DNA of 64,000 nucleotides from the human T2T-CHM13v2.0 reference genome, Homo sapiens. The stretch lies in NCBI RefSeq assembly GCF_009914755.1, contig NC_060930.1; one strand, written 5' to 3'. Positions 1-64,000 of the stretch are shown in pieces. A program made the translations under genes and the position numbers. The notes beneath the pieces are model-generated. The model did not search any database, was not told the DNA's origin, and saw only the letters and a list, made by a program, of their open reading frames with translations. Numbering within the stretch: the first letter of the stretch is position 1; the number at the start of each line of letters is the position of its first letter.

Positions 1-169
1 TGCATGATAAATATAATTAAAATTATACTACATGAAAATTACTACATAAATACAGCCATTCTTATGGTAGGATACATCATTTGCCATTGTATATTCTCCC
101 ATTCGTGGGTTGCATTTACTCTGTTGATAATGTTTTGATGCACAGCATTTTAAAATTTTCATGTAGTAT

Positions 170-1495
170 CTGTGTTGTACTACATTACTACATAAACACA
201 ACCAGTATGATGGTCATACCACCATCCATCTCCAGAACTCTTTTCATCTTCCCAAACTGAAGCTCCATACCCATTTAACAATAACGCCTCATCCCTGTTT
301 CCCCTCTCCCCAGCCTCTGGCAACCACCATTCTACTTTCTGTCTCTATAATTTTGACTACGCTAAGTACCTCTTAAAAGTGACATCATACAGTATTTGTC
401 TTTTGCGATTGGCTGATTTCACTTAGCATAATGCCCTCAAGTTTCATTCATGCTGTAGCATGTATCGGAAATCCTTGTTTTTTAAGGCCGAACACTCTTC
501 CACTGTATGCAGATACTGCATTCTGTGTATCCATTCATCCATTGATGGACACTTGGGTTGTTTTCATGTTTTAGCAATTGTGAATAGAACTGCTATAAAT
601 ATGAGCATACAAGTACCTTTTCAAGACCCTGCTTTCAATTCTTTTGGTTATTTACCCAGAAATGGATTTGCTGGATCATATGTTCTTAATTTTTTTTTTT
701 TTTTAGACATGGGGGTCTTGCTTTCTCACCCAGGCTGGAGTGCAGTGGTGCAATCATAGCTCACTGCAGCCTGCAGCCTCAGGCTCTTGGGCTCAAGTGA
801 TTCTCCTGCCTCAGCCTCCCGAGCAGCTGGGACCACAGATGCCAGCCACCATGCCCAGCACATTTTTGTATTTTTTGTAGAGACAGGGTCTTGCTATGTT
901 GCCCAGACTGGTCTTCAACTTCTGGGCTCAAGTGATCCTCTTACCCCGGCCACCCACAGTGCTGGGATTACAGGTATGAGCAACCGTGCCCAGCCATTGT
1001 TTTAATTTTTTGAGGAGCTGTTTTCCCCAGTGGCTGCACCATTATACATTACTACCCACAAAGGATACGGGTTCTAATTTGTTCACATCCTCCCCAGAAT
1101 TGTTTTCTGTTTTGTTGACAGTATTCATCCCAGTAAGTGTAACTCACTGTAGTTTTGGTTTGCATTTTCCTAATGATTAATGATGTTGAACATCTTTTCA
1201 TGTGCTTCTTGGCCATTTGTATACCGTCTTTGGAGAAATGTCTATTCAAGTCTTTTGTCCATTTTTTTAAGCAGATTGTTTTGTTGTTGTTGTTGTTGAG
1301 TTTTAGCTGTTCTCTTTGTATTCTGGATATCAATCCTTTATCAGATAGATGATTTATCAATATATTATCAATATATTCTCCCATTTGTGGGTTGCCTTTT
1401 TACTCTGATAATGTCGATGCACAAAATTGACAATTTTCATGTAGTCCAATTTGCGTACTTTTTTCTTTTGTTGACTGCACCTGTGGTGTCATAGC
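170..1495 (-). mobile_element. Old L1 (L1M-type) 3' fragment, interrupted by an Alu
   Basis: ORF 1052..1384 resembles the L1 ORF2 C-terminus ([13 protein letters not shown]...[11 protein letters not shown]); L1 3'UTR-like sequence to the left. Confidence 0.8.
690..995 (-). mobile_element. Alu (AluJ-like)
   Basis: Poly(T) followed by reverse Alu consensus. Confidence 0.9.
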
Positions 1496-1713
1496 GCCTG
1501 GTTTTCAGTTTTTCCAGGATGTCTGTGTGTGTGCAAGCTTCCTGAAATCCCTTGTTGTGCCTGAGCATCTCAACCACCACACGAACTCACAGTGGCAGTT
1601 CCCTAGGGCAACTGTTGTCAAACTTGTTTTGGCCAGGAAATCCTTTCTTCAGCAGAAATTACATTTAGAAGAGCAATAAAACACATCAAAAATGAGCTCT
1701 CTGGATGAACTCA

Positions 1714-1717
<4 letters not shown>

Positions 1718-1746
<29 letters not shown>
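1718..1746. repeat. (TG)n microsatellite
   Basis: About 14 TG units. Confidence 0.95.
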
Positions 1747-1874
1747 TGGGCAAAGGGCTTGGAAGGAGACCCACATTCGCTTAGCCCTCTACTTCCCTTC
1801 CCCAAGCAGTTACCCTGATTCAACAGAACAAAGTTTAAAACCATTGCCATAGGGCATTAAAAAGATCAGTTATG

Positions 1875-2350
1875 TTTATTGCACACGTATGTTTATTGCG
1901 GCATTATTCACAATAGCAAAGACTTGGAACCAACCCAAATGTCCACCAATGATAGACTGGATTAAGAAAATGTGGCACATATACACCATGGAATACTATG
2001 CAGCCATAAAAAATGATGAGTTCATGTCCTTTGTAGGGACATGGATGAAACTGGAAACCATCATTCTCAGTAAACTATCGCAAGAACAAAAAACCAAACA
2101 CCGCATATTCTCACTCATAGGTGGGAATTGAACAATGAGATCACATGGACACAGGAAGGGGAATATCACACTCTGGGGACTGTGGTGGGGTGGGGGGAGG
2201 GGGGAGGGATAGCATTGGGAGATATACCTAATGCTAGATGATGAGTTAGTGGGTGCAGCGCACCAGCATGGCACATGTATACATATGTAACTAACCTGCA
2301 CAATGTGCACATGTACCCTAAAACTTAAAGTATAATTAAAAAAAAAAAAA
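1875..2350 (+). mobile_element. 5'-truncated young L1 (L1PA2-type), ~475 bp, in GABRR1 intron 6
   Basis: ORF2 C-terminus (...[11 protein letters not shown]), 3'UTR G-tract and poly(A); TSD AAAAAGATCAGTTATG at 1859-1874 and ending 2361; GAG/A rather than L1HS-Ta ACA/G at the 3'UTR diagnostic sites. Confidence 0.93.
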
Positions 2351-2458
2351 GATCAGTTATGGCAATGAAGGTTTTAGTTTCAAATTTGTTCCTGATATTT
2401 AAAATTACCCTAGACCTAGCTTCAATCTAACACATTACTTTAAAAGTACAGTCATGAA

Positions 2459-2740
<282 letters not shown>

Positions 2741-2839
2741 TCATGAATAAGGAACACACACTGTTCCTGCAGCTGAGAGTTAGAGGTGTTGAGAATTATC
2801 AGGAGCTGTGTGCTGATGCCCGGGGACAAGTCTACTCAC

Positions 2840-2922
2840 AGCTTTCAATTTCAAGAGAGCACGTTTGTGTGTCCAAGGGAAATCGGCTGAAGTCCATGTT
2901 GCACATTGCAGTTACTGTAACC
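2840..2922 (-). CDS. GABRR1: GABRR1 exon 6 (83 nt; [27 protein letters not shown], Cys-loop)
   Basis: C-x13-C Cys-loop with FPxD; acceptor TCTTTTTGGCCCTAG|G, donor T|GTGAGT. Confidence 0.98.
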
Positions 2923-4570
2923 CTAGGGCCAAAAAGACAAAATTGATTTATTCAGAGCCTGCAAAAGACGAGTGCAAAATGATAAATGGAAAAGGCCTCT
3001 GCTTCCTTCCAATATGATAGATGCCTCTTCTCATACTTCATAAGCAATGTGTCAGGGTTTAGATAAGTAGCTTATGAGTGATACCATCACTGGAGTACTC
3101 TTAGGCATTTATGTTTAACCCAAGGGTCAGTGTGAGGCAAATGGAATGTCTCTACTAACTCTTATCACATTCAAGCATTTTAAAGAAGCAATGGTCTCAA
3201 TGAATATAATAATGTGAAATAAAAACTTACATGATATGGTTTCTTAAAAGAAGCTCTAGGACCATATATTGTTCTCCTGTTTCAGATAAATTCCAGTTCT
3301 TTTGTTCTTTTATTGATTTTATTGATATTCCACATCATATACAATACAGTGTACACTTACCCCAGTTGCCAAGCTTGGCACTTTTTCTTTAACGATGTTG
3401 ATATTTTTATATTGATAATAGTATCTACTAGTGGGCATATGTGTTGTTAGTGGATAATTCCTTGGAGATCAAAGTAATGGAAAAACACTGAAAGGTCTTA
3501 CTGTGTTAATAGGCAAGCACTTGCTGGCATTGAGTGATTTTATTTCAGAATTTACACTGGGAAAGAGGCTTCCGCATCAAAAGCCAAACACATACAGATC
3601 ATTCTTCATAGTGAAAAGCCTCCTATCCAGTGGGGAATTTCACAGCAGGACACGATTAACATTTGTTCGCTCGTGCTGAATGGACTCCTTTTCCTTCAAC
3701 CATGCAATATTTGCTACGCAAAAGTTGTGGAAATTATATGAATAATTCATGGTAAAAAAAGAAAAATCACTTTTAATTTAAATGGAAATTTCAAGGAAAA
3801 GAACATTCTTGAAATGGAATTTTTCAAATATTTGCCTCATTTTTTCCCACTGCTTTGAGGGTGGAATGGTTGCATTCTATCTATGAGGCATTTTTGATTG
3901 CCAGCAGCTGGGTGGTCTTATGTCTCCTGGAAATCCTGATAAACAGGGAATGTTAGAGTGCAGAGGTCGAGGTGGGGGTCAGGCTGGCAGCTGACTTGGA
4001 TGCCTAATGGGTGGGTTTCCATTTCTATGGGTACATCATCGCATAACAATGCCCAATGGCATCATCAACATGAAATAAGCTAAGAACTAACTTCAGGGAC
4101 ACTTCGAGCTAACTTTAGAGACATAGAATGCCCAATGAAGGAAATGTTTTGCTACGAACAAGGGGACTGAATACTCCTCCTCATTCTGTTAGTTGGTATA
4201 GGAACAGCTGTTTTCAGAATTACAGACATCACCAGAATGGGTCTTCCCACCCTGAGTTGATGCTTCTCTCCATATAACTTACACATAAAGCAACCATTTG
4301 TGATGTAATCAAAGCTCATGTTTATTCTTGTTTCCACAAGTCTCTTTAAATTGATTCATTGGAGGGGCTCTTCCCTGCCCTGGATGGAAACTTGGCAGGT
4401 CCCGTGGCTCTTCTGCTCACTCTTATGTAATAGTCAAAACCCTCTTAAGTCACAAACCACACCTTAATTCAGAAATTAAGAGTTTTGGTCTGAGGTATTC
4501 ATCAGCTTCAAAGTTCATTCAAATGAAGACTTCTGCTGTCCCTCCTCAGCTAAGATAAAAGTTGGCATTT

Positions 4571-4730
4571 GACGGGCGTAGTGGCATGCACCTGTAGTCC
4601 CAGCTACTCAGGAGGCTGAGGCAGGAGAACTGCTTGAACCTGGGAGGCGGAGGTTGCAGTGAGCCGAGATCGCATCACTGCACTCCGGCCTGGGCAACAG
4701 AGTGAGACTCCATCGAAAAAAAAAAAAAGA
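4571..4730 (+). mobile_element. 5'-truncated Alu (right arm only)
   Basis: Right-monomer consensus plus poly(A); TSD AAAGTTGGCATTTGA on both sides. Confidence 0.9.
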
Positions 4731-5209
4731 AAAATAAAGTTGGCATTTGAGTGGTCAGTTTCTGCCTATCTCCGATCTCTTCCCACACAGGTGGAAGCGC
4801 AAGGAGACAGGGAGGTGGGCGCAGGGCAGTTCTGTGGCTGGGCGGCTTCCTGCTTTCTGGGCCTGTTACCTGGTGGAAGCTGATACTTTCTTTCCTGGCT
4901 TCCTCACTCCCACGACTGGGCGCCTCCACACTGCAGGTTTCCATTCTCCAGCTCTTGGTTCACCCACCGTCCTCTCCACATACACTCACAGATAAGTACA
5001 GTCTGATCCCACTATGGCAAAAACTTCTGGCTCTGCCCCCAGGGTGGTCAGACAGCTCTTCTCTCCCACCTAACTGCACAGTGTCCCAAACTGCAGGCAC
5101 ACACACACCAAGCTTTTTGAGAGGTCCCAGTGAAGGCCCACTCACGGAATGCCCACAATGCTTTCCCGAAAAAATTTCACAAATCTTTCCTTTCTCCCGC
5201 TGTCATTGA

Positions 5210-5210
5210 C

Positions 5211-5241
<31 letters not shown>

Positions 5242-5535
5242 TTTTTTTTTTTTTTTTGAGACAGTCTCGCTCTGTCGCCCAGGCTGGAGTGCAGTGGTGC
5301 GATCTCAACTCTGCAACCTCCACCTCCCTGGTTCAAACGATTCTCCTGCCTCAGCCTCCTGAGTAGCTGGGACTACAGACATGTGCCACCATGCCCAGCT
5401 AATTTTTGTATTTTTAGTAGAGATGGCGTTTTGCCATATTGGCCAGGCTGGTCTTGAACTCCTAACTTCAGATGATCCACCGGATCAGCCTTCCAAAGGG
5501 CTGGGATTATAGGCCTGAGCCACCATGCCCGGCCT
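5210..5535 (-). mobile_element. AluS with (TCT)n/poly(T) tail
   Basis: Reverse Alu consensus; TSD TCATTGACTC. Confidence 0.9.
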
Positions 5536-6379
5536 CATTGACTCTTTTATATCTTCAAGTTGACTAGGGATTCAAAAGTCATGGAATAGGTTTTTCAATA
5601 TTACCTTAGTAAAATCTACCAAGCATAATAGAGTATCTCACTTGTGGATTTCAGTTTTTATTGTATGCTGGTGCCTAGGAAACTGTTCTCATCATCCTGT
5701 TATCTGTGGCTCCCTGCTCCTCCACCCACTGCACTGCTGCATTCCTCATTTGTGTCCTAAGCATTGGGTTCTGTGCCTGTCTCCTCCACTAGCCTGCAGT
5801 CCTAGGAAGGACAGTGACCTCTATTCCTGTCTTTATGTCCCCAGAGCTTGATCTAGAATCTGGCATGGCTTTCATTCGTACAACTCCACAGGCCACCGTG
5901 GCACCCAGGATGCTGTTAATAAGAATCTGTTGAAGTAATCAATGAATGAATGAAGTGAGGAGATGGTAAATTGGATGTATTTTAGGAGCTGGCCAGTGGC
6001 TGACAGAGTTGACATGTTTTCCTTAAAATAAATTCAAAGCGGTGGTCTTCAGAAACTTAGATCTCTCTTTTTTTTTCATTTAAATCAAACAAACTCATCA
6101 CTTTATTTGCAATGAGAAATCAACTCATCTGCTTTTAGGCACAGGGAGGGAAAGGGGGTGTTTTCCTGGTGGTTGAGGCTCACTGAGGATTTTTATTCTG
6201 AACATACAAAAGATTTTCTACTCCCTTCCTGCACTCACATCCAGTGGTGCACTGGACTGGACTTCTACAGGCTTTCGGGAGCTGATTGCTAGATTTTCAG
6301 GAAGCTTGTGAGCCAGTTGTTAAACACAGTCACTATTAAGCATTAAAATTAAATGTCACATTAAAAAACATAAATAATA

Positions 6380-8355
<1,976 letters not shown>

Positions 8356-8986
8356 AAAACAAAAGTAAAAAATACTCATCAATTCCTAAGTATTTCACCA
8401 CATTTTATTATGTATATTCTTGAAGCCATTTACACTTATTGCATCTGTATGGTGGAAACACTGCATAATGGTGTGCTGCCATGAATTTCTTCCTAATTCT
8501 GCATTTAGTGACATCAGGTGGGAGCTTGAAATCAGCCACGATGGGAGTATTTATACTACAGAAATCAGCAAACACTACAAATCAGGGCTTGATTTATTGT
8601 TTTGTTGATTGTCTAGACTTAAGGCAGATTAAGCCTAAAAGGGTGTTATGCCTATTATCATTACATTGTGAGTAGTACAAAATATTGAGGACATATTTCA
8701 GTATTTGAAAGCTATCATCCAATTCAGCAAAGAAGTTGCTTATGTCTTTGATGAATGAGTAAAGTTTCTATATAGTTTTTCATTGTTTCACTTTTGTCTT
8801 ACTAATGGAAAAGAAAATATCAACCAACATTCATCAGATCTATATTCATTTGTTGATGATAGAATTATAAAAACTTATAGTGGTTTTTCCAAGAACTAGG
8901 AAATCATGCTCAAGTTATAAATATATGGAATTTATAATAAAGAGCATTATACGTCCTTTATGTCAGTGATGTTTACAACAAACTTA

Positions 8987-9574
<588 letters not shown>

Positions 9575-10675
9575 TCAGAAATGAAGACTTCAGGGAGAAC
9601 CAGCTCAACATGGCTTGGGGAAGGGGTTGCACATCCTGGACCCGCCTGAGTACTTCTTACGGGAGGAAGCATTTTAAGCATTAAAGATGAAAACCCCATA
9701 ACCCCACTCTGTGTTAGGTACCTAATTACTTAGGTTCCAGGCCAGAATGAGTATGGAGGGATCATCATAAATATTCCTTTGGGGAATGGGGACAGAAAGT
9801 CAGCTTCAACATTGCAATCTCTGACTCCATAGGTTTATAAGTCTACTGTGCAAGCATCCATGAACCCTCTACTTATACACTGATGTGTGGATTCATCTTT
9901 ACCATTCATCAGCACGGAAGCCAAAGCAAAGTCTGTGAAACTGGAATGCACCGTCCACAAAGCACAAGAGGAGCAGACCACAGCAAGTGACCACATCCCT
10001 TCTCTGTGAAGGCCTGCTGCTCATCTCCATGTGCCTTGAGTACCATGAGTTTCTAAAGTTCCTGTGCAGCCTGAAAACCACACTGTGGAGCTGTGTTTAA
10101 GGAAAGCTTCCCCAGGCCAGCGCTTCATGAGCAATTAAACGTTTTTAAAGTGTCTGAACTGGTGAGAAGATTTTATTCATTATATTTAAAAAGTGATGTT
10201 CAGAATGGCACGTCAAGTCATAAAGTAGCCGGGGGTCCCCATAGTTTCTCAAGTAGGACACTACGGAGAGAAAGGAGAGAAAACATGCCTGTGGTGGCCA
10301 GATGAAGCAGAAGAACTTTTTTTTAACCAAAGTTCTAAAATGTTCCCAAAAATGGGAATCAGAGAGATTGTAAGAAGTAAGTCCTTGAGAACACATTATC
10401 TATTTCTCTGACTCCTACTAGAGAAATAAACTTGTTTGTTATTGAAATATAACACATAGAATAGTATCAGTTTGAGAAATTGCCCCAAAGGTATTTTCAA
10501 GACTGAATAATTCTTTAAAATTTCTACTCATGTATAAAGTTAGTTTTCCTTGATGTTGAGAAGCTGGCAACTACTGAAAAGTTAGAAAGTAGACATTCAG
10601 AGCCAAAAACCCAAATTGCTGTTGTGAAACCAATGCTTTTCTTGGTTAATATGAATGATCTGCCTTTCTTCCTAC

Positions 10676-10899
10676 CTGAGACTATAGAGCACTTTCCCAT
10701 CAGGCTGGACCCGCAACATGACGTTGTCTGTGGTGGTGTCGTGGATGAAGGAGCGTTTGGAGTGCACGAAAAACATGTCAGGGACCCAGATCTTCTTGAC
10801 CAGCCGGCCATCAAACGTCATGCTGAGGTTGTTGGTGCTTGGAAAAGACAGCCTCTCGTCCTTCCAGTAGTGCCTCAGGTAGAGGGTCATCGTAAAGTC
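10676..10899 (-). CDS. GABRR1: GABRR1 exon 5 (224 nt; DFTMTLYLRHYWKDERL...IWVPDMFFVHSKRS...DGKVLYSLR)
   Basis: Within ORF 10672..10947; contains the WxPD motif of ligand-gated ion channel ectodomains; acceptor CTCCCAG|GAC, donor CAG|GTAGGA. Confidence 0.98.
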
Positions 10900-11149
10900 C
10901 TGGGAGCAGAAGGGCAGAGAGGGAACCCCAGACACACACAAACCCACTGAGATGTGGATTCTGTAGCCCCTGTGGAGCCATCACTTGGCTGGGGAATGAA
11001 ACCGAACCAAGAGAGGTTTTGCTTCTAGTCTCCAGAGTTTGCTGCAGTAGGAGGAAGAGAACGCTGCAGGGGGCGGGGGGCGGGGCACGGCGTGGAACTC
11101 AGAGAGAAGCCTGGAGCAGACAGTGTAAGTGTGCCTGGCCCTGCTTCAA

Positions 11150-11555
11150 GCCCCTGGCATTCACTCTACACTTGAGGGGCTGCTACTGCCACCATGTGTG
11201 ACTCAAGCCACAGATGCCAGAAAGTTCATACCTGCAAACAGCACTCAATCAGAGAGAAGGCGGTGGATACATACCCCAGAGCCTGCACCCCTGAGTCAGA
11301 ATAACCCTGAAGTGTGTTCTTCAGTGACTCCCAGAGTACTCCAGTGGCACTGAGTTCTGTGGTTCTATAACTGAGTTCCATACCAGTTCCACAGTAACTG
11401 GTTTGATAGCACAGCCCTCTTTGCTTCCTTCTCTTCCTCTCTCCCTTCCCCACTCTGTTCTGGTGTTTCCCAGGATCACTTCCCAAATAAAGTGCTTATA
11501 CTTATGCTTGTGACTGCTTGTCTCAGGTCTGCTTTTTGGTGGACCCAAACTAAGG
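11150..11555 (+). mobile_element. ERVL LTR fragment (LTR16-like)
   Basis: 3' end CACTTCCCAAATAAA...TGTCTCAGGTCTGCTTTTTGGTGGACCCAAACTAAG is characteristic of LTR16; left boundary uncertain. Confidence 0.5.
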
Positions 11556-12017
11556 TAGGTCCCTAAAATATCCTGTAAGTCAAGGAGTTGGAGAATGTTG
11601 CACTTTTTATCTGAACCGACCAAAAAGGGGGCGGGCGGGGGGAAAGGACACTCTTTTGCTTCTTTTGCATTTCGACAGCCAGGTACAGAATCCACAGGAA
11701 TAAGATGTGTTTGACTACTTAGCAGCTGCAAACTTGGGCCCTGCTGCTTACATTTGAGAGCTTTTGTCCAGAAAATGCATCCCAGTGGCAAGAGCCTGGC
11801 CACTGGAGTGAGAAAGGTTAAGCTTGTTATCTGGCTCTGTTTCATACCAATTGGGTGGCTTTGGGCAAATCTTCCTGAGCCATCTGAAAAAGTAGTGTGG
11901 GGATTCCCACCGCCCAGGGCAGTTGTGAGACTAAGTGAATTCAGGTGCGTGGAGCTCCTGGCCCTGGACCGGCTTTGTGAATCCCCCTGCCACGGCCCTG
12001 GTCAGAGAAGCACTTAC

Positions 12018-12085
12018 CATGTCAACCTCTGAGATGCTATCCAAACTCTCCACCTGCACATCCACACCAACAGGAATGGCAGGGC
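12018..12085 (-). CDS. GABRR1: GABRR1 exon 4 (68 nt; GPAIPVGVDVQVESLDSISEVDM)
   Basis: Acceptor CTCTGTCCCCAG|GC, donor ATG|GTAAGT; typical Cys-loop receptor beta-strand 1-2 sequence. Confidence 0.97.
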
Positions 12086-12754
12086 CTGGGGACAGAGCAT
12101 GGCAAGAGCATTCACTGTTTTTACTTGAAATTTTACTATGGAGGAAATAGGCAAAAGGAGCATTTCCCCTGGAACCTCAATGTCATATCAGATTTGGAGG
12201 TTTGGTCATGGCAACCTGAAGTCAAACCAGAGATAAAAGCATGGAATCATAGGCTGGCTTTCTGAAATATTCCAACAGAAGTTTGAAAACATCCTTTCTT
12301 GGTTATATATGCTCATCTGAAGGTATGATGAAGACCTAGGTCAAAAGCTGGGTCTGATCTAAGAGTAACTGACGTCTTAGCATGAGGTCACCCACATTAT
12401 TCTCTATATTTGCCTTCTGGTGTTGCACCCTCTTTCATCCTGGAAGCCACTGTCTCTTGTCTGGACATGAGAAAGGCGTTGTTTGGTAATAGGCACTCAG
12501 AACCAAAGTCATATTCAGGTCATTTGCCAAACCCACAGATCTGCATCTTTGCAACATGATGGAGTAGCTTCCAGGGAAGACAGGATGCCTGTTTTAAGGA
12601 TGGCCTTAAAACATTAGATTTTTTGTTATTTCTGGGCCATACGGACTAAATATTGATAAAGAGTAAGGAAGTATAATGAAGGGAATCAATTCCTGCCCCC
12701 TTTCTTCCCTGCTCTGATGCTCTGAGGATGAAGGGCAGGCATGGAGCACACTGA

Positions 12755-13214
<460 letters not shown>

Positions 13215-13814
13215 GAGAATGATTTTTAAAATGAGTATTTTTTTTTTCCAGGAAAATAAACCCATAAGGGTGAAAAATTATTGACATTAAGAAGGCTGAA
13301 ACCCAGTAGCTGCAGGCTAAGCTTCATAGGGCTTTGCTATTCTTCTGCACTAAATCATTATTCTCTCAAGCTATTTTCATTTAATTAAAATGAGCAGACC
13401 ACATTCCGCCGTAAGATACATACCCTGAACTCTGTCTGCCAGCTCCCAGATGACAACAAATTTAGTCCAAGGTTGTTATTTCCAAGTATTTTTAGGAGGC
13501 CGCATTGGGCTGCAGCTGCCCTGTGTTCTCCTGCCCTTCCTACAGCCAGCTGTTGGCCTCCCTCATCGTGAGCCATCCTAGAGGGGCAGCAGCCACCCAG
13601 CAGCAGATGCTTCCTGAGACTGTGTTCAGCAGAACCCAGGGCGGGGCAAGACAGATGCTCAAAATGTACTGTGGGCTCGATGTCTTGTCCACCAAGCACA
13701 ACTGAGGCAGACCGGGTCAGCGGAGAGCAAAGCTGTGCTGTCCCTTGGCTAATTTCCTGCCCACAGACAGAGGACCAGAAGAAAGAGGACACCCTGAGAG
13801 CACACATCCCATAC

Positions 13815-13921
13815 CTCCAAAGCCAGGCCTCATGCTGAAATCATGGTCATCTATCCTCAGAAGCTGTTCTGACTTTGTCAGAGGCGATTTGGTGATGTCA
13901 GGACTTCGTCTCAGAATTGGG
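13815..13921 (-). CDS. GABRR1: GABRR1 exon 3 (107 nt; PILRRSPDITKSPLTKSEQLLRIDDHDFSMRPGFG)
   Basis: Within ORF 13717..13965; acceptor TTTCTTCCCCCTTGGCAG|C, donor GAG|GTATGG. Confidence 0.97.
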
Positions 13922-14153
13922 CTGCCAAGGGGGAAGAAACCAGGCTGATCATATATTCCAACCAAGACAAATAAACAGTAACTTGCATTCTGACTTGATC
14001 TTGATAGGTGTGATGGGGTGTGCTATTTCTTCTTTTAAGCTATTGGACATCCCCTCTTTCTTTCTCCATCTTTCTGGATAAATGAACTAACCCAGAAGGT
14101 CCAAGACATTGGCTTTGACCATGACTGTGGAGCTTTAAAAATACTGATGCCTG

Positions 14154-14535
<382 letters not shown>

Positions 14536-14932
14536 TTAATGTGTAACCAAGACTGAAAAATAGCTGGTTCTAGTCTTGTTATTAATAGCCCAAATTCCCT
14601 TAAAGTGCCTCAGCCTTTTGAGGGGTTTTGAGCTGGAGGGGAGAGCCAGTGAGTATGGTCTGAGCCTGGTCCCCTGATCTCTGTTGGCCCACTGTGGAGG
14701 GAGCAGGACCTTGCCCTCGAGGGAAATGCTGACCATCCTGTTTGCATGGAAGGTGGCTACTCCTGCTACTGCTTCTGAACCACACCTGGGGTCATTTGTA
14801 TTTATTTTCTCTTTTTCTCGATTGGTAACATACTTTTAGCAGTTGACAATTTTTTAAAAGAAGAAATGTAGTGAAGACTCAGCCTCCCACTTCTGCCTCC
14901 ACCCGCTCCTAGCCCTCATCCACAGGTGTTTC

Positions 14933-15246
<314 letters not shown>

Positions 15247-15345
15247 AGGTGTTGCTCTTACTGGTTTCTTGTCTATCTGACCAGAGTTTCTTGTATACAA
15301 ATATATACAGACATATATTCTTAGTTATCCCCTCTTTATTTTATA

Positions 15346-15667
15346 TTTTTTATTTATTTATTTATTTTTAAAGACAGGGTCTTGCTCTGTCATCCAAGCT
15401 GGATTCAGTGACCTATCATGAGCTCACTTCAGCCTCAAACTCCAGGGCTCGAGTGATCCTGGATTCAAGTGATCCTCCCATCTCAACCTCCCAAGTAGCT
15501 GGGACTACAGGTACATGCAACTGAGTCCAGTTAATTTTTAAATTTTCTGTAGAGATGGGGGTTCTACTATGTTGCCCAGGCTGGCCTCAAACCCCTGGCC
15601 TGCAAGCAACTCCCACCTAGGCCTCCCAAAGTGCTGGTATTACAGGCGTGAGCCACCACACCCAACC
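15346..15667 (-). mobile_element. AluJ
   Basis: Degenerate reverse Alu with (TTTA)n tail. Confidence 0.85.
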
Positions 15668-16088
15668 TGGAAGTACTTCTCAAACTAGAAAGTGCTACAC
15701 AAATGGGAGGAGCCATTGCCATTTCTGAACCCACCAGGAAGTGTCCTTCTAAAGTGAGGAATTACCGTGCTGGCAGCAAAGGAGGTGGCCCAGGGAAAGA
15801 ATTGGAACCAGTGAGCTGCTTACAGATATGAGGGAGGAAGCCGGGCTTGTCAAGAGGAGGAACACCAGCTCCCATTGCCGCGGACATCCTCTCTCACCAG
15901 CTCGATCCAGGAGCCACCCCCCCACCCCTGACTGCCGTCTCCTTTCAGGCTCCCCTTCCTCTGGTCCCCCACCCTCCACTTTCTGATCCTTGGTGAGGGG
16001 TCGGGGAGGGGCCCTGCTGAAAATCACTACAGTTGAGGTTCAGGGAAGAAACATCTGCAGAACAGTGTGCACGTGCTTATGGCCATAC

Positions 16089-16139
16089 CTGACTTGCTTG
16101 TGGGCATCTTCATGTACTTCTCGTCTTTGTCTTTGGGGC
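16089..16139 (-). CDS. GABRR1: GABRR1 exon 2 (51 nt; RPQRQRREVHEDAHKQVS)
   Basis: Acceptor TTTTTTATGTTCATAGTAG|G, donor CAG|GTATGG; translation continues the rho1 frame; phase 2-2. Confidence 0.96.
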
Positions 16140-17689
16140 CTACTATGAACATAAAAAATAAAGACATTGTAGAGAAAGTCTAGGTACTCAGATCAACCAA
16201 GCACCCCTCTCCCTCCAGATCTGCTTCAAATCTATCCAGAATAAAATGTAAAAGAAGAAGAAAAAACTACGAAGATTCAATGCATTCATTTAGCCTCTTG
16301 TTGAGCATTTTCCAAGTACCTACAGTAGAAACTGGAGGGTTCATTACTAAGAAGGCCTAATTTGAAGAGGTCTGAGCTAAAATATCTCCCCCACTGGTCT
16401 ACCCGGGCGTGAAATGGACGCCATTCTTTTAGAAGGCTCTTAAGGATGTGTACATTTTAACTTTGATCCACCATAAAACCCTCATTACGGAGAGTAACAC
16501 ACTGCCAGGTGAACTGCATCACTTGAGCATCCTCGTTCTTTGGCTCATGATTTCAGCCAAATGGGCACCGACAGGAGATGAGAGAGGAGGAGGAGGAAGA
16601 AAGAGGTCAGGGTATTTACTCCTCATTCTCTCCCGGCTTTGATGCCAGGACTAGCAATGCCTGTGTTACTCTGTGATTGCTGATAATCACAGTATCTTCA
16701 ATAAGCTCCAATAATAGTTAATATTTCCCCTTCTAGTCGAGGGGTAGTCCTGGCTTCCTCCTATTCCTAGTCCTTGGGGGCATCAACGTGCCTGACTGGA
16801 TCACTGAACTCTGCCCACATCTCTTCGAATTGTCCTTTTATTCGATCATCATGAGTTAAGCCCTTTTGAAGGCAATGCTGTTTTCTGCCAGGACTCGACT
16901 GATGCACAGGGACACATCAGAACAGATGCACAAGGATTATGTCATCTGTAGAAAATGGAGCAGAGACAGGTGTGCGCTCTGCAGGCGTGGGCAGAGCTAA
17001 GACTGGGGAGTGGCATGCGCTTCAGGCGATGGGCCATCACAGTTGATGGGCAGCGTGAGGCCGAAGGACACCGGGGACAAAGTTCTCTTTGCATTCAGTC
17101 CCTTGCACAGTGTTGGATCCCCGTGGACCCTCAATACCTATTAGTTGAATGAAGGAAGGAATCAGCCCCCTACATGGGCACCTAAAAAGGGAGACAGGAG
17201 GGAATGAAAGAGGAGATTGGAATGGAAAAAAGCTTGGCCCAGCTCTTACTTTGACTTTGGGCCAGCCTGAAATGGAACCAGTCACTGATGAAAGGAGGTT
17301 TGTCAAATTCTGAGATGCCACTGCCTTTGCCTTCATGAAGCCTCGATTCTAGCCAAGAGAAGACGGATGAATAAAATACAGTTATAGTCTTTTTCATTAT
17401 TAATATTATTAAATAACTTTTTTTCCTGTTTACATGCCCATGTAAAAAAATTTAGAAAATAGATTAATCATAAAGGAGAAGATGAATATAACTCAGAAGG
17501 AACCTCTGCCATTCTGCATCTGTATTTTCTTATGATTCTTGGAGAATTATACTGTTTGAAACTTTCTTTTAAACTCAAATTATAATATATCATGGAATTT
17601 TTTTGCGTCATTGGCATCTTTTCACCATCTGAGGGTATGGTTATTAATCTTGAAATGATGTATCACACAAAACAAATAATAGGAAAATC

Positions 17690-17900
17690 TAACACTGCTT
17701 GAGCACTTCCTATGTGTGAGTTACCATGCTAACTCCTGTTGCATGTGTTAACTCAGGTTATTCCTCAAAACAATCCTATGAAGTAGGCCTCGTCATTATC
17801 CCCATTTTATATGTAGGAAACTGAGATACAAAGACTTTAAATAACTTGTAAAAGTGAAGGAGCCAGAAGTCAGAGCCAGGGGTTCTGGCTCCAGGGTTGG
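17690..17900 (-). mobile_element. MIR
   Basis: MIR core ATTATCCCCATTTTATATGTAGGAAACTGAG. Confidence 0.7.
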
Positions 17901-18801
17901 AAGCAAGGCTGGCCACAGCATCACGTTGGAAGATTTGCCTCCCACTGCCAGGAAATTGGCTTAGATGTGGAAGGTCTGAGCTTATCGTCTCCTCATATAG
18001 AAGTTAACATAGACCTTGCACAAAGTTGGTGCATGATAAATATTTACTGAATGAGCCCCAGGAGGTTATGAAGAAAGGATAGGCATGTACCATGTTAAGA
18101 TGATGCAGGATGACATGAGACAGCTTTTTGAACTGAACATAGGGTGTACATTTGTTGAACACCCACTTTTATTTTGGATCAAATGACAAATTCCAACCTA
18201 CAAGACTTCTTCTTGATGTCTGCTTGTTCTAGTTCTTAGTCTGTGCATGGATGTTTTCCCAAAAGAGGTGTCAGAACTTTCTTGGAGGTGAGCTGGAGCA
18301 CGGATGGGGGTTTGTGATGAGGGAGGTCTGCTGGAAGGCTCATTCAGCTAATGGCCGAGCATCTGATAAGTTACACTTCACCTTGCTGACTATTTCATCT
18401 GAGAAGACAGAGAACTTAATTTTTACAAGGAAGCAGAAACTGGCTAATGAAAATGATCATGCTTTCTCGGCATTTCTAACAGCCAAGAAAAGAAGTCCTT
18501 GTATGTAGTGCAAAACACCCAGATGTTGTCCTTGGCACCTCCACCCCCCGCCCCCCCATCTCTCACATCCTCTTCCAGGGACACTGAGAACACTGGCTCT
18601 AGCTCCACTTCTTAGACACGTACTGCTCATAGGGCTACATTTTTCTGATGTGCATAAAGGCCACGAAAGGCCAACTGGGGCCCTGCCCACAGCAGTCAGG
18701 CAGCCAGTCCTGGCTGACCTCCTTCTCAACACCCCATGCCCCACCCCTGCTGTCTCGCCCTCTCCATCCCCACGCCCCCTGCCTCAGGTGTCATTACTTA
18801 G

Positions 18802-19602
<801 letters not shown>

Positions 19603-19842
19603 TAGCAGTGTGCAGAATTGACTTTACAAAAACAGGTACCAAATATGGAAGGAGAAGCACAAACCCAAGGGTGTATTGCACAGAATTGAAGGGATCCATA
19701 AGAAATGAGTCAAGGGAGGCCAGAGTCTAAATTAGACTCAAGAGACATGGTAAAGACAAGCAGAATTCTTTCCAGTTGCATCCTGAGCTAGGAGAGTCAG
19801 TAGAAGGAAATATACCACTTGGAGAAGATGAAGCAAGATTAA

Positions 19843-20151
19843 ATTTTTTTTTAATTTTAATTTTTTTTTGAAGACAGGGTCTCACTCTGTTGCCCAGGCT
19901 ACAATGCAGTGGCACAATCTCAGCTCACTGCAGCCTTGACCTCCTGAACTCAAGCTATCCTCCCACCTCAGCTTCCTGAGTAGCTGGGATTACAGGCATG
20001 TGCCACCATGCCAAGCTAAGTTTTGTATTTTTTGTGGAGTTGGGGTTTTGCCATGTTGCCCAGGCTGGTCTTGAACCCCTGAGCTCAAGCGATCTGCCCG
20101 CCTCGGCCTCCCAAAATGCTGGGATTACAAGTGTGAGCCACCACACCTGGC
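19843..20151 (-). mobile_element. AluJ
   Basis: Poly(T) plus reverse Alu. Confidence 0.88.
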
Positions 20152-20319
20152 AGAGGTGAGGCAATGTTAATAAACAATTACGATAAGGCTGAGATTCTGC
20201 TAACAGAATCCAATTTTACTTTGCTATTCTTCATCAAAGAGAGTGGTCTTCAAATTAGGAAGAGAGAAAAGAATTATTTGCTACCAGAATAGTGGACATG
20301 TAGCACACAACCATCTAAT

Positions 20320-20475
20320 GCTCAGCCCTGATTACACATTGGAATCACCCGAGGAGCTTAAAAAATCCCAGGCCACAGAGCAGACCAATTAAATCAGAAC
20401 CTCTAAGGGTGGGACCCAGCCAGCAATAGTTTTCAAATCTCAGGTGATTCCAATGTTCAGCCAAAGTTGTGATTT
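20320..20475. mobile_element. MER5A-like hAT-Charlie fragment
   Basis: CACATTGGAATCACC...AGACCAATTAAATCAGAA...CAGGTGATTCCAATGT internal inverted repeat. Confidence 0.65.
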
Positions 20476-21062
20476 CTAATTTTTAAAAATGGAGCTCTTT
20501 TTCACAGCTCTCTGAGGCCATGACCTGGTACAGTAGGAGGAAGCAGGCAGTTAGGAAGCCAGCACACTGCCTTGAACCCGTTTTGCTTACTGGTGGGAGA
20601 TGGCAAGTTGCTTCTCTCCAGGTCTGTTTCCTCAGCTGTGAAATAAGGGATTAGGCAATGAGATGGCTTCGAAACCTTTCAAGTCCATTCCAGAAGGCGG
20701 CAGCCTCCCTGAGATGTGAGAGGCGCTTCGCTGCTCTAGTCCTGTTGGCTGAAGGCGATGCTACAAGGGTAGGTTCCCTGCCAGAGCTGCACCAATAGGG
20801 GTGTGGGTTCCACACAGACCCACTAGCACTGGGTGTGTGCGTGTGTTTAACTTTCATTAATTTAATGAGCATGTATCCATCATGTTATTTATATTGCATT
20901 TCCTGAATTGTTACAGAGGCTGTGCATTCTTCCACATAATGAGTTGAGCATTTTGTATTTTTCCTTGGCTGTAAATATTAAATAGTTCATTTCCTTTGAT
21001 TCCTTCCTAAGTGGATTTTTGGTAACTAATACTGTGCTTTTCAAATTATGTTCTCTAAAATG

Positions 21063-21481
21063 TGTGATGGTTAATTCTATGGGTCAACTTGCTTAGACCA
21101 TGGTACTTGTTCTGGTCAAACATCAGTCTAAATGTTACTGTGACGATATTTTTTAAAAATGTGGTTAACATTTAGATCAGCGGACTTTAAGTAAAGCAGA
21201 TAGCCTCCATCATGTGGGGAGCCCCCATCCAGTCAGTTGTGGGCCTTCAGAGAAAAGACTAAGGTTTCTCGAAGAAGAAGGAGGAATTTGCTTCCAGACT
21301 GCCTTCCTACTCAAGATGGCAACATGCCAGCTTCTGCCAGAACTTCCAGCCTGCTGGTCTGCCCTGCAGATCTCAGACTTGGCAGCCCCCACAAATGTGT
21401 GATCCAGACAGAGAAAGGCATAAGGATGTGGATGTGGACAGCCTACTGGTTCTCTTCCTCTGGAGACCCCTGACTGATACA
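21063..21481 (+). mobile_element. MLT2 (ERVL) solo LTR
   Basis: TGTGATGGTTAATT..GTCAACTTG start and CCCTGACTGATACA end. Confidence 0.8.
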
Positions 21482-22794
21482 GTGCGAACACTCCTTGACC
21501 TCTGAGGCCTGCACATCTGAGGGAGATCTGAGCTGCTGCCTGCAGCCAAAGGGCTGCCAGGGCTGTCTAGGATGGGGGTACCAGCCCAGCTTTGACCTAT
21601 CAGCTTCTGTCAGGTCTCAGGGTATTTGATCAAGCTGTCTTCTTGCCACCATTACTGACTTCTGTTCCCACCAACTTGGTGGGCCCCTAACACACAGACA
21701 GCCCTGGCCTGCTACTGCCTTGCCACAGAGTAAAAAGAACACATCAAGAATATGTTTGTCTAACTGCTTCTTAGATAAAATCTCAGCCTATCATCCAAGT
21801 TGCGGGCTTAAAAAAAAAATCTCAGCCTAGATCATCCCTTTTTTTTCCTTGTACATATATGTCTGAATTCCTATGCCTGGGAATACCATATGCCTCCCAC
21901 TTGAAGACACCGGGTTACTTTATTTTTTTTAATTTAAAGCTCTGAATTTTGTCTACCTGTTCTCTTTATTAGAATTCTCAGATTGTATTATTCCCATTTC
22001 TTATAGAACGTACTACTTTCTAACTTGTAGATATCTATTTGACCCTAATGCCAACATTTTAGACTCTTGTTAAATGCCTTTTGAGTGAAATCCCCATAGC
22101 CAATTAAATGTCTCAGCTGCCTAAAAACAAAAACAAAACAAACAAACAAAAACAGGTGTTTGTCAAGGGGACAGCCTGCAATGCATTTCAGAATGTGAAA
22201 TTGCGGACGGAACATCTCTACCTCGCTTCACCTCCTGCCCTCTCGCCTGGGGAGTGGAGCAGAGACCAGGCCTTCAACAGGGGTGAGTCAAGACTCACGA
22301 GGTCTTCTCAATGCTATCACCGCAATCCCAAGAGCCACCACTGCTTGTCTGAGGTTAGATTTATTTGATGAGGCAGCTTACAGTATTGGAAGGAGTGCAG
22401 ACTTGGCATCAGTCAGACTTCAGTGTGAATCCCAGGGGAGCCACAAACTAGCTGTTAACCTTGGGCAGGTTACCTGATCTTTCTGTGTCTCAGTTTCCTA
22501 TAAGATGGGGGGAATAATACTAACTTTACTGGCGTGCTGTAAGAATTAAGCAAGAAAATGTTAATTTGAACCACAGGAAATGGCTGACATTCAACTGTTT
22601 GTGACGTACAAAAACATTTTCACCTGGTTCAACCTGAGTTTTATGTCCATCAATATAACTTTCTTTTGTTTTCTGATGGCGAGAGGAAAGCACCAGAAGT
22701 GGAAACATGGGGTCTGTGGGAGCTCTGTGGATATGTTATGTGACCATGGCACAAGTTTGTGTACCCTTTTGGGCCTTGCTCTTTTCACCTTTAA

Positions 22795-23149
<355 letters not shown>

Positions 23150-23199
23150 CTTCTGCAAAATTTTTAATTTTTGCATTCTACAAAAGTGGTCTGATTAAG

Positions 23200-25200
23200 G
23201 TCTGTCTCCCCCACTAGACTGTCAGCACTTCAAGGGGAGGAGCAGGTCTATTTTGCTTACCATTGCCTCCCAAGCCATGGGCACAGTGCCTGGAGTATAG
23301 TGCCCTCAATACATATTTGTTGAATGAATGAATGAAGTACAGGAAATAGCAAGAGTCAGGATTCACTCATTTATTCATGCCCAACACTTCATGAACATTC
23401 ACCATTGTTCTTGATTGTGGGGAAACAAGGATAAATGCGCCCTCAAGGGACCCATAGTCTAGAAGCAGAGAAAAATGAGATAAAAAAGGCAATGCTGAGT
23501 GATTAGTCCTTGGAGAGAAGGGTGGTGGAGAGCTGCAGAAGCTCAGAAGTAAGCCACCTAATTGAGACTTGAGAGGCAGGGGGTGAGGGAAGGCCAAGGA
23601 AGGCTTCTCAGAGGAGGTGACACCTCTGCTAAATATTGGAGGAAGAAAAAAAATGGGTCAGAGAAATAAGAAAGAGAATGGTGTTGTGAGCATGGGAGCA
23701 GCAGGTGCAGAGGCCTTAGGAGACTGCAAGGAGCAGGGGCAGGTCGTAATCAGCAGGGAGACAAAAGACCAGGAAGCACAAAGTGGGGACTCGAACGTTC
23801 AAGCAAACTTTCTGGGGAGCAGAGGGACAAGATGAAGAGAGCACTACTAACTTAAGAGAAAATCAAATTTCAAGGCGTTGAGGGTGATCAGAGATCCAGT
23901 CCATAATCCCACAGCTTTCTCTTTGTCATGCAAGACAGGGATTTGACAGCAACTCCTCATGCCACATTGTTGCCGCCCCTGGCCTCTCTTCATCCTTTGA
24001 ACCCTCCAAAGTCCCTCCTACCCTAAAACTCTCCTGTCTTCCTCTCTCGCCTTCATCCCATCTCAGTCTTTCAGTTCACACCAAGTTTCTTGTAAATACT
24101 GTCTATATTCACTCCATTTTCTCTTCTACTCTCCTCAACCCTCTGACATCTGTCTCTTCTTGGAATGATCATTAATGACACAAAACTACCATATCTAGGG
24201 CTCACTTCTCAGTCCTCTACCTAGTTGATTTTGACCTTGGAGTGATCTGACCCTATTGACCACTCCCTCCTTCTTAAAACCCTTGACACCTTGCTAGAAC
24301 ACCTTCCTAGTCGGAAGGTCTCTGATGGCACAGCCTGCATCTCATTTTGTGACTGGTGAAGAGCTCATTGCCCAGTGTAGTGCCTGCCCTGTAATAAGCA
24401 CTTGATAACTGTTGAAAAAATGGGCCTCTTAACATCCTCAACACCTCTGTGTTCCAGCTCTATACCCATTTCTCTGATCACTCATTTCCAGCTCTACATT
24501 GAGTCCCCTTCCTTTATCTTCTCCTTAAATGCTGCTCTTCCCCAAGGTCTGTCCTTGATCTGGTCCTTATTTCATGCCACATGCTGTCTCTGGCCACCTC
24601 ATCCATTGCCACCTATGGGGACTCCCTTTAAATCTAATTCTCTAGGCCCAGTTTCCTTCTTGAGCTGCAGACTTATATCCCTTCCTGCTGACTGGACAGC
24701 TGTCTCTGGGTATCTTGCAAGCACATCTAGGTCCATATGTTCATACCAAACTCATCACCTTCACCCCCAAACCTAATCCTCCACCTGCTCTCCTTCCTGG
24801 CATCACCATCTACTCAGTCGTACAATCCAAAGACCTGCCGAACATTCACCCTAAACTTCTCTCTCACCCTGAAGCCAATCAGATTCTGACCATTCTAGCT
24901 CCTTGAAAGCTCTCATATTCATTCCTCCCCCATCCCCATCCTGTTCATTCCACTATGAATGAGCTTTGCACCAGCTCTTACCTGGCCTCAGACTCTGGTC
25001 ATAGACTCTGGATTACTTTCTCTGTTTCCCCTCTATCCCCCTTCCTGGTGTTCCATCATGCTGCTGAGCAAGCAAGCATCGTCTCTCTGAAATGGAAATC
25101 TGCTGAGACCATTCAGCTCCTCTTCACCTTCAGAATAAACGTGAATTCTTTAGCACGACAAAGAATGCATGATAATGTACTTCCAGCTTCTGGTAGAATC
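23200..25200. mobile_element. Cluster of degenerate L2 fragments
   Basis: L2 3' termini (TATTTGTTGAATGAATGAATGAA; CATTTATTCA) and pyrimidine-rich L2 ORF2-like body. Confidence 0.55.
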
Positions 25201-25314
25201 AGTTTGCCCTCCCACAGCCTGAGCTGGCATGGTCCAGGGGCCCATAGTGTAGACAAGTTATGTTTCCATTCTTCCAGGGAAGAGAGGAGGAGAGGACCGG
25301 CAGTAAGTTTTGGG

Positions 25315-25705
<391 letters not shown>

Positions 25706-26614
25706 TGAAGATGGGTCCTATCTGGATGTGCCTCCCATGGAGATTCTGGGAAAACATGAATTATTTCCTGGAGTGGAGACTAGAGTGAGGCAGGTAAGGT
25801 GCATAGGGAGTAAAATGTAAAGAGCCAGTCACTCTCTGGGGCATGTAAGCACCTCCTTCAGTTTTGCACCCTAGGCACCTCACTAGATTCACCCCCTGGT
25901 GTGCCCATGTTTACCTAAGCTATTTTATTAGCATGACCATGTAAAGAAGCCTGGATACAAATTACCAGCAGCTTATGGATTTGGAGTCTGGATGAAATTA
26001 AGTAAGCCCTTTAAAAGTTTAGGCTACATAAAAATGAAGTTTAACCTGGCTGGTGGGGTATAAGTTGGGTTGACGTAACATTCTGGAAAGAAATTTGCCC
26101 GCATATATCTGGAGCTTTCAATGTTCTTGTGCCATTTGATCCAGAACACTTCCAGGAGTCTAACCTGATTAATTATGTATGTGAACAACTCTTCTTATAT
26201 ACAAAGATGTAAATACAGAAGATTTGTAATAACAAAGAGGAAGCAACCAAATGTCTGTAAATAGAGGAAAACACTTAAATGGTGGCACACTGTGCATTAA
26301 TTTACATATTTGCATTATTATGCAGCCAATCAAATGATAATTCTATTGACTTTTCAAATAAGTGAACATGCAGACTATATGCATGGCATAATTCCAAACT
26401 ACTTAGTATTCAGTATATGCTTACCAAAAAAGACAAGAAGAAAATACACAAAAATGTTAACAAGGTTACTTCTGGGCTTGGAGATTATGGGTAATTCTTG
26501 GGTGTTTTTAAAATTTTTTTCTCTTTTTTTGGTAAATTTAAATAATAGTTATATGTGTCTTTCATAACTAAAGAAATGAAAGCTTTTAAAAGTAAAATTA
26601 CAAAGAAATTTTAT

Positions 26615-29090
<2,476 letters not shown>

Positions 29091-30470
29091 AATGTTTTAA
29101 ATAAATTATTTAAAAGAAAGTCTATTTCACTCTCTTAGACTTCTTAATCACCGATATTTGCAAATAGGTTGCCACTCTAACTCTGGCTTGGGAAAAGTTT
29201 TTGATGAAGACCAACAGAGTTTGTTGTCGTTGTTGTTGCTTTTAATCCCTATAAGCACATTTGGATCAAATAATCTCTACGGCTGCACCACTCCACAAGT
29301 TCCAGTGTTTGCCCAAGCAACTTCTGACTCTGATGGTAATAGGGCACAGTGGCCTCCCTTAGCACCCCAGGGCTCACCATGACCACTGGATATTTCAGCT
29401 CCTAGTTTTGTGATGTTGTTAAGAACAGCTTGAAACAAATGCTGTGAGCTACAGCTGGCTGTTTGGGAGCCCATGTGATGAGGGCTCCCTCCAGCCCCAG
29501 AGGGAGGACACTGAGGTGCTAGACACAGCCCTCCTCCTAACCCCAAACTCCCAAAAGCTAGATTTCTTTTCATATTCACTGATCTCTCAGACTCTATTTA
29601 TATTTACACTCAAAAGAAAGGTGAAGTTCAATTTGAAGCTAAGGCTAAGAAAGGACCAAGAATCAACAACGCCCTACTGTCTCCATTTCCTCATCAGTAC
29701 AGAGAGCACTGGATTAGGTTGTCTCCAAGTCTCCTGTATTATTGACTGATGCCGGGCAAGCAGGTGTGCATCCCAGATAGACATTGCCAGTGCTGCCGTC
29801 AGAATGGCCCAGGTGAGGCCGAGTGCTAAGGGGCTGGTGGGGAACCTGGTTTCCTGTGTAAGCTCCCTCTGCAAGTGCTGGCAGACAGGGCACCATGCAC
29901 CTTTGGTGTTGACCACAGGCAAGCACTTGCCTGCAGGTGGCTCCGTCCCTGGCCCTCCCAATTTATAGGTAGGGAACCATCTAATAATGATCCTTCTAGT
30001 CACACAGCTTGGAGAAAGCTGCTTTCTTTTAAAATATTAAAAAATGATTCACAAATCTAACAGAAATAATTAGAGCAGAATCATTCTCATGAAATACAGG
30101 TCCCATTGGTAATTTGAGAATTCACAGAGTTGTTCTAACCCTAGGACACAGACAGCAAACAATTGTCCTTGATATTTTTTTAAAATGTGCATATATTCTA
30201 TTTTCCAGAATCTACCTTTCACCCAGGACAATTCATAAGGAATTTTAAAAATGCACTGATAAAATGATCTAATCTAGCATCATTTTAAAAGAAAACATAA
30301 TTCTAACTTTCTAAAAGGGGAGCAGCAGGAGAACAAAGGGAAGGGGAAGAAAAAGGCATCCACACAAAACACCATACGCTGGAAATGATGCTCAGTTTCT
30401 AGAAGAACACTGTAAGCTCACTTTGTGCATCCTCTTTTCCTAAATCCTCTATCCCTAAATGTCCACTCAC

Positions 30471-30592
30471 CTGCCTTTCTTAGACATCTCGTGGACTTCT
30501 CTTCCGGGCCAGTGCACTCTGCTTTCAGTGGCCAAAACCCATCCCCACCACAAAAGAAAGATGCCAAATCTCATATTTGGGACAGCCAACAT
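30471..30592 (-). CDS. GABRR1: GABRR1 coding exon 1 (signal peptide; MLAVPNMRFGIFLLWWGWVLATESRVHWPGREVHEMSKKG+AG)
   Basis: Manual reverse-strand translation from ATG at 30592 matches the rho1 N-terminus; donor AG|GTGAGT at 30471/30470; 122 nt, phase 2. Not in the ORF track. Confidence 0.97.
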
Positions 30593-31300
30593 GGGTTTCC
30601 AAATTCAAACAGCTCTCTCCAGAAACAGCAAAAAGGAAAAGATTGTTCTTTTTCTCTCTTAAGACATTATTGGTCTGTTCATTATTAGAAGGATGTTTAC
30701 TCATGCAAAAAAAAATCAACCCACAGGATGCAATCTGGAGAGCAGGAGAAAGCAATTTCCACTAAACCTATAAATCCTCCTACGTCAGATGTCAGGGATT
30801 TTCTGAACTGAGGTTGAATTCCTGTGTCCCAGTGGAACAATTATTTTAGCCGGTCTAAATTAGTTCATCGTCAAATGCAGTAAAAATGTTGGTAAAAGTC
30901 TTATTTTCTGGTGCGTCGAATAAAAGGAAGTAAAAATGGACCAAAGCAATTTCCAAAAGGAGTAAGGCCAGAGGTTCGGAACTGCTTTCTATGTTCACGT
31001 TAATGAGCTCCTCCCTGGATCTATTTTAAGCTTACGGCCATTATTATTTGCTTTAGCTGAGGGCTGGATTTGGACAGCTTCCTGCCCCCACTTCCTGTGG
31101 CTGAATCCCTGAAACCCCAGAGCTCGGTACCTGCGTGGGCTGTCTATATGGCTGAGATTGGGAGGGCAACTGGGGAAGAGGTTTTTTTGTCTTTGTTTGG
31201 CGCAGAAACAAGTAAATTTCCTTGTCAGTTGCATTGTTCTTATCATGAACCTTGCTGCACTGTCCACATTTGAAAAATACCAGTAATAAATTAACTGTAG
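30593..31300 (-). promoter_or_regulatory. GABRR1: GABRR1 5'UTR / proximal promoter region (TSS not determinable)
   Basis: Unique non-repeat sequence directly upstream of the ATG; not a CpG island; CRE-like TGACGTAG at 30780-30787. Confidence 0.55.
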
Positions 31301-31329
31301 CCTCAAGTCTGTGTTATTTGTAGACAGTT

Positions 31330-33873
<2,544 letters not shown>

Positions 33874-33995
33874 AGGATGTAGAAGGGAGTTGTAAAGAGG
33901 CCTGAGAGAACCAGTTAGGGCCAGCATCAGAGCATATTAAGGATCCAGACTGACTTACTGAACTATAACACTTCCAGACCAAGTTTTAAAAATGC

Positions 33996-34287
<292 letters not shown>

Positions 34288-34649
34288 AAAAACACTATTT
34301 TTTGACAAAACTCTTCTTTTCCTTTATTGAGTATGCCAGCCTTCTCTCTCTTCTCACTCTCCTTTTTATTCCTCAGCCATCATGGCCTTCCCTACAGCAA
34401 TGCAGGGTCTCCAGGGCAATAATTTCTTCAGCAGAAGAGGGACCAGGCAATGCTTAACTCCAGCTTACCTTCTCATGGCCATCAAAAGTCTCCCTGCCCC
34501 AAGCCCTCAGAGCCAACCCAACACCACACACAAGGCACTCACTGACTGATGGGTGAACGGCAGGCAGCACACCCCAGCTGCTCCCAAACAGTGGCTGCAG
34601 GTGCTCATCAGCTGTTTCCACGTGCTCCCTGCAGCACATTTTCTAGCCA

Positions 34650-34952
34650 CAGTCAGCCCTCTGCATCCGTGGGTTTTACATCTGTAGATTCAACCAAGTG
34701 CAGATCAAAAATATCTGGGGATAGAAAAACAAAGAACACAAATTCAAAAAACTAATGTAGTATAACAACTACTTGCTAGTATTTACATTGTATTAGATAT
34801 TAGAAGTAATCTGAGATGATTTAAAGTATACAGGAGAATGTGTGTAGGTTATATGCAAATACTACCCCATTTTATGAAGGGACTTAAGCATCCATGGATT
34901 TTGGAATCCTTGGGGTCCTGGAACCAATCCCCTTGGTACCGAGGGATGACTG
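34650..34952 (-). mobile_element. MER2 (TcMar-Tigger) MITE
   Basis: TIRs CAGTCAGCCCTC / GAGGGATGACTG with TA at the right end; CCTGGAACCAATCCCC motif. Confidence 0.8.
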
Positions 34953-35169
34953 TACACGTGCACCAATTTGGCTCTGAGCTCAATGCCTAAACATAATCTC
35001 CCAGCATTGGACTGGCCCTTTCCAGGTAGGGGATAAGGGACAAATAAAAAGGCAAAGGAAAGGAATTTGATGAAACAATGACCCGAAGAGCCATTTTTCA
35101 GTTCCTGATGCAGCTGCTTCTTTACTCACTATATCGTCAAGCCTACTATTTAAGCTGCTGCTGTAATCG

Positions 35170-35565
35170 AGCCATGGAAAGATCAATAAAAAGAATAGCA
35201 TTTCTTTGTCATGGAACAGCTTAGAGGTGAGTGGTCCAGACTGAAGGGAATCTGCTCCAGGACGAAGTGCCTTTCGTCTTGTTGCCCTTTCTCAGGGTAT
35301 GGTCTTTGTGTACCTGGTTAAAGTTGGGCTGCCAGTAGGCAGAGAAGACATGAAAAGCAAGCAATTTCTGTTTAGGCAAGTGACATAGGAGCTGCACTCA
35401 TCACTTCAATTCACATTTCACTGGCAAGAAACTTGGCCTGATAGTCACTCCTAACTGTAAGGAGTCCAAGAAATGTGGTCTCTCAATGAGTCATCTTATA
35501 CCTAGCTAAAATTATATCATGATGAAAACAAAAAATAAATTTGGGGGAACAGTCAGCAATGTGCT
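35170..35565 (-). mobile_element. MLT1 (MaLR) LTR fragment
   Basis: CATCACTTC..TCACATT.CACTGGCAAGAA and CCTAACTGTAAGGAG motifs. Confidence 0.55.
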
Positions 35566-36882
35566 GAACTCTCCAATTTTTCTTCCCATCCCAAGAGTCA
35601 AGTAGCAGTGGCTTGGATCCTAAATTCGATTCCTGTAAACCCACTTTGTGGGGCTCCTTTTCCCCTTGGCCCACTGCATATCTGGAGCCAAACACTCAGA
35701 TTAGTCAGAACATCCAAATAAAACAAAGAAGGGACAAAACATCAGTCAGACCGTTAATATAAGTCCTGTCGGGAAGGCTGTGGTATTTATAGTGTGCTTC
35801 CAAAGGAACCACCCCCGTTCTGCATCTGCTCGTTTAATTCAGGTCAGATTCCTTGATCTTGAGGTTTTTTAATGCCCATCTGTAATGTGCTCTTTTTGTC
35901 ATTTCCCTGTCTCTCCTTCCCTGCTAAATTACCAATGCCATAAACCAGCTGGTGTTGGTGTCACTCTGAAAGCACTTTACTTATTAATTTACGATCATGA
36001 CAATAGGCTTTTTGGAGACTGCCCACCATCTAAAATGAAATTTTCATGATTGATGAGAGATCTAGATGGACAGGAAGCCTCAATTAGCTTGAGTTAAATT
36101 TTTTTACAGTCTAAGTTTTGTGGTCTGAACACACCCAGCCCAGCGTTCCACAACAGCTCCAGCCACAACTGTGGTGCCAAGGATCAATAGACCGTTAAAC
36201 TATGACGTTTTGATAGCAGAGGCTTAATTTTATCCACACATATTATTTTGTCATCACAAGCATCATCATGAACTTGATGTCTGACAGTGGGTAGAAATCA
36301 ATGTCCTTGTCTAGATTTTTTTTTTTAATTTCCATAGGTTTTTGGGGAACAGGTGGTATTTGGTTACATGAGTAAGTTCTTTAGTGGTAATTCGTGGGAT
36401 TTCGGTGCACCCATCACCCAAACAATATATACTGAACCCATTTTGTAGTCTTTTTATCCCTCACCTCCTTCCCACCCTTTCCCCGAGTCCTCTAAGTCCA
36501 CTGTGAAATTCTTATGCCTTTGCATCCTCATAGCTTAGCTCCCACTTATGAGTGAGGACATACAATGTTTGGTTTTCCATTCCTGAGTTACTTCACTTAG
36601 AGTAATATTCTCCAGATCCATCCAGGTTGCTGTGAATGCCATTAATTCATTCCTTTTTATGGCTGAGTAGTATTCCATTGTATATATATGCCACGGTTTC
36701 TTTATCCACTCGTTGATTGTTGGGCATTTGGGCTGGTTTCACATTTTTGCAACTGGTAATTGTGCTGCTATAAACATGCGTGTACAAGTGTCTTTTTCAT
36801 TTAATGACTTCTTTTCCTCTGGATAGATACTCAGTAGCGGGATTGCTGGATCAAATGGTAGTTTCTACTTTTAGTTCTCTAA

Positions 36883-37657
<775 letters not shown>

Positions 37658-37935
37658 GCATTGTGGTTTTGATTTGCATTTCCCTGATCATTTGTGATGT
37701 TGAGCATTTTTTCATGTTTGTTGGCCATTTGTATGTCTTCTTTTGAGAATCATCTATTCACGTCCTTAGCCCACTTTTTTATGGAATTTTTTTCTCCTGT
37801 AATTTGTTTGAGTTTGTTGTAGATTCTGGATATTAGTCCTTTGCCTGATGTATAGATTGTGAAGATTTTCTCCCACTCTGTGGGTTGTCTGTTTACTCTG
37901 CTGAGTGTTCCTTTTGCTGTGCAGAAGCTCTTTAG

Positions 37936-38344
<409 letters not shown>

Positions 38345-38745
38345 ATCTTCTAGAATTTTTACAGTTTCAGGTCTTAGATTTAAGTCCTTGATACATTTTG
38401 AGTTGATTTTTATATAAGGTGAGTGATGAGAATCCAGTTTCATTCTCTTGCGTGTGGCTTGCCAATTATCCCAGCACCATTTGTTGAATAGGGTGTACTT
38501 TCCCCACTTTATGTTTCTGTTTGCTTTTTTTTTTTTTTTAATTATACTTTAAGTTTTAGGGTACATGTGCACATTGTGCAGGTTAGTTACATATGTATAC
38601 ATGTGCCATGCTGGTGCGCTGCACCCACTAACTCGTCATCTAGCATTAGGTATATCTCCCAATGCTATCCCTCCCCCCTCCCCCCACCCCACCACAGTCC
38701 CCAGAGCGTGATATTCCCCTTCCTGTGTCCCTGTGATCTCATTGT

Positions 38746-42570
<3,825 letters not shown>

Positions 42571-42633
42571 TATGATGTTAGCTGGTGATTTTGCTCGTTA
42601 GTTGACACAGTTTCTTCCTAGTCTCGATGGTCT

Positions 42634-43650
42634 TTACATTTTGGCATGATTTTGCAGCAGCTGGTACCGGTTGTTCCTTTCCATGTTTAGCGCTTCCTTC
42701 AGGAGCTCTTTTAGGGCAGGCCTGGTGGTGACAAAATCTCTCAGCATTTGCTTGTCTGTAAAGTATTTTATTTCTCCTTCACTTATGAAGCTTAGTTTGG
42801 CTGGATATGAAATTCTGCACTGAAAATTCTTTTCTTTAAGAATGTTGAATATTGGCCCCCACTCTCTTCTGGCTTGTAGGGTTTCTGCCGAGAGATCCGC
42901 TGTTAGTCTGATGGGCTTCCCTTTGAGGGTAACCCGACCTTTCTCTCTGGCTGCCCTTAACATTTTTTCCTTCATTTCAACTTTGGTGAATCTGACAATT
43001 ATGTGTCTTGGAGTTGCTCTTCTCGAGGAGTATCTTTGTGGCATTCTCTGTATTTCCTGAATCTGAACGTTGGCCTGCCTTGCTAGATTGGGGAAGTTCT
43101 CCTGGATAATATCCTGCAGAGTGTTTTCCAACTTGGTTCCATTCTCCCCATCACTGTCAGGTACACCAATCAGACGTAGATTTGGTCTTTTCACATAGTC
43201 CCATATTTCTTGGAGGCTTTGCTCATTTCTTTTTATTCTTTTTTCTCTAAACTTCCCTTCTTGCTTCATTTCATTCATTTCATCTTCCATTGCTGATACC
43301 CTTTCTTCCAGTTGATCGCATCGGCTCCTGAGGCTTCTGCATTCCTCACGTAGTTCTCGAGCCTTGGTTTTCAGCTCCATCAGCTCCTTTAAGCACTTCT
43401 CTGTATTGGTTATTCTAGTTATACATTCTTCTAAATTTTTTTCAAAGTTTTCAACTTCTTTGCCTTTGGTTTGAATGTCCTCCCGTAGCTCAGAGTAATT
43501 TGATCATCTGAAGCCTTCTTCTCTCAGCTCGTCAAAGTCATTCTCCATCCAGCTTTGTTCTGTTGCTGGTGAGGAACTGCGTTCCTTTGGAGGAGGAGAG
43601 GCGCTCTGCGTTTTAGAGTTTCCAGTTTTTCTGTTCTGTTTTTTCCCCAT
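42634..43650 (-). pseudogene. L1 ORF1 (338 codons) with premature stop at codon 49
   Basis: ATGGGGAAAAAACAG at 43650; CGA>TGA at 43504-43506; remainder open (ORF 42634..43380). Confidence 0.92.
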
Positions 43651-44554
43651 CTTTGTGGTTTTATCTACTTTTGGTCTTTGATGATGGTGATGTACAGATG
43701 GGTTTTCGGTGTGGATGTCCTTTCTGTTTGTTAGTTTTCCTTCTAACAGACAGGACCCTCAGCTGCAGGTCTGTTGGAATACCCTGCCTTGTGAGGTGTC
43801 AGTGTGCCCCTGCCTGGGGGTGCCTCCCAGTTAGGCTGCTCGGGGGTCAGGGGTCAGGGACCCGCTTGAGGAGGCAGTCTGCCGGTTCTCAGATCTCCAG
43901 CTGCGTGCTGGGAGAACCACTGCTCTCTTCAAAGCTGTCAGACAGGGACATTTAAGTCTGCAGAGGTTACTGCTGTCTTTTTGTTTGTCTGTGCCCTGCC
44001 CCCAGAGGTGGAGCCTACAGTGGCAGGCAGGCCTCCTTGAGCTGTGGTGGGCTCCACCCAGTTCGAGCTTCCCAGCTGCTTTGTTTACCTAAGCAAGCCT
44101 GGGCAATGGCGGGCGCCCCTCCCCCAGCCTCGCTGCCGCCTTGCAGTTTGATCTCAGACTGCTGTGCTAGCAATCAGCGAGATTCCATGGGCGTAGGACC
44201 CTCCGAGCCAGGTGTGGGATATAGTCTCGTGGTGCGCCGTTTTTTAAGCCGGTCTGAAAAGCGCAATATTCGGGTGGGAGTGACCCGATTTTCCAGGTGC
44301 GTCCATCACCCCTTTCTTTGACTCGGAAAGGGAACTCCCTGACCCCTTGCGCTTCCCAGGTGAGGCAATGCCTCGCCCTGCTTCGGCTCGTGCACGGTGC
44401 GCGCACCCACTGGCCTGCGCCCACTGTCTGGCACTCCCTAGAGAGATGAACCCGGTACCTCAGATGGAAATGCAGAAATCACCCGTCTTCTGCGTCGCTC
44501 ACGCTGGGAGCTGTAGACGGGAGCTGTTCCTATTCGGCCATCTTGGCTCCTCCC
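43651..44554 (-). promoter_or_regulatory. L1 5'UTR: internal sense promoter (YY1 site 44536-44545) and antisense promoter; CpG-rich
   Basis: Intact CAAGATGGCC; many retained CpGs at 44050-44554; +97 donor TGAG|GTACCG at 44459/44458. Confidence 0.8.
44106..44321 (+). CDS. L1 ORF0 (71 aa, antisense in the 5'UTR), intact
   Basis: MAGAPPPASLPPCSLISDCCASNQRDSMGVGPSEPGVGYSLVVRRFLSRSEKRNIRVGVTRFSRCVHHPFL* within track ORF 44037..44321. Confidence 0.85.
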   Translation: MAGAPPPASLPPCSLISDCCASNQRDSMGVGPSEPGVGYSLVVRRFLSRSEKRNIRVGVTRFSRCVHHPFL

Positions 44555-46880
44555 TACAAGGGAATCTTTCCTTTTGTTTGCTTTTGCAAAAATCAGTTGG
44601 CTGTAAGTATTTGGGTTTATTTCTGGGTTCTCTATTCTGTTTCATTGGTCTATGTGCCTATTTTTATACCAGTACCATGCTGTTTTGGTGACTATGGCCT
44701 TATAATATAGTTTGAAGTCAGGTAATGTGATGCCTCCAGATGTTCTTTTTGCTTGGTCTTGCTTTGCACATGTGGGCTCTTATTTGGTTCCATATGAATT
44801 TTAGGATTGGTTTTTCTAGTTCTGTGAAGAATGATGGTGATATTTTGATGGGATTTGCATTGAATTTGTAGATTGCTTTTGGCAGTATGGTCATTTTCAC
44901 AATATAGATTCTACCCATCAATGAGCATGGGTTGTATTTCCGTTTGTTTGTATTGTCTATGATTTCTTTCAGTGGTGTTTTGTAGTTTTCCTTGTAGAGG
45001 TCTTTCACCTCCTTGGTTAGGTATATTCCTAAGTATTTTATTTTATTTTATTTCATTGCAGCTATTGTAAAAGGGGTTGAGTTCTTGATTTGATTCTCAG
45101 CTTGGTCGCTGCTGGTGTATAGCAGAGCTACTGATTTGTGCACATTAATTTTGTATCCTGAAACTTTGCTGAATTCATTTATCAGTTTTAGAAGCCTTTG
45201 GGGGAGTCTTTAGGGTTTTCTAGGTATACAATCATATCATCAGCAAACAGTGACAGTTTGACTTCCTCTTTACCATTTGGATACCCTTTATTTCTTTCTC
45301 TTGTCTGATCACTCTGGCTAGGACTTCCAGTACTATGATGAATAGAAGTGGTGAGAGTGGGTATCCTTGTCTTGTTCCAGTTCTCAGAGGAATGCTTTCA
45401 ACTTTTCCCCCATTCAATATTATGTTAGCTATGGGTTTGTCATAGATGGCTTTTATTACATTGAGGTATGTCCCTTGCATGCTGATTTTGCTGAGGGTTT
45501 TAATCATGAAGGGATGCTAGATTTTGTCAAGTGCTTTTTCTGCATCTATTGAGATGATCATGTGATTTTGTTTTTAATTCTGTTTATGTGATGTATCACA
45601 TTTATTGAGTTGCATATGTTAAACCATCCCTGGTATGATACCCACTTGTTTATGTTGGATTATCTTTTTGATATGCTGTTAGATTTGGTTAGCTAGTATT
45701 TTGTTAAGGATTTTTGCATTTATGTTCATCACGGATATTGGTGTGTAGTTTTCTTTTTTGTTATGTCCTTTCCTGGTTTTGATATTAGGGTGATACTAGC
45801 TTCATAGAATGATTTAGGGATTATTCCCTCTTTCTCTATCTTGTGGAATAGTGCCAATAGGATTGGTACCAATTCTTCTTTGAATGTCTGGTAGAATTCA
45901 GCTGTGAATCCGTCTGGACCTGGACTTTTTTTGGTTGGTATTTTTTTTTATTACCATTTCAATCCCCCTTCTTGTTATTGGTCTGTTCAGGGTTTCTAAT
46001 TCTTCCTGATTTAAGCTAGGAGGCTTGTATCTTTCCAGGAATTTATACATCTCCTCTAGGTTTTCTAGTTTATGAGTGTAAAGGTGTTCATAGTAGCCTT
46101 GAATGATGTTTTGTATTTCTGTGGTATCAGTTGTAATATCTCCCATTTCATTTCTAATTGAGCTTATTTGGATCTTCTCTCTTCTTTTCTTGGTTAATCT
46201 TGCTAATGGTCTATCAATTTTATTTATCTTCTCAAAGAATCAGCTTTTTGTTTCATTTATCTTTTGTATTTTTGTTTGTTTCCATTTCATTCAGTTCTGC
46301 TCTGATCTTGGTTATTTCTTTTCTTCTGCTGGGTTTGGGTTTGGTTTGTTCTTGTTTCTCTAGTTCCTTGAGGTGTGATTAAATTGTCTATTTGTGCTCC
46401 TTCAGACTCTTTGATGTAGGCATTTAAGGCTGTGAAGTTTCCTCTTACCACCGCCTTTGCTGTATCCCAGAGGTTTTAATATGTTGTGTCACTATTATCA
46501 TTCAGTTCAAAGAATTTTTAAATTTCCATTTTGATTTCCTTGTTGACCCAATGATCATTCAGAAGCAGGTTATTTAATTTCCATGTATTTGCATGGTTTT
46601 GAAGGTTCCTTTTGGAGTTGATTTCCAATATTATTCCACTGTGGTCTGAGACAGTACTTGATATAATTTCAATTTTCTTAAATTTGTTGAAAGTTGCTTT
46701 GTGGTCTATCATATAGTCTATCTTGGAAAATGTTTTATGTGCTGATGAATAGAATGTATATTATGCAGTTGTTGGGTAGAATGTTCTGTAAATATCCGTT
46801 AAGCCCATTTTGTTCTAGGATATAGTTTAAATCTATTGTTTCTTTGTTGGCTTTCTGTCTAATGACCTGTTGAGTGCTGT

Positions 46881-48273
46881 TGTATCCAGAATTGGTGGGT
46901 TCTTAGTCTCACTGACTTCAAGAATGAAGCTGCCCCTCGCAGTGAGTGTTACAGTTCTTAAAGGCGGCGTGTCCGGAGTTTGTTCCTTCTGATGTTCAGA
47001 TGTGTTCGGAGTTTCCTCCTTCTGGTGGGGTTCGTGGTCTCACTGGCTCAGGAGTGAAGCTGTGGACTTCCGCGGTGAGTGTTACAGCTCTTAAGGCGGC
47101 GCATCTGGAGTTGTTCCTCCCAGTGGGTTCGTGGTCTCACTGGCTTCAGGAGTGAAGCTGCAGACCTTCGCGGTGAGTGTTACAGCTCATAAAGGCAGTG
47201 TGGACCCAAAGAGTGAGCAGTAGCAAGATTTATTGCAAAGAGCGAAAGAACGAAGCTTCCACAGTGTGGAAGGGGACCCGAGCGGGTTGCCACTGCTGGC
47301 ACCAGCAGCCTGCTTTTATTCTCTTATCTGGCCCCACCCACATCCTGCTGATTTGTCCATTTTACAGAGAGCCAAGTGATCTGTTTTGACAGGGCACTGA
47401 TTGGTGCATTTACAATCCCTGAGCTAGACACAAAGGTTCTCCACGTCCCCACTAGATTAGCTAGATACACAGTGTGGACACAAAGGTTCTCTAAGTCCCC
47501 ACCAGAGTAGCTAGATACAGAGTGTCGATTGGTGCATTCACAATCCCTAAGCTAGACACAGGGTGCTGATTGGTGTGTTTACAAACCTTGAGCTAGACAC
47601 AGAGTGCCAATTGGTGTATTTACAATCCCTGAGCTAGACATAAAGGTTCTCCACCTCCCCACCAGACTCAGGAGCCCAGCTGGCTTCACCCAGTGGATCC
47701 TGCACCAGGGCTGCAGGTGGAGCTGCCTGCCAGTCCTGCACCGTGTGCCCATACTCCTCAGCCCTTGGGTGGTTGATGGGACTGGGCGCCGTGGAGCAGG
47801 GGGCGGTGCTCGTTGGGGAGGCTCGGGCCACACAGGAGCCCACGGAGGGCTGGAGAGGCTCAGGCATGGCGGGCTGCAGGTCCCAAGCCCTGCCCTGTGG
47901 GAAGGCAGCTAAGGCCCAGCGAGAAATTGAGCACAGCAGCTGCTGGCCCAGGTGCTAAGCCCCTCACTGCCTGGGGCTGGTGGGGCCAGCCGGCCGCTCC
48001 GAGTGCGGGGTCCGACAAGCCCACGCCCACCCAGAACTCACGCTGGCCAGCAAGCACCATGCGCAGCCCCAGTTCCTGCCTGTGTCTCTCCCTCCACACC
48101 TCCCCGCAAGCTGAGGGAGCCTGCTCCGGCCTTGGCCAGCCCAGAAAGGGGCTCCCACAGTGCAGCGGCAGGCTGAAGGGCTCCTCAAGTGCTGCCAAAG
48201 TGGAAGCCCAGGCAGAGGAGGCGCCGAGAGCCAGCGAGGGCTGTGAGGACTGCCAGCACGCTGTCACCTCTCA
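46881..48273 (-). mobile_element. LTR12C (HERV9/ERV9) solo LTR, 1393 bp
   Basis: Starts TGAGAGGTGACAGCGTGCTGGCAGTCCTCACAGCC and ends ...CCAATTCTGGATACA; 4-bp TSD CTGT (46877-46880, 48274-48277); ~41-bp CCAAT-containing tandem repeats at 47400-47650. Confidence 0.93.
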
Positions 48274-48596
48274 CTGTCAGTGGAGTATTGCAGTCCCCCA
48301 CTATTATTATGTTGCTGTCTATCTCATTTCTTAGGTCTAGTAGTCATTGTTCTATAAATTTGGGAGCTCCAGTGTTAGGTGCATATATATTTAGAATTGT
48401 GATATTTTCTTGTTGGACAAGGCTGTTTATCATTATGTAATGTCCCTCTTTGTCTTTTTTAACTGCTGTTGCTTTAAAGTTTGTTTTGTCTGATACAAGA
48501 ATAGCTACTGCTGCTTGCTTTTGGTGTCAATTTGCATGAAGTGTCTTTTTACACCCCTTTACCTTAAGTTTATGTGAGTCCTTATGTGTTAAGTGA

Positions 48597-48887
<291 letters not shown>

Positions 48888-51574
48888 AAGTGAGGCTCTT
48901 GAAGGCAGCAAATACTTGGTTGATGAATTTTTATCCATTCTGCAATTCTGTATCTTTTAAATGGAGCCTTTAGACCATTTATATTCAGTTAGTATTGAGA
49001 TGTGAGGTATTATTTTATTCATTGTGCTATTTGTTAGCTGAATACCTTGGTTTATTTATTTACGTATTTATTGTATTGCTTTATAGGTCCTGTGAGATTC
49101 ATGCTTTAAAGAGGTTCTGTTTTGATGTGTTTCCAGGATTTGTTTCAATATTTAGAGCTCCTTTTAGCAGTTCTTTTAGTGCTGGCTTGGTAGTGGTGAA
49201 TTCTCTCAGCATTTGTCTGTCTGAAAAAGACTGTCTCTTTCCTTCATTTATGAAGCTTAGTTTCACTGGATACAAAATTCTTGTCTGATAATTGTTTCGT
49301 TTAAGGAGGCTGAAGATAGGGCCCCAATTCATTCTAGCTTGTAGAGTTTCTGCTGAGAAATCTGCTGTTAATCTGATAGGTTTTCCTTTATAGGTTACCT
49401 GGTGCTGCTTTTGCCTCACAGCTCTTAAGATTCTTTCTCTCATCTTGACTTTAGACAACCTGATAACTATGTGCCTCTGCGATGATCTTTCTGTGATGAA
49501 TTTCCTAGGTGTTCTTTGAGCTTCTTGTATTTGGATGTCTAGATCTCTAGCAAGGCCAGGGAAGTTCTCAATTATTTCCCCAAATGTGTTCTCAAAACTT
49601 TTAGATTTCTCCTTTTCCTCAGCAATGTCAATTATTCTCAGATTTGGTCATTTAACATAATCCCAAACTTCTTGGAGGCCTTTGTTCATTTTTTAAAATT
49701 CTTTTTTCTTTGTCTTCATTGGATTGGGTTATTTCAAAAACCTTGTCTTTGAGCTCTGAAGTTCTTTCTTCTGCCTGTTCAATTCTATTGCTGAGGCTCT
49801 CCAGGGCATTTTGCATTTCTCTAAGTGTGTCCTATATTTCCTGAAGTTGTGATTTTTTTTTTATTTATGCTATCCACTTCACTGAAGATTTTTCCCTTCA
49901 TATCTTGTATCATCTTTTTGATTTTCTTAAGCTGGATTTCACCTTTTCTGGTGCCTCCTAATAATCAACTTCTGAATTCTCTTTCTGGCAATTCAGGGAT
50001 TTCTTCTTGGTTTGGATCCATTGCTGGTGGGCTAATGTGATTTTTTTTTTAGGGGGGTGTTAAAGAACCTTGTTTTGTCATATTACCAGAATTGTTTTTC
50101 TGGTTCTTTCTCATTTTGGTAGTCTCTGTCAGTGGGAAGATTTGAGGCTCAAGGCTGCTGTTCAGATTTTTTTGTCCCACGGGGTGCTCCTTTGATGTAG
50201 CACTCTCCCCCTTTTCCTAGGGATGTGGCTTCCTGAGAGCAGAACTGTAGTGATTGTTATTCTCTTCTGAATCTAGCCATCTAGCAGGGCTACCAGGCTC
50301 TGGGCTGGTACTGGGGTGTGTCTGCACAGAGTCCTGTGATGTGAACTGTCTTCAGGTCTCTCAGCCATGGATACCAGGACCTGCTCCATTGGAGGTGGCA
50401 GGGGAGTGAAATGGACTCTGTGAGGGTCCTTAGTTGTAGTTGTTTAATGCACTTGTTGTAGTTTTATGCTGGTTGGCCTCCTGCCAGGAGGTGGAACTTT
50501 CAAGAGAGCATTAGCTATGGCAGTATAGGAGAGGACCAGGTTAGGGGTGAGGCCCTGGAACTCCCAAGAGAATATAACCTTTGTCTTTGGCTTCCAGGGT
50601 GGGGAGGGAAGGCCCATCAGGAAGGGGTAGGGTTAGGCATGTCTGAGCTCAGACTCTCCCTGGGCAGGGCTTGCTGCGGCTGCTGTGGGAGATGGGAATG
50701 TGGTTCCCAGGTCAATGGAGTTATGTTCTCAGGAGGATTATGGCTGCCTCTGCTGTGTCATGCAGGTTGTCAGGGAAGCAGGGGAAAGCCAGCAGTTACA
50801 GGCCTCACCCAGCTCCTATGCAACCCAAAAGGCTGGTCTCACTCCCGCCATGCCCCCACTCCAACAGCACCAAGTTTGTTTCTAGGAAATGGTTGAACAG
50901 GGCTGAGAACTTGCCCGAGGGCACCAGCCTCCTGGCTGAGAAAGCAAACAGGGCTTTCATGCCTCCCCACCTGTGGGATCTGCACACCGGATTCATGCCC
51001 TCCCCCAAGTTCTGGCCAAGAAACTTCATGTTTGGTTGGAATTGTTACAAAGTTCAGCAGGAGTTTTCCTTCTCCCTATGATATTTTCCCAGTTCCTCTG
51101 GCAGCCCTCCCCAAGGACCCCTGTGAGACAAGGCAGAAATGGCTTCCCTGGGACCCAGAGAGCCCACAGGGCTTTTCCTACTGCTTCCTCTACCCTTGTA
51201 TTTCGCATGGCTCCTTAAATTGTCTCAGCTTCAGGTAAAGTCAAATCCTTTTTCTGTGATCTGGACCTTCAGTTTCCCCATTGAGGTTGTGTGGTTGTGG
51301 GTGGACAATTCCCCTTTCCCATTATCACAGTATGGGCACTTGCAGTATTTGGGCTCTCTCCTAGGTCTTGCAAGAGCAATCCACTTCCTTCAAAGGGTTC
51401 GTGGATTCTCTCAGCTTTACTGGTATATTCCTGCAGTAGATCTTGGAGCAAAATTTCACAGTGCAAGTCTCCACAGGCTGCTCTGTCTGTCCAAGTGAGA
51501 GCTGCAATGTGATCCTGCGTCCTATCCACCATTTTCTGCCAGGTACCTTCCATGTCTAGATTTTTTTTTTTTTT

Positions 51575-52030
51575 TTTGCATGTGGCAGTCCACTTCTTCC
51601 AGCACCATTTTTTGGAAAAAAACTATCCTTTCTCCATTGAATTGCCTTTGATCCTTTATCAAAGATCAGTTGAATATATTTGTGTCTATTTCTAGGTTCT
51701 CTATTTCATTCCATTGATCTATTGTCTACTCTTTCACCAATACTACACTGTCTTAATTACTGTACTTTGTAACAAGTCTTTAAGTTGAGTAGTATATGTA
51801 GTCCAATTTTGTTCTTCTTCCTTGATATTGTATTGACCATTCTATTTTTTTGTTTCTGTATAAATGTTTAGAATCTGTCAATATTCACAAAGTAACTCAC
51901 TGAGACTTTGATTGGAATTGCAATGAATCTATAAAGTTGGGAAGAACTGACATCTTAAAAATATTGAGTCTTTCTATCCATGAAAATGGAATATCTCTCC
52001 ATTTATTTAAACTTTTTTATTTATTTCGCT
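51575..52030 (-). mobile_element. Older L1M ORF2 fragment (apparent target of the L1PB insertion)
   Basis: CCAGCACCATTT...CCATTGATCTA...TTGATTGGAATTGCAATGAATCTATA L1 ORF2 antisense motifs. Confidence 0.7.
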
Positions 52031-52317
52031 ACACAAATAAGTGAATTAATAAGTACTGCCACTAAGACTTCATGTTTGGAATTATTTATGTAATGTTAAG
52101 AGCCTGAGTCATACCATGGAATTTTCATATTTTCAATATTCTCTTCTAATGAATAATTAAAGATGTTAACTTAACATTTTTGAGCACCCACCTCCAATAG
52201 ATAACTTGAATGAGTCTACTTCTCCAATTATGTTGCCACCACTCTCATCCAGCCCCCATCAACTCTCCCCTTGACCACTGCAATAGCTTCCTAAAAGCTT
52301 CAACTCCAAGTCCACCC

Positions 52318-53215
<898 letters not shown>

Positions 53216-53499
53216 GCTCCCTATTTTATTCTCCCCAAAATACACTCTTTATTTTATTCTCCAGAGAGTAGCCAGAGTGACTTATTTTTTCATTTGGGTC
53301 CCACTGATTAAGAGAATGAAAAATAGGCTCTAAGATGCATGAATCTCCATTCCCTGCTGATACATTTCTGTGGTTTCCCAATGCACTTGGAATAAAAGCT
53401 AAACTCTATCTTAGCCTCAAGACCTCTATCCAACTTCCCAAATTTATCTGACTTTCTTGTCCTATCTCACAGTACTCCGACACTGTGCTAGATGTGATG

Positions 53500-54160
<661 letters not shown>

Positions 54161-54746
54161 AATAAAGTAGGATATATAGCATATATAATGTATATGATTT
54201 TATATACATATACATACAACCTACATATGATGCTATACCTGGGCACCTCAGACTAGCCCTGGGGGCCTGCCTGGAGCTCTGCTCCCCACTTTGCTGGCTT
54301 GGCTTTGCTCATTCTTTAAATCTCAACCAAAGCTCTCCCTGACTGTTCTACCTAAGTAGATTTTACATCTGTTATTTGCTGTCACTTCAATTTGTTCTTT
54401 TCCTTTGAAGCATGTCTAACTACTTTTTTATTGTTGATCTCCCCAAGGCTTTAATAATCAGTGAGACATATTTATTTTGCTCACCACTTAGAACCTTGCC
54501 TGGCTTACAGTAGGTGTTCAATAAATATTTAACGAATGAATAAATTAACCTATCAAATGCCTAAAGCTTTTATTTCCTAAAAAGGAAATGCATAAATACA
54601 TTTAAATTTTTTCTGAGTTTAATTCTGAAGTATTTTCAAAATATAGGAAACAATTTCAGATGTCCATATATTCCTACATTTTAGGAAAAACGTCAACAAG
54701 GGTTGAAATAAAAAGTATTTCTGATTAGCATTGATTTCATTTTTAA

Positions 54747-55426
<680 letters not shown>

Positions 55427-55887
55427 TGATCAAATAATAAACATCTCCTGCTTAAAGGCCTGGCTCACAAAAACCCACAAATAATAAATGTCTTACAACT
55501 ACTCAGACCAATTATCTGGTGACTCTCTGAGCAATCCATTAAATACTTGACCAAAATCCTTCTTAGGAAGTTGGGCACTTTAGTCTCCTTCCAATGAGGC
55601 AACCCCTACTTCTTACTTTTGCTAGCTCTTTCCACCAGGAGCCATAAGTGATTTTTAAAATGTAATCTCCAGTTTAAATTAGAGGTTATAAATATGAACT
55701 ATCAATGAAGAGTCAGTAAGAATATATAACGTGCCTTGACTGCTGTTTCCAAATGCCCTAGTGGCTTTTGTGATCAATAGACACAAACTCATTTTGGAAG
55801 CATAGCTGAATTTGTAATGGCCTTCAGCCATGTACTTTCTCCACCAAGGGGCATTAAAATCATGACTACCATGATTTGATGGAAAAG

Positions 55888-55967
55888 GGAAGGAAGGAAG
55901 GAGGGAAGGAAGGAAGGAAGGAAGGAAGGAAGGAAGGAAGGCAGGCAGGCAGGCAGGCAGGCAGGCA
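55888..55967. repeat. Compound (GGAA)n(GGCA)n microsatellite
   Basis: Direct observation. Confidence 0.95.
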
Positions 55968-58782
55968 TGCTCTTCATATTGTAAACCTTTAAATTAAAAT
56001 GCATATCCTGTGGGAAAGTGCAGTCCTGTCTCCCTCTGCTGGAATCATAGTAAAAATTGTTTAAGGCAACCTTTTCTTCATTTCCAAGCCTGCCTTTGAT
56101 TGAAATCCATAGGCTTCTAGGCTCAAATACAGACTCACAAGAAGTCCCCAGGCTTCTTTTTGATCAAATTCGATATGCTTGTCAGGTTTCAGGGACGTCA
56201 CTAGGGGCAGATGTGGTGGTGAAAAAAGGAAATGTTGTGAGATCAATTAGGCTTAAAGCCACGGTGGCAGTAAGAAGCCCTTCATGGGGGCTGCTAGGAT
56301 GGAAGAGGTGTGTGGAAATGGGGTCCCCTCAGCATGTTGTCTGAGGACTGAATACAAAATGCAAGGACTTCTTTTGTTGTGCCCCCCAGCAAATCCAACT
56401 GCCTTGGAATAATAATAGTTTGCAATTGAATGGTGCTTTGGCATTTACAAAACATTTTCACATCAGTGATTTCATTTGGCCCCAAGAACAAGCCCTTGAA
56501 GTAGGCATAGCAGGTTACTACCTCCACTTCCTTGAGGAAGCACCTGAGGCCCAGAAACATAAAGTCATTTGCCCCAGGACACATGATTAATAGATAGGAA
56601 AACCTGTGCTTTTGATCCCGGGCTTGGGCTTTTTTGTGAGCTCTGTCCTCTCCTGCCCCTTCCTGAAATGGCTGATCTGTAAAATGATTTTATTTGTGAC
56701 ACATTCTCCTTATTTACCATGTTGCCCAACAGGACATTGTGATGACAACTCAGATCTTTTAGTTAATTAATTCCAGATTCTTCCCTGCTAATTAGAGGAG
56801 CTGATTCATTGGAATGAAATAGAGGCTTGGGGGGATGACAAGAATAAATTCTTTGAATGAGAAGCCACATTAGAAACTGTCAACTCTTGAAGAAAAGAAA
56901 GAGTGTGATTTAATTTTGTGATAAAATACACAACACACTTAAATTGAACTCATGAGTAAAGATACAATAGGAAGAACAACATAACACAAGTTGTGTGATT
57001 TAATGTATTACTATTTAACTTTTTTCAGCATGTGATTGTCTTGACTCACAGAGTAACTTTGATTGCATATAATTTCTTAAAATAAGTTAATATAAATTTC
57101 ACTGTCTTTTAATCTATTGAAAAATGAAAACAAAATAAGCTTCAGAGTGTTTTCATTCATCTTCATTTTTTTTTTTTTCAGATTATTTGGTTCTTTGCTT
57201 TAAGGGAAAGAGAAAACACGGGCTCTTTATGAACCAGTGGAACTAATTTTTGTGGACTTCTGCCTTGTGAGGCTTAGGGCTGGGCTTTCCCTAGGTTATG
57301 CTTTCCCTAGGGGCTTCTGAAGTCACCATGAATCTTGCTCCATAACCTGGGCCCAGGAGAACATCCAGGGCAGCTTGGATGTGACTATAAATCACAGGTT
57401 TGTGGGGATTGCAGCTGATCGTTGATGGCATGAACTTACCTTAGGCATCTTTAAGAATCATGACTATTTTAGGTGGGATAGATGTTGGGGCTCCTCTAAG
57501 TTAATCTACCTCATTTACCAACAGCGAACTCATTCAGATGGGTTATTCAGTGTTGTTTGCTTTCCCCAAGTGGCTATAAAGTTGTAGGAGCTTCTTGTTT
57601 TTTATTAGTACCATTTAGGTACAACTGGTAATTTCCTGTCCCTTTCAGTCAATGCTGGAGATGGAGCCAGCCGATCTCTAGTGATGTGGTCTTTGGGGCT
57701 GTGACCTCTGCTTCTAACTGTTCTGTAGAAAATGCTAAAGTTGGCAATGCAGGTGGTTTTCTCAGTTGGTTCTTCTTGAGTTGAATATTCAGTAGTTTCT
57801 GGAGTTGCTGAGTGAAATTTCACCTAATTTAGAATTTCCACAGCTCATGCTCTGAAACCTCAGTAATCGGGACATGCAACTTTTAGAAAACCAGAATTAT
57901 TTTGCTTAAAAAATGTTTTGCTTTCTGGTCAATTTACAGGTGTTAACTAGTGGTCCCTAGTTGTTTTAAAATAGAAAAGAAGGAAATAGTGCTCTCTCCA
58001 TCCCCACGTGTCCCCACCCAGTCATGCAAGGTACCTCTCCAGTCTGGTTACCATAGCCTCTCAGGCAAAAGGAGGCAAAGCCTGAGGCACCAGAGAAGTC
58101 TGTAAGGAGCAAGGCCAAACTGTCCAGGCAGTGAGGACAGAGATTGACCTTGGATATGGGAATGCTTCCTTCTTAGCAATCAAAGCCAAAGGGTATTTCC
58201 CACCTCAGTTGAACACCATGTTGCACGTCCTGGGAAAGACAGCCTCATACAGGAGCTCATGAGATCTGCTCTATCAGGTTGGCGGTTCTAGTTGTCCCAT
58301 AAATACAAAGATTGGTATAGTGTGCACGAAGCATATGGCTTACCCAGCCATCTCATTACAAACCTCTAGAAGACCAAAATGGAAAATCATTAACATTTTA
58401 TGCAAAGTTTCAGCATCTTCTGTTATTTCTAATGGGTAACACTCCAAAGAATTTGAAGATAGCACAATCCTCCCACAAGTAAGCAAAGGCTGTGGATGGA
58501 GAGAGTTACTATAATGTAGGGATGCTACTCAGAGGTACGACAACATCTTCTTAGAAAGACAGACAGCACAATAGTAGCAGCTCAGACTTCAGCCAGTTCT
58601 GTCTGTGTTCAAATCCCAGCTTGGCCATTTATACCTGCGTGGACTCTGGAAGGGAAACCTGTCCACGCCTCAAGTTCTTCATTGTGAAACTGGATGATAG
58701 CAATAATACTTACTTCTTAAGGAGGTAAACAAGTTAATAAATGTAAAATGCTTAGAATCATGCATTACATGGGTAAAATGTT

Positions 58783-59140
58783 TGCAGTGGGCTAAATGTT
58801 TGTGTCTGCCCCCAACCAAATTCTAGGCTGAAACCCAAATTCTCAATGTAATGGTATTTGGAGGCAGGACCCTTTGGGAGGTGATTAAGTCGTGAGGATG
58901 GAATCCTCACAGGTGGGATTGATGTCCTTATAAGAAGAGACATGAGAGAGATGATCTCTCTCTGCTTGCCTCCAAGTGAGGATATTGCTAACCAAGAAGA
59001 GAGCCTTCACCACACACTGAATCAGCCAGGGCCTTGATCTTGGACTCCCCAGCCTCCAGGACTATGAGAAACAAGTGTTCATTGTTTAAGCCACCCAGTT
59101 GATGGTATTGTGTTATAGCAGCCTGAACAGACTAAGATGA
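58783..59140 (+). mobile_element. MaLR LTR (MLT1A/MST-like) between MIR fragments
   Basis: GTCCTTATAAGAAGAGAC...CCTTGATCTTGGACT.CCAGCCTCCAG...TAAGCCACCCAG...GACTAAGA. Confidence 0.75.
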
Positions 59141-59664
59141 AGTTCTACAACAGTTGCTCAAGGGAAAACTGTGTGAATTTATCGTAGACAACATCACCAC
59201 TTTGCACTTATACAGGACTTTAAGCTGACAAGTGCATTCCCATGCATTCACTCATTTGCTTCTCACAACTCTGTGAGTTAGGCAAGGTAGGAGTCAGCAC
59301 CTCCATTTTACACATAAGGAAACAGAGTCCGGGAATTTTCTCCACTGTAAAATGGAGACATCAACAGCCCACCAGGAGCAACTCATCTACAAATTGTAAA
59401 CATGAATTTTCAAACCAAGCCTATTTTCTTCATTTGATTGAATATTGGTAGATAACTTTTAAAAACTGCATGAACTTGTATTTTTTTGCTTCATCTTGGC
59501 AACTTCTTCCACAAATTCTTCACTTGAACTTCACAAAGGGTCTAGTTGTATATTCACCACCCCTGAGCTTCGTTCACGAGTAACTATCTTAGATGAGCAT
59601 GTTTCTGTGCTAAGACATGCACAACTCACATAACACCTTCAGGATTTTATAAGATTAAACGTAC

Positions 59665-61350
59665 GCCTGACTTAGGTATGACACCAAAAGCACAATCAAC
59701 CAAAGAAACAGCAGATAAGCTGGACTTCACTGAAATTTAAAATTTTGCTGCTTCAACAGACACCATCAAGAAAGTGAAAAGACAACCAACTGACTGGGAA
59801 AAAATATTTACAAAGCGTATATCTGATAAGTATCTGATAATTATATCTAGAATACATAAAGAACCCCTACAACCCAATAATTAAAGACAACCAAACTTAA
59901 AAATGGGCAATCCGAATAGACATTTCTCCAAAGAAAATATACAAACAGCCAATAAGCTTATGAGAAGATGCTCAACATCATTAACAATCAGGGAAATGCA
60001 AATCGAAACCACAATGAGATACCACTTCATACCCATTAGAGTGGCTATAATAAAAGACAGACAGTAGTAAGTGTTGATGAAGATTCAGATAAATTGGAAG
60101 CCTCATCAATTGCTTGTAGGAATGTAAAATGGTCCACACTTTAGCAAATAGTCTGCTCCTCAAAAAGTTAAATATAGAGTTACCATATGACCCAGCAATT
60201 CCACTCTTAGATTTATTCCCAGGAGAAATGAAAAAATATGTCTACACAAAAACATGTACACAAATGTTCATGGCAGCATGATTCATAATAGCCAAAAATA
60301 AAAACAAACCAAATATCATAAATAACATGTGGTATATTCATACAATGGAATATTATTTGGCAATTAAAAAGGAATAAAGTATTGATACATGCCACAACAT
60401 GAATGAACCTTGAAAACTTACACAATGTAAAATAAATCAGTCACAAAAGACCATACATTGCATGATTCCATTTATATGAAGTGTACAGAACAGGCAAATT
60501 TATAGAAACAGAAAGTAAATTAATGGTTACTTAAGGCTAGGGGAGGGGAGGAATGTGGAAATTGGGGATGAAAGGACAGGCAGTTTCTTTTTGGGGTGAT
60601 GAAAATATCCTAAAATTCATTGCAGTAATGGTTACATGACTCTGTGAATATATTAAAAATCATTGAATTGTACACTTTAGATAAGCAAATTGTATGGCAT
60701 GTGAATTATATGTCAATAAAATGCTTTCTTAAAAAAAATTCACTGACCTAGTTAATACCTAATAATTCTGCTCCTGGGTACGTGCTAGGAGAAATAGGAG
60801 CATATGTTTACACAAACTCTTGTACACAAATATCTGTAGAAGCTTTATTTATAAATACATTTATTATTTTAAAATCATTTTAAATAATTTATTGTAAGAA
60901 GATTTATTTCTCCAAACTGGAAACAACCCAAATGTCCATCAACAGAAGAATGGATAAAGAAATTCTGGTTATTCATACAATGGAATACTGCTCAGCAGCA
61001 AATCAAAATGAGCAACTGATACGTGCAACAACATGAATTAATCTAAAAAATGCTATGTGGAGTGAATAAAAGCCAGACATAAAAGAGTACATACCTCATG
61101 ATTCCATTTATGTGAAGTTTTAGAAATGATAGAACCAATCTAATGGCGATGGATCTCAGAACAGTAGTTGTGAAGTAAGGGAAGGTGATTATAAGGATTA
61201 ATCTGGAGCATGGAAGAACTTTATGAGGTGCCAACAATGTTCTATCTCTGTAGATTGTGGGCTAATGGGTACACACATTGTCAAAACGAATGGAAATATA
61301 CACTTAAGATCTGTGTATTTTAGTGCATGCGAATCATAACTCGATAAAAG
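59665..61350 (+). mobile_element. Two old L1M 3'-end fragments (59665-60735; 60740-61350)
   Basis: ORF2 C-terminal remnants and L1MB/MC/ME-like 3'UTR motifs (TGATTCCATTTATATGAA). Confidence 0.75.
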
Positions 61351-61718
61351 TTGTCAGCTGTATCTGGTAATAGTTTATGAAAAGGTAAGTTTCCCAGAAC
61401 ACAGATATGACAGATATGACTACATATTCCCACTCTTTAGATGCCCATATTCATGTGGCATGTGTACATGACATGCAATAAATAGGGGCAGAATAGTATT
61501 GTGGAAAACGAAAGATGTCATTATTCTTGGACACTATGGCCTTAAGATAAGCAGTAACTTGAATCCCAGGTGTACAAATGGCCCAGATTACTGACTCATG
61601 TAGTCATACATTATTATTCACAGTGTTGTTTTTAAATGCTGTCTTATTTCTTGTATTATTTTATTATTAAGAAGGAACATCCAGAAAATTATACAAGCTG
61701 TTTATCTCACTCTGGATT

Positions 61719-62018
61719 CTTTTTTTTTTTTTTTTGGAGACAGAGTCTCACTCTGTCGCCCAGGCTGGAGTGCAGTGGCATGATCTTGGCTGACCGTAAC
61801 CTCCGCCTCCCATGTTCAAGCGATTCTCCGGCCTCAGCCTCCTGAGTAGCCGGGATTACAGGTGTGTGCCACCACACCCAGCTAATTTTTTGTATTTTTA
61901 GTAGGGACGGGGTTTCACCATGTTGGCCAGGCTGGTCTCAAACTCCTGACCTGAGGTGATCCGCCTGCCTCCACCTCCCAAAGTGCTGGGATTCCAGGCG
62001 TGAGCCACCGCGCCCAGC
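61719..62018 (-). mobile_element. AluS
   Basis: Poly(T) plus reverse Alu. Confidence 0.9.
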
Positions 62019-62151
62019 CCTCATCTGTTCTTTTGGTGAAAATGTCCAGGATAAAGTGCAAACTGAGTTTTCTTGGGAAGAATTTCATATATTCTGAAAT
62101 CAGACCTTCCCACAGTTTCAGTGTTCAAATTTTTGTTTTAGAAATGACAGT

Positions 62152-62508
<357 letters not shown>

Positions 62509-62655
62509 TCATTTGGCAGAGTTAAAACTTAGCAATGCTCTTCCCCTTTTGGGAACATGGCAACACTCTTCTCCTCCTTCCTCACTTTCCTCCCCTCTCC
62601 TCATCTCTTTCTTCTACTTCATTTTTCCTCAGGGGCCAGACACTGGGCTGAGTAT

Positions 62656-62948
<293 letters not shown>

Positions 62949-64000
62949 TGGGCTGGGTAGGTACATTGGCTCACTCACTTCTCACATCCACTCTGAGAGG
63001 CCAGAATTATGTGTGTGTGTGTAACACACAAACACACACACATTTTTTTTTTCACGTAAAGAAACTAAAACTCAGAGTAAATAAATGGCTCATGGCCACA
63101 GAGCTAGCAAAGTGCATCCTCTGAATCTCCAGGCTCCTGCCCCCACAAAGAACATGAATGAGATACCTCAGTAGCTAACAATAAATGACACAATGTAAGT
63201 AAGCATTCAGCACAGTCCCCAATGCCTCATGGGCAAGAAGAGTTCACTCATTTCTTCCATAAATATTTCCTGAGCATCTATCATGTGCCAAGCACTGTTG
63301 TAGACCCTAAATTACTGCAATTAAGGAAATGGACAAAAATCCTTGCTCTCAGATAGCTTACCTTCTAGGGCTTCTTATTACATCCATGGTTAAATTCTCT
63401 GGGGCAACCTCCCCTCCTGTACCCTTTCTGCTCACAGGAGGATGAGAAAGGTCTGTGGCTAGGTGCCACTCTACAGCCTCTCCAATGCCATGGTAGAGCA
63501 GACACCAGGAAAGAGTTGGAGATGTGGAGGCAGCAGCTGCCAGCTTCCTAGCGGAGGTGGAACAGCGGTGCTTTCTTAGGGAAAGGAAAAGAAGAGGCAG
63601 GTGAAGGCCGGAGGCCAGAAGAGGGCTGGCAACCAGAGGCCCAGCATCCAGGGCTGGAAGCTTCTTCCAAGCAGCTCAGGCAAATCCAAGCTCTGTGGGT
63701 GCTTGTCTGACCCTCCCACCCCTGATTTCCGTGCCTGCGGCCAGGAAGTCAGGTGCCTTCTGGAATGATCTGAAAGGATGTTGGTAGAAGAAGACTAAAA
63801 CCTCCCTTGGGCCATTTTTTTTTTCCTGGAACTCCGTAGCTTTCTTATAGGAAACTGTGAAAAGTGAAAAGGGCTTGGGGACAGAAGCCCCAGTTCCAGC
63901 CCTGGCCCTGGAACTCACCCCCTTTACCTCTTCTCTCTCTGTAAATCCTTCTTCACTGGGCTCCTGGAAGAACTAAAGCACTGGGTTCCTGGAAGAGCAC

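What the first reader, a model, noticed from the sequence alone, without database searches (positions are those of the whole stretch)
34469..48273. Stacked, co-oriented transposon promoters (LTR12C, then L1PA2 5'UTR) aimed at GABRR1: candidate primate-specific alternative transcription unit
Seen: the L1PA2 5' end (44554) lies ~14 kb upstream of the GABRR1 ATG on the same strand, with an intact YY1 site and a donor CATCTGAG|GTACCG that would cut a 96-nt first exon (44459-44554). A solo LTR12C sits 2.3 kb further upstream on the same strand. Established: L1 5'UTRs are internal Pol II promoters with a used donor near +97, and LTR12C is an NF-Y-dependent promoter activated by DNMT/HDAC inhibition and in germline/tumour cells. 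Inference: these could express the normally retina-enriched rho1 gene ectopically by splicing out the L1 body. From memory (unverified), annotated GABRR1 isoforms have a non-coding first exon at about this distance, so the isoform may be annotated without its L1 origin being appreciated.
Basis: partly seen in the sequence, partly recalled or inferred. Interest (0 to 1): 0.8.

Follow-up and report, generated by a model that had tools for sequence, protein, structure and literature searches.

The report
Known L1-driven alternative GABRR1 promoter
A young LINE-1 element upstream of the GABA receptor gene GABRR1 supplies an annotated and already published alternative first exon, while the retroviral LTR beside it has no evidence of driving the gene.

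Summary
A full-length L1PA2 with broken coding frames lies at 38527-44554 on the minus strand, sense to GABRR1. A solo LTR12C lies at 46881-48273 on the same strand, 2.3 kb further upstream.

The L1 half of the idea is correct but not new. RefSeq already starts a GABRR1 transcript at the L1 5' end (exon 44483-44555). Jönsson et al. 2019 list this L1PA2 over a GENCODE GABRR1 start site, and two later papers call GABRR1 an "L1-fusion gene" that is derepressed when DNMT1 or MORC2 is lost.

Three corrections apply:
- **Coding:** annotated canonical exon 1 has no acceptor. All 8 exon combinations I built skip the start codon. The first in-frame AUG is Met88, so the signal peptide is lost.
- **LTR12C:** nothing links it to GABRR1. 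It has no RefSeq start site and no link in print. Its promoter-proximal CCAAT box reads CAAAT, against CCAAT in 28 of 29 nearest copies.

Two elements sharing the gene's strand is not beyond chance.

Verdict: already known, low interest.

The parts
38527..44554 (-). Full-length L1PA2 (6,028 nt including the A tail), sense to GABRR1. ORF1 has one in-frame stop, ORF2 has two, and there is no frameshift.
   Evidence: The L1PA2_1983 label and its 6,024-bp span come from Jönsson 2019 Supp. Data 2.
43651..44554 (-). L1 5'UTR (904 nt), the internal promoter. It has 37 CpG, and the first 500 nt have CpG o/e 0.73. There are 9 private positions, none in the YY1 box or in either donor.
44536..44546 (-). 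YY1-type box CCAAGATGGCC (L1 nt 9-19). It contains a 3-codon upstream ORF, ATG 44541-44539.
   Evidence: The YY1 role is named in Larson 2018 and otherwise recalled.
44483..44555 (-). RefSeq alternative first exon of GABRR1 (73 nt), lying wholly in the L1 5' end. Its donor is CGG|GTGATT, with the GT at 44482-44481.
   Evidence: Hub annotation; (7 of 9 consensus matches).
44457..44458 (-). It is not the annotated one. GAG|GTACCG matches 5 of 9 consensus positions.
34543..34714 (-). Unmasked internal exon with a good acceptor (pyrimidine tract plus CAG) and donor TCA|GTGAGT. Among RefSeq exons it can only be reached from the L1 exon.
   Evidence: hub annotation.
30617..30618 (-). Unannotated candidate acceptor AG behind a pyrimidine tract, 24 nt upstream of the canonical ATG. 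It would be the only way for an L1 transcript to keep the start codon.
   Evidence: This is inference; there is no transcript evidence.
30471..30628 (-). Canonical GABRR1 exon 1 (ATG 30592-30590, signal peptide). Neither annotated form of it has an acceptor.
46881..48273 (-). Solo LTR12C (1,393 nt) with TG...CA ends and ACAG duplications at 48277-48274 and 46880-46877.
   Evidence: Features were checked against the review PMC11853044.
47427..47640 (-). U3 tandem repeats (41 nt x 3.2 and 50 nt x 2.0). CCAAT pentamers start at 47614, 47573 and 47532 inside the arrays, and a fourth starts at 47404 just 3' of them.
47289..47355 (-). LTR12C core promoter. The proximal CCAAT position reads CAAAT (47355-47351). 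AATAAAA is at 47320-47314. The start-site motif GCCAGCAGTGGC is at 47300-47289, 70% along the LTR.
46895..47192 (-). U5 repeats (3 copies, spacing 97-133 nt) carrying weak donors CCA|GTGAGA. Their last exon bases are 47141 and 47044, and they match 6 of 9 consensus positions.
44555..46880 (-). Part of an old L1 (75% identical to the young one over this stretch; 70-77% over all flank pieces) that hosts both insertions. Further pieces lie at 48274 onward and at 36000-38526.

Best explanation
A hominoid-age, full-length L1PA2 that can no longer code inserted 14 kb upstream of the GABRR1 start codon, in the gene's orientation. Its 5'UTR internal promoter starts RNA at the element's first bases.

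The RNA does not run on as L1 RNA. It is spliced from a 5'UTR donor to an unmasked exon at 34714-34543 and then to GABRR1 exon 2. The annotated donor is CGG|GT at 44483|44482, and the published G98U99 site at 44459|44458 is a possible alternative. The intron is 9.8 kb and removes the L1 body.

The promoter is silent when methylated. It fires on loss of DNMT1 and is further restrained by HUSH/MORC2.

Annotated canonical exon 1 has no acceptor, so the annotated L1-driven isoforms lack the normal AUG and signal peptide. They are most likely non-productive or encode an N-truncated protein.

What is shown: the anatomy, the splice-site sequences and the ORF consequences. What comes from the literature: the start-site overlap and the derepression. 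What is inferred: the splicing route in vivo and the lack of functional protein.
For: Sequence and anatomy:
- Canonical L1 5' end, YY1 box, 904-nt 5'UTR, two ORFs, A tail.
- The promoter is typical of its kin. CpG count is 37 against a kin median of 37 (range 32-42), and none of the 9 private bases falls in the YY1 box or a donor.

Annotation and splice sites:
- The RefSeq exon is 44483-44555, followed by GT. Exon 34543-34714 has a pyrimidine tract plus CAG acceptor.
- The annotated donor is the best consensus match in the first 300 nt of the L1 (7 of 9).
- The same donor context is present in 30 of 30 best-matching L1 5' ends.

Literature:
- Jönsson 2019 Supp. Data 2 has the row L1PA2_1983 (-) with the GABRR1 (-) start site 9 nt inside it.
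- In their differential-expression table GABRR1 has means of 1.80 against 17.0, adjusted p 0.0031, as I read the unlabelled columns.
- PMC11364546 names GABRR1 as an L1-fusion gene. It shows compounded derepression under MORC2+DNMT1 double CRISPRi, while LTR12C is unchanged.

Coding consequence:
- In 8 of 8 exon combinations the first in-frame AUG is Met88, behind 5-10 upstream AUGs.
Against: - I saw no reads.
- The 73-nt exon is not unique in the genome. 4 of 29 nearest L1 copies share its first 72 nt exactly, so assigning it to this copy rests on the splice junction and on position.
- Transcripts using the unannotated acceptor at 30618-30617 could keep the AUG, which would overturn the "non-productive" part.
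- The sense strand of the L1 body holds 13 AATAAA and 6 ATTAAA. These should cut off many transcripts before the acceptor is made.
Confidence: 0.85

Rival explanations
1. The solo LTR12C is a second, further upstream promoter. Its transcripts splice from U5 donors over the L1 into GABRR1 exons in germline, tumour or DNMTi/HDACi-treated cells.
For: - The copy keeps AATAAAA, the start-site motif GCCAGCAGTGGC at 70% of its length, and four distal CCAAT boxes. These match the features listed in the review PMC11853044.
- U5 offers donors matching 6 of 9 consensus positions.
- At family level, LTR12C and young L1s are the two repeat classes activated by DNMT1 loss, and some LTR12C copies give fusion transcripts (Jönsson 2019).
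Against: - No RefSeq transcript starts there (hub annotation).
- Searches for GABRR1 with LTR12C and with LTR12 returned only papers that mention the two separately.
- The CCAAT box inside the -70..+6 minimal promoter reads CAAAT here, against CCAAT in 28 of 29 nearest copies and CCAAG in 1. Two further private bases abut the start-site motif.
- GABRR1 behaves like HUSH/MORC2-sensitive L1s, whereas LTR12C was unchanged by adding MORC2 knock-down.
- The path holds 10 AATAAA before the L1 and 13 more inside it.
- The published L1 acceptor A620G621 is intact in this copy, which favours LTR-L1 chimeras over LTR-GABRR1 ones.
Confidence: 0.1
2. The induced GABRR1 signal comes mainly from the canonical promoter at 30628. 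The L1 (and perhaps the LTR) acts only as a demethylation-dependent enhancer or open-chromatin patch, and the L1 first exon is a minor by-product.
For: - Jönsson 2019 found H3K27ac gain on activated L1s (section 11). That mark fits enhancers as well as promoters.
- GABRR1 counts are low even after induction (mean 17).
Against: - The same section reports that Pol II and H3K27ac gains were confined to the L1 and did not appear at the genes' own start sites.
- Three papers describe the L1 as a promoter for GABRR1.
- A start site at L1 nt 1-10 with a canonical GT-AG first intron is annotated.
Confidence: 0.1
3. The L1 first exon is an artefact: a multi-mapped or template-switched piece of abundant L1 RNA joined to GABRR1 cDNA.
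For: The exon sequence recurs exactly in 4 of 29 nearest L1 copies. At least 1,577 first-look candidates resemble the L1 5' end.
Against: - The junction uses a canonical GT donor and a canonical acceptor of an exon that exists only in this transcript family.
- The L1 lies in cis, in the right orientation, at the right place.
- GABRR1 responds to L1-specific repressors.
Confidence: 0.03

Closest known systems
L1-fusion genes / young L1s as alternative promoters (Jönsson et al. 2019, Nat Commun; follow-ups PMC11364546 and bioRxiv 2025.06.11.658943)
   Same: This is the same locus. L1PA2_1983 is listed over the GABRR1 start site, GABRR1 is named as an L1-fusion gene, and it is derepressed by loss of DNMT1 and MORC2.
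   Different: Those papers give no anatomy. The passages I read do not state which donor is used, that the L1 is sense (the minority class), or that the ATG exon is skipped.
L1 antisense-promoter (ASP/ORF0) chimeric transcripts
   Same: A young L1 5'UTR supplies the first exon of a cellular gene.
   Different: Here the sense promoter is used, so the whole L1 body must be spliced out. In part 1 of Jönsson's table I counted 8 rows of this sense, 5'-end type: TIGIT, MED12L, GJB7, GABRR1, BNIP3L, NRG1, TCF24 and GDPD4. PMC10506190 nevertheless lists GABRR1 among "L1 ASP-driven genes".
Intra-L1 splicing from the G98U99 donor (SpIREs; Larson et al. 2018, after Belancio et al. 2006, the latter recalled)
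   Same: Splice donors in the first 100 nt of the L1 5'UTR are functional. G98U99 is intact here at 44458-44457.
   Different: The annotated GABRR1 exon ends 24 nt earlier at another GT. It also joins a cellular exon, not an L1-internal acceptor.
LTR12C cryptic promoters (TINATs; Brocks et al. 2017, recalled and not held) and co-opted LTR12 promoters such as GBP2 and DHRS2 (review PMC11853044)
   Same: The solo LTR12C has the family's start-site motif, TATA-like box, CCAAT-bearing U3 repeats and U5 donors, and lies in sense upstream of a gene.
   Different: No start site, junction or publication ties this copy to GABRR1, and its proximal CCAAT box is degenerate.

Membership tests
Full-length primate L1 (L1PA2) | Canonical 5' end with a YY1 box, a roughly 900-nt 5'UTR, ORF1 and ORF2, a 3'UTR and an A tail | tested here: met
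   The element is 6,028 nt with a 904-nt 5'UTR, a 338-codon ORF1 frame with one stop, and an ORF2 frame with two stops.
Full-length primate L1 (L1PA2) | Target-site duplication | tested here: inconclusive
   An 11-nt repeat AAAAGCAAACA is present (14 nt with one mismatch). The 5' copy is separated from L1 nt 1 by about 20 nt of filler.
Full-length primate L1 (L1PA2) | Subfamily assignment as L1PA2 rather than L1HS or L1PA3 | not testable with these tools
   No repeat library was available. The label comes from Jönsson 2019 Supp. Data 2. The 3'UTR trinucleotide and the short 5'UTR agree with it, but only by recall.
L1-fusion gene (L1 as alternative promoter) | An annotated gene start site inside the L1 | tested here: met
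   The RefSeq exon is 44483-44555 (hub annotation). The GENCODE v25 start site is 9 nt inside the L1.
L1-fusion gene (L1 as alternative promoter) | Reads joining the L1 to gene exons | not testable with these tools
   No expression data were available. They are reported at class level, and GABRR1 is named. The figures were not visible to me.
L1-fusion gene (L1 as alternative promoter) | Induction when L1 silencing is lifted | not testable with these tools
   This rests on the literature only: DNMT1-KO means of 1.80 against 17.0, adjusted p 0.0031, and MORC2 loss.
Solo LTR12C | TG...CA ends with a short duplication, about 41-nt U3 repeats with CCAAT, AATAAAA about 30 nt before the start site, GCCAGCAGTGGC at about 70% of the length, and U5 repeats | tested here: met
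   judged against the review. The U3 repeat number (about 5) is at the low end of the 5-17 range.
LTR12C-driven gene promoter | Intact minimal promoter (-70 to +6) including the proximal CCAAT | tested here: not met
   The pentamer reads CAAAT at 47355-47351. Among the nearest copies, 28 of 29 read CCAAT and 1 reads CCAAG.
LTR12C-driven gene promoter | A start site in the LTR spliced to the gene's exons | not testable with these tools
   No RefSeq start site lies there, and there is no link in print. Brocks 2017 is not held.

The most novel reading that the evidence does not exclude
The two elements form a condition-specific tandem. Where LTR12C is most active (oocyte, early embryo, testis, DNMTi+HDACi), the unannotated LTR12C fires and reads through the L1 5'UTR. 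This either yields LTR12C-GABRR1 or LTR12C-L1 chimeras, or lays down transcription-coupled methylation that sets the later state of the L1 promoter. A smaller but likelier new point is that the "GABRR1 up-regulation" reported after L1 derepression is mostly non-productive RNA lacking the start codon and signal peptide.
Probability: 0.08. Interest if true: 0.45.

Novelty: already known. Interest (0 to 1): 0.12.

Why it matters
GABRR1 is cited as a neuronal, disease-linked gene "activated" by young L1s. The anatomy worked out here says the annotated L1-driven isoforms bypass the start codon and signal peptide. RNA increases at this locus should therefore not be read as more rho1 receptor without isoform-level or protein data. 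Apart from that caution, the locus is an ordinary, already catalogued example of a sense L1 promoter. The LTR12C adds nothing demonstrable.

Tried and rejected
- **Locus-specific donor.** I suspected that the extra G making CGG|GT was a private mutation that created the donor. It is not: 30 of 30 best-matching L1 5' ends carry it. That set is biased toward copies resembling the query.
- **5' transduction.** I looked for a source locus sharing the 20-nt filler in front of the L1. None of the 36 displayed copies shares the flank. Only 40 of 316 candidates were scored, so this stays open.
- **LTR12C transcript tables.** Brocks 2017 is not held.
- **Supplements.** Those of PMC11364546 were closed. 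Those of the 2025 preprint are closed by rule.
- **Pfam scan of the spliced rho1 N-terminus.** The position of the ligand-binding domain relative to Met88 is therefore untested, and the signal-peptide statement rests on reading the hydrophobic N-terminus.
- **HDAC-inhibitor link.** The search for GABRR1 with "HDAC inhibitor" returned 8 papers. I opened one, which deals only with unrelated haematopoietic work. The other seven I saw only as listings, none of which suggested a repeat-element link.
- **No statistics on stacking.** Two co-oriented insertions have a prior of about 0.25.


Full report
**What is there**

Read on the minus strand, the sequence at 44554 begins with the canonical L1 5' end. 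It includes the YY1-type box CCAAGATGGCC at 44546-44536.

- The element runs 6,028 nt to an A tail ending near 38527.
- Its 5'UTR is 904 nt.
- ORF1 keeps its full 338-codon frame but has one in-frame stop at codon 49.
- ORF2 has two in-frame stops and no frameshift.

It is therefore a young, full-length L1 that can no longer code. Its 5'UTR is typical of its nearest relatives in the same genome. It has 37 CpG against a kin median of 37 (range 32-42). Median identity to 29 kin is 97.3%. It has 9 private positions, none in the YY1 box or at a splice donor.

It is the published G98U99 donor of the L1 5'UTR (Larson 2018, PMC5860796, passages; offset check).

The RefSeq alternative first exon is 44483-44555, however. 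It ends at a different GT, CGG|GTGATT at 44483|44482.

- That site matches the 5' splice-site consensus at 7 of 9 positions, the best in the first 300 nt of the element. G98U99 matches 5 of 9.
- I suspected that the CGGG run was a private mutation. It is not: 30 of 30 best-matching L1 5' ends have it, a set biased toward the query.
- Promoter and donor are therefore generic. Only the position of this copy is special.

**Downstream route and coding consequence**

Exon 34543-34714 is not repeat-masked. It has a strong acceptor (pyrimidine tract plus CAG) and a GTGAGT donor. Among RefSeq exons only the L1 exon lies upstream of it, so it exists only in L1-initiated transcripts (hub annotation).

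Both annotated forms of canonical exon 1 (30471-30628 and 30471-31046) lack an acceptor. I joined the annotated exons in all 8 possible orders, with or without 34543-34714, with or without 17250-17348, and with either exon-2 acceptor.

- In 8 of 8 combinations the canonical AUG (30592) is absent.
- The first AUG in the rho1 frame is Met88 (MRPGFGG...). It is preceded by 5-10 upstream AUGs, including the 3-codon ORF inside the YY1 box.
- The hydrophobic N-terminal leader seen in the canonical translation is lost.

By established knowledge of Cys-loop receptor biogenesis (recalled), a subunit without a signal peptide cannot place its ligand-binding domain outside the cell.

The only sequence-level escape is an unannotated AG at 30618-30617, behind a pyrimidine tract and 24 nt upstream of the AUG. 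No evidence for its use was available.

**Already in print**

- **Jönsson et al. 2019** (PMC6639357; I read section 11, several passages, a search of 5 supplementary files, and part 1 of 2 of Supp. Data 2). They intersected GENCODE v25 start sites with L1s. Their table lists chr6:89225263-89231287, L1PA2_1983, minus strand, with the GABRR1 minus-strand start site at 89231278. The 6,024-bp span agrees with my 6,028 nt.
- **Same paper, expression.** The row for GABRR1 in their expression table reads means of 1.80 against 17.0 with adjusted p 0.0031, as I read the unlabelled columns. The text names GABRR1 among L1-regulated genes.
- **PMC11364546** (one passage). It names GABRR1 as an L1-fusion gene whose derepression is compounded under MORC2+DNMT1 double CRISPRi, while LTR12C is unchanged by the added MORC2 knock-down.
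- **bioRxiv 10.1101/2025.06.11.658943** (one passage). [quoted passage not shown]

Sense-oriented cases are the minority but not unique. In part 1 of Jönsson's table I counted 8 rows with a full-length L1 (5.9 kb or more) on the gene's strand and the start site within 40 bp of the L1 5' end: TIGIT, MED12L, GJB7, GABRR1, BNIP3L, NRG1, TCF24 and GDPD4. Part 2 was not read.

**The LTR12C**

The solo LTR runs 48273->46881 (1,393 nt), with TG...CA ends and ACAG duplicated on both sides. It shows the family features listed in the review PMC11853044 (passages):

- 41-nt U3 repeats (3.2 copies, plus 2 copies of a 50-nt unit) and four CCAAT boxes in U3, three inside the repeat arrays and one just 3' of them;
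- AATAAAA at 47320;
- the start-site motif GCCAGCAGTGGC at 47300-47289, 70% along the LTR;
- three U5 repeats.

Its core is 92-94% identical to the nearest copies, against 97-99% for the L1 5' end, so it is the older insertion.

Several things count against it as a GABRR1 promoter.

- No RefSeq start site lies in it.
- Searches for GABRR1 with LTR12C and with LTR12 found only the papers above, which mention the two separately.
- The CCAAT box 55 nt upstream of the start-site motif, inside the -70..+6 minimal promoter, reads CAAAT here. Of the 29 nearest copies, 28 read CCAAT and 1 reads CCAAG.
- Its U5 donors match only 6 of 9 consensus positions.
- The path to GABRR1 holds 10 AATAAA before the L1 and 13 inside it.
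- The published L1 acceptor A620G621 is intact and would compete.

In its favour, LTR12C and young L1s are the two classes that DNMT1 loss activates, and some LTR12C copies give fusion transcripts. The exact AATAAAA plus start-site motif pair is kept here, as in 20 of 29 kin.

**Context and chance**

Both insertions sit in one old L1 on the same strand, 70-77% identical to the young one. The LTR lies at about old-L1 nt 2440-2453 and the L1PA2 at about nt 4738-4757. Two independent insertions both being sense to the gene has a prior of about 1 in 4. I see no evidence that the stacking is more than coincidence.

**Verdict**

The L1 promoter for GABRR1 is real, annotated and published. The LTR12C contribution is unsupported and somewhat disfavoured.

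The modest addition here is anatomical. It covers which donor is annotated, that exon 34543-34714 depends on the L1, and that annotated L1-driven isoforms cannot encode full-length rho1.

Noticed in passing
window 44555-44600 and 38500-38545 (minus strand): The L1PA2 junctions are odd. An 11-nt duplication AAAAGCAAACA flanks the insertion. About 20 nt of filler sit between its 5' copy and L1 nt 1. The filler resembles L1 ORF2 around nt 4757-4776 and matches the young L1 better than the local old L1. It could be 5' transduction or a template switch. No source locus was found among 40 scored of 316 candidates.
   Followed up: partly
window 36000-50500 (minus strand): One old L1 (70-77% identical to the L1PA2) hosts the LTR12C, the L1PA2 and three Alu elements (about 37030-38340), all in the same orientation as read on the minus strand.
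   Followed up: partly
literature, PMC10506190: A pan-cancer study lists GABRR1 among "L1 antisense-promoter-driven genes" in a lung squamous carcinoma prognostic model. At this locus the L1 over the start site is sense to GABRR1, so the antisense label looks misapplied or refers to another L1.
   Followed up: no
window 44483-44554: The L1-derived first exon is not unique in the genome. 4 of 29 nearest L1 copies share its first 72 nt (and first 96 nt) exactly, so short reads confined to exon 1 cannot be assigned to this locus.
   Followed up: yes
window 16139-16142 and 17250-17348: GABRR1 exon 2 has a tandem TAG|TAG acceptor (16142 or 16139) that adds one codon. The optional 99-nt exon 17250-17348 brings an in-frame TGA after five codons when read from the canonical AUG, so it acts as a poison exon.
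   Followed up: partly
literature, PMC12199311: GABRR1 is described as functional on haematopoietic stem and megakaryocyte progenitor cells, so expression outside the retina exists independently of any repeat-element story. LTR12 enhancers are said to bind NF-Y, GATA-2 and MZF1 in haematopoietic cells (review), but nothing links that to this copy.
   Followed up: no
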